DNA of 64,000 nucleotides from Alphaproteobacteria bacterium (lineage in GTDB: Bacteria > Pseudomonadota > Alphaproteobacteria > UBA828), in contig CBDCCI010000002.1 in assembly GCA_965214705.1 (NCBI GenBank), positions 2,208,001-2,272,000 on the forward strand. Direction: 5' to 3'. The notes under the pieces were generated by a model that saw nothing but the letters and a program-made list of their open reading frames with translations, was not told the DNA's origin and made no database searches. Below, piece by piece: positions 1 through 64,000 of this stretch (its first letter is position 1; each line of letters begins with the position of its first letter). The translations under genes were made by a program, and so were the position numbers.

Positions 1-62
1 CACACGCTAAATCCTCTCATTGTGCAACCTTCTAGTACGCATATTCTCCGCACATGCAATCA

Positions 63-1193
63 TCACAGACTTTTCAAGAAACTTATCAACGCTTCTTGAT
101 CGGCAACGCCTAAATCTGAGTATGCACTTGCCGCCATCCTTCCTTCTCCATCATGTGCCCTTATCGCCTCGTCAATATCAGCACTCCTGCCATCATGCAT
201 GTACGGTGGGCCCGTTGATATCAAGCCCCAGAGAGCGGGAGTTCGAATTTCCCTTTTAGTTGCGCGTCCTTCAGTCACCAACGGGCCATTTCCTGGACCC
301 ATGTCGTGCAATAGTAAATCCGTGTAAGCACGGAACACCCTATCCGAAAGCGACTTCACCTCCGAGTCTCCAGTCTTCAGCTCCGCTCTATGGCACAATT
401 CACAGCCGATATCTCTGAACACCTTGGCTCCATGCTGTTCGGAATGTGTCATCCAACTCGTTACCGGAGGTGGCTTCAATAACCTAATGTATTCAGCTAT
501 ACTATTCATCGCGACTTTCTCAAGCTTCCCTATCCCGATCCCCCCACTACTTTCCACCATTTCTGATCTTTCAATTCCCAACTCAGAAAAAAAAGCGGAT
601 GCGACAGCTTCGTCGATAGTTCCTGTGCGGCCAGTCCATCCAAAACGCCCATACACTCCCGATACATTTGGAAGACGACCCGATATGCCGTCTTTGTTCA
701 AATCCGCCGCATCTGCATATTCCAAAAAAGCGTTGGTGGCCACCGCCTCCAGCAAGCCGAGGCCAAATAGGGGGGGTGCCTTTCGACGAACGAAGCCCTT
801 TGGCGGAAATCTTTCTATCGTCCGATCATCTTCACTAATGATCTTAAATTTTTGAAATATACTTTCCTCTCTGTCTGAATTTCCAATTGAGTGAAACGCA
901 AACGTAGCATCTGTTGTTCCGCTTCCTGAAATCACTGGTTCTGCATGACACGACGCACAACTTTTAGCATTGTAGTATGGTCCTAATCCATCTTTTTCGC
1001 CCCATATGCGAACGAAATACCGGAAGCCTTCGTCAAAATTTTTTTTCTGTTCTGCGGAAATATCCTTGAATGGTAAACCAAATATGCTCGACTTGCGACT
1101 CGACAGATCGCTCTGCGAATCTAGGCCACTGCCAACACTCGACTGCAACATTAAGGCAAACGTGAGTACACTGACTCTCGCTATATGCTTCAT
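63..1193 (-). CDS. Di-haem oxidoreductase / putative peroxidase (DHOR family), exported
   Basis: Two CxxCH haem motifs (CASCH, CELCH); GLGP..N..SC, PPLFGLGLLEA, GRFGW, YTDLLLHDMG, RTPALWG and YMHDGR blocks typical of DHOR proteins; hydrophobic N-terminus after MKHIARV. ORF is open to 1262, so the start is uncertain. Confidence 0.85.
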   Translation of the reverse strand: MKHIARVSVLTFALMLQSSVGSGLDSQSDLSSRKSSIFGLPFKDISAEQKKNFDEGFRYFVRIWGEKDGLGPYYNAKSCASCHAEPVISGSGTTDATFAFHSIGNSDREESIFQKFKIISEDDRTIERFPPKGFVRRKAPPLFGLGLLEAVATNAFLEYADAADLNKDGISGRLPNVSGVYGRFGWTGRTGTIDEAVASAFFSELGIERSEMVESSGGIGIGKLEKVAMNSIAEYIRLLKPPPVTSWMTHSEQHGAKVFRDIGCELCHRAELKTGDSEVKSLSDRVFRAYTDLLLHDMGPGNGPLVTEGRATKREIRTPALWGLISTGPPYMHDGRSADIDEAIRAHDGEGRMAASAYSDLGVADQEALISFLKSL

Positions 1194-1370
1194 CCGAAGT
1201 TCGCAACCCGTGGCCACATGCTCCAAACATTTTCGTGACAAAAGACTCCCACGTCCACGCATTTGCGCCGCATTGACATAATCAGGCTGGTTATCACAGC
1301 GCCGTCGTCGCTTTCACTACCAATTCGCTGTCCGCGAGTAAACTGGATTTATCCTCGATTGAGCGTCCGC

Positions 1371-2453
1371 CTACTGTGGCATTCTAGCCGCTCCAAAAAA
1401 CGCGAGACCATACGGCGCCTTGCCCACCGGAATAGAGCGTATAACACTGAGTTCATTGGGATCAACAACAAGTATCTCGTTAATGGCGAGCTCGCTAACC
1501 ACAAGCAAATCCCCTGAAGGGGTGAATGCGACGTTCTTCGCGGCACGTGCGCGTTGATGACTAGATTGAGCCAGATCCAATACCCGAGCGTTTTCTCCGC
1601 GCATTGCGTTTCGAATCGATATTTTTCCCGAATAGAAACCTGCTACAGCCAGCTGCGGCTCATCATCGGTTGATAGGGCAATACCCCAAGGCGAGCGAGG
1701 CACAGTGATATTTTCTGCTATTCTGATTGTGTTAGCTAATCCGCTACCGCTATCCCAGCTTATCAAGGCAAGGGAATTGGACCCAAACTCACTAACATAA
1801 GCTAGCGGCGCATGGGGCAAAGCCACAACAGTGTAAGGCAGAGAGCCGACGTCGATTTCGCTTAATATGTCGCCGCTTTCTTCTCCCAGAGCCACTACTG
1901 AGACGGTGTTCGCCCCCCAATTGGTGACTAACGCAACCTGATCGTTGTCTACTAACGCTACGCCGTAGGGTATGGCTCCAACCTGGACACGATACAGTTC
2001 TCTTCCACTTTCGAGATTAACAATCGAAATTGAGTCGTCTCCCGCATTCGCCACAACCGCCCGGCTCCCATCTCTAAATAGGGCAATATCACGTGGGCTT
2101 CTGCCAACCTCAATTTTTGAGTCTTCCAAGACGGCTTGAATATCTACTACCGAAAGCGAAGATGAACCCGAGTTTGTGACGTATGCGAAGCGGCCGTTGG
2201 GGCTTACCTTTACATCGTATGGGTTTTTGCCTACATCAATGACGGCAAATTGCTCCCCTGAATCTACATTAACAAGAGAGACCGTATCGTCCCCCCAGTT
2301 TGTAACTATTAGGGTTCGATGTGATGAAGAGCTCTCACCATGCCCACCTCCTGCTGTAGCTATAGTCAGGTTCGCACAAATGACAGACATGGTGAGACAC
2401 AAAAAAACTAATGCTTGTAGAGCAAACTTCCTAGTCAACGCATTCGTCATCAT
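1371..2453 (-). CDS. YVTN/YncE-type beta-propeller repeat protein, exported
   Basis: Repeated VTNWG/YVTNSG/VANAG...VSVVD...I.VG..PY units; N-terminal signal-like segment; start chosen at MMTNAL. Confidence 0.85.
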   Translation of the reverse strand: MMTNALTRKFALQALVFLCLTMSVICANLTIATAGGGHGESSSSHRTLIVTNWGDDTVSLVNVDSGEQFAVIDVGKNPYDVKVSPNGRFAYVTNSGSSSLSVVDIQAVLEDSKIEVGRSPRDIALFRDGSRAVVANAGDDSISIVNLESGRELYRVQVGAIPYGVALVDNDQVALVTNWGANTVSVVALGEESGDILSEIDVGSLPYTVVALPHAPLAYVSEFGSNSLALISWDSGSGLANTIRIAENITVPRSPWGIALSTDDEPQLAVAGFYSGKISIRNAMRGENARVLDLAQSSHQRARAAKNVAFTPSGDLLVVSELAINEILVVDPNELSVIRSIPVGKAPYGLAFFGAARMPQ

Positions 2454-2685
2454 GAGATTAGGCTCCCGTAGTTGGACATTAAGAACTTGGGGATGCGAAA
2501 TGCTTGCCAGATCGCGTCTCAAAATGAGTTCGTTGGGGAGGGGACGGCATCATCGTTAGGCAATCACGGCACCCCCAGCGTCTCGTCAGCGCAGATGCTG
2601 GGGATTAGCCAACGGAGAGGTGCTTGTCCCCATCGCCATGTCCGTTTGGTTCCCTCCCCAGACATGCCATTTTATAAATATCAGA

Positions 2686-2713
2686 CATGATATGTGTGCC
2701 AAGGCATTAGTCA
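2686..2713 (-). promoter_or_regulatory. Possible sigma70 promoter for the YVTN-DHOR operon
   Basis: Minus strand reads TTGACT-N16-TATCAT in an AT-rich stretch upstream of the YVTN gene. Confidence 0.35.
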
Positions 2714-3329
2714 AGGAGGTGGATTTCAGGCGGCGGGAAGGCTAGCCGTGAGCCTTCTAAGGTGGACCACAGCCGCTCGCCGTGGGTCACGCGGACGCGC
2801 GCTGTCTCCGTGCCGCGGAGGTTGTGCTGGCAGCTGCGGTGCCTCCAGGGCACGCGGCCGAGCGAGTAGGCTAGACGGGTCGCACATCCAAGATGCCAGC
2901 GCCGCACCCGATCACAAGTGAGCGGGCTCCCGCTTTTCACAGTAGCCAATCGCCGGCGTGCCCCTTTCCCCAGGCTGGGGCCAGAAAACGACCGACCACG
3001 CCGAGCGCTATTGGAGTTGGCGGTATCGAGTGCCGGCCGTTTCGGCGGATTTGGAGGGCGGGTCGACTCGATCGGGCGCGTGAGGGCGCTCCCTAAGCAA
3101 TTGGACCGGCTGGTCGTCGTAACCGGTTGAAGCGGGCCGCCAATTCGAGCGCGCCACAAGAATCGACCGGCAAGCGGACATGGGCCAAACCGCCCGTGCC
3201 CGAGAGGCACGATGACCGCGATATCTCTCGGGTCGCCTTGACAGTCCGGGCGGGTGGGTGCCAGCGTCACCCAAGCCGGCCATGCGACAATCACCGATAA
3301 GCGGCCGGCACGCGACGGTGGAGGCTGGG

Positions 3330-3770
3330 ATGAGGACAGGCTTGGTGTGCGGCGCGCTGGCGGGCGCGCTGATCGTTGGCGGTTTCACGAGCGGTGCGCT
3401 CGGGGCGGATCCTTACGGCGTCTGGCTCAACGAGCGGCAGGACGCGCACGTTAAACTCTATTCCTGCAACGGTGACGAGCTGTGCGGCCAGATCGTGTGG
3501 CTCAAGCGTCCCCTGGGCGACGACGGCAAGCGGAGGCGGGACGTCAAGAACGACGACGAATCCCTCCGCGATCGGCCGATGTTGGGTATCCAGGTGCTGT
3601 TTGACCTGGAGGACCAAGGCGGCGGTCAGTGGGAAGACGGCGAGGTCTACAATGCCAGGGACGGCGACACCTACGACGCGGAGCTCGAGGTCATCGATGC
3701 GAACACGGTCAAGATGAGCGGCTGCATCTGGTTCGTCTGCAAGACCGAGACCTGGACCCGCGTCGAGTAA
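3330..3770 (+). CDS. DUF2147 domain exported protein
   Basis: Signal peptide, then DPYGVW...V....C...LCGQIVW...D.KN.D..LR.RP.LG...W..G.VYN..DG.TY...GC...C....W.R pattern. Confidence 0.85.
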   Translation: MRTGLVCGALAGALIVGGFTSGALGADPYGVWLNERQDAHVKLYSCNGDELCGQIVWLKRPLGDDGKRRRDVKNDDESLRDRPMLGIQVLFDLEDQGGGQWEDGEVYNARDGDTYDAELEVIDANTVKMSGCIWFVCKTETWTRVE

Positions 3771-3791
3771 TCGGACGGCGACGCCGTCCGA
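3771..3791. terminator. Inverted repeat directly after the DUF2147 stop (terminator/stabiliser hairpin)
   Basis: TCGGACGGCG-A-CGCCGTCCGA perfect 10-bp inverted repeat; no clear U-tract. Confidence 0.45.
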
Positions 3792-3937
3792 TAAACTCTC
3801 CTTATATCCCTCAATCGCCGGGCGCCCGCTCTGCTCGGTCGCGCGCCCTGCGCGCGTGGCGCAGTCGCGCCGTCCGGGCCTGACGGCCCGGCCCTCTTAT
3901 TGTTGTACTTCACGCTGGTTGCCGGTCAGACGTCTAG

Positions 3938-5584
3938 CCCGGATTTCTCACGAGTATGGTGTGCATCGGGGCTCTGCTCGTGAGAAAGTTCTTCTGCAAC
4001 AAAGACTTCACCGGCTGCAGAGGAGTTCCCCGATGCCCGCAGAGTGTAGTCCTCCCGCGATGCAGTTTGCACGCCTGAACGGGCGTGATGTGGTGGCCGA
4101 CTTCGGCGGCGGGGTGATGACCTCGGACGCGGGCGCCCTGCTGCTGGGCGCCACGGACCGGGCGATCGGACTGGTGGATTGCTTCGCCGCCTGCTTCTCG
4201 GACGGGCGCGCGGCCTCTCGTGTGGTGCACGACGTTGCCACCCTGGTGGGCCAGCGGGTGTTCGGGATCGCGCTGGGCTACGAGGACTTGATCGACCACG
4301 ACGCGCTGCGCCACGACCCCGTGCTGGGGGTGGTGCTGGGGCGTCTGGAGGCCGGGCGTGCGGGCTGTGCGCCGCTTGCCGGCAAGTCGACGCTGAACCG
4401 GCTGGAGCACGCGCCTTCGGGCGCCCATCGCTATCGCCGGATCGGTCATGAGCCTGAGGCGATCGAGACGCTCTTCGTCGATCTCTTCCTCGACGCCCAC
4501 GGGCAGGCCCCTGAGCGGTTGATCCTCGACCTCGACGCCACCGACGACCCGCTGCACGGCCATCAGGAAGGCCGCTTCTTCCACGGCTACTACGACTGCT
4601 ACTGCTACCTGCCGCTCTACGTCTTCTGCGGCGATCACCTGCTGGCCGCCAAGCTGAGGCGGGCCGACATCGACGCCAGCGCCGGCGCGGCCGAAGAGGT
4701 GGCGCGCATCGTCGCGCGCATCCGCGCCCGCTGGCCGGCAGTGGAGATCGTGCTGCGCGCAGACTCAGGCTTCGCCCGCGAGGGACTGATGGCCTGGTGC
4801 GAGGCGAACGGGGTGGACTATGTCTTCGGGCTCGCCCGGAACCCGCGGCTCACGGACCGCCTGCAACCGGCCCTGGACCTGGCCGAAGCCCGCTCGCGGG
4901 AGAGCGGCCAGCCGGCGCGGCTGTTCACCGAGTTCCGCTACCGCACGTGCAAGACTTGGTCGCGCCCGCGCCGTGTCGTCGGCAAGGCGGAGTGGATGCC
5001 GGGCCGCGCCAACCCCCGCTTCGTCGTCACCTCGCTGAGCGCGGCCGCCATCGACCGGCGGGAACTCTACGAGACCCTCTACTGCGCCCGCGGCGACATG
5101 GAGAACCGCATCAAGGAGTGCCAGCTCGACCTCTTCGCCGACCGCACCTCGGCTCAGACCATGCGCGCCAACCAGCTCCGTCTCTGGTTCGCCGCCATGG
5201 CCTACGTGCTGCTCGCAGCGCTCAGGCGCATCGCGCTCGCCGGAACTCGCCTTGCCCGCGCTACCTGCGGCTCGATCCGCCTCAAGCTGCTGAAGATCGG
5301 CGCCCAGGTCCGCCTGAGTACCCGCCGCATCCGCATCGCCATGGCCTCAGGCGCACCCCACGCGCCCGAGTTCGCACGCGCTCACGCCCGATTATGCACC
5401 TGAGCCGAGCCTCAGGCCCGCTGCCACCCTCCCGCCAACAACCAAAAACCCGCTCCAGCCTCAACCGCGCCCCCGGCGCCACCGCCACTCCTGCGTCATT
5501 ACCCGGACCACACCGCAAGGCTACCAACCAAACCCACGACAAACGCCAAACAACCCAACAATGGACGCTCGTGAGAAATCCGGG
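3938..5584 (+). mobile_element. IS1380-family insertion sequence (copy 1, intact, 1647 bp)
   Basis: Perfect terminal inverted repeats CCCGGATTTCTCACGAG / CTCGTGAGAAATCCGGG; CTAG on both sides (3934-3937, 5585-5588); encloses the transposase. Confidence 0.93.
4033..5403 (+). CDS. IS1380-family DDE transposase
   Basis: FGGG..TSDAG, GYEDLIDHD.LR.DP, LDLDATDD..HGHQEG.FF, LRADSGF, Y..RG.MENRIKE motifs; AGGAG RBS at 4021. Confidence 0.95.
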   Translation: MPAECSPPAMQFARLNGRDVVADFGGGVMTSDAGALLLGATDRAIGLVDCFAACFSDGRAASRVVHDVATLVGQRVFGIALGYEDLIDHDALRHDPVLGVVLGRLEAGRAGCAPLAGKSTLNRLEHAPSGAHRYRRIGHEPEAIETLFVDLFLDAHGQAPERLILDLDATDDPLHGHQEGRFFHGYYDCYCYLPLYVFCGDHLLAAKLRRADIDASAGAAEEVARIVARIRARWPAVEIVLRADSGFAREGLMAWCEANGVDYVFGLARNPRLTDRLQPALDLAEARSRESGQPARLFTEFRYRTCKTWSRPRRVVGKAEWMPGRANPRFVVTSLSAAAIDRRELYETLYCARGDMENRIKECQLDLFADRTSAQTMRANQLRLWFAAMAYVLLAALRRIALAGTRLARATCGSIRLKLLKIGAQVRLSTRRIRIAMASGAPHAPEFARAHARLCT

Positions 5585-6082
5585 CTAGACGGCGTGTTTT
5601 CCAGTCGGCTCATGGTGGGCTGGGAACACAGGTCGCGGCCGCTCTCCGGCGCCTTGCCTCAGGCCAACTTGAACAGAGGGTCCGCGCGGAGCGCGTCGTA
5701 GTCGTCGGCGTTTTCGTACCCGCAGGCGATGGCCAGCATGCGAAAGCGCAACATGGCCGAGAGCGAGTGGACCACCTGCGCCTGATTGCGTCGGTCGCGG
5801 ATGCAGCCTGCCAGGGTCTCGGCAAGACGTAAGCGGCGCTCCGCCTCTCGCAACAGGACCAGGTCGCCGTCAGAGGAGATCAGACCGCCGTCGAAGGCGG
5901 CACTCACCTTCTTGCGTCGGACGCTTGGCAGATCGAGGGGGAGAAGGCTACCGTCGGTCATGGCGGGCGTGGCGCTTCGTTGTTCGGAGAGGAAGACGCC
6001 TCGACAACGAATTCCTACTCGATGGCAACGGCTTACGCTACGTCCGCCACACCAAAGCCAGACCAGACGTGAATAATCCGGG
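5585..6082 (-). pseudogene. Truncated IS1380-family element (copy 2) with nonsense-mutated 5' transposase fragment
   Basis: Close paralogue of 9450-9948. Its end GAATAATCCGGG (6082) is followed by TTAG. The CDS from 5961 has TCA->TGA at 5659-5661 relative to copy 3, and homology stops at the CTAG flanking copy 1. Confidence 0.88.
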
Positions 6083-6203
6083 TTAGCGACAAGTCCGATG
6101 ATTGAGGGCCAACTCACCGGCAGGGTTCTCTCGGTGCTGACGCGGTGGTATGCTTGCGTAGCATAGACTAGCCCGACCTATTCATGGAGAGCCTTGCACT
6201 TGA

Positions 6204-8363
6204 CCCAAGTTGGCACTTTTTCCGGTTGCTCAATGCCGGTCTGCCCATATTTTGCGGACCGAAGTACCACATATTGGGGTAGCTCCGAGATGATGCCACT
6301 ATATGTGTAATTGAGGCGCTGGAAGCGCGTTGTAGTGCCAGGAGTTGTTAGGTATTGACGATTTTCCCTTGACCCCAGACCCCAAGCCGACAAATCTTGG
6401 CCCCTCGCAACAATCTCGCGACGGGCGACATGTTCATCAGGGCAACCAAGACCCACACCACCGACGGCAAGCCCGTCCGAAGCCATCGCCTCGTGCTCTC
6501 CCAGCGCATCGGCGACAAGGTCAGGCAGCGCACGCTCCTCAACCTCGGCACCGACTATCCGGTGCCGAAGGAGAAATGGCGCGAAGTGGCCGAACTCGCC
6601 GAGGCGCTGCTGCACGGCCGCCCGCCGCTGCTCCAAGCCGTCCCGGACGTGCAGGCCGCAGCCGAGGACATCGTCGCCAAGCTCAGGGCCAGGGGGTTCC
6701 GCGTCGAGGCGATGCAGGAAGAGGCGCGCAAGCCCGAGATCGCCACCGTCGACCTCGATACCCTGGAGCACGAGAACCCGCGCACCGTCGGCTGCGAGCG
6801 CCTGTGCCTCAAGGCCCTCGACGACCTTGGCTTCGCCGACATCCTCCACGGCCTTGGCATCAAAGGCCGAGACGGGCGCATCGCGAGCGCGCTGATCGTC
6901 GCCAGGATGGTCCATCCCGCCAGCGAGCGTGATACCAGCCGCTGGCTCCGCCACGACAGCGCGGCCGCCGAGCTCCTGGGCCTGGAGGGCGACCGCAAGG
7001 CGCTGCGGCGCAAGACGCTCTACCGCATCGGCGACCTGCTCTGGCGCCACCGGGCCGCCATCCAGAGGGAACTGTTCAACCGTGAGCGCGCGCTGCTCGA
7101 CCTGCCCGAGACGATCGCCTTCTACGATCTCACCAACGTCCACTACCACGGCCACACGGGCGGCGAGCTTCCCAGGTTCGGGCGCTCCAAGCAGAAGCGC
7201 GACGACTGTCCCCTCATCACGCTGGCGCTGGCGCTCGACGGCGCGGGCTTCCCGCGCAGTTGCGAGATCCTGCCGGGCAACGTGAGCGAGCCGGGCACGC
7301 TGCACGAGGCGCTGGCGCGGCTCGAGGCGGTGTGCGGCGGCACGGCGGCGAAGCCCACGGTGGTCATGGATGCGGGCATCGCCACCGAGGAAAACATCGT
7401 CTGGCTGGGCGAGCAGGGCTACGACTGGATCGCGGTCAGCCGCGGTGCCAGGCCTGCGCCGCCCGAGGGCGGACCCGAGGCCCTGCTGATCACCAGCGCG
7501 CGCCACGAGGTGCGGGCCTGGCGGCTTGCCAGCGAGGACGGCGAGGCGCGGCTCTACGTCGTCAGCGAGGGCAAGAAGAAGGCCGAGAACGCGATCATCG
7601 GCCTGAGGCGGAACCGCTTCGAGGCGGCGCTGGAAAGGCTCCACAGCGGCCTCCCGGTCAAGCGCCGCCTCAAGCGCTACGACAAGGTGCTGGAGAGCAT
7701 AGGCCGCCTCAAGCAGCGCTTCTCCGCCGTCGCCAGGCACTACGAGATCACGGTCGAGAAGGCGAAAACCGGCCCCAATGCCACCGCCGTGCGCTTCAAG
7801 CGCAGGCCGCGATACGACGAGGCCGATGAGGGCGCCGGCGCCTATGTGCTGCGCACCAGCCACGTCGACTGGGATATCGAGACGGTCCTGCGGACGTACT
7901 GGCGGATCACGGATATCGAGGCGACATTCAAGAGCCTAAAATCCGAGCTCGGCCTTCGCCCGATCTGGCACCAGCTCGACCGGCGCATCGCGGCCCACCT
8001 GCTGATCGCCGTGCTGGCCTACCACGCCGTGCATCTGATCCGTACCCGGCTGGCCGCGCGCGGCATCCACAAGTGCTGGGCATCGATCCGCGAGAGCATG
8101 CGGACCTGGGTGCGGATCACCACGCGCCTGCGCCAGACCGACGGCACGTTGATCGTCAATCGACAGGACACGCGCCCGGCCGCTGAGGTAGCCGCAATCT
8201 CCTCGGCGGCGGGCGTGGAACCCGCCATCCACCGCACGAGGACCCGCCTGCCGAACTGACAGAATCCAACAAAATGTAGTGCCATGTTGGAATCGGCCGA
8301 GAGAAATATCGCGTTACATCAACATGATAAAGGACATGGGTAGGACAAAAGTGCCAACCTGGG
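6204..8363 (+). mobile_element. IS1634-family insertion sequence (2160 bp)
   Basis: IRs CCCAAGTTGGCACTTTT / AAAAGTGCCAACCTGGG (1 mismatch); TTGA direct repeat at 6200-6203 and 8364-8367. Confidence 0.9.
6430..8259 (+). CDS. IS1634-family transposase
   Basis: MFIR...RLV.S.R.G.KVRQRTLLNLG N-terminus; FYDLT, FGRSKQKR.DCP, VVMDAGI, YW..TDIE..F.SLK.ELG.RPIWH motifs. Confidence 0.93.
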   Translation: MFIRATKTHTTDGKPVRSHRLVLSQRIGDKVRQRTLLNLGTDYPVPKEKWREVAELAEALLHGRPPLLQAVPDVQAAAEDIVAKLRARGFRVEAMQEEARKPEIATVDLDTLEHENPRTVGCERLCLKALDDLGFADILHGLGIKGRDGRIASALIVARMVHPASERDTSRWLRHDSAAAELLGLEGDRKALRRKTLYRIGDLLWRHRAAIQRELFNRERALLDLPETIAFYDLTNVHYHGHTGGELPRFGRSKQKRDDCPLITLALALDGAGFPRSCEILPGNVSEPGTLHEALARLEAVCGGTAAKPTVVMDAGIATEENIVWLGEQGYDWIAVSRGARPAPPEGGPEALLITSARHEVRAWRLASEDGEARLYVVSEGKKKAENAIIGLRRNRFEAALERLHSGLPVKRRLKRYDKVLESIGRLKQRFSAVARHYEITVEKAKTGPNATAVRFKRRPRYDEADEGAGAYVLRTSHVDWDIETVLRTYWRITDIEATFKSLKSELGLRPIWHQLDRRIAAHLLIAVLAYHAVHLIRTRLAARGIHKCWASIRESMRTWVRITTRLRQTDGTLIVNRQDTRPAAEVAAISSAAGVEPAIHRTRTRLPN

Positions 8364-8486
8364 TTGAGGCTCGGCTGAGGGGTCGCGTCGTGGCCTGACG
8401 CGGTTTGGCGCCGGGATCTGAGGATGGGTCGCTATTGGGTTGAGGGTTGAACGAGCCTGGGTTGTCGGGGCACATCGCCCCGGCGC

Positions 8487-9827
8487 TCAGGGGCCTGCTG
8501 CGGCGAGGCGGCCTGCGAGCAGTCGGAAGAGAGCGGCGTCCGGGCAGGCCGAGGCGAAGTGGATGCGGACGCGGGTGGCCTTCTCGATGACGCGGGCGCC
8601 GATCTTGAGGAGGCGCAGCCTGAGGGTTGCAAACTCGGCGCGGGCGAGCGGCGCTGTGCGGGGAATGGCGTCGCGGAGCGCGAGCATCAGCCAGTAGGCT
8701 GCGGTGTGGAGCACCAGCCTGAGCTGGTTGGCGAGCGGGCTCTGGCAGGAGGTGCGGTCCGAGGCGAGCTGGCCCTTGTGCATCTTGATCAGGTTTTCGG
8801 CCTGGCCGCGGGCGCAGTAGATGTCTTCGTAGAGGTGGCGGGGCTCGCCCTTGAGCGAGGTGACGACATAGCGGGCATCGAAGCCGCGCGTCGTCGCCTC
8901 CAGCCGAGCCACGACCCGGCGTTCGCGGCTCCAGGAGCGGGCGGCATAGGCGAAGGCGGCGAAGCTGCGCATCCTGTCCGCGCCGGCCTCGGCGCGGCGG
9001 ACCTTGAGATCGTCGGCCACCTCGTAGGCCAAGGCGTTGAGCGCGCGGTTGCCCGCGAGGCCGAAGATGTAGTCGACGCCGTTCTGCTCGCACCAGGCCA
9101 TGGCTTGCGCGCGGCCATAGTGGCTGTCTCCCCGGAAGACGATCCGAGTGTGCGGCCAGTGGCGGCGGATGCGGCGGACCAGGTGCTTGATGAGGGTGCG
9201 GACCTCGATCCCCGAGGGCGTCTTGCCGGGGCGCAGGAGGACCGCCACCGGCTTGCCGCTTTCCACGTGATAGACGTGGATGGGGAGGAAGCAGCGGGTG
9301 TCGTAATGAGCGTTGAACAGCGACAGCTGCTGGTGCCCGTGCACGGCATCGCAGGTGTCGTCGATATCCAGCGTGATGGCGGCGGGTGGGGCTGAGAAGG
9401 AGCGGCAGAAGAGATCGACCAGGGCGGCCGTCATGCGCGCCACCTCGATGCGAGACGGAGCGTTCTCCAGGCGGCTCATGGTGGGCTGGGAACAGAGATC
9501 GCGGCCGTTCTCCGGCGCCCGGCCTGAGGCCAGCTTGAACAGAGGGTCCGCGCGCAGCGTGTCGCAGTCGTCGGCGTCCTCGTACCCGCAGGCGATGGCC
9601 AACATGCGAAAGCGGAGCATGGCCGAGAGCGAGTGGATCACCTGCGCCTGATTGCGCCGGTCCCGGATGCAGCCCGCCAGGGTCTCGGCGAGACGCAAGC
9701 GGCGTTCCGCTTCGCGCAGCAGGACGAGGCCGCCGTCAGACGAGATCAGGCCGCCGTCGAAGGCGGCGCTCACCTTCTTGCGCGCGACGGCTGGCAGATC
9801 GAAGGGGAGAAGGCTATCGTCGGTCAT
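8487..9827 (-). CDS. IS1380-family DDE transposase (intact)
   Basis: FDGGLISSDGG, GYEDADD, LDIDDT.D.VHGHQQL, RGDSHY, YCARGQAENLIK motifs. Confidence 0.95.
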   Translation of the reverse strand: MTDDSLLPFDLPAVARKKVSAAFDGGLISSDGGLVLLREAERRLRLAETLAGCIRDRRNQAQVIHSLSAMLRFRMLAIACGYEDADDCDTLRADPLFKLASGRAPENGRDLCSQPTMSRLENAPSRIEVARMTAALVDLFCRSFSAPPAAITLDIDDTCDAVHGHQQLSLFNAHYDTRCFLPIHVYHVESGKPVAVLLRPGKTPSGIEVRTLIKHLVRRIRRHWPHTRIVFRGDSHYGRAQAMAWCEQNGVDYIFGLAGNRALNALAYEVADDLKVRRAEAGADRMRSFAAFAYAARSWSRERRVVARLEATTRGFDARYVVTSLKGEPRHLYEDIYCARGQAENLIKMHKGQLASDRTSCQSPLANQLRLVLHTAAYWLMLALRDAIPRTAPLARAEFATLRLRLLKIGARVIEKATRVRIHFASACPDAALFRLLAGRLAAAGP

Positions 9828-10190
9828 GGCGGGCGTGGCGTGGCGTGGCTCGGAGAGGAAGACGCTCGGACAACGAATTCCTACCCGATGGCAACGGCTT
9901 ACGCTACGTTCGCCACCCCAAAATCAGACCTGCCATGAATAATCCGGGCTAGAGTCACTTCATGAGGAAGCTCCTCGGAATGGCCGATAGCAGGCTCTGT
10001 AAACCTTGTGCAAGCTCAGGTGAGTGCGCACGACTAACTGAAGGCGCAGAGGCTTGTTCCCCTCTGATACCAGTCCATTCGGGCAAGATTCCCTGACTAT
10101 CAGGCCGCGCTGGACTCAAGTCGGCTAGGATGAACAGGCAAGAATTGGTGCTCGAGTAGTCGCTTGGCCCCCTAGACAGGAGAATCGACA

Positions 10191-10682
10191 ATGGCCCATA
10201 TGACGAGAATGACCACGGTCATGCTGGCAACGGTTGCTCTTGGGTTTGGTATTGCCGGATGCCAACCGCAGGGAGGTGCTCCTGCGAGCGAAGCAACCGA
10301 ATCTACCGCCGCTGAAGCCGCCGCCGCCGCTGTCGAGACCACGAATGTGATGAATGCGGCAGAAATAAGCGAGTTACTTGTTGGAAACACCGTCATAGGT
10401 GTCTACGACGCTTGGAATTTGACGTGGGCCGAATATTTTGCTCCCGATGGAACGACAAAGCTATTGCTAAGATTTGAGGGCAAGGATGATATAGAGGCTG
10501 CTGGAAAACACTATTCGAACAATAAGGGTCAGTACTGCACAGAAGATCCCGAGCAAAATGCTTATTGCAACAAACTTGTTTCTCTAGGGGATGGCAGGTA
10601 TCAACAGGTGTATGAGGGTGGCGAAAGAGGAGCCATTTACAACCAGATCCTGGAGGGTGATCAGATCGAGGCGTTCAGGTAG
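10191..10682 (+). CDS. Hypothetical lipoprotein
   Basis: AGGAG RBS; lipobox-like GIAG-C; Ala-rich linker; small domain with EI..LL.GNT..G...W.EY..PDG and two Cys. Confidence 0.7.
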   Translation: MAHMTRMTTVMLATVALGFGIAGCQPQGGAPASEATESTAAEAAAAAVETTNVMNAAEISELLVGNTVIGVYDAWNLTWAEYFAPDGTTKLLLRFEGKDDIEAAGKHYSNNKGQYCTEDPEQNAYCNKLVSLGDGRYQQVYEGGERGAIYNQILEGDQIEAFR

Positions 10683-11174
10683 GATTTCGATGGTCGCTCT
10701 GCGAAAACAGAGCGGCGTCGTGACGGATCCTTCTGGAAGGCTAGGCAGGCCCTTTTAGCCTTCCCAGCCCGATCTTCGGTAATGGGGCGATTGCCGTCAA
10801 GCGCGTTGTTTATTGTAGCAGTAGTGGCGGCACGTTTGTTCGCTCGCAGACAATAAGCTTTCGCTGAATGCATCCTCGCTTCGAGCCTCGAGCAGGGATG
10901 CATTGGGCTTTAGGTGGAAGGATGCCAGTATTGTCGGCATTTTCCGATCGCATTTTTGGTGCGCTCACCTTAACTATGTCCGTCGCCAAGCTCTCGCTTC
11001 CGTCCGTGTTCAGCGCAGTGGCTGCCAATTTTTCCTGGTCCAAGTCGATTCCAGAGTGCCAATCTATTCAGCGTGCTCGTAACTGCCCAGGTCTGATTCC
11101 GCCGAGCACTCACGCGTGATGGACTGATGCCTCTGGCCTGGTGCCGCTGACGTGGAGCGGAGCGGCGGGGGATT

Positions 11175-12737
11175 TCAGAAGCGCAGTACCGGGATTAGCT
11201 GCATGGGATCGGGGTGCGCCAGGGTTTCGAGGACATTCCAGCGCTGTTTTCGAGCGGTGGCGATGACGGACCGCAGGTTGGCGAAGTCGCAGGCACCTTG
11301 CATCGAGCGGAAGCCGCCTGAGATTTTCTGACGCAGCTTGCCCATTCGCAGATCGCGCTCCGCCTCATTGTTCGAGAACGGGGTTCGCGGGTCGGTGAGG
11401 AAGCGCAGGCACCCCTCCTTGTACTTCTGGAGCCGGAGCGCGAGGTTGTGACCGATGCGGCGCTTTTGTCGTCCGCGCTTTCCGGTCTGGAGCGGCGGCA
11501 TCTCTTCGTGAGCGGCGATGGCACGTTCGAGGATGCGGTCCCAGGCTCGCGAGATGCGGGCGACCAGTGATGCGGGCACGTCGCGATCATTCTTGCGGGC
11601 GAAGCGGGCGGCTCTGTTGGCACGGGAGAGCAGCTGGTGCGTGCTCGTTGCCCAGTCTTCCTTCTCGATCTCGATCAGGGCCTGGAGCTCACGCAGGTGA
11701 TGGGCGTTGCAGGCCCCGTGGCGCACGCCCTCGAGAGCGAAGTAGGTGGCATAGTCGTCATGGATGACGATGCCGTTGAGCTTCTCGTCGAAATGGCCGC
11801 GCCCGCTGGCGACGCGCAGGATGGTCAGCAACGGGGTGCACAGCACGTGGAGCCAATGGGTCCGGGCGGCGATGCGGATGCCGGTCTCGTCGAGGTGTTT
11901 GACCGGGGCTTCGGTGCGGATGATCTCTGCGACACGATCGAGGAAGCCCTCGAAGCGCCGGGCGGTGCGCCGGCCCATGGCGGCGATGGTGGCCGTTGAG
12001 ATCTTGACCGCGAAGAGATCGCTCATGACCTCGGCGACGCGCTTCTCCGGAATGAACTGAGCGTGCAGCAGGTAGGTCACCCACGCGGTGATGCGCGGCC
12101 CGTACTGGACCGGGGCGCTCACGCCGTTCGGGAAGGCGGCTGTTGTCATGGTACCGCAGGCGGCGCAGAGGCAGCGATGGCCGCGATGCTCGGTGGCCTC
12201 GAGGGGCTGCGGCTCGGGCACATCGAAGACCTGCCGGCAGACGGGGGCTCCGTGACGGTCGGCGTCCGACAGCGGCGCGCCGCAGCCCTCACAGGCGGAC
12301 GGATCATGATCCACGACGTGGTCCGGGTTCTCGGTCCGCTCCAGGGTGGTTCCCTTGTGGCCCGGCTGACCGCCGCTGGGCCTGTCGGATTTGCCGCGCC
12401 GGCTCCGGGTGCGCTTCTCCTGGTCTCCGCTCTTCTTCTCCTGGTCTCCGCTCTTCTTCTTCAGGCCGTCGCTGGCCGGCGGCTTGGAGCTGGTGGTGCT
12501 GTCGAGCGCGGCGCTGCGCTCAAGTTCGGCGATCCGCTCGCGCAAGCGGGCGTTCTCCCGCTCCAGCGCGTCGTTCTCCTTGACCAGCGCCGCGCTCAGG
12601 CGAAGCAGCCCCTGGCCCCATTCCCGGATGGCTTTGACGGCGGTCATCGCGAAGGATTGTGGGGTGAAAAGGTCCTGCAGGCACGCGAAAGCCTCGTCGT
12701 GAGCGGCGAGGTCCGCGTGCCAGCGCGACACTGTCAC
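11175..12737 (-). CDS. IS66-family transposase (TnpC-like, single-transposase type)
   Basis: Coiled coil + DS..SSKPP.SD, GGQPGHKG, CxxC...CxxCG zinc finger, HLDETG, HDDY, CNAHHLREL, NNEAERDLR.GK..QKISGGFRS. Confidence 0.93.
   Translation of the reverse strand: MTVSRWHADLAAHDEAFACLQDLFTPQSFAMTAVKAIREWGQGLLRLSAALVKENDALERENARLRERIAELERSAALDSTTSSKPPASDGLKKKSGDQEKKSGDQEKRTRSRRGKSDRPSGGQPGHKGTTLERTENPDHVVDHDPSACEGCGAPLSDADRHGAPVCRQVFDVPEPQPLEATEHRGHRCLCAACGTMTTAAFPNGVSAPVQYGPRITAWVTYLLHAQFIPEKRVAEVMSDLFAVKISTATIAAMGRRTARRFEGFLDRVAEIIRTEAPVKHLDETGIRIAARTHWLHVLCTPLLTILRVASGRGHFDEKLNGIVIHDDYATYFALEGVRHGACNAHHLRELQALIEIEKEDWATSTHQLLSRANRAARFARKNDRDVPASLVARISRAWDRILERAIAAHEEMPPLQTGKRGRQKRRIGHNLALRLQKYKEGCLRFLTDPRTPFSNNEAERDLRMGKLRQKISGGFRSMQGACDFANLRSVIATARKQRWNVLETLAHPDPMQLIPVLRF
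12414..12460. repeat. 21-bp tandem duplication within the IS66 transposase (KKSGDQE x2)
   Basis: CTTCTCCTGGTCTCCGCTCTT occurs twice in tandem plus a partial copy; frame-preserving. Confidence 0.85.
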
Positions 12738-13402
12738 AAACCCTCGTCAGCCTCGACGGCCATGATCGCGGCCAGCACCGCCAGGCGTTCGCCCGCCGGC
12801 ATGGCCTCGTAGCGCCGGCCCCAGTTGGCCGCCTTGCGCTTGATGCGCTGGCGGTCGGTGAAGTTGCGGCCCGCGCAGCTCGCCCAGTGCACCCGGTCGG
12901 GCGCGAAGTTGAACCACACCACCTCGGTCCGCACCTGGGCCTGGGTCGTCACCTGCAGCGCCAGCCGGCGCCAGCCCGCCAGCAACTCGTCATAGAGCGC
13001 AGACGGGTGGCCCGAGACCATCACCTGGCAGGGCAGACCCTTGAGCAGTTCGAGGAGCGCGACGTGGTCGGCCTCCTCGTACTCGAAGCGGTAGCGCTGC
13101 GACGAACGCCGGGTCGCGTGCAGATAGGGCGGATCGCTGTAGACCAGCTCCGGGCCCAGGAACGGGAACGAGGCCAGAAAGGAGTGGGCGCAGCCGTGCA
13201 CCAACTCCACCGGGTAGCCACAGTCGAAGGACTCAAGCGCCCGCTCGTCGCGGTCAATCCCGATCGAGCGCACGGCCGCAGGCTTGCGCTTCATCAGCGC
13301 CCCGCCCCCCAAGTGGCTCTCGATATAGACAGAGTGCGGGGGCATCAGCGCAATCAGCGCCTGGCTCAGACCGGTCGTCGCCTTCGATCCGAAATACCCC
13401 AC
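12734..13402 (-). CDS. Short DNA adenine methyltransferase-like protein (Dam/D12 class)
   Basis: N-terminal Y.GSK, motif I-like YIESHLGGGAL, GID.D, catalytic DPPY, ..SG...LY and TEVVW.N; GAGGAG RBS; stop overlaps the transposase start (GTGA). Confidence 0.85.
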   Translation of the reverse strand: MGYFGSKATTGLSQALIALMPPHSVYIESHLGGGALMKRKPAAVRSIGIDRDERALESFDCGYPVELVHGCAHSFLASFPFLGPELVYSDPPYLHATRRSSQRYRFEYEEADHVALLELLKGLPCQVMVSGHPSALYDELLAGWRRLALQVTTQAQVRTEVVWFNFAPDRVHWASCAGRNFTDRQRIKRKAANWGRRYEAMPAGERLAVLAAIMAVEADEGL

Positions 13403-13430
13403 CGGCTGCTCCTCTCATGCGAGAGAGCAA

Positions 13431-13459
13431 CCCATAGGCGAGCGCGCCTATACAGTCAA
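13431..13459 (-). promoter_or_regulatory. Putative promoter with palindromic operator for the methyltransferase-transposase unit
   Basis: Minus strand TTGACT-N17-TATGGG (weak -10), overlapped by the inverted repeat ATAGGCG-N4-CGCCTAT (13434-13451). Confidence 0.45.
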
Positions 13460-13698
13460 GGGGCAGATCATCGATGCGCCGACGGCCAAACGGCACCGGC
13501 GGCGACCAACATCAGCACGCACTCAGATCTGGCGGCGGGGTACCTGGGTAGTTACGCGTGCTCGAACACTGTAAGGGGGTTCGGCAAACAGGTCGGGCTA
13601 CGTGCATCATCAGGAACCGCGTCCTGGCGCGGGGACAGAGGTGGGTTGTTGAATCCAAGCCATGCACCTTGTCCACCCAAGCTAAACCGGACAGCAGT

Positions 13699-13718
13699 GG
13701 GACAAGCCCGGCCATGAC
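13699..13718. repeat. Half of an alphaproteobacterial REP-like palindromic element
   Basis: GGGACAAGCCCGGCCATGAC matches, from recall, one arm of the GTCATGGCCGGGCTTGTCCC repeat common in alphaproteobacteria; no partner arm seen nearby. Confidence 0.45.
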
Positions 13719-13781
13719 GTGTGGGGGTGCGGCGCAGATGGATTGAAACTTCTCGAACAGCACACTAGCGACGACATGGAT

Positions 13782-14693
13782 CTACGGCCCGTCCCCCCTC
13801 GCCCGCCAGTGGCGGGCGATGTCGATGCCGCGGCAGAGCCACACGCGGTCGTGGGCCAGCACGTGGTCGACGAAGCGCCTGAGCGCGGCGAAGCGCCCCG
13901 GCCGGCCCACCAGCCGGCTGTGCAGGCCGATGCTCATCATACCGGGCTGCTCGGCGCCCTCCTCGTAGAGCACGTCGAAGGCATCGCGCAGGTAGGCGAA
14001 GAAGGGCTCGCCCCAGTCGAAGCCCGGCGCGGTCGCGAAGCGGTGGTCGTTGTGGTCCGCCGTGTAGGGGACCATCAGCAGGCGCCGTCCGGCCTCCTCC
14101 ACCCAGTAGGGCAACTCGTCGGCGTAGGAATCCTGGCTGTAGAGGAAGCCCCCCTCCTCCGCCACGAGCCGCACGGTGTTGGGGCTGCGGCGGCCGAGGA
14201 AGTAGCCGAGCGGGCGCGTGCCGGTAAGCGCCTGCTGGATCGCGATCACCTTCCCGATATGCGCGCGCTCCTCGGCCTCGGGCACGGCGTGATAGTCGAT
14301 CCAGCGATAGCCGTGGCTCGCGATCTCCCAATCCGCCTCCACCATCGCGGCGACCGCCTCCGGGTTGCGGGCGAGCGCCATGGCGACGCCGAAGATCGTG
14401 ACCGGCACGCCGCGCTCCGTGAACAGACGATGGAGGCGCCAGAAGCCGACCCGGCTGCCGAACTCGTACATCGATTCGATGGGGAGCGCGCGCTCGCCGA
14501 TGCGGGGCTCGGCGAAGCCGAACTCGGTCAGCAGCGTCTCCGAGCCCGCATCGCCGTGGAGGATGCTGTTCTCCGCGCCCTCCTCGTAGTTGATGACGAA
14601 CTGTACCGCGATGCGCGCATCGCCCGGCCAGCGCGGATGCGGCCGGCTGCGGCCGTAGCCTACCATGTCGCGGGGGTAGGGGGTGTCGCTCAT
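13782..14693 (-). CDS. puuE: Allantoinase PuuE-like / polysaccharide deacetylase family
   Basis: YPRDMVGYG..RPHPRWPG.ARIAVQFV.NYEEG.E, ES.YEFGSRVGFWRL, HGYRWIDY, DSYADELPYW, MMSIGLH.RL.GRPGR. Confidence 0.8.
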   Translation of the reverse strand: MSDTPYPRDMVGYGRSRPHPRWPGDARIAVQFVINYEEGAENSILHGDAGSETLLTEFGFAEPRIGERALPIESMYEFGSRVGFWRLHRLFTERGVPVTIFGVAMALARNPEAVAAMVEADWEIASHGYRWIDYHAVPEAEERAHIGKVIAIQQALTGTRPLGYFLGRRSPNTVRLVAEEGGFLYSQDSYADELPYWVEEAGRRLLMVPYTADHNDHRFATAPGFDWGEPFFAYLRDAFDVLYEEGAEQPGMMSIGLHSRLVGRPGRFAALRRFVDHVLAHDRVWLCRGIDIARHWRARGDGP

Positions 14694-14706
14694 CGGCCGC
14701 GCCGCC

Positions 14707-15561
14707 CTATCGGAAGAGAGCCGCGTTCTCGCGGGCGAAGGTGCGGAAGTCACGGGGCGCACGCCCGGTCACACGCTCGACCACGTCGGTCACCGGCGCG
14801 CCGAAGCCCGTGCGGAACAGGCCGTCGATCTCGACCAGTGCATGCGCCGCCTTGGGCCCGATGCCCGCCTCGACCAGCGCAGCCCGCGCATCCTCGTCGC
14901 TGACGGAGACGTAGCGCACCTCCCGGCCTAGCTCCTCCGAGAGGATGGCCGCGCACTCCGCATAGGAGATCGCCTCCGGCCCGGTGATCTCGTAGGTCTC
15001 GCCATCGTGCCCGTCGTCCGCCAGCGCCGCGACCGTCACGGCGGCCACGTCCTCGATCTCCACCAGCGAGATCCGGGCGTCCCCCACCGGCGCGTAGAAC
15101 TCGCCGCGCTCCCGAATGAGCGGGGCGAAGCGCCGGAAATTCTGCATGAAAGCGTTGGGCCAGAGGTGGGTGCGGGGGATGCCGCTCTCGTCGATGCGCT
15201 GCTCGATCTCCCCGTGCCAGCGGCGGATGGTGGTGGGCGCGTCGGGCGCGGCCTTGATCGCCGACATCTTGACGATGCGGCGGATGCCCGCGCGCTTGGC
15301 GGCCTCCACCGCGTTCAGCTCCAGCTCGACCATCGCTTCGGAGAAGGCGCAGAGCAGCGAGAGGGTCTCGATCCCCTCGAACGCGGCGTCGAGGGTCCGG
15401 GGCTCGGCGAAGTCGCCTTCGACATAGTCGAGGTCCTCGCCGAACTGCCGCCTCGCGCGCGCCACGTCGCGGCTCATGATCCGGAACGGCCGGCCCGTCG
15501 CACGCAGCTGCGCGACGGTCGGGCTGCCGGTGGTTCCGGTCGCTCCGGTCACGAGGATCAT
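14707..15561 (-). CDS. NmrA-like / atypical SDR NAD(P)-binding oxidoreductase
   Basis: MILVTGATGTTG Rossmann start; PNAFMQN; YEITGPEAIS; VERVTGRAPRDF. Confidence 0.88.
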   Translation of the reverse strand: MILVTGATGTTGSPTVAQLRATGRPFRIMSRDVARARRQFGEDLDYVEGDFAEPRTLDAAFEGIETLSLLCAFSEAMVELELNAVEAAKRAGIRRIVKMSAIKAAPDAPTTIRRWHGEIEQRIDESGIPRTHLWPNAFMQNFRRFAPLIRERGEFYAPVGDARISLVEIEDVAAVTVAALADDGHDGETYEITGPEAISYAECAAILSEELGREVRYVSVSDEDARAALVEAGIGPKAAHALVEIDGLFRTGFGAPVTDVVERVTGRAPRDFRTFARENAALFR

Positions 15562-15646
15562 GGCAAGCACCCGACGGGATCAGCCCTCGCCCGGATGCTA
15601 GTCGATGCCCGTGTTACCCTCCAGCGTCGCGGCGCCGCGGTGCCTC

Positions 15647-17215
15647 CTAGTGGTCGTGACCGGCGTGGCCGCCCAGGCTCACCGTGTATTGCAGGATCAC
15701 CTGATCGTCCTCCGCGCCTGACATCAGCGATTCCCGGTTGTATTGCAGGCGCAGCTGCCCGAAGCGGTCGCTGGTCCAGTCGCCCATGACGGCGAGCGCG
15801 CTCGGGTCGTGATCGATGTGCGCCGCGCTTGACGGGCTGAGACGCGCATAGCGCGCGCCGATCCGCCACTGAGGCGCGAACTTGTAGACCGCCTGCGCGT
15901 ACCAGCCGGCGCTCCTGCCGTCGGTCGTCAGCTCGTGCTCCTCCATTGCATCGTCCTCCAGCGTGTAGACGCCGTCGTCCGTCTGCCAGAGGTACTCGCC
16001 CTGGAAGATCAGCTGGCTCTGCCTCGCATTGCCGGTCGGCGCCCAGGCAAAGCGGAAATCGGTCCCAAACAGCGCACGGTCACCGCTGAACACGCCGCTG
16101 GAGAAGAAGTCCGACGGCGCGAAGTCCTCGTCGGCGTGGTCGTGCTCGTCGTCATGATCGTCTTCGTGCTCGTCGGCATGATCGTCGTCGTGGTCGTCGT
16201 CGTGGTCGTCGTCGTGGTCGTCGTCGTGGTCGTCGTCGGCGTGATCGTCTTCGTGCTCGTCGTCGTGGCCGTGCGCGTGGCCGCCGGCGCCGCCCACGAC
16301 CTCTCCGCTCAAGACGGACGCGCCGATTCGCCAAGACGAGTCTTGCCCCATGTCGCCGCCGACCCGCGCATAGGCCGAGAGCGCCCGGCGCCCGTTGTCG
16401 GACCCGCCGAACGGTTGATCGTCGCCGCGGAAGAGACCGCCGCCAATCTCCGTGCGGACGTCACCGGGCAACGCGAGCGAAAGCTGGATGCCGTCGTCGT
16501 TGAAGCCGTTGTCGAGAAAGGCCCGGTAAGGCAAGGGGCGATCGGCGAAGTCGTCCTCGTGCGCGTGGCGCTCGTTGAGGTAGCCGAACGACCACAGCTT
16601 GCGGCCTGCCGTCACGGTGACTGCCTCGAGCAGGTCCGAGCTCGGCAGGGTCTGGACGTAGGCCTCCTCGAGCTCAAGCTCTGCCGGCTCGCCGGGGTGC
16701 GCGCCGATGCCGAGCACGAGACTGGCGCGAGCCGCCGTACCGACATCGCTCGACACGCTCAACTCGCTATGACCGACCGAGAAGCCCTCCGCCGCGCGCT
16801 CGCTCTCGTGGCCGAGTTGGAAGCCTGCAATCTCCGAGTCTTCGGCGGAGTAGGACGTGAACATGCCCCTAAGCACCACGCCGACTTGGGGCTCGAGCAT
16901 GGCCCCGTGGTCGTCGTGCTCAGCCATTCCCTCATCGTGACCGTGGTCGTCGTCCATGTGGTCGTCGTGGCCGTGATCGTCATGGTCGGCCATCTCGCCG
17001 GCGGAGCCGGACTGCAGCGCCCTGACCTGCTCTTCCAGCGCTCTGATGCGCGCCTCGTATTGCTCCCGCAGGGTCGCGATCTCGACGGCAAGGATGGCGG
17101 CCATCGGCGTATCGTCGTCCGACTGAGCTTGTGCCGGAGGCGGTGCCAGGGAGACCGCCATCGCCGCGACCGCAGCGGTCATCGCAGTCGTGCCAAGGAG
17201 CATCTTGTAGCGCAT
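15647..17215 (-). CDS. His/Asp-rich outer-membrane beta-barrel, probable zinc-uptake protein
   Basis: Signal peptide, coiled coil, EEAY, FGYLN..H.H..DF.D.PL, Q.EY, G.Y.Q, RLQY, QY..SLG.H..H C-terminus; two His/Asp-rich inserts; upstream Zur-like box. Confidence 0.75.
   Translation of the reverse strand: MRYKMLLGTTAMTAAVAAMAVSLAPPPAQAQSDDDTPMAAILAVEIATLREQYEARIRALEEQVRALQSGSAGEMADHDDHGHDDHMDDDHGHDEGMAEHDDHGAMLEPQVGVVLRGMFTSYSAEDSEIAGFQLGHESERAAEGFSVGHSELSVSSDVGTAARASLVLGIGAHPGEPAELELEEAYVQTLPSSDLLEAVTVTAGRKLWSFGYLNERHAHEDDFADRPLPYRAFLDNGFNDDGIQLSLALPGDVRTEIGGGLFRGDDQPFGGSDNGRRALSAYARVGGDMGQDSSWRIGASVLSGEVVGGAGGHAHGHDDEHEDDHADDDHDDDHDDDHDDDHDDDHADEHEDDHDDEHDHADEDFAPSDFFSSGVFSGDRALFGTDFRFAWAPTGNARQSQLIFQGEYLWQTDDGVYTLEDDAMEEHELTTDGRSAGWYAQAVYKFAPQWRIGARYARLSPSSAAHIDHDPSALAVMGDWTSDRFGQLRLQYNRESLMSGAEDDQVILQYTVSLGGHAGHDH
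16130..16285 (-). repeat. Low-complexity (HDDD)n coding repeat
   Basis: Tandem GTCGTCGTCGTG-type 12-bp units encoding HDDDHDDD within the outer-membrane protein. Confidence 0.85.
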
Positions 17216-17268
17216 GTCACCACTCCATCGCTGGTGGTTAGGGTCGCTCGAAGGAAGGGCAATCGATA

Positions 17269-17283
17269 TGAAATATTATAACA
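17269..17283. promoter_or_regulatory. Zur-like operator
   Basis: TGAAATATTATAACA (reverse: TGTTATAATATTTCA) matches the Zur palindrome TGTTATAnTATAACA at all but 2 positions; AT-rich island 54 bp upstream of a His-rich transporter; adjacent GTTAT half-site. Confidence 0.7.
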
Positions 17284-17351
17284 CTACAGAATAACGTTGC
17301 AAGAGTGGCCGTCGACGCAGGCCCCGGCGTCAGTGTCTGGCTTTGTCTTGC

Positions 17352-18008
17352 TCAGTAAGGCGCGCCCGAGAGCGCCATCGCAACGGTATGCTCGATGTCG
17401 GAAATCGCGTTCGCCAGCTCGCGGCCGATCAGGTCCATCTTTCGCAACTGATCGATGCGCGGGCGGCACTGCTCCATGTCCTTGCTGGGGAAGATCTCGT
17501 CCAGAATATCGCAGGCATCCACCAGGCCGATCAGGGCGACATCCCGGGGATCGGGAATATCTTCGGAGAACAGCACCTCCCCGATCCGCAGCTTGACCTC
17601 CTGCTCCACGTTGCCGTCGATCGTGGGATAGCGGCGCGTGCGGAACGCCCACATCACCCTTTCTTCGCGCACCTGCACGATGCCGCGCGCGACGAGGCTC
17701 TCCAGCGCCTGCTCGCGAATGGCGGGCGCGTCTTCGACCGAGAGCACCCTGATCCAGGTCCGCGTATCCGACTCGCTCCCCTGTGCCGCGATCTTCGCGA
17801 GCGTGTCGTCGAGCATGGGGTTGCCGGTCGGCGTCGGATCGTTAACCACGAGTGCCTTCGGGTCGGTGTCGATGCGATAGGCGAACGCCAGGTCCATCAG
17901 CACGGCGCCCCCGATGGCACACCCGAGGTTGGCGTTCGGGATCGGCACAAACGTGCCGTCGTCGTCGTCCAGCAGCAGAAGCAGAATTTCTTCGGTGAAG
18001 GTCAGCAT
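17352..18008 (-). CDS. GPP34 / GOLPH3-Vps74 family protein
   Basis: MLTFTEEILLLLLDD..G, GAVLMDLA...RI, PTG.P.LD..L..I, LV.RGI.......W.F..RRYP. Confidence 0.85.
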   Translation of the reverse strand: MLTFTEEILLLLLDDDDGTFVPIPNANLGCAIGGAVLMDLAFAYRIDTDPKALVVNDPTPTGNPMLDDTLAKIAAQGSESDTRTWIRVLSVEDAPAIREQALESLVARGIVQVREERVMWAFRTRRYPTIDGNVEQEVKLRIGEVLFSEDIPDPRDVALIGLVDACDILDEIFPSKDMEQCRPRIDQLRKMDLIGRELANAISDIEHTVAMALSGAPY

Positions 18009-18132
18009 GTTGAAATCCAGTCGGGTCGTCGCGGCGAATGTCGATACGATCAATGGACGCGGCACACGGGTCTGTCAACGGCCACCCCGCGCTGTCGCAT
18101 CGAGCAGAAGGCCTCGCTAAAGCCGAACGGCA

Positions 18133-19344
18133 TCAGATGCAGGGGCGGCGGTCGGTTGCGATCAGGCCCGCCACGAGGCCGAGGCCGGCGCCCGAGACCG
18201 CGAGCATCACCCACCAGGAGGCAGCCCAACTGCCGAGACCCTCGACCGCAGCGGCCATCACCGGAGGGCCGAGCAGGCTGCCGATCGCCGCACCCTGCAC
18301 CACGAAGCCGCTCGCCATGGCGACGAAGGCGGCGCGCGGCGCATGGGCAGCGGCACCCGCGATCGCCGCCGCCGGCAGCAGGCCGCCGACGCCGCTGAAC
18401 ACGAAGGCCAGCACGATCTTGAGATCGCCAGGCGTGCCGGAGAGAAAGACCCCGGCGGAAGAGCCGCCCATGGCGCAGTAGGCGATCCCGATCAGCAGCC
18501 AGCGCGGCACCCGCCGGTGCATCAGCCAAGCGGCGGCGAAGTTGCCGAGGGCGTTGGCCGCCACCACCATGGCGCCCCAGATCGCCGCGCCGGCCGCGCT
18601 GCGCCCCTGCGTCTCGATCAGGAAGGTGGGCAGCCAAGCCGTGATGGCGAACCACTGCAGCGTGTAGAAGGCGAACGAGAGGCCGAAGAGCCAGAGCGCA
18701 GCCCGTGCCAGGGTCTCCCCCACGCCGCGCCAATCCAGCGCCTGGGCGTCGAAAGCGACCGGCCAGCGCCTGGGGTGCAGGCTCCAGCCGAGCGCTGCCA
18801 TGAAGAGCGCGACCAGCGCCGCGCTCACCAGCCAGAAGCCCCGCCAGCCGATGGCATCGAGCAGCGCCGGCGCGATGAGCATGGCGATTGCCATGCCGAG
18901 CGGCATGTAGGCGCCCCAGATGCCGAAGGCGAGGCCGTAGTCGCGGGGCCGCGCCGCCGAGGCGATCAGCTTGGGCGCGGTCACCGTGACGCCCACGAAC
19001 CCAAAACCCTCGATGAAGCGCGCGACCAGCAGCCAGGCGCTGCCGCTCACCAGCCCGCCCATCAGGCTGCCCGCACCGAGGAAGGCCACACCCGCCAGCA
19101 TCAGCCGGCGCGGGCCGGCGCGGTCGGAGAGCAGCCCGACCGCGACGCCGACGGCGGCGCCGATCGCATAGTAGATCGAGGTGAGCCAGCCTGCGGTGAC
19201 GAGATCGAGACCCAGGGTCTCGCGCAGCACCGGCAGGGCCGGCGGCACCTTGCCGACCTGAAAGCCGGCGAGGATGCCGGCGCCCAGGGCCATCAGCACG
19301 ATGTCCCATCGGGTCACCGTCGCGTGTGCTGGTTCCTGACTCAT
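18133..19344 (-). CDS. MFS transporter
   Basis: About 12 hydrophobic segments; GLLSDRAGPRR motif A; RFIEGFG. Confidence 0.9.
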   Translation of the reverse strand: MSQEPAHATVTRWDIVLMALGAGILAGFQVGKVPPALPVLRETLGLDLVTAGWLTSIYYAIGAAVGVAVGLLSDRAGPRRLMLAGVAFLGAGSLMGGLVSGSAWLLVARFIEGFGFVGVTVTAPKLIASAARPRDYGLAFGIWGAYMPLGMAIAMLIAPALLDAIGWRGFWLVSAALVALFMAALGWSLHPRRWPVAFDAQALDWRGVGETLARAALWLFGLSFAFYTLQWFAITAWLPTFLIETQGRSAAGAAIWGAMVVAANALGNFAAAWLMHRRVPRWLLIGIAYCAMGGSSAGVFLSGTPGDLKIVLAFVFSGVGGLLPAAAIAGAAAHAPRAAFVAMASGFVVQGAAIGSLLGPPVMAAAVEGLGSWAASWWVMLAVSGAGLGLVAGLIATDRRPCI

Positions 19345-19362
19345 GACGGTGGCGGCGCGTCG

Positions 19363-20517
19363 TCACCCCGTCGTCGCGTCCCGCACCGCGCGTGCGATAC
19401 GCATGGCCGTCGCATCGCCGAGGTCAGCATGCATCGGCAGGCACAGCACCTGCCGGCTCAGGCGCTCACTCACCGGCAGCGAGCTGGGGCCCTCGCCGTA
19501 ATCACGATAGGCCGGTTGCAGGTGCATCGGCACCGGGTAGTGGATTGCGGTCGGGATCCCCTGCTCCGCCAGCGCCGCCTGAACCGCATCGCGCGCTTCC
19601 AGCCGGACGGTGTACTGCGCCCAGGTCGAGCGCCGCCCCGGCAGTCGTCCCGGCAGCCCGACCGCCCCAGCCAGCACAGAATCGTATGCTCTAGCGACCC
19701 GTTCCCGCGCGTCGATCTCGGCATCGAAGGCGGCGAGCTTGACCAGAAGCACCGCCGCCTGAAGGGTATCGAGGCGGCTGTTGAGGCCGACCCGAACGAT
19801 GTCGTACTTGCCCTCGCCCTGGCCGTGTTGGCGGATCGAGCGCCAGCGCGCCGCCCGCGCCGCATCGTCGGTGAAGAGCGCGCCGCCATCGCCATAGCCG
19901 CCGAGGGGCTTGGCCGGATAGAAGCTGGTGGTGGTGGCCGGGGCCAGCGCGCCCACCGGCCGGCCACCGCTCGCTCCCCCAAAGCTTTGGGCCGCGTCGT
20001 CGATCAGCAGCAGGCCCCGCTCGGCGGTGAGCGGCGCGAGCGCGTCGTAGTCCGCCGCCTGGCCGAACAGGTCCGCCGCGATCACCGCCCTGGGCGCGAG
20101 CCGACCCTCCGCCGCCACGCGGTCGATGCGCGCCGCAAGGTCGGCGGGGTCCATCATGCAGCTCTCCTCCGCCACGTCGACGAAGATCGGCGTCGCTCCT
20201 ACCAGGGCCACCACGCCCGCCGTCGCGGGAAAGGTGAAACCGGGGACGAAGACCGCATCGCCCGGCCCGATGCCCTCAGCCATCAACGCGATCTGGAGGG
20301 CGTCGGTGCCGCTCGCGCAGGTGACCGCGTGGGCGACGCCGGCGCGCGCGGCGAGCGCCGTTTCCAGCTCCGCCACCGCCGGGCCCAGGACGAAACGGCC
20401 GTCTTCGAGCACCCGCGCGATGGCGGCGTCGATATCGGCCTTGAGGCGCCGGTACTGCGCATCCAGGTCGATGAAGGCGATGGGGTCGCGACTGGCATCG
20501 TGATCGGCGGGTAACAT
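19363..20517 (-). CDS. DegT/DnrJ/EryC1/StrS sugar aminotransferase (WbpE-like)
   Basis: FIDL.AQY, SGTDAL, DAAQSFG, SFYPAKPLG.YGDGG (PLP Lys), G.NSRLDTLQAA. Confidence 0.92.
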   Translation of the reverse strand: MLPADHDASRDPIAFIDLDAQYRRLKADIDAAIARVLEDGRFVLGPAVAELETALAARAGVAHAVTCASGTDALQIALMAEGIGPGDAVFVPGFTFPATAGVVALVGATPIFVDVAEESCMMDPADLAARIDRVAAEGRLAPRAVIAADLFGQAADYDALAPLTAERGLLLIDDAAQSFGGASGGRPVGALAPATTTSFYPAKPLGGYGDGGALFTDDAARAARWRSIRQHGQGEGKYDIVRVGLNSRLDTLQAAVLLVKLAAFDAEIDARERVARAYDSVLAGAVGLPGRLPGRRSTWAQYTVRLEARDAVQAALAEQGIPTAIHYPVPMHLQPAYRDYGEGPSSLPVSERLSRQVLCLPMHADLGDATAMRIARAVRDATTG

Positions 20518-20691
20518 GCGGCTCCGTCTTTGTCGGTCGTGTCGGGAGACGCCGCGGCGGTCGCAGCCTCGGCATCGTGGGCGGTGCGCCGGTGCGCGTC
20601 GCACTCCCAATGAGGGCAGGGTTCAGGGCGCCGCATTGCATCGGCACCGGCTTGTCGTTACCCTTTTATATCACCGCGATACGTCAGGTTC

Positions 20692-22389
20692 ATGGACGAA
20701 CGGGCGGCGAACCGGCGATTTCTCATGGCGGCGAGACTACCCATCGGCAGCGCCGAGGCGCAGAGCGAGCCGGCCTCCAAGGCCGGGCGTCTGCGCGCCC
20801 TGCTGCAGGCCCCTGCGCTCTCCTTCATCATGGAGGCGCATAACGGCCTCTCCGCCAAGATCGTGGAAGAGGCCGGATTCGAGGGCATCTGGGCCTCGGG
20901 CCTCTCCATGTCCGCAGCGCTCGGCGTGCGCGACAACAACGAGGCCTCCTGGACCCAGGTCCTGGAGGTGCTGGAGTTCATGGCCGACGCCACCACGATC
21001 CCCATCCTGGTGGACGGCGACACCGGCTACGGCAACTTCAACAACGTCCGCCGCCTGGTGCGGAAGCTCTGCCAGCGCGGCATCGGCGGGGTCTGCATCG
21101 AGGACAAGCTGTTCCCCAAGACCAACTCCTTCATCGGTGAGAACCAGCCGCTGGCGGATGTCGAGGAATTCTGCGGCCGCATCAAGGCGGGCAAGGACAG
21201 CCAGAGCGACGACGACTTCCAGCTCGTCGCCCGCGTCGAGGCGCTGATCGCCGGCTGGGGCATGGAGGAGGCGCTGCGCCGCGCCGAGGCCTACCATGAG
21301 GCCGGCGCCGACGCGGTGCTGATCCACTCCAAGAAGGCGACTGCCGACGAGATCACCGGCTTCTGCGAATCCTGGGGCGGCCGTGCGCCGGTGGTGATCG
21401 TGCCGACCATGTATCACCGCACGCCGACGCAGACCTTCCGCGACGCCGGCGTCTCCATGGTGATCTGGGCGAACCACAACATGCGGGCCGCGGTGTCCGC
21501 CATGCGCTCGGTGTGTCAGGCCATCAAGGAGAGCGAATCGCTCGTCGCCGTCGAGGAAGAGATCGCGCCGGTGCGGGAGGTGTTCGCGCTCACCGGCCAG
21601 GAGGAGCTTGCCGCGGCCGAGGCCCGTTACCTCGCCGCCGCCGGCGGCCCCCGCGCCATCCTGCTCGCGGCCTCGCGCGGCGAGGAGCTCGGCCCGCTCA
21701 CCGAGCGGCGCCCGAAGTGCATGATCGACGTGCGCGGCGAGCCCCTGCTTCAACGCCTGGTCCGAACGCTGACCGGGAGCGGCCTGCGCGACGTGACCGT
21801 GGTGCGCGGCTACCGCAAGGAGGCGATCGATCTCGCCGGCATCGAGTCGGTGGACAACGACCGCTACGACGAGACCGGCGAGGCCGCCTCCCTCGCCTGC
21901 GCCCACAACCGGCTTTACGGGCCGTGCCTGGTCTCCTACGGCGACATCCTGTTTCGCCGGCACGTGCTTGACGGGCTTCTCGCCGCCGAAGGCGACATCG
22001 TGACGGTGGTCGATGCCCGGCGGCGCAGCGACAGTGCCCGCTCACCCGACCGCGCGGTCGACTGGGTGCGCTGCTCGCGCCCCTTCACCGGCAGCTACCT
22101 CGACGACGAGCGCGTGACGCTGGAGGCGATCGGGAGCGATGCGGCGGAGCCTGAGTCCGCCCACGGCGAGTTCATCGGCCTCACCAAGCTGAGCGAGCAC
22201 GGCGCCACCCTGGTGCGGGGCGCGCTGGATGCCATGAGCAAGGACGGCAGCCTCGATTCCGCCGACCTGCCGGAGCTCCTGGCCCGCCTCGTCGCCCAGG
22301 GCGCGGCCATCGACGTGCTCTACGTCACCGGCCACTGGCTCGACGTGGACGACGCCTTCGACCTCGCGTCCCTGCGCAACCTAGTCTAG
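20692..22389 (+). CDS. pepM: Phosphoenolpyruvate mutase fused to a C-terminal NTP-transferase (PntC-like) domain
   Basis: [16 protein letters not shown], diagnostic [10 protein letters not shown] motif, IWANH; C-terminal [29 protein letters not shown]. True start may be 20725. Confidence 0.93.
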
Positions 22390-22490
22390 CGGCTCTTCTA
22401 CCCTCCCCAGGCCCGTAGCCCATCGAGACGCCGGGCCTGCAGGTGTTCACGAGGGTTGCGCCGCGCGCCGATACCGGAGAAAGAAGGGCC

Positions 22491-23327
22491 ATGCCCAAAG
22501 TGCTGACAGAGTCTGCGGTCGCGCAGTACGGACGGGACGGCTATTGCGCGCCGTTCGGCCTGCTCGAGCCGGAGGAAGCGGCCGCGATGCGCGGCGCGCT
22601 GGAGCGGTTGGAGGCGGAACGCGGAGGGCCTCGCAAGGACGCATTTCGCATCAAGGGCCACCTGCTCCTGCGCTGGATGACGGACTTGGTCCGCAATCCC
22701 CGCCTGCTCGATGCGGTGGAGGACCTCATCGGCCCCGACATCCTGTGCTGGACCAGCCAGTGGTGGATCAAGGAGCCGCGCTCGCCCCAGTACGTCTCCT
22801 GGCATCAGGACAGCAACTACTGGGGCCTGGATACGGACCACCTGGTCAGCGCCTGGATCGCCCTCTCGCCGGCGACGGTGGCGAGCGGCTGCATGCGCTT
22901 CATGCCCGGCAGCCACCGCGGCCCCAGGCTGCCGCACCGCGAGACCTGGCACGACGACAACATGCTCTCCCGCGGCCAGGAGATCAGCGCGGGGATCGAC
23001 GAAGCCCGTGCCGTCAACATGGAAGTCGCCACCGGTGAGGCGGCGCTCTTCTCGTACCGCCTCGCGCATGCCTCTCACCCCAATCGCAGCGACGACCGAC
23101 GCATTGGCATCGCCATTCGCTACATGCCGCCCGACACGCGTCAGACCCTGGCCGACTGGGACAGCGCGACCCTGGTCAGAGGCGAGGATCGGTTCGGCTA
23201 CTTCGAGCACGAGCCGACGCCGGCCTGCGACTTCGATCCGGTCGCGGTCGCGTGCCACAAGCGCACGGAACTCAATCACCGCCGTATCGTCTACCACGGC
23301 TCGGTCCGGACGGAGCACCGTATCTAG
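22491..23327 (+). CDS. Phytanoyl-CoA dioxygenase (PhyH)-family Fe(II)/2-oxoglutarate dioxygenase
   Basis: Y.RDGY, L.GPDI, IKEP...WHQD (HxD), W.AL...T...GCM..PGSH, distal H.S.PN.S...RIG...RY. Confidence 0.88.
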   Translation: MPKVLTESAVAQYGRDGYCAPFGLLEPEEAAAMRGALERLEAERGGPRKDAFRIKGHLLLRWMTDLVRNPRLLDAVEDLIGPDILCWTSQWWIKEPRSPQYVSWHQDSNYWGLDTDHLVSAWIALSPATVASGCMRFMPGSHRGPRLPHRETWHDDNMLSRGQEISAGIDEARAVNMEVATGEAALFSYRLAHASHPNRSDDRRIGIAIRYMPPDTRQTLADWDSATLVRGEDRFGYFEHEPTPACDFDPVAVACHKRTELNHRRIVYHGSVRTEHRI

Positions 23328-23467
23328 CCCGCACGATCCAACGTTAGCCCGCCGAATCCCGGTTCCGGTCAGCGCGCAGCCGGCCTGCCGATGGACGGCA
23401 GCGCGTGAATTTGGCACTCTCGCTGGCGCCCGGCCGAGCCCGCGCCGGGCCTTCGGGAATTGCCGCC

Positions 23468-25315
23468 ATGGAAGACCTGCCCTACTCCGAATCGGACACG
23501 ATCACCGTCGGCGGCGATGCCATGTCGGCCGCAGCGCCGGACTTCGACCCGATGCTGCTCTCGGTGCTCTCCAGCCGCTTCGGCGCGATCCTGCGCGAGA
23601 TGAGCAACGGCGTGCTGCGCGCGAGCAAGTCGGGCGTCATCAAGATCGCGCGCGACATGTCCTGCGCCATCCTCACCTACGACCACCGGCTGGTCTGCAT
23701 CGAGGAGTGTATCCCCGTGCACGCGGCAGCCATCGACCTCACCACCCGGCCGCTCACCGAGCTCTTCGACGACATCGAGGAGGGCGACGCCTTCCTCAAC
23801 AACTGCCCGTACACCGGCGTCACCCACCACGCGGACCTCACGCTCTGCGTGCCCGTCTTCTTCGACGGCAAGCCACTCTTCTGGACCGTCTCGCGCGCCC
23901 ACCACGCCGATGTCGGCGCGCCGATCCCGTCCACCTACCTGCCCTACGCCAAGACCATCTTCGAGGAAGGCCTGCACTTCCCCGGCGTGCGGGTGGAGCG
24001 GGGCTACAAGGAAATCCGCGACATCATCCGCATGGCCAAGATCAAGGTGCGGGTGCCCGACCTCTGGTACGGCGACTATCTGGCGCAGGTGGGCGCCTGC
24101 CGCACCGCCGAGCGCCGGATCAAGGAGCTGGTGGAGAAGTACGGGCCGGAGACCATCGCCGCGTTCGTCGAGGCCTGGATGGCCTACGGCGAGCGCCGCG
24201 CCGCCGCCGCCATCCGGACGCTGCCGGCGGGCACCTGGTCCTACGAGAACCGGCACGACCCACTGCCGGGCGTCGCCGACGAGGGCATTCCGGTCCGGGC
24301 GCAGGTGACGGTCGACCCCGACGCGGCGACAATCACGGTGGACGTGCGCGACAATATCGATTGCATCCCCGGCGGGCTGAACCTGAGCGAGACCTGCTCC
24401 ATCGCCGCCTGCCGCGCCGGCGTCTTCTACAACATCGACCACACCATCCCGCACAACGAGGGCAGCGCGCGGCGCATCCGGGTGCTGCTGCGCGATGGCT
24501 GCATCGTCGGCCGGCCGCGCTATCCGGTCGGCACCTCGGTCGCCACCACCAACGTCACCGACCGGCTGGTCAACGCGGTCTCCTGCTGCTTCGCCCAGAT
24601 CGGGCCGACGCACGGCATGGCCGAGGGCGGCTACCAACAGGCCCTGGGTCTCGCCGTGATCTCGGGCGAAGATCCGCGCCGCGACGGCCAGACCTACGTC
24701 AACCAGATGTTCATCGGCTTCGGCGGCGGGCCGGGGCTGCCGGGGCACGACGGCTGGGTTACCTTCGGCGGCCCGGTTGATGGCGGCATGCAGATCCTCT
24801 CCCCCACCGAGGTGGACGAGAGCATGTTCCCCATCCACTTCGAGTGCCGGGAGCTCGCCATCGACACCTTGGGCCACGGCGAGTGGGACGGCGCGCCCGG
24901 CACGCTCGCCGTCTACGGCCCCGTCGCGGGCGAGATGACCGCGGTCTATTGCAGCGACGGCGACACCTACCCGTCCAAGGGCGTGCGCGGCGGCAGCGAC
25001 GGCACGCCCTCGGTCAACCAGAAGCGCGGCGCCGATGGCGCCCTCGTCACCCTCCCCTCCTTCCACGAGGAGCGCTGCGCGCCCGGCGAGATGTTCCGCT
25101 TCGTCACCACCGCCGGCGGCGGCTACGGCGATCCCGCCCGGCGCGATCCGGCGGCGGTCGCGCGCGCGGTGGACAACGGCTGGCTCAGCCCGGAGAAGGC
25201 GGAGGATGTCTACGCCGTCTCGCTCGGCCTCGCCGCCGACGGCATCCGGCACGAGGTGGACCCGGGCGAGACCGCGCGGCTGCGGCAGGCGCGCAACGGC
25301 GGGGCCGAGACCTAG
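23468..25315 (+). CDS. Hydantoinase B / oxoprolinase family subunit
   Basis: EM...LR...S..I..ARD.SC, NNCPY.G.TH..D, H.ADVG, EEG, GGGGYGDP; start may be 23522. Confidence 0.9.
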   Translation: MEDLPYSESDTITVGGDAMSAAAPDFDPMLLSVLSSRFGAILREMSNGVLRASKSGVIKIARDMSCAILTYDHRLVCIEECIPVHAAAIDLTTRPLTELFDDIEEGDAFLNNCPYTGVTHHADLTLCVPVFFDGKPLFWTVSRAHHADVGAPIPSTYLPYAKTIFEEGLHFPGVRVERGYKEIRDIIRMAKIKVRVPDLWYGDYLAQVGACRTAERRIKELVEKYGPETIAAFVEAWMAYGERRAAAAIRTLPAGTWSYENRHDPLPGVADEGIPVRAQVTVDPDAATITVDVRDNIDCIPGGLNLSETCSIAACRAGVFYNIDHTIPHNEGSARRIRVLLRDGCIVGRPRYPVGTSVATTNVTDRLVNAVSCCFAQIGPTHGMAEGGYQQALGLAVISGEDPRRDGQTYVNQMFIGFGGGPGLPGHDGWVTFGGPVDGGMQILSPTEVDESMFPIHFECRELAIDTLGHGEWDGAPGTLAVYGPVAGEMTAVYCSDGDTYPSKGVRGGSDGTPSVNQKRGADGALVTLPSFHEERCAPGEMFRFVTTAGGGYGDPARRDPAAVARAVDNGWLSPEKAEDVYAVSLGLAADGIRHEVDPGETARLRQARNGGAET

Positions 25316-27394
25316 ATGGCCGCTGCGCCCCCGCCCGGCGACTACCGGGTCTGTATCGATATCGGCGGCACCTTTACCGACTGTGTCGTCTCGGACCCGG
25401 ACCAGCGCCTCCGCATCTTCAAGACGCCGTCCACCCCCGCCGCGTTCGAGCAGGGGTTCATGAACGCGCTCGGCCTCGCGGCCGAGGGCTACGGGCTTGG
25501 CCTCTCTGATTTCATGGCGCGGGTGGCGCGCATCGTCCACGGCACCACGGTCTCCACCAACGCGCTGCTGGAGGGTAAGCACGCGAGCGTCGGGCTGATC
25601 TGCACCCACGGCTTTCGCGATATCCTCACGCTGCGCGAAGCGCCCCGCAAGCCGCCGTTCCAGTGGCGCCTCACCTACCCCGAGCCCTTCGTGCCCCGGA
25701 TCCGGACCCGCGGCGTGCGCGGGCGGATCGACGCCACCGGCGCGGAACACACGGCGCTGCAGGAAGACGACGTGCGCGCGGCGGTCGAGGATTTCCGCAA
25801 GCTCGGCGTGGAGGCGGTCGCGGTCTGCCTGCTCTGGTCGGTGGTAAACGGCAGCCACGAGCGGCGCGTGGGCGAGATCGTGCGCGACGCCTGGCCCAAT
25901 GTTCCGGTGACCCTCAGCCACCGGCTCAACCCAATCGCCCGCGAATACCGCCGCGCGGTCTCCGCCGCCATCGACGCCGCGTTGCGCCCGGTGGTGAGCG
26001 CCTACGTCCACGCGCTCGACCGGGGCCTGCGCGAGGGCGGCTACGCCAACGAGCTGATGATCGCGAATTGCCTGGGCGGCATGATGCCGCCGGACGATAT
26101 CGCCGAGCGGCCGATCTACAGCGTCATGTCGGGGCCGACGCTGGCGCCGGTCGCGGCGCGCAAGCTCGCAGACGCGCCCGATCTCGTGGTGGTCGACATG
26201 GGCGGCACCTCGTTCGATGTCTCGGCTGTGCGCGACGGCCAGCTCGTGATCTCGCCCGAGGCGATGCTGACCGAGTTCGACATGCTGGGCATCCCCAAGG
26301 TGGACGTGCGCTCGGTGGGCGCCGGCGGCGGCTCCATCGCCCATGTCGATGCCGGCGGTCTGCTCCGCGTCGGGCCGGAGAGCGCGGGCGCCGACCCCGG
26401 CCCCGCCTGCTACGGCCTCGGCGGCACGCGGCCCACGGTCACCGACGCCGACGTGGTGCTCGGCATCATCGACCCCGAGTACTTCCTCGGCGGCAGGATG
26501 CGCCTCGACAAGCAGGCGGCGGAGCGGGCTGTGGGCACCATCGCCGATGCGCTCGGCATCGAGCTTGCGGCCGCCGCCCGCGCCATCGCCAGCACGGTCG
26601 ATCACACCATGATCGCCGCCATCGAGGACATCACCGTGCAGGAGGGGATCGACCCGCGCGAGAGCTACTTCGTGGCCGGCGGCGGCGCCACCGCCATCCA
26701 CATGGGCCAGATGGCGCGGGTGCTCGGCATCAGGGGCTACATGGTGCCGAAATTCTCCGCAGGGCTCAGCGCCTTCGGCGGCCTCATCTCCGACATCGTG
26801 TGGGAGGAGACCGCGACTCTGGTAACCGACGCCGTGCGCTTCGACGCAGACGGCGTCAACCGGGTGCTGGCCACGCTGGTGAAGCGGGGCCGCGCCTTCC
26901 TCGCCCGCGCAGGCATCGCCGAGGCCGACCAGCGCTTCGAGTACGCCTATCTCGGCCGCTACCAGTACCAGTCATGGGAGATCGAGGTACCGTTCGGAAC
27001 CACGGACGGCGCGCTCGCCGCCGATGACGTGGAAGGGCTCGCCGAGGGCTTCCACCGGATGCACGAGCGCATCTACACCATCAAGAACGAGAACGACCTG
27101 GTCGAGTTCACCACCTGGAAGGTGCGCGCCATTGGCCCGGCCGCCGCGGACCTCGCACCGGCAGAAGGCTCGGGGGCAGTGCAGGCGCCGGAGCCCCACG
27201 GCACGCGCCGGGTTCACCTGCCCGGCCGGGGCGCGCCCGAGGAAGTTCCGGTCTATCGCGGCAACGACCTCACGCCCGGTACGCGGGTCGTAGGCCCCGC
27301 CATCGTCGAGGAAGCCACCACCACCGTCCTCGTGCCCGAGGACGCCAACGCCGTCATCGACGCTCTCGGCAACTACCGCGTGACGCTGAACTGA
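25316..27394 (+). CDS. Hydantoinase A / oxoprolinase family subunit
   Basis: IDIGGTFTD, HGTTVSTN, SGP, DMGGTSFD, SVGAGGGSIA, ADPGPACYG.GG..PTVTDA, GPAIVEE..TT. Confidence 0.92.
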   Translation: MAAAPPPGDYRVCIDIGGTFTDCVVSDPDQRLRIFKTPSTPAAFEQGFMNALGLAAEGYGLGLSDFMARVARIVHGTTVSTNALLEGKHASVGLICTHGFRDILTLREAPRKPPFQWRLTYPEPFVPRIRTRGVRGRIDATGAEHTALQEDDVRAAVEDFRKLGVEAVAVCLLWSVVNGSHERRVGEIVRDAWPNVPVTLSHRLNPIAREYRRAVSAAIDAALRPVVSAYVHALDRGLREGGYANELMIANCLGGMMPPDDIAERPIYSVMSGPTLAPVAARKLADAPDLVVVDMGGTSFDVSAVRDGQLVISPEAMLTEFDMLGIPKVDVRSVGAGGGSIAHVDAGGLLRVGPESAGADPGPACYGLGGTRPTVTDADVVLGIIDPEYFLGGRMRLDKQAAERAVGTIADALGIELAAAARAIASTVDHTMIAAIEDITVQEGIDPRESYFVAGGGATAIHMGQMARVLGIRGYMVPKFSAGLSAFGGLISDIVWEETATLVTDAVRFDADGVNRVLATLVKRGRAFLARAGIAEADQRFEYAYLGRYQYQSWEIEVPFGTTDGALAADDVEGLAEGFHRMHERIYTIKNENDLVEFTTWKVRAIGPAAADLAPAEGSGAVQAPEPHGTRRVHLPGRGAPEEVPVYRGNDLTPGTRVVGPAIVEEATTTVLVPEDANAVIDALGNYRVTLN

Positions 27395-27404
27395 ACGGGT
27401 GAGG

Positions 27405-28235
27405 TCAGGGCTTCCGCCCGATCGCCTCGCCCCAGGCGAACGCAGCGAAGGCGCCGGGCTCCTTCACCCACTCCTCCAGGGATTGACGCCAGGCCTCGAA
27501 CTGCTCCTCGCTCGCGAGACCATGCTTGATGGCCGCTTCCATGGTCGTTGGCGCAAAGAACCAGCCGATGATCAAGCCCCGCAGAAACGCGAGGTCGTCG
27601 GCCGTGTTGTAGGGTTCGAAGGACGCGGTCGCGTGGATGTCCGTGAAACCGGCATCGAAGAGAGCGCGCTTCAGCTCCTTGCCCATCTGCGGGTGGCCGC
27701 CATTGGCCGCAAGCATCTTGAGGAACGTCGACCACCCGCTGATCCCCATTTCGAACGCCGGCTCGAAGAGTGATGAGTCGCCGATCACCTCCCGCGCGGC
27801 GAAGAGTCCGCCGGGCTTCAGCACGCGCTTGACCTCGGCGAGCACCGCCTGCGTGTCGGGGGCATGGTTGAGCAGGGCGTGGCAGTGGGCCACGTCGAAG
27901 GACGCGTCCTCGAAGGGAAGGTCGGTTGCATCGCCCACTTGAAAGACCGCTTTGCCGTGCCCGCCGGCCTTGGCGGCTGCGTTGGCCATCTCGATCTGGG
28001 AGGCCTCCATGTCGATGCCATGCAGCGCGCCGGGCGCGACGGCAGCCGCCAGCCCCACCGAAATCGTGCCAGGGCCGCAGCCGAGGTCGAGCAGGCGCAT
28101 GCCGGGTCTGAGGTATGGCAGCAGATGGGCGGCGCAGTCCGCCGCGTTCCTGCGCTCAAGCATTTTCTGGAATTCGGGGCCGTAGCCCATGGTGTAGGTG
28201 GGCGTGGACGCGCCCCTTGCGTCGTCGCGGCTCAT
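27405..28235 (-). CDS. Class I SAM-dependent methyltransferase (UbiE-like)
   Basis: LLDLGCGPGTI, GDA.DLPFED.SFDV, RVLKPGG. Confidence 0.9.
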   Translation of the reverse strand: MSRDDARGASTPTYTMGYGPEFQKMLERRNAADCAAHLLPYLRPGMRLLDLGCGPGTISVGLAAAVAPGALHGIDMEASQIEMANAAAKAGGHGKAVFQVGDATDLPFEDASFDVAHCHALLNHAPDTQAVLAEVKRVLKPGGLFAAREVIGDSSLFEPAFEMGISGWSTFLKMLAANGGHPQMGKELKRALFDAGFTDIHATASFEPYNTADDLAFLRGLIIGWFFAPTTMEAAIKHGLASEEQFEAWRQSLEEWVKEPGAFAAFAWGEAIGRKP

Positions 28236-28354
28236 CGATGGCTCCCTGTCCGTGACTGTCGGCTTTACGGGCATACGGCGATTGCGCGACGCTGCGCAAG
28301 TGACGTGTCGCGGGTCGACGCGAAGGCGCCGTGACGGCGAAGGGAGAATTTTCC

Positions 28355-28786
28355 GTGGCAAAGACTTTGGAAGGCGCCTGTCATTGCGGCGCGATCGGCG
28401 TCGCGCTTGAGGTCGAGGACGACACCCCCCTCTCCCCGCGCCATTGCGGCTGCAGCTTCTGCCGGAAGCACGGCAGCCTCTACGTCTCGGCGCCGTCCGG
28501 CCGCCTCACGATCACGCTGGCCGAGACCGACCGCGTGAGCCGCTATGCCTTCGGCCACGAGACTGCGACCTTTCTCGTCTGCGGCCGCTGCGGCGTCATC
28601 GCCGCGGCGGTGTGCGAGATGGAGGGGCGCCTCTACTCGGTGCTGAACTCAAACCTGCTGGAGCCGCCGCTCGACGTGGACCGAGCGTCCGTCCCCATCG
28701 CCGACTACGAGGCGGAGGACGTGCCCGGCCGGCTCGCGCGGCGTAAGCAGCGCTGGATCAGCAACGTCACCATCGTCGAACGGTAG
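28355..28786 (+). CDS. GFA / CENP-V family zinc-binding protein
   Basis: G.CHCG, C.CSFCRK, CGRCG; GGAGA RBS before GTG. Confidence 0.88.
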   Translation: MAKTLEGACHCGAIGVALEVEDDTPLSPRHCGCSFCRKHGSLYVSAPSGRLTITLAETDRVSRYAFGHETATFLVCGRCGVIAAAVCEMEGRLYSVLNSNLLEPPLDVDRASVPIADYEAEDVPGRLARRKQRWISNVTIVER

Positions 28787-28797
28787 CCCCGCTGGGA

Positions 28798-29619
28798 TCA
28801 GAGAGCTGAGAGGAACTCCGAAAGACTCTCGTTAAACCGCTCCGGATACTCCCAAAACATCATATGGCCGCCGAAGGCCTCGACGCGCGAATTGGGGCAG
28901 TGCTTGGCCAGGAACGGCTTGGCGGTCTCGGCCCAGTGATCGGCGACGTAGAAGATCGACGGAATGCTCGCGTCCACCTGCTTCGCCTCTTCCAGATAGT
29001 TCGCGAAGCATACGTCGGCGATGAGATTGGCGGCGATGAGCGGCGGCGTCGCGAGCGACTGCTCGACGATCCAGGCGGTCACCTCCGGCGACATCTCGCC
29101 CTCGATCATCACGTTGTCGGCGTACCAGATGACGACGCCGCGCTGCCCTTGCGCGGTCTGCACCCCCTGGAAGAACCCGGCGAGAGCGTCGATCGCCCCC
29201 TCGACCCAATCGCTCTTGTCGTAGCTCATGCCGAGCGGCGGCATGTCGATGGAGACGAGCGCGCGAATGCCGTCCGTGCCCCGGTTGCGGACATGGTGCC
29301 ACGCGGTCAGCGAGCCCGCAGACCAGCCTGCAATAACCGGATTCTCGACTTCGAGGTGTTCGAGAAGCGCGGCGAGATCGGCGGCTTGGGTGGCGTAGTT
29401 GTTGCCGTCGCTCGTGACGGTCGAGCGCCCGTGGCTGCGCGGGTCGAACGAGATCACCCTATAGCTGTCCGAGAAGGCGGCGAACTGGTGGTCGAAGACC
29501 CTGGTCGTGAAGGTCCAGCCGGGAATCAGGACCAGCGGCGGACCCTCCCCTTCGTCCTCGTAGTAGATGTCGACGCCGGGAGCGACTTCGACATAGGCAC
29601 CGACGCGTTGAGTGGCCAT
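28798..29619 (-). CDS. Alpha/beta hydrolase (non-haem haloperoxidase-like)
   Basis: YYED.GEG.PLV.IPGW, DPRSHGRS, GWSAG nucleophile elbow, GHMMFWE.P.RFN. Confidence 0.88.
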   Translation of the reverse strand: MATQRVGAYVEVAPGVDIYYEDEGEGPPLVLIPGWTFTTRVFDHQFAAFSDSYRVISFDPRSHGRSTVTSDGNNYATQAADLAALLEHLEVENPVIAGWSAGSLTAWHHVRNRGTDGIRALVSIDMPPLGMSYDKSDWVEGAIDALAGFFQGVQTAQGQRGVVIWYADNVMIEGEMSPEVTAWIVEQSLATPPLIAANLIADVCFANYLEEAKQVDASIPSIFYVADHWAETAKPFLAKHCPNSRVEAFGGHMMFWEYPERFNESLSEFLSAL

Positions 29620-29664
29620 GACACCCTCCTGCATGGGATCGATGAGCAGCGCTGCCGATATCGG

Positions 29665-30678
29665 CTAGCCGTTGCGATAGATGTAGCTGTAGCCGTTGAT
29701 GGCGGGCACGCCGCCGAGATGGGCGTAGAGAATCTTGGAGCCTGCCGGGAAGTACCCCTTCCGCACGAGATCGATCATGCCCTGCATGGATTTGCCCTCG
29801 TAGACCGGGTCGGTCATCAGCCCTTCCGTGCGGGCGGCGAGGCGGATGGCATCGTTAGTCTCGGCGGACGGCACGCCGTAGGCGGGATAGGCGTAGTCCT
29901 CAATGAGGACGAGATCGTCGTCGGTGATGGCGCGGCCGAGTTCCACCAGCGCCGCCGTGTTGCGGGCGATCTCCATCACCTGCGCGCGGGTCTGCGCCGG
30001 CGTCCCCGACGCGTCGATGCCGATGACCCTGTCGGCGCGGTCGTCCTTCGCGAAGCCGACCAGCATGCCGGCATGGGTCGAGCCGGTGACCGTGCAGACG
30101 ATGATGTAATCGAACCTGATGCCGAGCTCCGCCTCCTGCGCCCGCACCTCCTCGGCGAAGCCGACGTAGCCGAGCCCGCCGAACTTGTGTACCGAGGCGC
30201 CGGCGGGGATGGCATAGGGCTTGCCGCCCTTCGCCTTCACGTCCTCGAGCGCCCGCTCCCAGCTCTCCCGAATTCCGATGTCGAAGCCTTCGTCGACCAG
30301 CTCGATCTCCGCCCCCATCACGCGGCTCATCAGGATGTTTCCCACCCGGTCGTAGACGGCGTCCTCGAACGGCACCCAGCTCTCCTGCACCAGGCGGCAC
30401 TTCATGCCGAGCTTGGCGGCGACCGCCGCGACCTGCCGCGTATGGTTCGACTGCACCCCGCCGATGGTGACCAGGGTGTCGGCGTTGGACGCGATGGCGT
30501 CGGGCACGATGTATTCGAGCTTGCGGATTTTGTTGCCGCCGAAGGCGAGGCCCGAATTACAATCGTCGCGCTTGGCATAGAGCTCGACCGCGCCGCCCAG
30601 ATGCTCGGTGAGCCGCTCCAGCTTCTCGATGGCCGTCGGCCCGAAGGTCAGCGGGTAGCGTTCGAATTTCTCCAGCAT
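29665..30678 (-). CDS. acdS: 1-aminocyclopropane-1-carboxylate deaminase
   Basis: [43 protein letters not shown]; TDPVYEGKS (Glu) and YAHLGG (Leu), the residues separating AcdS from D-cysteine desulfhydrase. Confidence 0.95.
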
Positions 30679-30839
30679 TGGGCTCTCCGCTCCCCTCCGG
30701 GTCCGTGCTCGCTCCGTCCGATGCCGCGTCCGCCGCGCTCATACGGCCGAAGAAAGGGACGATGGTATGATTTATCGAATGGGGTGACGCGCCGCAACGC
30801 GGCCCTGTTCCCTGGGTGGCAAGCATAGAGGCGTCGCTC

Positions 30840-32186
30840 GTGCCGGATCGTGAAGAGGACAGGCTGACCGGGCGGGTGCGCCGCTACGCGCGGGTCGGCA
30901 CCTCCGTGGGCGGCATCGCTGCGCGCATGGCGGGCCAGCGCTATCTTGGCCTGCCAGCCGACCGGGAGCGGAATGCCGAGGACCTGAGGCGTGCCCTCGG
31001 CGGCCTCAAGGGGCCGCTGATGAAGGTCGCGCAACTGCTGTCGACGATTCCCGGCGGCCTGCCGGACGAGTACGCCGACGCCCTCGGCGCCCTCCAGTCG
31101 CGGGCGCCAGCGATGGGCTGGGGCTTCGTCAAGCGGCGCATGGCCGCCGAGCTCGGCCCCGACTGGCGCTCCGCATTCGCTGACTTCGAGACGGAGGCGG
31201 TGGCCGCGGCCTCTCTCGGCCAGGTTCACCGCGCCACGGCGCACGACGGCACCGCGCTCGCCTGCAAGTTGCAATACCCGGACATGGCGTCCGCCGTGGC
31301 GGCCGACATCCGTCAGCTCAAGCTGATCTTCGCCGTCTATGCCCGCTACGATCCGGCCATCGACACCGGCGAGATCCACGCCGAGATCGCGGCGCGGCTG
31401 CGCGAAGAGCTCGACTACGAGCGCGAGGCCCGCCACATGGCCCTCTACGGCGAGATGCTGCGCGACGATCCCGGCGTTCACGTGCCGGTGGTGGACGCCG
31501 CCCTCTCGACGCGACGGCTGCTCACCATGAACTGGCTCGACGGCGCCCCGCTACTCGACTTCAAGGAGGCTCCGGCCGAGCAGCGTAACGACATCGCGCG
31601 CCACATGTTCGACGCCTGGTACGTGCCGCTGTACCGCTATGGCGTTCTCCACGGCGATCCGCATCTCGGCAACTACACGGTGCGCGAGGACGGCACGGTC
31701 AATCTCCTCGACTACGGCTGCATCCGCGTGTTCGAAAGCCGCTTCGTGCAAGGCATTATCGACCTCTACTACGCGGTGCGGGACGAGGACCGCGACCTCG
31801 CGGTGCACGCCTACGAGACATGGGGCTTCAGCGATCTCTCCAACGAGATGGTCGACGCGCTCAACATCTGGGCCAATTACATTTACGGGCCGCTGATCGA
31901 CGACCGCGCCCGGCTGATCGACGAATCGGGGAACGCACGCTACGGCGGCGCGGTCGCGGCCAAGACCCACCGGGAGATCCGGCGCCTCGGCGGCGTCACG
32001 CCGCCCCGCGAGTTCGTCCTGATCGATCGCTCGGCGATCGGCCTCGGCTCGGTCTATCTGCACCTCAAGGCCGAGCTCAACTGGCATCGGCTCTACGAGG
32101 AGCTGATCGCGGACTTCGACGCCGCCCGACTGACCCGCCGACAGGCCGCCGCACTGGACCGTTGCGGCGTGCCCGAGGCCGCCTGA
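30840..32186 (+). CDS. AarF/ABC1/UbiB-family kinase
   Basis: KGPLMKVAQ, AAASLGQVH.A, KLQYP, EELDY..EA, HGDPHLGN, LDYGC. Confidence 0.92.
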   Translation: MPDREEDRLTGRVRRYARVGTSVGGIAARMAGQRYLGLPADRERNAEDLRRALGGLKGPLMKVAQLLSTIPGGLPDEYADALGALQSRAPAMGWGFVKRRMAAELGPDWRSAFADFETEAVAAASLGQVHRATAHDGTALACKLQYPDMASAVAADIRQLKLIFAVYARYDPAIDTGEIHAEIAARLREELDYEREARHMALYGEMLRDDPGVHVPVVDAALSTRRLLTMNWLDGAPLLDFKEAPAEQRNDIARHMFDAWYVPLYRYGVLHGDPHLGNYTVREDGTVNLLDYGCIRVFESRFVQGIIDLYYAVRDEDRDLAVHAYETWGFSDLSNEMVDALNIWANYIYGPLIDDRARLIDESGNARYGGAVAAKTHREIRRLGGVTPPREFVLIDRSAIGLGSVYLHLKAELNWHRLYEELIADFDAARLTRRQAAALDRCGVPEAA

Positions 32187-32314
32187 CACGCGGTAGCAAT
32201 GCGCATTGTGGGCCCGAATCAACCCTCCGTGAAAACGCGCGGTGCTGGTCTTGGCAAACCGCACCGGGCGGGGCATTGTGACGCCGCTCCCGGGCAGGCG
32301 GAGTCGATGCGCGT

Positions 32315-33466
32315 ATGAGGATCGGGGTTCCGAAGGAAATCGTCCCGGGCGAGACCCGCATTGCCGCCTCCCCGGACTCGATCAGGAAATTCACGGCGCT
32401 CGGCGTCGAGGTGCTGGTTGAAAGCGGTGCCGGAGCCGGCGCCCAGATGTCGGACGAAGTGCTGGCGGAGGCGGGTGCCCACATCGTCGTCGACGCAAAG
32501 ACCGTCTACGGCGACGCCGACCTCGTCACCAAGGTCCGCGCTCCGCTCTGTGACGGAAACGCGGCCGACGAGCTCTCTCTCTTGAATTCTGATGCGGTGC
32601 TGGTGGGCCTGCTCGCACCGTTGCAACAGCGCGAGCAGGTCGATCGCTACGCGTCACTCGGAGTCACCTCCTTCGCGATGGAGCTGATCCCGCGCATCAG
32701 CCGCGCACAATCGATGGATGCGCTGTCGTCGCAAAGCAACATCGCGGGCTACAAGGCGGTGATCGACGCCGCCGATCATTTCGGCCGGATTCTGCCGATG
32801 ATGATGACCGCCGCCGGCACCGTGGCCCCGGCGCGGGTCGTCGTGCTTGGCGCGGGCGTCGCCGGTCTTCAGGCGATCGCGACCGCCAAGCGACTGGGCG
32901 GGCTGGTCTCCGCCTTCGACGTGCGCCCCGCCGTGAAGGAGCAGGTCGAGAGCCTCGGCGCCAAGTTCATCTCCGTCGATGCCGACGCCGGCAATGCCGA
33001 GACCGCAGGCGGCTACGCCAGGGAGATGGGCGATCTGTACAAGGCGCGTCAGGCCGCATTGATTCACGAGACGCTCACGAAGCAGGACATCTGCATCACC
33101 ACCGCGCAAATTCCGGGCAAGCCCGCCCCGGAATTGATCACCGAGGCGATGGTCAAGGACATGAAGCCCGGCTCGGTCATCGTGGACTTGGCTGTCGAGA
33201 GCGGCGGCAATTGCGCGCTGAGCGCCTACGACCAGGTGGTCGTGCGCCACGGCGTCACCATCATCGGCCACGCCAACTATCCGGCGCGGGTTCCGGTCGA
33301 CACCAGCACGCTCTATGCACGCAACCTGTTCAACTTCATCCAGCCGATGATCAACGCGGAAAGCCGTTCGCTCGAGATCGACTGGGAGGACGAGGTGATA
33401 CGGGGAGCCTTGCTGACCAAGGACGGGGCGGTGGTGAACCCGGCGCTTGAAGGCGAGGAAATGTAA
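32315..33466 (+). CDS. pntAA: NAD(P) transhydrogenase subunit alpha part 1
   Basis: MRIGVPKE...[42 protein letters not shown]. Confidence 0.95.
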
Positions 33467-33468
33467 CC

Positions 33469-33771
33469 GTGGAGCACGTGCTCGAACTGCATCCCCTGGT
33501 CATTGCCATCACGGTTTTCGTGCTCGCCGTGTTCATCGGATACTACGTGGTGTGGAGCGTCACGCCGGCGCTGCACACGCCGCTCATGTCGGTCACGAAC
33601 GCCATTTCGAGCGTGATCATCGTGGGCGCGTTGTTGGCGGCGACACCCGCCGAGGGCAGTGTCCTGGCCAAGATATTGGGCGGAGTCGCCGTCGGCCTCG
33701 CAGCCGTCAACATATTCGGAGGATTCACGGTCACACAACGAATGCTGTCGATGTTCAAGAAGAAGAAATAG
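33469..33771 (+). CDS. pntAB: NAD(P) transhydrogenase subunit alpha part 2
   Basis: [34 protein letters not shown]. Confidence 0.95.
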
Positions 33772-33782
33772 GCGGCGCTCCC

Positions 33783-35165
33783 ATGACCTCCAATCTGGCA
33801 GCGATTCTCTATCTGATCGCTGGCGTCTGTTTCATCATGGCCTTGCGCGGCCTGTCGTCGCCCGCGACCGCGCGCAGCGGCAACATCTTCGGCATTGCCG
33901 GCATGGTGATCGCCATCGGCACGACTCTCGGCCAGCCGGGTGTCGAAGACTACTTGTGGGTCGGCGTCGGCATCGTGGTCGGCGGGCTCATCGGCACGCT
34001 GATCGCGCTCCGCATCCGCATGACCGCGATGCCCCAGCTCGTGGCCGGATTCCACAGCCTGGTGGGGCTCGCCGCCGTGCTGGTCGCAGGCGCAGCCTTC
34101 TACGCGCCGGAGACCTTCCACATCGGCACGCCCGGCGACATCAGACTGGTGAGCCGGATCGAGATGTGCTTCGGCGTGGTGATCGGCGCGCTGACCTTCA
34201 CGGGATCGGTCGTCGCCTTCGCCAAGCTTCAGGAATTGATGACCGGCGCGCCGCTGGTCTTCCGCGGCCAGCACCTGCTCAATCTCGCCCTCATCATCGC
34301 GATCATTGCGCTAGGCGTGGTCTTCTCCATCGAGCAGCAGGAGAGCGTGTTCTGGGCCATGACCGGCCTCGCGTTGCTCTTCGGCGTGCTGCTGATCGTC
34401 CCCATCGGCGGCGCCGACATGCCGGTGGTCATCTCGATGCTGAACTCCTACTCGGGATGGGCGGCGGCGGGTATCGGCTTCACGCTGGAGAATACGGTGC
34501 TCATCGTGGTCGGCGCCCTGGTGGGCTCAGCCGGCGCGATCCTGAGCTACATCATGTGCCGCGCGATGAACCGCTCCTTCATCAGCGTGATTCTCGGCGG
34601 CTTCGGCACCGATTCCTCGAAATCCGTCTCCGCGACCGACCGCACCCACAAGGCGGGCAGCGCCGACGACGCCGCCTTCATCATGCGCAACGCAGGCTCG
34701 GTCGTCATCGTGCCAGGCTATGGCCTCGCCGTCGCGCAGGCCCAGCACGCTATACGCGAGATGGCCGGTATGCTCCAAAAGGAGGGGGTCGACGTCCGCT
34801 ACGCCATCCATCCCGTGGCTGGCCGTATGCCGGGGCACATGAACGTGCTGCTGGCCGAGGCCAATGTCCCCTACGACGAGGTCTTCGAGCTGGAGGACAT
34901 CAACAGCGACATGCCCAACACCGATGTTGCCCTCGTGATCGGCGCCAACGACGTGGTCAATCCGGTTGCGAAGACCGATCCGCAGAGCCCGATTGCGGGC
35001 ATGCCGATTCTCGATGTGGAGCTCTGCAAGACGGTGCTGTTCGTCAAGCGCTCGCTGGCGCCGGGCTACGCCGGAATCGACAACCCGGTGTTCTACCGGG
35101 ACAACACAATGATGTTATTCGGCGACGCCAAGAAAATGGTCGAAGAGATCGTAAAGTCGCTCTGA
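33783..35165 (+). CDS. pntB: NAD(P) transhydrogenase subunit beta
   Basis: MTAMPQLVA.FHS, IGGADMPVVISMLNSYSG, PGYG, HPVAGRMPGHMNVLLAEA, GANDVVNP. Confidence 0.96.
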   Translation: MTSNLAAILYLIAGVCFIMALRGLSSPATARSGNIFGIAGMVIAIGTTLGQPGVEDYLWVGVGIVVGGLIGTLIALRIRMTAMPQLVAGFHSLVGLAAVLVAGAAFYAPETFHIGTPGDIRLVSRIEMCFGVVIGALTFTGSVVAFAKLQELMTGAPLVFRGQHLLNLALIIAIIALGVVFSIEQQESVFWAMTGLALLFGVLLIVPIGGADMPVVISMLNSYSGWAAAGIGFTLENTVLIVVGALVGSAGAILSYIMCRAMNRSFISVILGGFGTDSSKSVSATDRTHKAGSADDAAFIMRNAGSVVIVPGYGLAVAQAQHAIREMAGMLQKEGVDVRYAIHPVAGRMPGHMNVLLAEANVPYDEVFELEDINSDMPNTDVALVIGANDVVNPVAKTDPQSPIAGMPILDVELCKTVLFVKRSLAPGYAGIDNPVFYRDNTMMLFGDAKKMVEEIVKSL

Positions 35166-35272
35166 CCCCTCGTTTCACTTAAATGCAGACGAGTTCCGCG
35201 CCGCGGCAACCGGCCCGGCGTGAAAATTTCCTAGAGTAATTCGCGGCGTCGAGAGGCCGCAATTGGCGGGGG

Positions 35273-35476
35273 TTATTCCTCCCGCTGGGCGCGCTTGCGA
35301 GCGAGTTTCCGGGCGCGACGGACCGCTTCCGCCTTTTCCCGCGCCCGCCGCTCCGAGGGCTTCTCGTAGTGGCGGCGCATCTTCATTTCCCGGAAAATTC
35401 CCTCGCGCTGCATTTTCTTTTTGAGGGCCTTCAGCGCCTGATCGACATTGTTTTCGCGTACGACTACATGAACCAA
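35273..35476 (-). CDS. rpsU: 30S ribosomal protein S21
   Basis: [36 protein letters not shown]. Confidence 0.96.
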
Positions 35477-35641
35477 ATTTCTGCTTCCCTTCCTCAGAAT
35501 TCGGGTTTCATTCCTGAGCGGGCGGCTCTATAGCACGCCGCGCCAGGGCTGTGAAGGCGACCCCGGCACTGCCCGCGGCCGCTTGCTGGCGGTAAAGTAG
35601 CACGCCGCGCCCCGATTTGTGAGGCGTAAAGGGAGAGCGCC

Positions 35642-36133
35642 ATGAGCGAGGCCACCGCCCAGGTCGGGATCATCATGGGGAGCCAGTCGGACTGGGAGAC
35701 CATGCGCCACGCCGCCGAGACCCTGGAGGCGCTCGGTGTCCGGTTCGAGACCCGCATCGTCTCCGCGCACCGCACGCCCAAGCGGCTCTATGCCTACGCC
35801 GAGGAGGCACGCGGGCGCGGGCTCAAGGTGATCGTGGCCGGCGCCGGCGGCGCGGCGCACCTGCCCGGCATGGCCGCCTCGATGACGCCGCTTCCCGTCA
35901 TCGGCGTGCCGGTCGAGAGCAAGAGCCTCAAGGGCATGGACAGCCTGCTCTCCATCGTCCAGATGCCGGCGGGCGTGCCGGTGGGCACGGTCGCCATCGG
36001 GCGCGCGGGCGCGGTCAACGCGGCCCTGCTCGCCGCCGCCATCGTCGCCCTCGGCGACGAGCGGGTTGCCGCCGCGCTCGATGAGTGGCGGGCCAAGCAG
36101 ACCGCGGCGGTCGCCGAAACGCCGCAGTCCTGA
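35642..36133 (+). CDS. purE: N5-CAIR mutase
   Basis: [38 protein letters not shown]. Confidence 0.97.
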
Positions 36134-36137
36134 TCCC

Positions 36138-37250
36138 GTGATCGCGCCGGGCGCCACCATCGGCATCCTCGGCGGCGGCCAGCTCGGCCGGATGCTGGCG
36201 ATTGCCGCAGCACCTCTCGGCTACCGCTGCCACATCTTCTCGCCGGAGCCCGGCGGCCCGGCGGCGCAGGTCTCGGCCGCCGAGACCGTCGCGGCCTACG
36301 ACGACCACGCGGCCCTCGATGCTTTCGGCGCGGCGGTGGATGTCGTCACCACCGAGTTCGAGAACGTGCCGGCATCGGCGCTGGAGCGGCTCGCAGACCG
36401 GGTTCCTGTCCGACCGGCCGCGGGTTCGCTCCGCGTCGCCCAGAATCGCATCGCCGAAAAGGACTTCGTGCGCGGACTCGGGTTGGAGACGACGCCCTAT
36501 GCGGCGGTCGAGGTGGGTGCCGACAACGCGGCTGCCGATGCACGGATCGGCCGGCCCGCCGTGCTCAAGACCCAGACCCTCGGCTACGACGGCAAGGGTC
36601 AGGTCGTGCTGACGGAAGGCGACGACCTGCTCATGGCCTGGCGCGACACCCTCGGCAGCCTTCCGGCGATCCTGGAAGCGTTGGCCCCGATCGAGCGCGA
36701 GGTCTCGGTGATCGTGGCCCGCGCGCCGGACGGGCAGGTCGCGTGCTTCGATCCCGTCGAGAACCGCCATGTGAACGGCATCCTCGACGTGACGCTGGCG
36801 CCGGCTGGCATCCCCCCCTCCCTCGCGGAGACCGCACGGGAGGGTGCCAAACGCATCGCCCAGGCGGCGGACCACGTGGGCGTGCTCTGCGTCGAGCTCT
36901 TTATCACCGACGACGGCCGGCTGCTCGTCAACGAGATCGCCCCCCGCGTCCACAACTCGGGCCACTGGACAATCGAGGGCTGCGAGACCAGTCAGTTCGC
37001 GCAGCACATTCGTGCCGTCTGCGGCCTGCCGCTCGGCTCCACGGCACGGCGGGCCAACGGCTGCATGAAGAACCTGATCGGTGCCGATGTCGAGCGCTGG
37101 CCGGCGCTCGCCGCGGACCCAGCCGCACACCTCCATCTTTACGGCAAGGCAGAAACCCGTGCCGGCCGCAAGATGGGCCACGTTACCTGGCTCGGCCCTC
37201 TCGACGCGCCGCCGCCGGAGCCGCCCTGGCCGCCGGAAAGCGCTCCCTAA
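36138..37250 (+). CDS. purK: N5-CAIR synthase
   Basis: GILGGGQLGRM, TEFENVP, GYDGKGQ, NEIAPRVHNSGH, HLYGK...R.GRKMGH. Confidence 0.96.
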   Translation: MIAPGATIGILGGGQLGRMLAIAAAPLGYRCHIFSPEPGGPAAQVSAAETVAAYDDHAALDAFGAAVDVVTTEFENVPASALERLADRVPVRPAAGSLRVAQNRIAEKDFVRGLGLETTPYAAVEVGADNAAADARIGRPAVLKTQTLGYDGKGQVVLTEGDDLLMAWRDTLGSLPAILEALAPIEREVSVIVARAPDGQVACFDPVENRHVNGILDVTLAPAGIPPSLAETAREGAKRIAQAADHVGVLCVELFITDDGRLLVNEIAPRVHNSGHWTIEGCETSQFAQHIRAVCGLPLGSTARRANGCMKNLIGADVERWPALAADPAAHLHLYGKAETRAGRKMGHVTWLGPLDAPPPEPPWPPESAP

Positions 37251-37966
37251 CGGCTGCGCACCAGCGCCATGAAGTTGTCGTAGAGGATGCGGGCGTCCCG
37301 GTTGAAGGACGGCATGTTCCGCGCGGCCTCGGCCTCGAACGGCGCGAGACCGTCGGGGCCCAGCGCGCGCTCCAACGAATCCTGATAGGCCGGTACGGCG
37401 CCCCAGTCGCTGACCGTCGTCGGCGTCAGTTCCACGTGATACTGCAAGCCGTAGGCGTGGCGCCCGACCCGGAAGGCCTGGACTGCGCAGAGCGGCGATG
37501 ACGCGAGGCTGACGCCGCCGTCCGGCATCACGGTCACCGCGCAGCCATGCCATTGCAGGCAGGTCACGGTCGGATCGAGGCCGGCGAGCAGCGGGTCCAC
37601 GCGCCCGGCCTCGGTGAGATCGACCGTCATGATGCCGACCTCGGGCTCGGCCATGGTCTCCACCCGGCCGCCGAGCGCATCGGCGAGAAGCTGATGGCCG
37701 AGGCAGACGCCGAGAAAAGGCATGTCGCGCTCCGCCACGGCCTCGCGAATGGCCACCTTCTCGTCGGCGAGCCAGGGATGCTCCTCCTCCTCGAAGACAT
37801 CCATCGGCCCGCCCATGGAGATTAGCGCGTCGTAACCCTCCAATGGCGGGATCGCCTCGCCTTCGTCGAGCTCGACCGCATCCCATTCGACCCCGTCGGC
37901 GCGCATGAAGTCGCGGAAAATGCCCGGATGCTCGATATCGATGTGCTGCAGCACGAGGAACTTCAT
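37247..37966 (-). CDS. Type 1 glutamine amidotransferase (GMP synthase-like, standalone)
   Basis: LQH...E.PG, MGGPM, LGVCLGHQL, QWHG, LQYHVE catalytic triad. Confidence 0.9.
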   Translation of the reverse strand: MKFLVLQHIDIEHPGIFRDFMRADGVEWDAVELDEGEAIPPLEGYDALISMGGPMDVFEEEEHPWLADEKVAIREAVAERDMPFLGVCLGHQLLADALGGRVETMAEPEVGIMTVDLTEAGRVDPLLAGLDPTVTCLQWHGCAVTVMPDGGVSLASSPLCAVQAFRVGRHAYGLQYHVELTPTTVSDWGAVPAYQDSLERALGPDGLAPFEAEAARNMPSFNRDARILYDNFMALVRSR

Positions 37967-37990
37967 CGCCGGTTTCTCCGGTGTGTGGCG

Positions 37991-40459
37991 CTATCGCGGG
38001 GCGGCCGCCGCCTGCGGCGGGAACGCAGCGGCCAGGGCATAGAGCACCAAAGCACAGCCGAGCACGGGCGTGAAGCCGACATGGAGCGCGATGAAGGTCG
38101 CGAGTGAGGCGCTCACCACCGAGGCGCAGGCGTTGATCCCCCAGGCCCAGGGCACCAGCGCGGGCGCGCGGGCGCCGAGGGCCTTGAGCCCGAGCGGGAA
38201 CGGCATCCCGAGGAAGAAGCCGATGGGGCCGAGCAGCGCGAGCGCCACGGCGAGGCGCGCGGCGGTCGGCCAGCCCTGCGCCGCCTCGAACACCCAGGGT
38301 AGCAGCCCCAGATAAGCACCGCCGACGGCGATGATCCCGGCTGCGACAAGCACGATGGGCGGCCTGCGCCCGGCCAGGCGTGAGAGGCGATCGATCGCGC
38401 CCGCGCCCAGGCCGGCGAAGACCAGGAGGCCGGCGAGCACCACCGCGATGGCGTAGAGCGGATGCCCGAGAAACACCGCAAAGCGCTGCATGAACGCGAT
38501 TTCGATGAAGAGGAACGCCAATCCAAGGCACGCGAAGAAGAGCACCACCCGCCAGCGGGCCGGCGGGCGCGCGTCCGTCGTGCGCGGGGCGCGAAGCGCG
38601 AGCAGCGGTGCCAGGATCAACAACGCCGCAGCAACGAACGCCTGCACCAAGGTCGCGACGAGGATCACGAAGCCCCATTCGATCAGCGGTAGCCCGCCCT
38701 GCGCACGCAGCGCGAGCAGCTCGGGCAGGGTCGACCACTTGAGGGTGTGGAAGAAGAACGGCCGGTCGTCGGTCGCGGGCGTGAGCGCGAACTTGTAGCG
38801 GGCCGCGTATCCCTCCGGATCGGGGCCAAGTATTGCTGAGGCGCCGCGATAGAACTCGGGCTGGGCCAGGCGGTTGTGGCGGTTGGCGTCGCCCTCGACG
38901 ATCCCCGGATGCCAGACCAGATCGAAGGCATAATCATTGGCGAAGGCACGCAGTCGGTCCATCGCGAGGCCGGAGAAGGGCTCGTTTCCGATTACCAGTG
39001 TCGTCGTCTTCCAGCCGCGGATCATGACGAGGTGCGATGCCGGATCCGCGACGCCCCGCGCCTCCAGCGCCCTCCGCGCGGTCCAGAGCAGCCTGAGCGA
39101 ATCCCGCGGCGGCAGCTTGAGCCAGCGGGTGACGGCGAGTACGCCGCCCGGCGCAAGACGATCCAGAAAGGTCTCGAACGCCTCCACCGTGTAGAGCAGG
39201 GATTCGTCGAGCGCGTGAACGCCCGCCGCCGCGGCGCTGAAGGAATCCACCAGCGCGATCTGAATCAGGTCCCACTGTTCGGAGGCGCGCGCCGCGAAGC
39301 TGCGGGCGTCGGCCACGTGGGTGCGGACGCTCTCTCCCTCCCACACGGCTCCGGGCGCCTCCGCCAGCACCTCGCGCACGATGGCGAGCACGTCCGGGTT
39401 CAGCTCCACCGCATCGACCGCGCGGGCGCCGTGGCGCAGCGCCCGCAGCACCTCCGCCCCGCCGCCGGCACCCAGCACCAGCACTCGCGGGGGCTCCACC
39501 AGATGGTAGGGGAGCGCGGCGGTCTCGACCTCCAGATAACGCAGGTCGGCATCGGCGCGGGTGATCGCGCCGGGGGCGCCGCCGTCGGTGAAGAGCCCGA
39601 CCTGCTCCGGCGGGCCGGCCGGCGCCATCAGGCTGAGGCCGGGCGCATGACGGAAGGGCACGCGCGGGCTCTCTACCGCGGCGAGCCAGCCGAGCGGGCC
39701 GTGACGCTCTGCGACGATGCGCGCATCGGGCGCGGTCAGCGCCAAGCTCAGCCCCTTGTAGGGCGAGGGGTGCGGGCGCAGCCAGTGATCGGGGAGCGCC
39801 GCGGGCAGGGTGAGCCCCGCGCACAGCGCCAGCAGTGCGCCGCCTCGCGCGAGCCGGCGGACGTTCCCGGTCAGCAGGACCACGCCGCCCGCAGCGGCGC
39901 CCAGCGCACCCACGACCCGCAACGCATCGGCGAGCGGCAGGGCGTCCAGCAGGAACACCATGCCCAGCGCCCCGAGGCCCGCGCCGACCAGGTCCATGCG
40001 GTAGAGCGCGCCGGCGCGCGCGGCATGTGCCCGAAAGGCCAACGCCAGGGCCAGCGCCGCGCTGAAGAACGGCACTGACAGCACAAGGTAGAGAGCGAAG
40101 AGCCAGCCGAGCTGCGCGCGGTCCCACGCAATCTCCAGCGCGTTGAACGGGAGTGACTGCGCCAGGGCGAAGGCCAAGGGCGCCCCGGCCCCGAAGCCCA
40201 ATGCCGCGCCGCCGAAGGCCCAGCGAAAATGCGCGAGGAGTCTGCGTTGCAGCACCGCGACCAGGCTGCCCGCCGCGCCGAAGCCGAGCAGCGCAACGGC
40301 GATGATCATGTAGGCGAAGTGGTGCCAGTGGACGATCGCCAGCAGGCGCGCGAGCAGGATCTCGTAACCCAGAATGCCGGCCGCGAGCAGCGCCACGGCG
40401 AAGAAGACGGCGAGACGGGACGGGCCGTTCGTTCCCTCTCCCGCGCCCTCGCCCGTCAC
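37991..40459 (-). CDS. Membrane protein with central spermidine-synthase-like SAM-binding domain
   Basis: N- and C-terminal TM clusters; VLVLGAGGG, VELNP, DAR, YTVEAF, P.TDDRPFF, GMPFP.G, WAWGIN. Confidence 0.85.
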   Translation of the reverse strand: MTGEGAGEGTNGPSRLAVFFAVALLAAGILGYEILLARLLAIVHWHHFAYMIIAVALLGFGAAGSLVAVLQRRLLAHFRWAFGGAALGFGAGAPLAFALAQSLPFNALEIAWDRAQLGWLFALYLVLSVPFFSAALALALAFRAHAARAGALYRMDLVGAGLGALGMVFLLDALPLADALRVVGALGAAAGGVVLLTGNVRRLARGGALLALCAGLTLPAALPDHWLRPHPSPYKGLSLALTAPDARIVAERHGPLGWLAAVESPRVPFRHAPGLSLMAPAGPPEQVGLFTDGGAPGAITRADADLRYLEVETAALPYHLVEPPRVLVLGAGGGAEVLRALRHGARAVDAVELNPDVLAIVREVLAEAPGAVWEGESVRTHVADARSFAARASEQWDLIQIALVDSFSAAAAGVHALDESLLYTVEAFETFLDRLAPGGVLAVTRWLKLPPRDSLRLLWTARRALEARGVADPASHLVMIRGWKTTTLVIGNEPFSGLAMDRLRAFANDYAFDLVWHPGIVEGDANRHNRLAQPEFYRGASAILGPDPEGYAARYKFALTPATDDRPFFFHTLKWSTLPELLALRAQGGLPLIEWGFVILVATLVQAFVAAALLILAPLLALRAPRTTDARPPARWRVVLFFACLGLAFLFIEIAFMQRFAVFLGHPLYAIAVVLAGLLVFAGLGAGAIDRLSRLAGRRPPIVLVAAGIIAVGGAYLGLLPWVFEAAQGWPTAARLAVALALLGPIGFFLGMPFPLGLKALGARAPALVPWAWGINACASVVSASLATFIALHVGFTPVLGCALVLYALAAAFPPQAAAAPR

Positions 40460-40465
40460 TCTGTG

Positions 40466-41215
40466 TCAGTGTCCGCCGGTCAGCGGAACGAAGATGACCG
40501 GCAATATCTGGCGGCTGGTGACGGCGCCGTCCTCTCTCTTCTCGATCAGCAGGAGCTGCTGCGTGAGGAAGGGGCTGCCCACGGGGATCACCATGCGCCC
40601 GCCCGGCTTGAGCTGGGCAATGAGCGGCGGCGGCACGTGGCTCGCGGCCGCGGTCACCACGATGATGTCGAAGGGCGCGTGCTCGGGCCAGCCGAAGTAG
40701 CCGTCGCCGGCCCGCACGATCACGTTGTCGTAGCCGAGCGCATCGAGTCGGTCCGTAGCGCTCGCCGCCAGCGGCTCCACGATCTCGACCGTGTAGACCT
40801 GGGCTACGAGCTCGGCCAGCACCGCCGCCTGATAGCTCGATCCGGTGCCGAGCTCGAACGCCACATCGTCGGGCTCCGGCGCCAGCAAGTCGGTCATTAA
40901 CGCGACGATATAGGGCTGCGAGATGGTCTGGCCGTAGCCGATGGGGAGCGGCCTGTTCAGGTAGCCGAAATCCTGCAGCTCCGGCGGCACGAAGAGATGG
41001 CGCGGCACCCGCCCCATCGCCTCCATCACGCGAGGCGCCAGCTCCCCCTTGCCGATCCACTCGGCGGTGCGCTCGGCGTCCAGGGCGACGGCGCGCACCA
41101 TGGCGGCCCGCGCCTCGGCGAACGGATCGTCATCGGCTGTGGCGACGGCGGAGTTCGCGAAAAGCAGCAGAGCCGTTGCGGCAAGCGCGACAAGGCCGGG
41201 TAGGGTCGGTCGCAT
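40466..41215 (-). CDS. pcm: Protein-L-isoaspartate O-methyltransferase with N-terminal signal-like peptide
   Basis: VPRHLFV, LPIGYGQTISQPYIVA.MT, ELGTGS.YQAA, GDG..GW...APFD.I.VTAA, QLKPGGR...PVG, FVPL. Confidence 0.9.
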   Translation of the reverse strand: MRPTLPGLVALAATALLLFANSAVATADDDPFAEARAAMVRAVALDAERTAEWIGKGELAPRVMEAMGRVPRHLFVPPELQDFGYLNRPLPIGYGQTISQPYIVALMTDLLAPEPDDVAFELGTGSSYQAAVLAELVAQVYTVEIVEPLAASATDRLDALGYDNVIVRAGDGYFGWPEHAPFDIIVVTAAASHVPPPLIAQLKPGGRMVIPVGSPFLTQQLLLIEKREDGAVTSRQILPVIFVPLTGGH

Positions 41216-41241
41216 CGCTCTCCCGGCCACCCGGCGCCGCG

Positions 41242-42885
41242 TCAGAGCGCGGCGGCGCGCTCCCTCAGCACGTACTTCTGGACCTTGCCGGTCGAGGTCT
41301 TGGGCAGCGCGCCGAACACCACGGTCTTCGGGCACTTGTAGCGCGCAAGCTCGCCCCGGCAGAAGTCGATCAGCGCGGCCTCGTCGACCTGCTCGCCGTC
41401 CTTCAGCGTGACGAAGGCGCAGGGCGTCTCGCCCCAGGTCTCGTCGGGCCGCGCCACCACGGCGGCTTCAAGCACCGCCGGGTGGCGGTAGAGCGCACCC
41501 TCGACCTCGATGGTGGAGATGTTCTCGCCGCCCGAGATGATGATGTCCTTGGCCCTGTCCCGGAGCTCGATGTAGCCGTTGGTGTGAACCACGCCGAGGT
41601 CGCCGGTGTGGAACCAGCCGCCGGCGAAGGCCTCCTCGGTCGCTTGGGGATTGGCGAGGTATCCCTTCATCACGGTGTTACCGCGCATGAAGACTTCGCC
41701 CATGGTCTCGCCGTCCGGCGGCACGGGCTCCAGCGTCTTGGAGTCGGCCACCATGAGCCCGTCGAGGGTGGGGTAAGCGACGCCCTGGCGGGCCTTGAGC
41801 GCCGCCTGTTCCTGGAGGGGCAGCGCATCCCACTCGTCGTGCCAGGCGCACACGGTGGCCGGGCCGTAGACCTCGGTCAGCCCATAGACGTGCGTGACGT
41901 GGAAGCCGGCCGCCTCGATGCGCGCGATGACGGCGGCGGGCGGCGGGGCCGCGGCGGTCATCACCTCGACACGGTGGTCGAAGGGCACGCGCTCCTCCTC
42001 ACTCGCGTTGCTGAGCAGGTTGAGCACGATGGGCGCGCCGCAGAAATGCGTGACCCCGTGCTCGGCAATCGCCTGAAAGATGGCGCCTGCCTCGACCTTG
42101 CGCAGGCACACGTGTGTCCCCGCATAGGCGCTGACCGCCCAGGTGAAGCACCAGCCGTTGCAGTGGAACATGGGCAGCGTCCAGAGATAGACCTGCCCAT
42201 GCGGCATGGCCCATGTGACGCCATCGCCGAGCGAGTTCAGATAGGCGCCCCGGTGGTGATAGACCACGCCCTTGGGGTTGCCCGTGGTGCCGGAGGTGTA
42301 GTTGAGCGAGATCGCCTCCCACTCGTCCTCGGGCCAGCGCCAGTCGTACTCGGGATCGCCGTCGGCCAGCAACGCCTCGTATTCGATGCCGCCGAGCAGG
42401 TCGCCGCCTTCCTCGGGCGCATCGTCGATATCGATGACCAGCGGCGCCGCTTCGGCCCGCGCGAGCGCATCGGCAATCACGGGCGAGAACGAGCGGTCGG
42501 TGAGCAGCACCCTGGCCTTGGCGTGGTCGAGGATGAAGCCGAGCGAGGCGGCATCCAGCCGGTAGTTGAGCGCGTTGAGCACGGCGCCGCACATGGGAAC
42601 GCCGTAGTGCGCCTCCAGCATCGCCGGCGTGTTGGGGGACATGATGGCGACCGTATCGCCGGGGCGGATGCCGCGCTTCGCCAACGCCGACGCGAGGCGC
42701 CGGCAGCGCGCGTAGAATTCAGCGTAGCTCGCTCGACGGCCGCCGTGAATCCAAGCCGTCCGCTCGGGGAATACCGCTGCGGCGCGACGCAGGAAGGAGA
42801 GCGGGGTCAGAGGGACGTAGTTCGCGTCGTTGCGCTCGAGCCCGGCCTCATACGGGCTCTTGTCGGTGCGCGTGCCGCCCATCAT
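41242..42885 (-). CDS. Acyl-CoA synthetase (AMP-binding)
   Basis: ANY.PLTP.SFL, YTSGTTGNPKG, YGLTE, GWFHTGD, DIIISGGENIS, KTSTGK.QK. Confidence 0.94.
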   Translation of the reverse strand: MMGGTRTDKSPYEAGLERNDANYVPLTPLSFLRRAAAVFPERTAWIHGGRRASYAEFYARCRRLASALAKRGIRPGDTVAIMSPNTPAMLEAHYGVPMCGAVLNALNYRLDAASLGFILDHAKARVLLTDRSFSPVIADALARAEAAPLVIDIDDAPEEGGDLLGGIEYEALLADGDPEYDWRWPEDEWEAISLNYTSGTTGNPKGVVYHHRGAYLNSLGDGVTWAMPHGQVYLWTLPMFHCNGWCFTWAVSAYAGTHVCLRKVEAGAIFQAIAEHGVTHFCGAPIVLNLLSNASEEERVPFDHRVEVMTAAAPPPAAVIARIEAAGFHVTHVYGLTEVYGPATVCAWHDEWDALPLQEQAALKARQGVAYPTLDGLMVADSKTLEPVPPDGETMGEVFMRGNTVMKGYLANPQATEEAFAGGWFHTGDLGVVHTNGYIELRDRAKDIIISGGENISTIEVEGALYRHPAVLEAAVVARPDETWGETPCAFVTLKDGEQVDEAALIDFCRGELARYKCPKTVVFGALPKTSTGKVQKYVLRERAAAL

Positions 42886-42986
42886 GATCTCCCCATCGCC
42901 GAAACGGGGCGCGATTCTGGTCGCGCGCCACCGCGATTGCAAACAGCGAATGCAACCAGACCGACAACCACGAGCGAGGAGGCGGC

Positions 42987-43505
42987 GTGCGGCGGCTCTA
43001 CCTGATGCGCCACGGCAAGGCGCAGGCCGGCATGCCGCCCGGCGGCGGCGATCTCGACCGCGCGCTGGTCGGCAGAGGCCGGAAAGAGAGCCGGAGCATG
43101 GGCGCCTTCTGCCGCGACCAGGCGCAACCGCCGACGCTGATTCTCTGCTCGCCCTCGCGGCGCACTGTGGAGACCTGCGAGTCGTTTTGCGAAGGCTTCG
43201 GCGAGAGCCTGCCGCGCCGGATCGTTGACGACATCTACATGGGCAGCCCGTCGGCGCTCCTGTACGCGGTGGCCGAGGCCGGTGGCAGCGAGCCCGGCGT
43301 CCTTCTCATCGGCCACAATCCCGGCATTCACGCGCTGGCGCTTGCGCTCGCCCGACGCGAGCCGGGACCGAATTACGCCCGGCTCTCCACGCGGTTCCCG
43401 ACGGCGGCGCTCGCCGTGTTCGAGACCGGGATCGACGACTGGGCCGCGTTCAGGGACGGGAGCGCACGACTGGTGGCCTTCAAGATGCCGAAGGAGATGC
43501 GCTGA
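42987..43505 (+). CDS. sixA: SixA-type histidine phosphatase
   Basis: LYLMRHGKA, D.DR.L..RG, CSP..R..ET, IGHNPG, FPTA. Confidence 0.85.
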   Translation: MRRLYLMRHGKAQAGMPPGGGDLDRALVGRGRKESRSMGAFCRDQAQPPTLILCSPSRRTVETCESFCEGFGESLPRRIVDDIYMGSPSALLYAVAEAGGSEPGVLLIGHNPGIHALALALARREPGPNYARLSTRFPTAALAVFETGIDDWAAFRDGSARLVAFKMPKEMR

Positions 43506-43529
43506 CGCGCGACCGGGCGCGCCTTTGCG

Positions 43530-44567
43530 TCAGTGCACTCTTTCGGTGCAGAAATCCACCACGTCGAGCAGGGCGTCTTTGGCCTCGGACGCGGGGAACA
43601 GACCAAGCGCGTCGCGGGCCATCGCGCTGTAGTGACGCGCCCGCTCCACCGAATCGGCGATCGCGTCGTGGCGGGTGAGCAGGGCCATCGCCCGCGCGAA
43701 GTCGTCGTCTCCCTGCTCCTCGTCCTCCATGGTGCGCCGCCAGAAAGCGCGCTCCTCATCGTCGCCCCGGCGAAACGCCAGCACCACGGGCAGCGTGATC
43801 TTGCCTTCGCGGAAATCGTCGCCCACCGACTTGCCGAGCACCGCTTCGCGGGCGCCGTAGTCGAGGGCGTCGTCGACCAGCTGATAGGCGATGCCGAGAT
43901 TGAGCCCGAAGCTCCTGAGCGCCTCCTCCTCGGCGGCGGAGCGCTCGGCCACCACCGCACCGAGCTGGCAGGCGGCGGCGAAGAGCGCGGCGGTCTTCGC
44001 GGTCACCACCTTCATATAGGCGGCCTCGCTGGTCTCGGTGTCGTTGGAGGTGGTGAGCTGCATTACTTCGCCTTCGGCGAGAGTGGCAGCAGTATCGGCG
44101 AGGATGCCGAGCACGCGGAGCGAGCCGTCGGCCACGGAGATCTGGAACGCGCGGCTGAACAGGAAGTCGCCCACCAGCACGCTCGGCTTGTTGCCCCAGA
44201 CCGCGTTGGCGGTCGCCGTGCCCCGCCTGAGTGCGCTGTCGTCGACCACGTCATCGTGAAGTAGCGTCGCGGTGTGAATGAACTCGACGCAGGCGGCGAG
44301 GTCGATGTGGCGCTTGCCGGTGTAGCCGCAGAGCCGCGCTGAGCCGAGCGTCATCATCGGCCGGAGGCGCTTTCCGCCGGCCGCGACGATGTGCGCGGCG
44401 AGCTCCGAAATGAGCATCACCGAGCTTTCCATGTTGTCCAGAATGACGCCGTTGACGGCGCGCAGATCTTCCGCGACCAGCCCGTGAAGCGGGTCCAGCG
44501 AGGCCCCGGAGGCCGCCTTGCGCCGCGCAGCAGCCCGCCCTTCGAGCGGAACGACCGTGTCCGACAT
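43530..44567 (-). CDS. ispB: Polyprenyl diphosphate synthase
   Basis: GGKRLRP, HTATLLHDDVVD..LRRG, KTA.LF, QLVDD.LDY, GK.VGDD..EGK.TLP. Confidence 0.92.
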   Translation of the reverse strand: MSDTVVPLEGRAAARRKAASGASLDPLHGLVAEDLRAVNGVILDNMESSVMLISELAAHIVAAGGKRLRPMMTLGSARLCGYTGKRHIDLAACVEFIHTATLLHDDVVDDSALRRGTATANAVWGNKPSVLVGDFLFSRAFQISVADGSLRVLGILADTAATLAEGEVMQLTTSNDTETSEAAYMKVVTAKTAALFAAACQLGAVVAERSAAEEEALRSFGLNLGIAYQLVDDALDYGAREAVLGKSVGDDFREGKITLPVVLAFRRGDDEERAFWRRTMEDEEQGDDDFARAMALLTRHDAIADSVERARHYSAMARDALGLFPASEAKDALLDVVDFCTERVH

Positions 44568-44692
44568 AGACCCTCTCGCTTGACGGCGCGCGCGCGCAAG
44601 GGCATCCATGCGCAACCGCGCCGGCGCTAACGTAACACTTGGCGCGCGGTCCGGCACGAATCGAGTGGGCCCGCCACGGGAGTCGGGACAGA

Positions 44693-44905
44693 ATGGTCGA
44701 GCTCCTGCGCACGAACGACCTGGTGCAGCTCTCGTTCCTCGGCGCCGTGCTGAGAGACGGCGGGATCGAGCCCATCGTGCTCGATCAGCACATGAGCGTG
44801 CTGGAGGGGAGCGCAGGCGCGATCCCGCGACGCCTCATGGTCGCCGACGAGGACGCCGATGCGGCACGGCGCATCTTGAGAGAGGTCGGTGCGCTCGATG
44901 ACTGA
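44693..44905 (+). CDS. DUF2007 family small protein
   Basis: M.ELLRTND.V.LS...A.L...GI...V.D.HMSVLEGS.G.IPRRLMV; usual position next to ispB. Confidence 0.85.
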   Translation: MVELLRTNDLVQLSFLGAVLRDGGIEPIVLDQHMSVLEGSAGAIPRRLMVADEDADAARRILREVGALDD

Positions 44906-45689
44906 GACCGAGTCCGCGCGGGTCACCAGCGACACGCTGCTCGGCGGCAGGGTCGCGCTGAACCAGCCGGCGGCGGGCTACCGGGTCGCGATCGATCCGG
45001 TCCTGCTTGCGGCCGCGGTGCCGGCCTCGGACGGCGAGCGCGCGCTCGATGTCGGCTGCGGGGTGGGCGCCGGCGCGCTCTGCCTCGCGAGCCGCGTGAC
45101 CGGCCTGCACGTTACCGGGATCGAGGTGGACCGCACCTTCGCCCAGCTCGCCAAGGACAACGCCGCGCTCAACGGGCTGGAGGAACGGCTGGACGTGTGG
45201 GTGGGCGATTTCGAGCGGCCACCGCCCAAGCTGCCGCCGAAGGGCTTCGACCACGTGTTCGCGAACCCGCCATTCTTCGAGGAGGGCGCGAACCAAGCGC
45301 CGGCCTCCCGCAGCCGCGCGCAGGCGACGGTGGAAGGCGCGACCGGGCTCGACGCCTGGATCGAGTTCTGCGCCCGGATGGTCCGCCCTGGCGGCTCTAT
45401 CACGATCATCCATAGGCCGGAGCGTCTGGCCCAAATTCTGGGCGGTCTGTCACAGGCGCGGGCCGGCGCCATCGTCGTCTATCCACTGTGGTCTCATAAC
45501 CCGTTCAGCGGCGCGCGCACCAAGAAGACCGCGAACCGCATCATCGTGCAGGCGACGGCCGAGCACGGCGGGTCCTTGCAGATCGCCTGCGGCATGATCC
45601 TGCACGACGACGACGGCAGCTACTCCCACACGGCGGACCGGGTCCTGCGCGGCGGCGGCGCGCTCACCCTCCTGGAGGAAGAGGCCTGA
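44898..45689 (+). CDS. TrmN6/YfiC-like SAM-dependent (tRNA adenine N6) methyltransferase
   Basis: Q...GYR...DPVLLAA, LDVGCGVG, NPPFF, I.R.ERL. Confidence 0.85.
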   Translation: MTETESARVTSDTLLGGRVALNQPAAGYRVAIDPVLLAAAVPASDGERALDVGCGVGAGALCLASRVTGLHVTGIEVDRTFAQLAKDNAALNGLEERLDVWVGDFERPPPKLPPKGFDHVFANPPFFEEGANQAPASRSRAQATVEGATGLDAWIEFCARMVRPGGSITIIHRPERLAQILGGLSQARAGAIVVYPLWSHNPFSGARTKKTANRIIVQATAEHGGSLQIACGMILHDDDGSYSHTADRVLRGGGALTLLEEEA

Positions 45690-46543
45690 TGAGGCGGTTG
45701 CTGGCACGCCTGACCTTCCGCCGCCCGCCGCCGGTGGTCTCGGTCGTGCGGCTTTCCGGCGTGATCGGGCGACCCGGCATGTTCGGCGGCCGCATCAGCA
45801 TGGAGGGAGTCGCTCCCGTGCTGCAACGGGCCTTCCGCCAGCCGGGGCTGAAAGCCGTGGCGCTCGAGATCAACTCGCCGGGCGGCTCCGCGGCGCAGTC
45901 GGCGCTGATCCACAACCGGATTCGCGCGCTTGCGGCGGAACGCGACGTGCCGGTGATGGCCTTCGTGGAGGATGTCGCCGCGTCGGGTGGATACTGGCTC
46001 GCCGCGGCGGCCGACGAGATTTTCGTGGATGACAATTCCATTCTCGGCAGCATCGGCGTCATCTACTCGGGTTTCGGCTTCCACGAAGCCATCGAGAAGC
46101 TCGGCGTCGAGCGGCGGCTCTACACCGCCGGCGAGAAGAAGTCGCTGCTCGACCCGTTCCTCGCCGTGCAACCGGACGATCTCGATCGCCTGCGCCGGGT
46201 GCAGGGCGACATTCACGACAACTTCAAGGAGCTGATCCGCGCACGGCGCGGCGCGCGTCTCGCCGAGAGCGATCCCGATCTCTTCAGCGGCGAGTTCTGG
46301 CTGGGCCGGAAGGCGATCGGCCTGGGGCTCGCCGACGGCATCGGCGATATCCGAAGCGTGCTGCGCGAGCGCTATGGCCGCAAGGTGGTCATGCGCAAGA
46401 TCGGCCGCCCGCGCGGCTGGCTGGCGCGGCGCCTGCGGCCGGGCCTCTTGCTCGGAGGCGATGGCGACGAAGCCGGCTCGCTGGCCGGTGACCTGCTCGG
46501 CGCGATCGAAGCCCGCCTCTGGTGGTCCCGCTACGGGCTCTGA
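45689..46543 (+). CDS. S49 family peptidase
   Basis: INSPGGS..QS, EDVAASGGYW, GSIGV, FSGEFW.G. Confidence 0.9.
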   Translation: MRRLLARLTFRRPPPVVSVVRLSGVIGRPGMFGGRISMEGVAPVLQRAFRQPGLKAVALEINSPGGSAAQSALIHNRIRALAAERDVPVMAFVEDVAASGGYWLAAAADEIFVDDNSILGSIGVIYSGFGFHEAIEKLGVERRLYTAGEKKSLLDPFLAVQPDDLDRLRRVQGDIHDNFKELIRARRGARLAESDPDLFSGEFWLGRKAIGLGLADGIGDIRSVLRERYGRKVVMRKIGRPRGWLARRLRPGLLLGGDGDEAGSLAGDLLGAIEARLWWSRYGL

Positions 46544-46719
46544 TCGACCCGGCGCGCTGCCTAACCAGCGGCCGATCACCTACATAGCGTTAGACCCCAA
46601 CGCCCCCTCTCCAAAATTCGCCGGAACTCCCGATCTTGCTGGAGGCGGTTCCGGGCATCGACTAACATCCGAATCAGGCTGCCCGTAAAGGGCCGGTCGG
46701 CGACTACAGGAGAGGGCCA

Positions 46720-47172
46720 ATGATTTCGCTGAAGATCAACGGCGTCAGTCGCCAGTTCCACGGCGATCCTGACATGCCGCTTCTCTGGTACGTCCGAGAC
46801 GAGCTCGGACTGACAGGGAGCAAGTTCGGCTGCGGCGCAGCGCTCTGCGGCGCCTGCACGATTCACGTGGACGGTGAGGCCGTCCGCTCCTGCGTCACTC
46901 CGGTATCGGAGGCCGACGGCAGGGACGTCACAACCATCGAGGGTCTCGATCCCGAGGGCAACCACCCCGTGCAGCGGGCCTGGCGCGCTCACAACGTGCC
47001 GCAGTGCGGCTACTGCCAGTCCGGGCAGATCATGTCGGCTGCGGCGCTGCTCAACGAGAACCCCGACCCCAGCGACGAAGAGATCGTTGACGGCATGGCC
47101 GGCAACATCTGTCGCTGCGGCACCTACCAGCGGATCTTCGCGGCGGTCCGCACAGCGGCGCAGGAGGTCTGA
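46720..47172 (+). CDS. iorA: (2Fe-2S)-binding small subunit of an isoquinoline-1-oxidoreductase-type molybdoenzyme
   Basis: KFGCG...[30 protein letters not shown]. Confidence 0.9.
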
Positions 47173-47174
47173 CC

Positions 47175-49469
<2,295 letters not shown>

Positions 49470-49482
49470 ACTCGCGGACGAC

Positions 49483-49522
49483 GGGGCGGCGGGGGATGCG
49501 AGACCCCCCGCCGCCCTTTTTC
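49483..49522 (+). terminator. Rho-independent terminator after iorB
   Basis: GGGGCGGCGGGGG...CCCCCGCCGCCCC stem followed by TTTTT. Confidence 0.85.
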
Positions 49523-49987
49523 TTGTCATGTCGGGTAAGGCGGCCCGGCTCGACTAGAGCGTGTTCGTCTTTGACGGACACGCGACAGGCCGCGACCGCG
49601 GCCCGCCGCTCCTGCGGCGCCCTCGCGGAAGCGCCGGCCGTAGGCCGGCTGCCGTGAGCGACAAAACGTTAGAGCGTTTCCGTGTAGAACATAGAGAGCT
49701 GCATTCGTGGCTTTAGGGATTGATCCGATATGCGATGGTCGTCCATTTCTAGTTTGGTATAACAGGTGCTTAGAGAATATTCAACCATGGACTTTCAAGA
49801 CTTGTGGCCATGGAAGTATTTTCCTGTCTTGTGGTGATAGTGACACCTGGGTGTTGAAAGGTCCCTCATACGGACGATTATCTGCGGCTTATGGGGTGTA
49901 TCCCGATGGCTGATATGTTGTCCGTATGGTTGGTATGGTTCAATAGGGACGATATCGGGCATCCTCCATAGGATAGCGAGCAGGCCG

Positions 49988-50320
49988 ATGCCGGCGAGAC
50001 AAAAGGGCGAAAAGCGGAAGCAGCGCTGGGTCGGTGCAACCGATGCCGAATGGGCCGAGATCAGCGAAGACGCGCAAGCGGCGGGATTGTCCAATTCCGA
50101 CTACGTCATCCGGTGCTGCCTTGAGGGCAAGGCGCGGGCCGAGCTTACCGATGTCGGTCTGCCCTCGCCGGTTCTGCGCCGGGCAGTGAAGGCGGTATTG
50201 ATCCTCGAAGAACTGCAAAGGCTGCGGCTCGCGAACGACGGCGAGACAGGCGAAGCACTGTGGCGGAGGGCGGTGGGCGAGGTGGACGCCTGGATCAAGG
50301 GCGAGGGCGATCTGGGATGA
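49988..50320 (+). CDS. Putative ribbon-helix-helix / MobC-like DNA-binding protein 1
   Basis: RWVGATDAEWAEI...A..AGLS.SDYV...L matches the beta-helix-turn(G.S.S)-helix RHH pattern. Confidence 0.6.
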   Translation: MPARQKGEKRKQRWVGATDAEWAEISEDAQAAGLSNSDYVIRCCLEGKARAELTDVGLPSPVLRRAVKAVLILEELQRLRLANDGETGEALWRRAVGEVDAWIKGEGDLG

Positions 50321-50333
50321 AGCGGAAGGTTCC

Positions 50334-50660
50334 GTGATCCTCGCGAAGAAGCGCTGCATCTACTGCTCCCCAGAGACGCGGGAGAAGATGCGGCGGCGGG
50401 CCAGGAAGGAGAGGATTCCGCTCTCGCGCCTGGTCATTCTGTGCTGCCGCCGGGTTGCGAGCGCGAGCGCTCCTCCGGAACCGCCCGGTTATCCGCTGGC
50501 GCTTGCCGAGGACGCGCAGCGTCGCCTTTACGAGGACAGCCGCGTTCTCGCCCGGTCGAAGAGTATCGTTGTCGATGCGCAGGAAGGCGGGAAGGCGACC
50601 CTGGCGATCCATGAAGTGGTTCGCTTTCTGCTGCTTTGCGAAGAAGAGCAGGAGGCATGA
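50334..50660 (+). CDS. Putative RHH-like protein 2
   Basis: RCIYCSPE..EKMRRRA....IPLSRLV..C followed by PL.L.E..QR, paralleling protein 3; start uncertain. Confidence 0.5.
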   Translation: MILAKKRCIYCSPETREKMRRRARKERIPLSRLVILCCRRVASASAPPEPPGYPLALAEDAQRRLYEDSRVLARSKSIVVDAQEGGKATLAIHEVVRFLLLCEEEQEA

Positions 50661-51154
50661 GCAAGCCGCGCGTGCGCAGGGCGGGGACCGAACAAACGAT
50701 TTCCGCGACCGACGAGGAATGGGCCGACGTCCAGTCGGGGGCGGACGAAGCCGGAATGTCGGTGTCGGCCTGGGTGGTCCATTGCGTGCTGACGGTGGAC
50801 CTCCTGCCGCGGAAGCATCGGCGGCTGGTCCTCGACGAGAAACAGCAGAGATCCATCTCACGGGCCGTGAGCGAGCATGCACGGAGCCTGCGCTCGGACG
50901 TCGACGCGCCTTCGCAGCTCACCGACGACCTCGGCGCGCTGCTGAAGGCGCGGCTTGAGACGATGGACCGGCAGGGCCGGGGCAGTGAAGCCGCGACGCT
51001 CCTTCGGCAGGTATTCGGCGAGGAGCGGGCAGCAATTATCGCCGCCGCCTTCATGCCGAATGTGCGAACGACGCCGGAAGCGGCGCCGAAACCGCAGAAG
51101 CCCGCACCCCGAAAGAAAAGCATCCGCGACTCCGGTCAAGGCGAGTTGTTCTGA
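50657..51154 (+). CDS. Putative RHH / MobC-like protein 3
   Basis: TISATDEEWADV...A.EAGMSVSAWV..C.L; GGAGG RBS; ATGA overlap with the previous stop. Confidence 0.62.
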   Translation: MSKPRVRRAGTEQTISATDEEWADVQSGADEAGMSVSAWVVHCVLTVDLLPRKHRRLVLDEKQQRSISRAVSEHARSLRSDVDAPSQLTDDLGALLKARLETMDRQGRGSEAATLLRQVFGEERAAIIAAAFMPNVRTTPEAAPKPQKPAPRKKSIRDSGQGELF

Positions 51155-51461
51155 TTGCAGGCAGGCAGATCGGGCGAACAGGTGCGGCAGTCAAGAGAGG
51201 GAGCGAGGTCGACCCGAGCGGGCCTCTACCCCCGACGGTGTCGGGCTCGAAATACGGGGCACTTCCGATGACGTCCCTTGATCATCGAGGCAAGGGCCGC
51301 GGGGATCCGGCCGGTCGACGAATGGCGGGAGCGCTCGCCGCGCTGCATCGAACGGGCCCAGGCCAGGCGCCGGCACGGCGCCACTCCCGCGATCATTTCG
51401 GACGGCAGCGTCCCGGCGCTCTTGTCGGTGAAGTGCATCGGAGGGCATGGGAGGGACGATC

Positions 51462-52796
51462 ATGGCTCTCGAGGTCGTAAGAGCGTTCACCCTGGAGCAC
51501 GTTCGGTGGCTCGCGCCTCTCGAGGAATACGCCCTGCGTGAGGTCAAGGACGCGAGGGTAAGGGGCCGGAAGGTGAACCCGGCGACGCGAATGCTCTACG
51601 ACGCCGTGACCGAGGCCGTCCGCGACGCGGAGTACTGGATCCTGTGCGACTGTCTGCCCGAGGGGTGGGAGCAGCCGGTCATCGTGCCCTCGCGGGGATC
51701 GCACGGCATGCGTCTCGGCAACCTTCCCGACGCTTCCGTGCCGCATGACGGGAACTGCGTCTTCCGCCTGCGATCCTTTCAAGGCACCTCCGGGTTCTTC
51801 TTCAATCCGTTGTCGCACGAGGGGCGCGTCTCGGCTTCGGCAGAACGCGACCCGGAGCATGAATCCCGGAGCCGGACGGGCCGGTCGGTCCCGGTCGTGG
51901 CCCACGTGCTCAAGTGCTTCATCCGGGAGGCGCGGCTGCACACGCTGGCCGGTGCGGAGCGGTTTCCGTCACCGGCGGACTGGCTCACGGAACTCAAGCG
52001 CGCCGCAGTTGCGTTCCCCGTCGCGCCGAACGTTCCGGCGTCGGAGGTTCTGTTCACGGACCCCGCGAGCTGGCGCTCGGGCGAATTCCGGGAAAGGCTG
52101 GACGAGCGCGCGCAGCATTGGCCGAACGATCCCCCGCCTTGCGGCTACCTGTGCTGGGTCGCGCACGATGTCGAGGACCACGAGATCGACGGCAAGACCG
52201 GGGGCGCCGGCCATGTGAGGGTGACGTCTCCCGTGGTCTCCCCGGTCATCCACAACAAGAGGGTGGAGGGACCCTATCTCTTCCTGGGCGCGCTGGCGCG
52301 GTCCGCAGACGTGCAAGGGTGGGAGTGCCGCATGGCCTACGCGCAGCCCATTGCCGCGCCGGAGTTGCCGATCCCGGTCGAGTCGGACTACGAGCGCCAG
52401 GCGCTCCTGTCGCTTCCACAACTGGTTGAGGATCTGCGGCGCGGCAAGGAGCTGCAGGAGGCGCTCGGCGGTGTCGTCCGGGTCGAGCTTCAGAAGCCGC
52501 TCTTCCCGATAAGGGTGCGCGACGGCCGTTGTCATCCGGACGTCCTTCTCACCGTCAGCGGCCCGGGGGGCTCCACCGACGGCGGCGACAAGGCGCGCTA
52601 CGTCATCGAGGTCATGGGGTTTGGCAACGCGGAATACGAGAAGAAGAAGAAAGAGACCCACCGCCTGATGAAGCGGATCGGCAGGGTCATCCGTCTGGAG
52701 GGGCGGCAATTCGGGTCCGCGCACAACGGCCTGGAGCGGCAGCGCGACAGGATCGCCAGGCAGATCTCGAAGGACCTCCTGTGGCGGTGGACATGA
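51462..52796 (+). CDS. DUF1173-like protein with putative zinc site and C-terminal PD-(D/E)XK-like motif
   Basis: WILCDC...H...C.F N-terminal motif; IPVES.YER; KP.F; HPDVL...IEVMG...EY..KK. Confidence 0.6.
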   Translation: MALEVVRAFTLEHVRWLAPLEEYALREVKDARVRGRKVNPATRMLYDAVTEAVRDAEYWILCDCLPEGWEQPVIVPSRGSHGMRLGNLPDASVPHDGNCVFRLRSFQGTSGFFFNPLSHEGRVSASAERDPEHESRSRTGRSVPVVAHVLKCFIREARLHTLAGAERFPSPADWLTELKRAAVAFPVAPNVPASEVLFTDPASWRSGEFRERLDERAQHWPNDPPPCGYLCWVAHDVEDHEIDGKTGGAGHVRVTSPVVSPVIHNKRVEGPYLFLGALARSADVQGWECRMAYAQPIAAPELPIPVESDYERQALLSLPQLVEDLRRGKELQEALGGVVRVELQKPLFPIRVRDGRCHPDVLLTVSGPGGSTDGGDKARYVIEVMGFGNAEYEKKKKETHRLMKRIGRVIRLEGRQFGSAHNGLERQRDRIARQISKDLLWRWT

Positions 52797-53024
52797 AGCT
52801 GGCGGTGCCGGTTGCCGCGGCGCTGAGACCCCCTGTCCTGAAATTGCCGAACCGGCGGCGCTTCAGGGGATGCCGGCGATCACGGGTGCCTCGCCGGCCG
52901 CGACCTGCGTGGTGACGTTCCGCTCGGGCTCGTCGGTGGGCTCACTTGTTCGCCTTCTTCACCGGACTGGGTCTCGCACGCCGCCGAGGAATGGCGCGTG
53001 GCACTGCAGACGCATCAGCGACGG

Positions 53025-53189
53025 CTACCACGCGGTCAGCGCGGCCGTGTTGTCCGAGACTATTTCGACTTCGTCGGGGCAGAGGCCGGGAAACGCCAGC
53101 GCGGCCACCGCCTGGGCATGGCTTTCGAAGGTGGCCAATTCGAGACCGGTGGCGAGCTCGACGATGGTGAAGAGGGGATGAGATACCGG
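53025..53189 (-). CDS. Small hypothetical protein
   Basis: F.I.EL.TG.E.A.F.S...A.AALAF..L..DEVEIVSD resembles, from recall, small alphaproteobacterial mobile-element proteins; GAGGAG upstream; start uncertain. Confidence 0.35.
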   Translation of the reverse strand, partial: PVSHPLFTIVELATGLELATFESHAQAVAALAFPGLCPDEVEIVSDNTAALTAW

Positions 53190-53852
53190 CACTCCTCGAT
53201 ACTCAGTCGAGCGCACGCGGGCTTGCCGCGAACAAGGCTCGCACGAGGCGGCCGCGCCCGACCAGGCACCGCATCTTGAACAAAGCTTCCGGGCACGACG
53301 GCGGGCATAGCGCTTTCGATCGGCGGCGTTCTCTTGCCGTTCGCCGCGAGCCGCCCCGACATCTCCCGCCAGTCGGAGTAGTCTTCCAGTCCGGCATGCG
53401 ACACCCCGGCGACGGCCCTCCCTTCCCGCAGAAATGACCGATCAGTCCGGGAAATGCGCGTGCCCATCGCGCCAAATAATCCGGGAAATCCGTCGTCAGA
53501 TAATCCGGAAAACAACACCAAGCCCAACAGCAACGCCACGAGGCCGGGCGTGTAAGCCTGCGGCCCGTCGGTCAGGCCGAGCCACGCGATCAGGTTTTCG
53601 ACGCCGGCCGTTCGCGACAGGATGGTCGACCACGCAAAACCAATGATGACCTCGGAGAGCAATAGAACGGAGAGAATTAACACCAAGATGAGGGCCAGGC
53701 GTCTGGGTCCGTGGAAGAGGGCGAGTGTGCTTTGAACGGAATAGCCGTAGATCCGACAGCCTGGCCCGATGTGGTCTGACCGGCTTTCTGTGGCGTCTCG
53801 GGATCAAGTGTCATAATGCCGGCACGCATCTGTTGCAGGGGAGGGAACGACC

Positions 53853-55100
53853 ATGGCCCAGCGCAAGCCGCTCAAGACGCTGCGTATCGGGATGATCGGC
53901 TCAGGCTTCATCGCGCGCTTCCACCTCGAATCCTTCACCGGCGTGCGCAACTGCGCCATCACCGGGGTTTACAGCCCAACGAAGGAGAGCCGCAGCGCGC
54001 TCGCGGCGCGGGCCAACGAGCTCGACCTCGGCCCCTGCACGGCTCATTCGTCGCTCGACAGGATGATCCGGGCCAAGGACGTGGATGCGCTCTGGATCCT
54101 CTCGCCCAACGACACCCGCGTCGCCACGATGGAGGCAATCCACAAGGCGGTGAAGGGCGGCAAGCGACTCAGAGGCGTCGCCTGCGAGAAGCCGCTCGCG
54201 CGCAACTTGGCGGAGGCCCGCGCCATGGTGCGACTCGCCGACGATGCCAGGCTCGCCACCGGCTATCTGGAGAACCAGGTGTTCTCGACGGCGGTCGAGC
54301 GCGGCAAGGAGATCATCTGGCGCCGCGCGGTGCCGCTCACCGGCCGGCCTTATCTCGCGCGCGCGGCGGAGGAGCATTCCGGCCCGCACATGCCCTGGTT
54401 CTGGCAGGGCGAGAAGCAGGGCGGCGGCGTGCTCTCGGACATGATGTGCCACTCGGTGGAGGTCGCGCGTCACATGCTGACCGCGCCGGGCGAGGCCCGT
54501 GACACGCTCAGGGTGAAGAGCGCCAACGCCACCATCGCCAATCTCAAGTGGACCCGGCCGGCCTACGTGCGCCGCCTCAAGCGCGAGATGGGGCGCGAGG
54601 TCGATTACGGCCGTCGGCCGGCCGAGGACTTCGCGCGCGGCACGCTGGTTCTGGAGGACCCGGACGGCAACGAGGCGATGATCGAGACCACCACGTCGTG
54701 GGCCTACGTCGGCGCGGGCCTACGTATCCAGCTCGAGCTGCTGGGGCCTGAATACTCGATGGAGTTCTCCTCCCTCGGCACCGGTCTCAAGGTCTTCATC
54801 TCGCGCGCGGTGAAGGGCGACGCGGGCGAAGACCTGGTGGAGAAGCAGAACGCCGAGCAGGGCCTTATGCCGGCGCTGGAGGACGAAGCGGGCGTCTACG
54901 GCTACACCAGCGAGAACCGCCACATGGTGGAATGCTTCCGCACCGGGACGACGCCCGCCGAGACTTTCCGCGACGGGCTTGCCGTGACCGAGATCCTGAT
55001 GACCCTCTACCGCTCCGCCGAGCTCGGCCGCACCCTCAACTTCGGCGAAGAGGACCTCACCGACTACATCCCACCGGTGGCCCGTGCCTCTTCCCGATAG
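53853..55100 (+). CDS. Gfo/Idh/MocA oxidoreductase
   Basis: IGMIGSGFIA, CEKPLAR, YLENQ, EEHSGPH..WFW, GGG.L.DMMCH. Confidence 0.9.
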   Translation: MAQRKPLKTLRIGMIGSGFIARFHLESFTGVRNCAITGVYSPTKESRSALAARANELDLGPCTAHSSLDRMIRAKDVDALWILSPNDTRVATMEAIHKAVKGGKRLRGVACEKPLARNLAEARAMVRLADDARLATGYLENQVFSTAVERGKEIIWRRAVPLTGRPYLARAAEEHSGPHMPWFWQGEKQGGGVLSDMMCHSVEVARHMLTAPGEARDTLRVKSANATIANLKWTRPAYVRRLKREMGREVDYGRRPAEDFARGTLVLEDPDGNEAMIETTTSWAYVGAGLRIQLELLGPEYSMEFSSLGTGLKVFISRAVKGDAGEDLVEKQNAEQGLMPALEDEAGVYGYTSENRHMVECFRTGTTPAETFRDGLAVTEILMTLYRSAELGRTLNFGEEDLTDYIPPVARASSR

Positions 55101-55200
55101 CACCGGGACAAGCCCGGCTACCCCATCCGCCCGCTCGGCGTCCGCGGGTATCGGTTGGCTGGCCTTGGCAGCTACCGGTCCTCCGCGCCAAATTCACGGA

Positions 55201-56358
55201 TCAGACCTTGTCGTAGATTCCTTTGTTGAACGCGGTCACCGGTTCCACGAAGTCGAGATAGGGTTCATCCCACGGGTCCTTGATTCCCCAGCCTCTGGCG
55301 GTGTTCTCGACATAGGCGCACCAGTGCCAACCGATGAACCAGGGCTCTTCGATCATCGGGGTCAGCGATTCGACATAGTTCGTGCCGCGCTCGGCCTGTG
55401 AGGAAAGGCCGGTACTGCGGTTTGGGTTGAGCTTGGTCGCCGTCCAGTTTCCGAGATCGGCGTTTAGGACAGGCTTTTCCGTGATCGCCTGCCACTCCGC
55501 GAAGGCGTTCCGCATGGCGATATGGTCGTCCATGGTCGGCCCGGAGAAATACTGGATCGACAAGACATCGACGAAGGGCTTCATGGCACGCAGCGCCGCG
55601 GTTGGGATGCCTTTGTTGCCGTTGTAGCGATCACCCAGAATGAGGTGGTTGGGGTCATGCGAGCGGACATGCTTGGTGATTGTCTCGTAGTATTTACTCG
55701 CAACATCATAGAGCTTGGTCGCGTGGGCCTCCTCGCTCAGGCTTTCGAAGCCACCGAAGAAGCGCCCGCTCGCATGGGGCAGCCATGACGGGATGTCGCC
55801 CAAGAAATAACCGAGCAGATTCGAGCTCTCGGCGTGATCGAGGCAGATGCTCCGCGCCAGATACTCGCAATAGACGTCGAAATCGGGGTGATAGACATCG
55901 GGAAAGGCGGGCTGGCCCTTCCAGTCTTCGATTTCGGCGACCCGTAGAAGAAGGGCGTACGGCATGTTGGCGACCTTGAAATCGGCGGCTGCCCAGGGCG
56001 CCGACGAATGGCCGAGGTCGATGGGGTCGCCGAACCAGTCAAGTGCTACGCCCCAATCGCCGCTGATGTATTCCTGAGTCCATCCGATGGTGTTGAAGCC
56101 CCACTCCCTGAAGTCCTTGGCGACGCCGTCCCGCAGCCAGCTCTCGCGCGAGCCGTACTTTTGTTTCCAGATGTCCCGATTGTGGGGGTACTTGAGATTT
56201 GATTCTTCGGCGTGATTGACCCCGATGCTGATGAAGGCCGCACCGTCGGGATCGACCAGCCACCAGCGTTCGTCCGTCCGCTCCAGGCGGAAGAAGCCCG
56301 TCGCGTCGAAGGTTCTACGCGTGTCGCCCCCATACGCGCTGAGGTGCGTCTGAGCCAT
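55201..56358 (-). CDS. Agarase-like (GH50/clan GH-A-related) glycoside hydrolase, no signal peptide
   Basis: ATGFFR....RWWLVDPDG..F.S.G.NH, WGFNTIG, FPDV..P.F, LLGYF, DPNHLILG.RY, DVLS..Y, IGWHW. Usual acid/base N-E position reads GD-I. Confidence 0.7.
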   Translation of the reverse strand: MAQTHLSAYGGDTRRTFDATGFFRLERTDERWWLVDPDGAAFISIGVNHAEESNLKYPHNRDIWKQKYGSRESWLRDGVAKDFREWGFNTIGWTQEYISGDWGVALDWFGDPIDLGHSSAPWAAADFKVANMPYALLLRVAEIEDWKGQPAFPDVYHPDFDVYCEYLARSICLDHAESSNLLGYFLGDIPSWLPHASGRFFGGFESLSEEAHATKLYDVASKYYETITKHVRSHDPNHLILGDRYNGNKGIPTAALRAMKPFVDVLSIQYFSGPTMDDHIAMRNAFAEWQAITEKPVLNADLGNWTATKLNPNRSTGLSSQAERGTNYVESLTPMIEEPWFIGWHWCAYVENTARGWGIKDPWDEPYLDFVEPVTAFNKGIYDKV

Positions 56359-56379
56359 TCGAAGACCTCCCTGCATCCG

Positions 56380-56409
56380 GCCGCCGGCGGCCCCGAAGCC
56401 GCCGGCGGC
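56380..56409 (-). other. GC-rich intergenic hairpin after the solute-binding gene
   Basis: GCCGCCGGCGGC-loop-GCCGCCGGCGGC; loop reads cTTCGg on the transcribed (minus) strand. Confidence 0.55.
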
Positions 56410-56423
56410 GCGCCAATAGACAA

Positions 56424-57587
56424 CTACATGCAGCCGTTCTCGGCCTTGCAGGCCTCAAGAAGCTCCGGCGGCGGATCCTCGTGGAACACCACCCGGTAGG
56501 ACTCTGTAAGGTTGCTGGGTAGCACCGGCACCGCCGGCAGCACGATCCAAGGCGGCGGCTGGTTGCCCAGCAGCACCTGTAGAGCGGCTTCTGCCTCCGC
56601 CACGCCCTGGTCGTAGGGCTGTTGCGCGGCAATCCCCTTGATTAGCCCGCACTTCGCGAGCTCGACGCCGGCCTGGATGCCGAGGTCGATCGTGGTGATC
56701 GGAATGTCCTTACCCTGTGCCCTGAGCTCGGCCGCGACCTGCATGGCCGGCGCGTCCCAGACCACCCACATCCCGTTGATGTCGGGGTTTGCGGTGAGGA
56801 AACTCGACGCGGCGTCGCCCGCCCGGGTCGTGTCGACAAAGTCCACCTGCTTAATCGTCACGTCAGGCCGGTTCTCGGCGAACCACGACTTCACCCGTCG
56901 GGTGCGCTCGTTGGTAGTGAAAAAATCGACACCGAAGTCGACGATCCCGACCACTCCGTCCTGCGGGATGTGCGCGGCAAGTATCTGCGCGGCGACCTGA
57001 CCGTTTCCCTGGTTGTCGGGCGAGATCACTGCCTGATAGTCGTCGGGATAGGTTAGACCCTGAGGCACCTGATGCATCAGGATCAGCTTGATACCGGCCT
57101 CGGCGATCGACTTGTACGCCTCGGCGGTGGCGGTGTTGTCCACCGGGATGCTGATGATCGCATCGGGCTGGAGCTGGATCATGTCTCCGATCTGCGCCAC
57201 CTGGCGGTCGACGCGGAAGCTCGGGTTGGTCACAGCGACCAGCTCAACACCGTACTTCTCCAGCGTATCCGTAATGCCAGCGACAACTAGGGTCGACCAG
57301 TCGATATCCATCGTCTGCATGACGACACCGACGCGGAAATTGCCGGCCCTCACCGCTTCGCCCTGCTCGTCGGTTAGCTTGACACTGTCCACTGTGGACG
57401 GCGATTCGCCGAAGGGGCCGCCGCCGACGATCCCGTCTGGCACCAGGGCGGCCAGGTCGAGGCTGTTCGCAATCTCGCAGCTTCCGGCATGCGCCTGGCC
57501 CGCTGCCCCCGCGACCATGCCGATCGACATGGCGAGCGCACCGAGCAGGCCGACAGTCCTTCCCTTGTGGCGGATGTGCTTTCTCAT
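56424..57587 (-). CDS. Sugar ABC transporter periplasmic binding protein
   Basis: Signal peptide ending AHA; PDAIISIPVD, DN.GNG..AA, T.ER, WD.PA, Q.PY.QG (RbsB-like). Confidence 0.9.
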   Translation of the reverse strand: MRKHIRHKGRTVGLLGALAMSIGMVAGAAGQAHAGSCEIANSLDLAALVPDGIVGGGPFGESPSTVDSVKLTDEQGEAVRAGNFRVGVVMQTMDIDWSTLVVAGITDTLEKYGVELVAVTNPSFRVDRQVAQIGDMIQLQPDAIISIPVDNTATAEAYKSIAEAGIKLILMHQVPQGLTYPDDYQAVISPDNQGNGQVAAQILAAHIPQDGVVGIVDFGVDFFTTNERTRRVKSWFAENRPDVTIKQVDFVDTTRAGDAASSFLTANPDINGMWVVWDAPAMQVAAELRAQGKDIPITTIDLGIQAGVELAKCGLIKGIAAQQPYDQGVAEAEAALQVLLGNQPPPWIVLPAVPVLPSNLTESYRVVFHEDPPPELLEACKAENGCM

Positions 57588-57640
57588 GTTTCTCTCTCCC
57601 TTGTTTACGCGGGCGCTCCGGCCCGCCACTGCGATACCGT

Positions 57641-58606
57641 TCACTGCCTCCGTGCGGTGACGGCAATCCAGATGATGAAGCCCTTGATCGCGATCTGGAG
57701 GGAGCTGTCGACTCCCACCAGAACCAGCCCGTTATTGACGATGCCGATGATGAGGCTTCCGACCAGCGCGCCGGCGATCGTGCCGCGCCCGCCCGAGAGT
57801 GCGGCACCGCCGAGGATGACCGCGGTGATGACATCAAGTTCCAGGCCCGCGCCGACATCGGGGCGCGCAGCGTGGGAGCGGGCGCTCAGCACCACACCGG
57901 CAAAGCCCGCGAGAAGCCCGGTCAGCGTCAGTGTCGCGATGCGGATGCGGTAGGTGGAGATGCCAGAGTAGAGAGCGGCGGTCGTGTTGCCGCCGGTAGC
58001 AAAGACCTTGCGGCCGAACGTGCTGAAGTGGAGCAGGATCGCGCCGGCCACCATGAGCACCGCTGTCCAGGCGATCACGACCGGGATGCCAAGCACGTGG
58101 CCTTCGCCGAAAATCTTGAAGTAGGGCTCGTTGGTGATGACGATCGGTCTGGTGTCCGTCAGCATCATCGCGAAGCCGCGGGCGATTCCGAGCGAGCCGA
58201 GGGTGATCAGGAAGGACGGCGTGCGGAACTGGACGGTGAGGAAGCCGTTCACGAACCCGACCAGCGCGCCGGTGGCGAGCCCGACCACGGCGCCCAAGAG
58301 CCAGTGGTCGCCAAGCAGCCGCATTGAGATCGCCGACGTTACTCCCGCCAGCGCCAGGACCGAACCGACGGAGAGATCGAACTCGCCGGAGACGATGACG
58401 AAGGTCATGCCGACCGCGATGATCGAGACCAGCGCCGTCTGCCGGCCTATATTCTCGAAATTGGAAAGAGTCAGGAAGTACGGCGATGAGACCGAGAACA
58501 CAATGATGAGGATGACGAAGGCGATGTAGATCATGCCCTCGCCCGAGAGGACCCGCCGACGAATCGTGTCGATCCACTCCGTCGCTATCGGAGACCCCTT
58601 GCTCAA
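57641..58606 (-). CDS. Sugar ABC transporter permease
   Basis: GEFDLSVGS, PSFLITLG, FGR..A.GGN..AA..SG, G.ELDVI.AVILGG..L.GG.G. Confidence 0.93.
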   Translation of the reverse strand: MSKGSPIATEWIDTIRRRVLSGEGMIYIAFVILIIVFSVSSPYFLTLSNFENIGRQTALVSIIAVGMTFVIVSGEFDLSVGSVLALAGVTSAISMRLLGDHWLLGAVVGLATGALVGFVNGFLTVQFRTPSFLITLGSLGIARGFAMMLTDTRPIVITNEPYFKIFGEGHVLGIPVVIAWTAVLMVAGAILLHFSTFGRKVFATGGNTTAALYSGISTYRIRIATLTLTGLLAGFAGVVLSARSHAARPDVGAGLELDVITAVILGGAALSGGRGTIAGALVGSLIIGIVNNGLVLVGVDSSLQIAIKGFIIWIAVTARRQ

Positions 58607-60174
58607 GGCTGCACCTCCTGAACGATCTGGTGGAGGTGTTCCTCGTTGCGGAGCTCGGACACCGGCAGGACGTAGACCACGCGCCCACCGGCCACCACGG
58701 CGATGCGGTCGGTCAGCATCAGGAGTTCGCCCAAGTCGGAGGAAACGATGAGCGCCGCGGCACCGCCCGAGACCATGGTGCGCACGACCTCGTAGATCTG
58801 CTCGCGGGCGCCGACATCGACGCCCACCGTGGGCTCATCGAGCAGAAGCAGACTCGGCGTGGGATCGCTCCAGCGACCGAACACGACCTTCTGCTGATTG
58901 CCGCCGGAAAGCTCGGCCGCTCGGGTCCCGGTCGACGGTGCCACGATTGAGAGCCCATCGATCGCGGCGCGCGCTCGCGCCTTCGACTCTCGGCGGCGAA
59001 ATAGGCCGAAAAAGTCGAGACGGTCGAGGCGCGGCAAGGCGACGTTGCGCTCGATGGAATGATCGAGAACGAGCCCCTGAAGGTGACGATCCTCTGGGAC
59101 CAGCCCGGCGCCGAGGCCAATCGCCTGCATCGGCCCCCGAACCTTGCGCCTCTCGCCGTTCACGCGCAGCTCTCCCGAGGCAATACGGCGAAGGCCGAAG
59201 ATGCTCTCGAGGATTTCGGTCCGGCCACTACCGATCATGCCGGCGAGACCTACGACCTCACCAGCCCACACGGCGAGATTGACACCATTGAGGCGATCGT
59301 TGCTCACATCGACGAGCTCAAGCACGGGCTGGCCAGTCGCGCTCGGCTGGGCACGCTCATAGTCCTCGGGCTTGCTGGCCGCTCCGGCTCCCGCCGGGCC
59401 GACGATGGCGCCGACCAGCTGCTCCATAGTCACGTCGCTGGTCGCAAAGGTGCCGACATTGGCACCGTCCCGCAGCACCGTCACGCGATCAGAGAGCTTG
59501 AACACCTCCTCCAGCCGGTGGGTCACGTAGATGACACCGACGCCGCGACGGCTGACCTGGCGGACCGCGTCGAACAGGATCTCTTCCTCACCGCGCGAAA
59601 GCGACGAGGTCGGCTCGTCGAGTACCAGAATGCGGACCTCGCCGGACAATGCCTTGGCGATTTCGGTCAACTGGCGGTACGCGAAGGGCAGATGCTCGAC
59701 CCGCGCGGTCGGATTGAGCGGCAAACCCTGCTCCTGAAGGAACTTCCGGGCATCCGCGATCAGCTTCCGCCTGTTGACGAGGCCGAACCGGCTCGGCTCG
59801 CGCGCCAAGTAAAGATTGTCTGCGACCCTCATCGACGGCACGAGGCTGAGCTCCTGATAGACCACCGCGACGCCTGCTGCACGAGCCGCAGCAGCGGACT
59901 TGAATTCGGCCTCCTTCCCTTCGACGCGGATAGTGCCGCTGTCCTTGTCCAGCACGCCGGCGAAAATCTTGATCAGGGTCGACTTGCCCGCGCCGTTCTG
60001 GCCCAGAAGTGCGTGCACCTCACCCGGGCGTAGGTCGAAGTGGACGCCGCGCAGCGCATGAACATTGCCGAAGTGCTTGACCACGTCATCGAGCTCGATT
60101 AGAGGCGGAAGCTGCGCCGCTTCTCCGGCAGACCCTGCCGACGAGCGGATCGAATCGGAGCCGGACCCGCTCAT
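58603..60174 (-). CDS. Sugar ABC transporter ATP-binding protein (two-domain, RbsA-like)
   Basis: GQNGAGKST, LDEPT, GSGRTE, PEDR, LSGGNQQK, DEPT.GVDVGA. Confidence 0.94.
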   Translation of the reverse strand: MSGSGSDSIRSSAGSAGEAAQLPPLIELDDVVKHFGNVHALRGVHFDLRPGEVHALLGQNGAGKSTLIKIFAGVLDKDSGTIRVEGKEAEFKSAAAARAAGVAVVYQELSLVPSMRVADNLYLAREPSRFGLVNRRKLIADARKFLQEQGLPLNPTARVEHLPFAYRQLTEIAKALSGEVRILVLDEPTSSLSRGEEEILFDAVRQVSRRGVGVIYVTHRLEEVFKLSDRVTVLRDGANVGTFATSDVTMEQLVGAIVGPAGAGAASKPEDYERAQPSATGQPVLELVDVSNDRLNGVNLAVWAGEVVGLAGMIGSGRTEILESIFGLRRIASGELRVNGERRKVRGPMQAIGLGAGLVPEDRHLQGLVLDHSIERNVALPRLDRLDFFGLFRRRESKARARAAIDGLSIVAPSTGTRAAELSGGNQQKVVFGRWSDPTPSLLLLDEPTVGVDVGAREQIYEVVRTMVSGGAAALIVSSDLGELLMLTDRIAVVAGGRVVYVLPVSELRNEEHLHQIVQEVQP

Positions 60175-60202
60175 CACAATCGCCTTGGGGTTCCTTGCCT
60201 GC

Positions 60203-61183
60203 TCACCGGACGCGCCGTCTGCTGAGGGCAATCGCGAACCAGATGATGAGACCCTTGACGGCAAGTTGCAAAGACGGATCCACCCCCACGAGATTGAGCC
60301 CGTTGTTGAGAACGCCGATGATCAGGCTTCCGACCACGGCTCCGACGATCGTCCCTGTACCGCCGCCGAGCGCGGCGCCGCCGAGGATGACCGCCGCGAT
60401 CACGTCCAGCTCGATCCCGGCACCGGCGTCCGGCCGGGCGGCGTGGGAACGCGCGGTCAGCACCAGCGCCGCCAGCCCCGCCAGCATTCCGGTGATCGTA
60501 AGCGTCGTGACCTTCACGAAGTCCGTATTGACGCCCGAATAGCGCGCCGCGGTGGTGTTGCCGCCGGTCGCGTAGATCTTGCGGCCGAAGGTGCTGAAAT
60601 GAAGGAGGATGACGCCGCCGATGGCACAGACGATGGTCCACACGATCGGCACAGGGATGCCGACCAGGTGGCCCTCGCCGAAGATCATGATGTAGTCCTC
60701 GCTGAGGATGTTCACCGGGCGCGTGCCGGTAACGAGCAGCGCCAATCCCCGCGCGATACTGAGCGATCCCAGCGTGATCAGGAACGAGGGCATCCCGAGC
60801 TTGACGGTCAGCAGGCCATTGACCATGCCCACCATGGCGCCGGTCGACAGCGCCACCACGGCGCCCACGATCCATTCGTGCCCGACCATCTTCATCGTGA
60901 TGGCGGCGAATACGCCGGACAGCGCCATGGTCGAGCCGACGGAAAGATCGAATTCGCCGTTGATGATCACGAGCGCCATGCCGACGGCGATGATCGAGAC
61001 CAGCGTCGTCTGGCGCCCGATATTGGCGAAGTTCTCGGCACTCAGGAAGACGGGCGATGCGAAGGCGAAGGCGATCATGAGCGCGAGCAGCCCGAGGTAG
61101 ATCAGGCCGCCCGACGCGATTAGCGTCTGCCAAGCGGTACGGAGCGTTCCGGCGCCAGTCGGTTCCGGATCCGTGTCGCTCAT
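60203..61183 (-). CDS. Sugar ABC transporter permease (paralogue of 57641-58606)
   Basis: Same RbsC-type motifs; long shared blocks (IGRQT.LVSIIAVGM, ARSHAARPD). Confidence 0.93.
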   Translation of the reverse strand: MSDTDPEPTGAGTLRTAWQTLIASGGLIYLGLLALMIAFAFASPVFLSAENFANIGRQTTLVSIIAVGMALVIINGEFDLSVGSTMALSGVFAAITMKMVGHEWIVGAVVALSTGAMVGMVNGLLTVKLGMPSFLITLGSLSIARGLALLVTGTRPVNILSEDYIMIFGEGHLVGIPVPIVWTIVCAIGGVILLHFSTFGRKIYATGGNTTAARYSGVNTDFVKVTTLTITGMLAGLAALVLTARSHAARPDAGAGIELDVIAAVILGGAALGGGTGTIVGAVVGSLIIGVLNNGLNLVGVDPSLQLAVKGLIIWFAIALSRRRVR

Positions 61184-62349
61184 GAACCGAGCGACACCCA
61201 GCCACTTGTCTCGCCGGACTCGAGGATCCCGTCTGCAATCGTTGAAATCCGCCAGCCATCCTCGAAGTCAGGCGATACACTTCCGCCGGCCACGATGGCG
61301 GAGATGAAATCGTGGCACTCGATGATCTTGGTCTCGCCGTAGCCCGTACCAAGCCCAGGGATGGGCCAGAGCGCATCGCCGTAGGGATGGGCGGGGCCCG
61401 TGTAGACCGTGCGGAAACCGCGCGCGTCCGCCGGATCGTCCGCGAACATGACCTGCAGCTCGTCGAGCCGCTCATAGTTGAACGCAATGGAGCCTTCGCT
61501 GCCATGCACCTCGAAGGTCAGGAAATTGTTGCGGCCATAGGCGTTGCGCGTCGCCTCGACCGAGCCGACCGCGCCGTTCTCGAACTTCAATAGTGCGATC
61601 ATCTCGTCGTCGACGTCGACCTTGCCGCGCGGTCCGCCTCCACTCTTGTCGGACGCCCCCAGCTTGTCCAGTCCGCCGGCTTGCAGCGGTCGATCCTTGA
61701 TATAGGTGTGGACCATGGCGTTAACGGCGGTGACCTCGCCAACCAAATAGCGTGCGAAATCGAGGACATGCGTTCCGATGTCGCCGACCGTGCCGGCGCC
61801 GGCGATGTCCTTCTGGAAGCGCCACGACAGCGGGCCGTTAGGATCGGCCGACCAGTCCTGAAGGTAGGTTCCGCGGAAGTTGAGGATTCGGCCGATGCGG
61901 CCCTCCTCGATGTAATTTTTGGCGAGCGCGACAGCCGGCGTGCGGCGGTAGTTGAAGGCCACCATGGTGACGGTCCCGGCCTTGCGGGCCGCATCGAGCA
62001 TGGTCCTGGCCTCGGCGCCGGAGCGCGCCAGCGGCTTTTCGCACAAGACATGCTTGCCCGCCTCGAGCGCCGCAATGGCGATTTCCGCGTGACTGTCGTT
62101 CGGCGTGACGATATCGACCACGTCGATGTCATCGCGGGTAACCGCTTCCTTCCAGTCGCCGGTCGATTCCTCAAAGCCGAAGCGAGCGGCGCCAACGGCG
62201 GCGAGGTCGGCCGTTATGTCGGCCAGGACTTTCCTCAGCGGCACGGCCGGTGCCGGCCAGAAGAACATCGGCATTGTGGCATAGGCCATCGCGTGCGCCT
62301 TGCCCATGAATCCGCCACCGATCATGGCGATGCTAAGCGTCCTGGTCAT
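61180..62349 (-). CDS. lgdA: Levoglucosan dehydrogenase homologue (Gfo/Idh/MocA)
   Basis: GGGFMGKAH..AYA.MPMFFWPAPA, FNYRRTPAVALAK, YLQDWSADP..PLSWRFQK, EATRNA.GRNN, GFRTVYTGPAHPYG..LWPIP.LG.GYGETKIIE agree closely with the Pseudarthrobacter LGDH sequence as recalled. Confidence 0.82.
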   Translation of the reverse strand: MTRTLSIAMIGGGFMGKAHAMAYATMPMFFWPAPAVPLRKVLADITADLAAVGAARFGFEESTGDWKEAVTRDDIDVVDIVTPNDSHAEIAIAALEAGKHVLCEKPLARSGAEARTMLDAARKAGTVTMVAFNYRRTPAVALAKNYIEEGRIGRILNFRGTYLQDWSADPNGPLSWRFQKDIAGAGTVGDIGTHVLDFARYLVGEVTAVNAMVHTYIKDRPLQAGGLDKLGASDKSGGGPRGKVDVDDEMIALLKFENGAVGSVEATRNAYGRNNFLTFEVHGSEGSIAFNYERLDELQVMFADDPADARGFRTVYTGPAHPYGDALWPIPGLGTGYGETKIIECHDFISAIVAGGSVSPDFEDGWRISTIADGILESGETSGWVSLGS

Positions 62350-62414
62350 TCTGTCCAACCGTTTGCTGAAAGTGAGACTGGCTTCCCGTCATGCGCCCGC
62401 ACCTGCCGCACGGG

Positions 62415-63248
62415 TCACGCCTGTGCGGCCTCGGAGCGCTGCAGATAGGCCATGCTGCGGGCTGCAGCCGCCCTGGGATCCGGCCAACTGTCGAGCTCGA
62501 CCAGGATCCAGCCGTCGTAGGCGATGTCGCGCAACGCGTCGATCACCGTGTCCATGTTCAGACTGCCCTCGTCGAGTGGCGTGAAGGCAAAGGGCTTCGC
62601 CTGGAAGCCCTTCAGATGAACGTAGGAGATGCGGTCCCGATGCTCCCGGATCAGGGCCGGAACGTCGGCGCCGGCAGCCGCGAGATGGGCGGTATCCGGG
62701 CAGAGGTCGATCGAGGTCTCGGCCAAGGCTGAACGCACTTCTTCGGCGTTCTCGGCGATCGTTGTCAGGTGGGGATGATAGTGTGCGGTCAATCCGTGCT
62801 TACGGGCGATTTCAACGACCCGCTCGAGACCCGCTCCGAGGCGCTTGAAGTCGTCCGGCCTGGAGCCGCCGGCGCGCTTGGCGCCCCCGCCGACCACCAG
62901 ATAGGCGGCGCCGGCCTCGACCGCCGCCGCCGCGCCGCGCTCGATACGGACCAGCTCTTCCTCGAGAATCTCTTCAAAGATGAAGTTGGCGCCCGCATAG
63001 ATTGCGAGAAGCCGGACGCCGTTCGCGTCGAGCACCATTCTCAGGTCGCCGAGACGATCCTCGTAGTCGAGAAGATTGCCGTCGAAGAGCTCGCAACCGC
63101 TATAGCCCAGCTCGCCGATTTCGCGGATCGCCTGCTCCATATCGCCGAAGGTGCGGTAGGTGAGCCGGGTGATCGAGGTTACGCCGACCGCATCGCCGCC
63201 GAGGCCGCCCCAGCAATTGGCGTGATAGGCCTTGTTCCAAGTGGTCAT
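62415..63248 (-). CDS. Sugar phosphate isomerase/epimerase TIM barrel, LgdB-like
   Basis: ELFDGN, HYHPH, LCPDTAH, YVHLK, LDEG, YDGW..VELD metal motifs; WG..GG.AVGVTSI..L.YR N-terminus resembles lgdA-linked proteins (recall). Confidence 0.75.
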   Translation of the reverse strand: MTTWNKAYHANCWGGLGGDAVGVTSITRLTYRTFGDMEQAIREIGELGYSGCELFDGNLLDYEDRLGDLRMVLDANGVRLLAIYAGANFIFEEILEEELVRIERGAAAAVEAGAAYLVVGGGAKRAGGSRPDDFKRLGAGLERVVEIARKHGLTAHYHPHLTTIAENAEEVRSALAETSIDLCPDTAHLAAAGADVPALIREHRDRISYVHLKGFQAKPFAFTPLDEGSLNMDTVIDALRDIAYDGWILVELDSWPDPRAAAARSMAYLQRSEAAQA

Positions 63249-63398
63249 GGTGTTCCTTTCGCGGCGTCGTCATCGTCCAAGAGTGCCGGTGGGTCGCACG
63301 CCTCCGCCCCGAGCGAACCAGAGCACTGCAGTTGCCGTTCTCCCGTTCGGGGTGCTCCCACATGCCGCGCCAGGCGGCAGACGGGGCAGCCGCCTCAC

Positions 63399-64000
63399 TT
63401 AGTTCCCGAAGAACTTCAGGTATTCGGCGGCAAGAGCCTCGGGGCATTCCTCGGCAAGCTGGTGCCCCTTCGGCAGGATGACACCGCGCACGTCCTCGGC
63501 AACCTCGCGCATCTGGCGCTCATTGTCCTCGGCGATGAAATACTGGCTGCCGACTGCCAGCACCGGCATCTTCAGCTTGGTCTTCGCCGCCTCCCTGTTC
63601 TGCCGGCCCGACTCCAGCGTCGCCCGGTAAATGGCGAAGCAGCAGCGCAGGCCGCCGGGCGACGAGTAGCAGCGAATATACTCGTTGAGATTCTCGTCGC
63701 TGATCGCGGTGGGATCGTTGCACTCGTGCTTGATAAAGTAGGTGAAATACTCGCGCTCCCGCCCGGTGATAAGCAGCTCCGGGAAGTCCGGCACGTTGTA
63801 GAAGTTGATGTGCCAGAGCCAGACATAGGTGCTGACGTTCTCGTGCGTGAGGAACGAATAGTCCTCGAGGCCGTATCCCGGCAGGATCATCTCCTGATAG
63901 CAGAGCTTCTTCACCCGTTCCGGATAGGCGGCCGCCAACTGATAGGCGGTGGAGGCTCCCCAATCCTCGCCTGCCACTTCGAAGGTCTCGTACCCCAGAT
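63399..64000 (-). CDS. Alpha/beta hydrolase (epoxide hydrolase-like), 5' end outside window
   Basis: GEDWG nucleophile, WH..F...PD.PE.LI.GRE..Y, YRA, GH..AEE.P. Confidence 0.85.
   Translation of the reverse strand, partial: LGYETFEVAGEDWGASTAYQLAAAYPERVKKLCYQEMILPGYGLEDYSFLTHENVSTYVWLWHINFYNVPDFPELLITGREREYFTYFIKHECNDPTAISDENLNEYIRCYSSPGGLRCCFAIYRATLESGRQNREAAKTKLKMPVLAVGSQYFIAEDNERQMREVAEDVRGVILPKGHQLAEECPEALAAEYLKFFGN

Follow-up and report, generated by a model that had tools for sequence, protein, structure and literature searches.

The IS66 element and its copies in the host genome

The window, the whole 64-kb stretch of DNA analysed here, contains at positions 11079-13555 a 2,477-bp insertion sequence of the IS66 family, which is multi-copy and active (Table 1). 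Its interior consists of two ORFs on the minus strand, the upstream one encoding a methyltransferase and the downstream one the transposase TnpC. The two genes overlap in TTGTGACAGT (minus strand 12739-12730), where the TGA stop codon (12736-12734) shares bases with the GTG start codon (12737-12735). TnpC scored 283.2 bits on NF033517, the cutoff of which is 180, as an IS66-type DDE transposase. Neither tnpA nor tnpB of the classical IS66 elements was found in the element; only the two ORFs gave family matches, and the upstream one is the methyltransferase. The first-pass annotation had described an IS66 element flanked by an 8-bp duplication, in which a methyltransferase gene lies inside the boundaries, upstream of tnpC, and is linked to it by a GTGA stop/start overlap. 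This description was confirmed, with the specification that the 14-bp GTAA termini are imperfect inverted repeats, complementary at 13 of 14 positions (93% over 15 nt in the repeat scan, pair I15). Contigs of relatives, from metatranscriptomes as well as from DNA, end precisely at 11079.

Table 1. Features of the element and its flanks in the window.
Feature	Position	Strand	Basis or remark
Target-site duplication (8 bp), copy 1, GCGTGCTC	11071-11078	n/a	Perfect direct repeat
Terminal inverted repeat, transposase-distal end, GTAACTGCCCAGGT	11079-11092	n/a	Repeat scan; 13/13 genome copies
tnpC, IS66-family DDE transposase, 520 aa	11175-12737	-	PF03050 (E 1.4e-38), DUF6444, NF033517
Perfect 21-bp tandem duplication in tnpC, repeats KKSGDQE	12414-12455	-	Repeat scan (D3)
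Dam/D12-like DNA methyltransferase gene, 222 aa	12734-13402	-	Profiles, motifs, predicted structure
C6 run (G6 on coding strand) within motif I codons	13305-13310	-	+1 frameshift site of 5 other copies
Shine-Dalgarno-like GAGGA, 7 nt before methyltransferase GTG start	13410-13414	-	Conserved stretch in alignment A3
Promoter-like TTGACT (13459-13454), 17-nt spacer, TATGGG (13436-13431)	13431-13459	-	Conservation among related loci
Dyad TATAGGCGCGCTCGCCTATG	13452-13433	-	Right arm overlaps -10-like box
Terminal inverted repeat, methyltransferase-proximal end, ACCTGGGTAGTTAC	13542-13555	n/a	Invariant in relatives' alignment A3
Target-site duplication (8 bp), copy 2, GCGTGCTC	13556-13563	n/a	Perfect direct repeat

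The host genome contains 13 copies of the element, all with the GTAA-type termini and 8-bp target duplications that are hallmarks of the IS66 family. With identical termini in all 13 copies, and a perfect 8-bp duplication that differs from copy to copy, the boundaries go far beyond what chance would give. No copy is without the methyltransferase gene, which is intact in 7, altered by one common frameshift in 5 and interrupted in 1. Copies without the methyltransferase had been named in the first-pass annotation as evidence against its reading; none was found among the 13. Its claim that the two genes moved as one unit was upheld by these copies and by the related loci with the inverted-repeat pair described below. 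The boundaries of the element, its copy number and its recent mobility are established by these observations. The interrupted copy (L128) carries a 2.1-kb insert with two long ORFs, for which no Pfam match was found, and the Rfam scan of this locus was empty.

The common frameshift is due to an extra C at the C6 run in 5 of 12 aligned genome copies, which match methyltransferase residues 29-222 and 1-50 in different frames. Since these 5 copies have duplications of their own, transposition does not require the gene in cis. It is possible that the methyltransferase is supplied to them in trans by the 7 intact copies. The homopolymer differences behind the shared frameshift may, on the other hand, stem from errors made in assembling or polishing repeated sequence. 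With this possibility of supply in trans, the movement of the 5 frameshifted copies agrees with a passenger-gene IS (tIS), that is, with a dispensable gene inside the repeats and duplications. The 21-bp duplication in tnpC is polymorphic, present in 4 and absent from 8 of the 12 aligned copies. A sister IS in the same genome (L126) has only tnpC, between the same 14-bp termini and without the dyad. Its TnpC is 58% identical to that in the window, the alignment beginning at residue 58; the N-terminal extension of about 57 aa is absent from tnpC-only relatives (alignment A4).

Relatives of the two-gene unit

As judged by sequence comparison, conservation of the methyltransferase-tnpC unit extends to other phyla and to a second IS66 lineage, which is very divergent. 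It was found in 14 other assemblies from four phyla, with record titles of Alphaproteobacteria, Dehalococcoidia, Binatia and Tectimicrobiota. The inverted-repeat pair was located 2.2-2.5 kb apart around the gene at 65 of 80 loci (14 other assemblies), and the 8-bp duplication was also observed at a Dehalococcoidia locus. The protein identity of the IS in assemblies titled as four different phyla was 88-96%, which suggests that the IS crosses host boundaries often. Gene adjacency was read from ORF lists at 6 of the 80 genome loci and 6 of the 80 metagenome loci. The methyltransferase was accompanied by an IS66 ORF of about 512 aa at 4 of the 6 genome loci, the other 2 being degraded; at the metagenome loci, an IS66 TnpC was directly downstream in 4 of 6 and not adjacent in the other 2.

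In the second lineage (L152 and L138), inverted repeats beginning GTAACTAC enclose the methyltransferase and a 484-aa TnpC, and the duplication at L152 is CCAGTTTT. TnpC of this lineage is 31% identical to that in the window, as compared with 71% for the methyltransferase. Its two genes are 20-30 nt apart, the GTGA overlap being confined to the lineage of the window. A chance juxtaposition, or a one-off capture between fortuitous repeats, is refuted by the 13 copies with individual duplications and by the occurrence of the unit in 14 other assemblies and in metagenomes; we give this explanation practically no weight.

The metagenome relatives were obtained by a scan with a closer alignment (A2); the metagenome scan with P0046 found no relative. 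Of 400 further genomes sampled from the phylum of the host, only 2 had a relative at E <= 1e-30, in both cases a stand-alone gene. When 400 further genomes of its class were compared, the element DNA was matched in 4 (two candidates scored per genome). Scoring of 5,292 word-sharing candidates placed 3,768 proteins in the methyltransferase family at E <= 0.001, and the family counts 6,018 representatives at 50% clustering. Relatives of both genes were covered by contigs from four metatranscriptome libraries, of which two bear the labels coral and sponge; this is not proof of transcription.

Putative promoter, dyad and methyltransferase

The dyad pattern YATAG-N10-CTATG has one occurrence in the window and was found in 0 of 100 shuffles. 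The combined pattern TTGAC-NN-YATAG-N10-CTATG was in register upstream of the methyltransferase gene at 69 of 80 genome and 52 of 80 metagenome loci (121 of 160 in total), and the dyad alone at 69 and 54 of them, respectively, many of the counted loci being copies of one IS and not independent. A consensus promoter scan of 11000-13650 gave 0 promoters, and the promoter call is therefore based on conservation only; a terminator scan of the same region gave 2 terminator-like sites against 1.7 expected. The dyad was also observed at loci without an adjacent IS66 gene (L172, L209) and on a Xanthomonas plasmid (L116). In 5 of 6 stand-alone relatives at 42-46% identity, the same layout was found a few bases before the start codon with the half-site CATCG-N10-CGATG. 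The putative promoter and the dyad are thus conserved, and the half-site changes along with the methyltransferase clade. The half-site change in the stand-alone relatives suggests that the methyltransferase may read its own promoter and gate transposase expression. It could, however, reflect shared ancestry instead of co-adaptation. The putative promoter with its operator-like dyad upstream of the methyltransferase gene appears to be a new feature.

The dyad was also considered as a hairpin, which was rejected since the version in the second lineage does not fold. The lack of conserved hairpin stability (z of -2.0, -0.6 and -4.7) fits a double-stranded recognition site. The arms of the dyad are 15 bp apart, centre to centre, which is unusual for a simple dimeric repressor.

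The methyltransferase of the window matched 0 Pfam families and reached no Pfam or NCBIfam cutoff; its score on TIGR00571 was 25.7 bits (E 8e-6) against a cutoff of 114.85. PF02086 was matched by 33 of 38 family members, and the family profile matched DpnM at 3.1e-9 and Dam at 3.5e-6. Matches to PADLOC MTase_II (2.5e-21) and phrog_56 (7e-21) were also obtained. The AF2 model (pLDDT 91.5) gave VIA-align Z scores of 17.7 for Dam, 17.2 for T4 Dam and 16.6 for DpnM, as compared with 13.9 or less for other methyltransferases; the matches cover model residues 1-167 with 146-155 aligned residues. Both the model and the alignment place motif I and DPPY (residues 90-93) on a class I Rossmann fold closest to that of Dam. 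Across 38 relatives down to 39% identity, G5, G32, D90, P91, P92, H113 and S130 are invariant. The residues G32, G34, D90, P91, P92 and Y93, the N-terminal G.K motif, E-x-x-x-G-G-G-A, the acidic end of strand 2 and DPPY are all invariant or nearly so. The enzyme therefore has the fold and motifs of the Dam type, and adenine methylation is its predicted activity. A complex prediction with two copies gave a median score of 0.38 against a mark of 0.42, which speaks neither for nor against such a complex.

Motif I had been regarded as atypical in the first-pass annotation. This was not borne out, since YIESHLGGGALM aligns with YFEPFVGGGALF of DpnM and is normal for the Dam family. The accompanying remark that there is little space for a target-recognition domain proved correct, about 100 residues of Dam and DpnM having no counterpart. 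The earlier interpretation as a whole is thus partly supported: the layout and the co-movement of the genes stood, the atypical motif I did not, and the suggested shielding of transposition intermediates or new copies and reshaping of the host methylome gained no support here. Neither the comparison of the family profile with DpnM nor the structure alignment revealed a Dam-type target-recognition domain between motif III and DPPY. Profile positions 4-67 align with DpnM 18-79 and positions 81-158 with DpnM 183-265, and 147 of 244 Dam residues were aligned to the model. The catalytic fold of the enzyme is that of Dam, DpnM and T4 Dam (D12, PF02086), in which the N-terminal G.K motif, motif I and DPPY also have this form and follow one another in this order. 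Unlike them, the enzyme lacks the residues between motif III and DPPY that form the recognition domain (about 80-182 in DpnM) and has two additional C-terminal helices (residues 181-217). Model residues 170-222 are unmatched in Dam; the helix pair is basic and conserved, with R184, an RIKRKA stretch and W194 conserved among the relatives.

The missing recognition domain, the basic helix pair and the overlap of the dyad with the -10-like box would be consistent with a Dam-derived DNA-binding repressor, an accessory regulator encoded by the IS that does not methylate and binds the dyad by its C-terminal helices. If catalysis had been lost, however, the near-invariance of the cofactor and catalytic motifs down to 39% identity would be unexpected, and we consider such a repressor improbable.

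A self-methylating IS, as put forward in the first-pass annotation, would shield its intermediates or new copies from restriction, or mark its ends as Dam does for IS10 and IS50. The presumed co-expression of methyltransferase and transposase from one operon and the established Dam control of IS10 and IS50 agree with this explanation. The half-sites CATAG and CTATG, however, are absent from the terminal repeats of both IS66 lineages. The GATC that precedes the -35-like box by 7 nt is shared by 5 of 7 aligning relatives (one further row was unaligned) but is not invariant. Moreover, DNA that transposes within a cell already has the methylation of that cell, so that shielding of intermediates has no obvious need. 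It is therefore very improbable that the methyltransferase serves in this way.

Comparison with known systems and possible role

The ISBst12 group comprises the tnpC-only members of IS66 in ISfinder usage. The element resembles this group in its single DDE_Tnp_IS66 transposase, DUF6444 N-region, GTAA termini and 8-bp duplications. It differs in the N-terminal stretch of TnpC and in the conserved gene with promoter and dyad upstream of tnpC; tnpC is not the sole gene, as is the hallmark of the group, in any of the 13 copies. With the classical elements (tnpA-tnpB-tnpC, for example IS679), it shares the transposase family and the coupling of upstream genes to tnpC in one operon, but the methyltransferase replaces tnpA and tnpB upstream. 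IS66 elements that carry passenger genes form an established category; the accessible part of PMC12888890 gives 254 IS66 entries in ISfinder, with passengers in 7 of 25 Pseudomonas ones, and the passengers described there, such as that of ISPa75-fosZ, sit downstream of the transposase. Unlike this tIS66, the element in the window has its extra gene upstream of tnpC, the gene encodes a methyltransferase and not a resistance determinant, and it occurs in two lineages. A literature search, which covered the titles and abstracts listed and had ISfinder and REBASE outside its scope, found no printed description of an IS66 element with an internal methyltransferase.

We favour, at roughly even chances, the explanation that a tnpC-only, ISBst12-like IS66 element has acquired a methyltransferase module as its leader, and that the methyltransferase reads the dyad and sets transcription of the operon. 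The module replacing the leader would consist of a sigma-70-like promoter with the dyad, followed by the methyltransferase gene, with tnpC in the same operon. The 5-bp dyad spans the spacer and the -10 box of the putative promoter, and the tnpC start of the window lineage lies inside the methyltransferase stop codon. The methyltransferase may read the dyad by binding it or by methylating adenines in its arms. Since no separate tnpC promoter was seen, transposase supply would depend on the level of the methyltransferase or on the methylation state. The outcome would be a copy-number-dependent, trans-acting damping of transposition and, should the dyad be methylated, possibly a coupling to replication of the kind known from the Dam control of IS10. 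The element may thus control its own jumping through its methyltransferase.

Host Dam controls IS10/Tn10, IS50/Tn5 and IS903 through the transposase promoter, with its GATC, and through the activity of the ends. The proposed logic is alike in that the supply of transposase is set at the transposase promoter, either by adenine methylation or by a reader of it. In those elements, however, the enzyme is that of the host and the site is GATC, whereas here both would belong to the element. Known self-regulating type II methyltransferases use an N-terminal helix-turn-helix or a separate C protein. As in these systems and in controller-protein operators, a dyad across the methyltransferase promoter suggests feedback, but the element has no helix-turn-helix, no C protein and no restriction gene. 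The dyad may be read by the pair of C-terminal helices or by the active site.

Stand-alone relatives of the methyltransferase (42-54% identity) sit on conjugative plasmids, and 134 of 198 matching plasmid records were typed conjugative. At the plasmid loci first read, an IS66 gene was beside the methyltransferase in 0 of 3. Together with the 2 of 6 metagenome loci, this indicates that the family is not tied to IS66. These orphan methyltransferases are equal to that of the element in length and share its promoter and dyad layout; they differ in the half-site and in having no transposase. One of them, the 'DNA methylase' of the IncP-1 beta plasmid pHB44, adjoins the trb region, and we take its gene to be upf31.0 of IncP-1 plasmids. 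The name upf31.0 is listed in the available part of PMC4914505. Orphan methyltransferases are described as enriched in plasmid leading regions, with a proposed anti-restriction role, in the part of PMC11541004 consulted. To judge from these plasmid relatives, a second benefit, compatible with the control of the operon that we favour, may be that the carrier DNA escapes restriction once it has been transferred.

It is worth noting that the methyltransferase may be mere cargo, an orphan enzyme that protects its carrier DNA (a plasmid, an ICE or a chromosome fragment) or benefits the host. The dyad would then be only homeostatic, and tnpC would borrow the promoter. The conjugative-plasmid relatives with their proposed anti-restriction role, the frequent host crossing and the movement of copies with a frameshifted methyltransferase all fit this explanation. 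The gene, however, precedes tnpC in the operon and overlaps its start, whereas the IS66 passengers described in PMC12888890, as far as its accessible part goes, are downstream. Its link to two IS66 lineages so different in TnpC points to IS66 biology, and the protective breadth of an enzyme without a recognition domain is uncertain. We therefore regard cargo as possible but rather doubtful.

An extension of the control that we favour is a portable epigenetic switch, recruited by IS66 at least twice, in which the enzyme would recognise the 5-bp dyad arms in its own -10 region by the C-terminal helices and methylate them. Full methylation would shut the methyltransferase-tnpC operon, and the hemimethylated state left by a replication fork would release it for a short time. 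In this way transposition would be coupled to both replication and copy number, whatever the host and independently of its Dam. We consider this switch unlikely on the present sequence evidence.

Insertion sequences are usually pictured as a transposase plus ends, and the methylation control of IS10 and IS50 as a borrowing of host Dam. The present analysis indicates that a clade of IS66 elements, which comprises at least two lineages and occurs in assemblies with the titles of four phyla, has a small Dam-like enzyme of its own ahead of the transposase, and that the putative promoter and dyad accompany this methyltransferase family as far as its members on conjugative plasmids. Were the enzyme to read the dyad, the element would have a self-contained, host-independent circuit for the control of transposition. 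Such an enzyme would, in addition, offer a small system in which to study how DNA is located by a Dam core that has no recognition domain. The family is annotated only as 'DNA adenine methylase', and many of its members in genome and methylome surveys are IS copies and not epigenetic regulators of the host.

A two-gene IS66 element and its copies in the host genome

The element is a real mobile unit. In the host assembly (7.92 Mb in 3 contigs, 67% G+C), 13 copies with identical termini were found, each of them enclosed by a perfect 8-bp duplication of its own, in agreement with the claim of the first-pass annotation that the two genes moved as one unit. The layout it had proposed for 11071-13563, with a target duplication, inverted termini and two coupled genes, was also borne out with small corrections: the 14-bp repeats are present, but the GTAACTGCCCAGGT and ACCTGGGTAGTTAC termini are complementary at 13 of the 14 positions. 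The whole element is occupied by two minus-strand ORFs, in which the TGA stop of the methyltransferase gene overlaps the GTG start of tnpC. The transposase ORF scored 283 bits on the NCBIfam IS66 transposase model, the cutoff of which is 180. By its transposase, termini and duplication, the element belongs to the IS66 family. Unlike the classical IS66 group, it lacks tnpA and tnpB, and unlike the tnpC-only group, which has a single gene, it carries the methyltransferase besides. A further transposase, of 446 aa (DDE_Tnp_1_4, E 5e-165), is encoded 1.2 kb off the element, at 8487-9827 on the minus strand of the window.

Coordinates of the features of the element and of related loci (window positions unless a locus of a relative, L with a number, is named)
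Feature	Position	Strand	Remarks
Target-site duplication GCGTGCTC	11071-11078 and 13556-13563		flanks both sides of the element
Terminal repeat GTAACTGCCCAGGT	11079-11092
Terminal repeat ACCTGGGTAGTTAC	13542-13555
tnpC ORF	11175-12737	minus	520 aa; DDE_Tnp_IS66, E 1.4e-38
Perfect 21-bp tandem duplication	12414-12455		TnpC linker, repeats KKSGDQE; 4 of 12 aligned copies
Methyltransferase ORF	12734-13402	minus	222 aa; DPPY at residues 90-93
Promoter-like site and dyad	13459-13431	minus	conserved in eight aligned leaders
Sister IS	L126 2550-4214 (G000:C3:96500-101500)		about 1.66 kb, single gene, same 14-bp termini as the element
CATCG-N10-CGATG sites	L211 1400-1419 and 1446-1465; L213 1473-1492; also L129, L130 and L118

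The 13 duplications, when pooled, have G or C at 47 of 104 positions, well under the 67% of the genome. The element therefore prefers A+T-richer targets. Alignment of the 12 uninterrupted copies gave three groups. Four copies share the tandem duplication in tnpC, and one of them has a further 32-bp insertion near 11599. In a group of three, the tandem duplication is missing and the methyltransferase gene is intact. The remaining five have common diagnostic substitutions and one additional C in the C-run at 13305-13310, which shifts the frame of the methyltransferase within the codons of motif I. Since each of these five copies has an individual duplication, the sub-lineage moved after the frameshift, and the methyltransferase is thus not required in cis, although it could be provided in trans by the seven copies in which it is intact. 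Both lineage-specific indels fall in homopolymers, so a polishing artefact in the repeats is possible. The thirteenth copy (L128, G000:C1:2066576-2071152), with its own 8-bp duplication, is split by an insert of 2.1 kb, which lies within the 5' portion of its methyltransferase gene; no Rfam family was found in this locus, and the two long ORFs of the insert had no Pfam match.

An IS66 transposase gene of 66-67% identity, not accompanied by a methyltransferase, is also represented in the host genome, by at least 11 full-length matches and 3 partial ones. One of these sister copies (L126) was examined. Its TnpC (496 aa, with PF03050, DUF6444 and zf-IS66) is 58% identical to that of the window, and no second gene was found within it. 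Since this sister IS shares the termini and is without the methyltransferase, the window element looks like a tnpC-only IS plus a 5' module. The TnpC of the methyltransferase-bearing kind is extended at its N-terminus by about 57 aa; among the TnpC homologues listed, untruncated proteins of 69-92% identity span 95-100% of the query, and most of those below 60% identity span about 87-93%. The two IS types, having common ends, could cross-mobilise. The examined sister copy is flanked by T-runs and has an IstB_IS21 gene as its neighbour. At L127 936-7340 (G000:C1:1549935-1556339), a relative 82% identical to the element, with a methyltransferase 89% identical to that of the element, is present twice. 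The two copies are arranged head to head with about 1.7 kb between them, and the ORFs in this interval gave no Pfam match. This pair could be a composite transposon.

The methyltransferase and its distribution

The family evidence for a Dam-type methyltransferase is clear. The window protein alone had no Pfam match and reached only 25.7 bits on TIGR00571. PF02086 was matched by 33 of 38 aligned relatives, and the family profile matched DpnM (3.1e-9) and E. coli Dam (3.5e-6); the PADLOC type II methyltransferase model (2.5e-21) and phrog_56 (7e-21) were matched as well. The best structural matches of an AlphaFold2 model (pLDDT 91.5) were E. coli Dam (Z 17.7), T4 Dam (17.2), DpnM (16.6) and Mcbe1 (16.6), and these four exceeded generic class I methyltransferases by 3-4 Z units.

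Conserved features of the protein are the N-terminal G.K motif, motif I, DPPY and the acidic end of strand 2. The 38 relatives compared range down to 39% identity, and among the residues invariant in all of them are G5, H23, G32, D90, P91, P92, H113 and S130. Motif I had been called atypical in the first-pass annotation, but YIESHLGGGALM lines up with YFEPFVGGGALF of DpnM and is conserved. The remark that little room is left for a target-recognition domain was correct: the profile aligns to DpnM residues 18-79 and 183-265 only, the residues between 79 and 183 being unaligned, and the Dam recognition domain is missing. Two helices with a conserved basic stretch are added at the C-terminus (residues 181-217), for which no counterpart was found in Dam.

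With each species represented by one genome, a scan confirmed 266 loci. The best 80 of these (88-96% protein identity) come from 14 assemblies, titled Alphaproteobacteria (11), Dehalococcoidia, Candidatus Binatia and Candidatus Tectimicrobiota. In 65 of these best 80 loci, an exact GTAACTNCCCAGGT inverted pair, 2.2-2.5 kb apart, surrounds the methyltransferase gene; the other 15 have a single exact match, none, or wider spacing. ORF layouts were examined in six genome loci. In four (L039, L095, L098 and L114) the methyltransferase gene is followed by an overlapping ORF of 465-512 aa, which is PF03050-positive in L098, and the other two (L093 and L055) are degraded. An 8-bp duplication, GTTTTTTC, was found at L039 and none at L098. 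The element or its protein is rare in two samples of 400 genomes each: element DNA was matched in 4 other genomes of the same class, and the protein (E <= 1e-30) in 2 of the same phylum.

At L120 (G275:C1:4227204-4230845), the methyltransferase gene has a relative at 72-73% on the DNA level. As read by eye, the ORF after it starts like an IS66 transposase and then turns into unrelated sequence; this locus is probably an interrupted copy. Contigs matching relatives of both genes were observed in four metatranscriptome libraries, two of them labelled coral and sponge metagenome. Several of these contigs end exactly at an IS terminus (window 11079 and 13555), as is expected where an assembly meets a repeat boundary.

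Metagenome contigs, many of which are of element size (2.2-2.8 kb), gave 80 further loci with methyltransferase identities of 68-97%. Among six of these, chosen for downstream room, an IS66 TnpC begins 20-30 nt past the methyltransferase gene in four (L138, L141, L152 and L187). In L209 the gene after the methyltransferase encodes an Ogg-like DNA glycosylase (4176-5030), and the methyltransferase gene of L172 has no adjacent gene, an IS91-type transposase lying 1.6 kb off. L138 and L152 are bounded by 20-27-nt inverted repeats starting with GTAACTAC, and L152 has the duplication CCAGTTTT. Since TnpC of L152 is 31% identical to that of the window and its methyltransferase 71% identical, the same module is joined to two very different IS66 lineages. 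Judged from these sequences, it was most likely exchanged or acquired at least twice. A database protein of 236 aa (P0125, with a PF03050 match), in which methyltransferase residues about 1-160 are fused to the C-terminal end of a second-lineage transposase, probably reflects a deletion within an element of this kind.

The family is large, with 3,768 proteins at E <= 0.001 among 5,292 candidates scored, and 6,018 representatives at 50% clustering; its named proteins are labelled 'DNA adenine methylase'. The plasmid relatives (42-54% identity) are stand-alone genes, and no adjoining IS66 gene was found in the six records whose flanks were examined. Of 198 plasmid records with a match, 134 were typed conjugative. 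On the Methylorubrum plasmid (L118 4690-6773), genes annotated as cysteine desulfurase and DUF4007 follow the methyltransferase gene.

The promoter-like site and dyad

The methyltransferase gene and tnpC form an operon behind one conserved promoter-like site and dyad. When the leaders of eight elements were aligned, the termini proved invariant. The order within is TTGACT, a single base and TATAG-N10-CTATG; the right arm of this dyad merges into a -10-like TATGGG, which is separated from the -35-like box by 17 nt. A single occurrence of the dyad pattern was found in the 64-kb window, and none in 100 shuffles. It precedes the gene by about 30-65 nt in 69/80 genome loci and 54/80 metagenome loci, with a TTGAC box in register in 69 and 52, respectively, many of these loci being copies of one IS. 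It is also present in the second IS66 lineage (L138 and L152), in L172 and L209, which have no adjacent IS66 gene, and on a Xanthomonas plasmid (L116), and the tnpC-only sister IS (L126) lacks it.

Five of six stand-alone relatives (42-46% identity) have a different half-site in the same layout: TTGACA (TTTGCA on the Methylorubrum plasmid, L118), one base, CATCG-N10-CGATG, and the start codon a few bases past the right arm. The carriers are the IncP-1 plasmid pHB44, where the dyad is found twice, pPUV-8, the Methylorubrum plasmid and two chromosomal loci. This layout was not found for the methyltransferase gene of an Acinetobacter plasmid, which is located behind other genes. CATCG-N10-CGATG is a candidate operator of the plasmid 'DNA methylase' genes. 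On the Xanthomonas oryzae conjugative plasmid (L116), CATAG-N10-CTATG is present before the methyltransferase gene and again at the 3' end of this gene, where it precedes another small gene (3926-3945 and 4671-4690), which hints at a small regulon.

A hairpin was considered and rejected, since the second-lineage version of the dyad does not fold into one. As the arms are also conserved and the spacer variable, the dyad has the look of a site that is recognised in double-stranded form. No other protein co-travels with it, and its half-site varies with the methyltransferase clade. The most economical candidate for its reader would therefore be the methyltransferase itself, a reading drawn from sequence comparison. 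It is worth noting that shared ancestry could mimic such co-adaptation of half-site and enzyme.

Possible roles of the methyltransferase

If the methyltransferase binds or methylates the dyad, it would exert feedback on its own operon, and the supply of transposase would then track the level of the enzyme or the methylation state. Such feedback would act in trans on every copy and could serve as copy-number control. Dam ties the expression of IS10 to replication; if methylation is involved, expression of the present element could be tied to replication in a similar manner.

The main rival is that the enzyme is pure cargo, which protects against restriction. Stand-alone plasmid relatives of the methyltransferase exist, and the accessible part of one report proposes protection from restriction as a role of orphan methyltransferases in plasmid leading regions (PMC11541004). 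In view of both, restriction protection may be a second benefit, compatible with the feedback on the operon. The proposal of the first-pass annotation that the methyltransferase shields transposition intermediates found no support, and the dyad half-sites are absent from the IS ends.

Passenger genes in IS66 elements ('tIS66') have been described, as stated in the accessible part of PMC12888890, an example being ISPa75 with fosZ downstream of tnpC. No description of an IS66 element with an internal methyltransferase was found in the accessible portion of the open-access literature. The promoter and dyad upstream of the methyltransferase gene are new here, and we consider the most interesting part to be that they accompany the methyltransferases of this family on insertion sequences as well as on plasmids.
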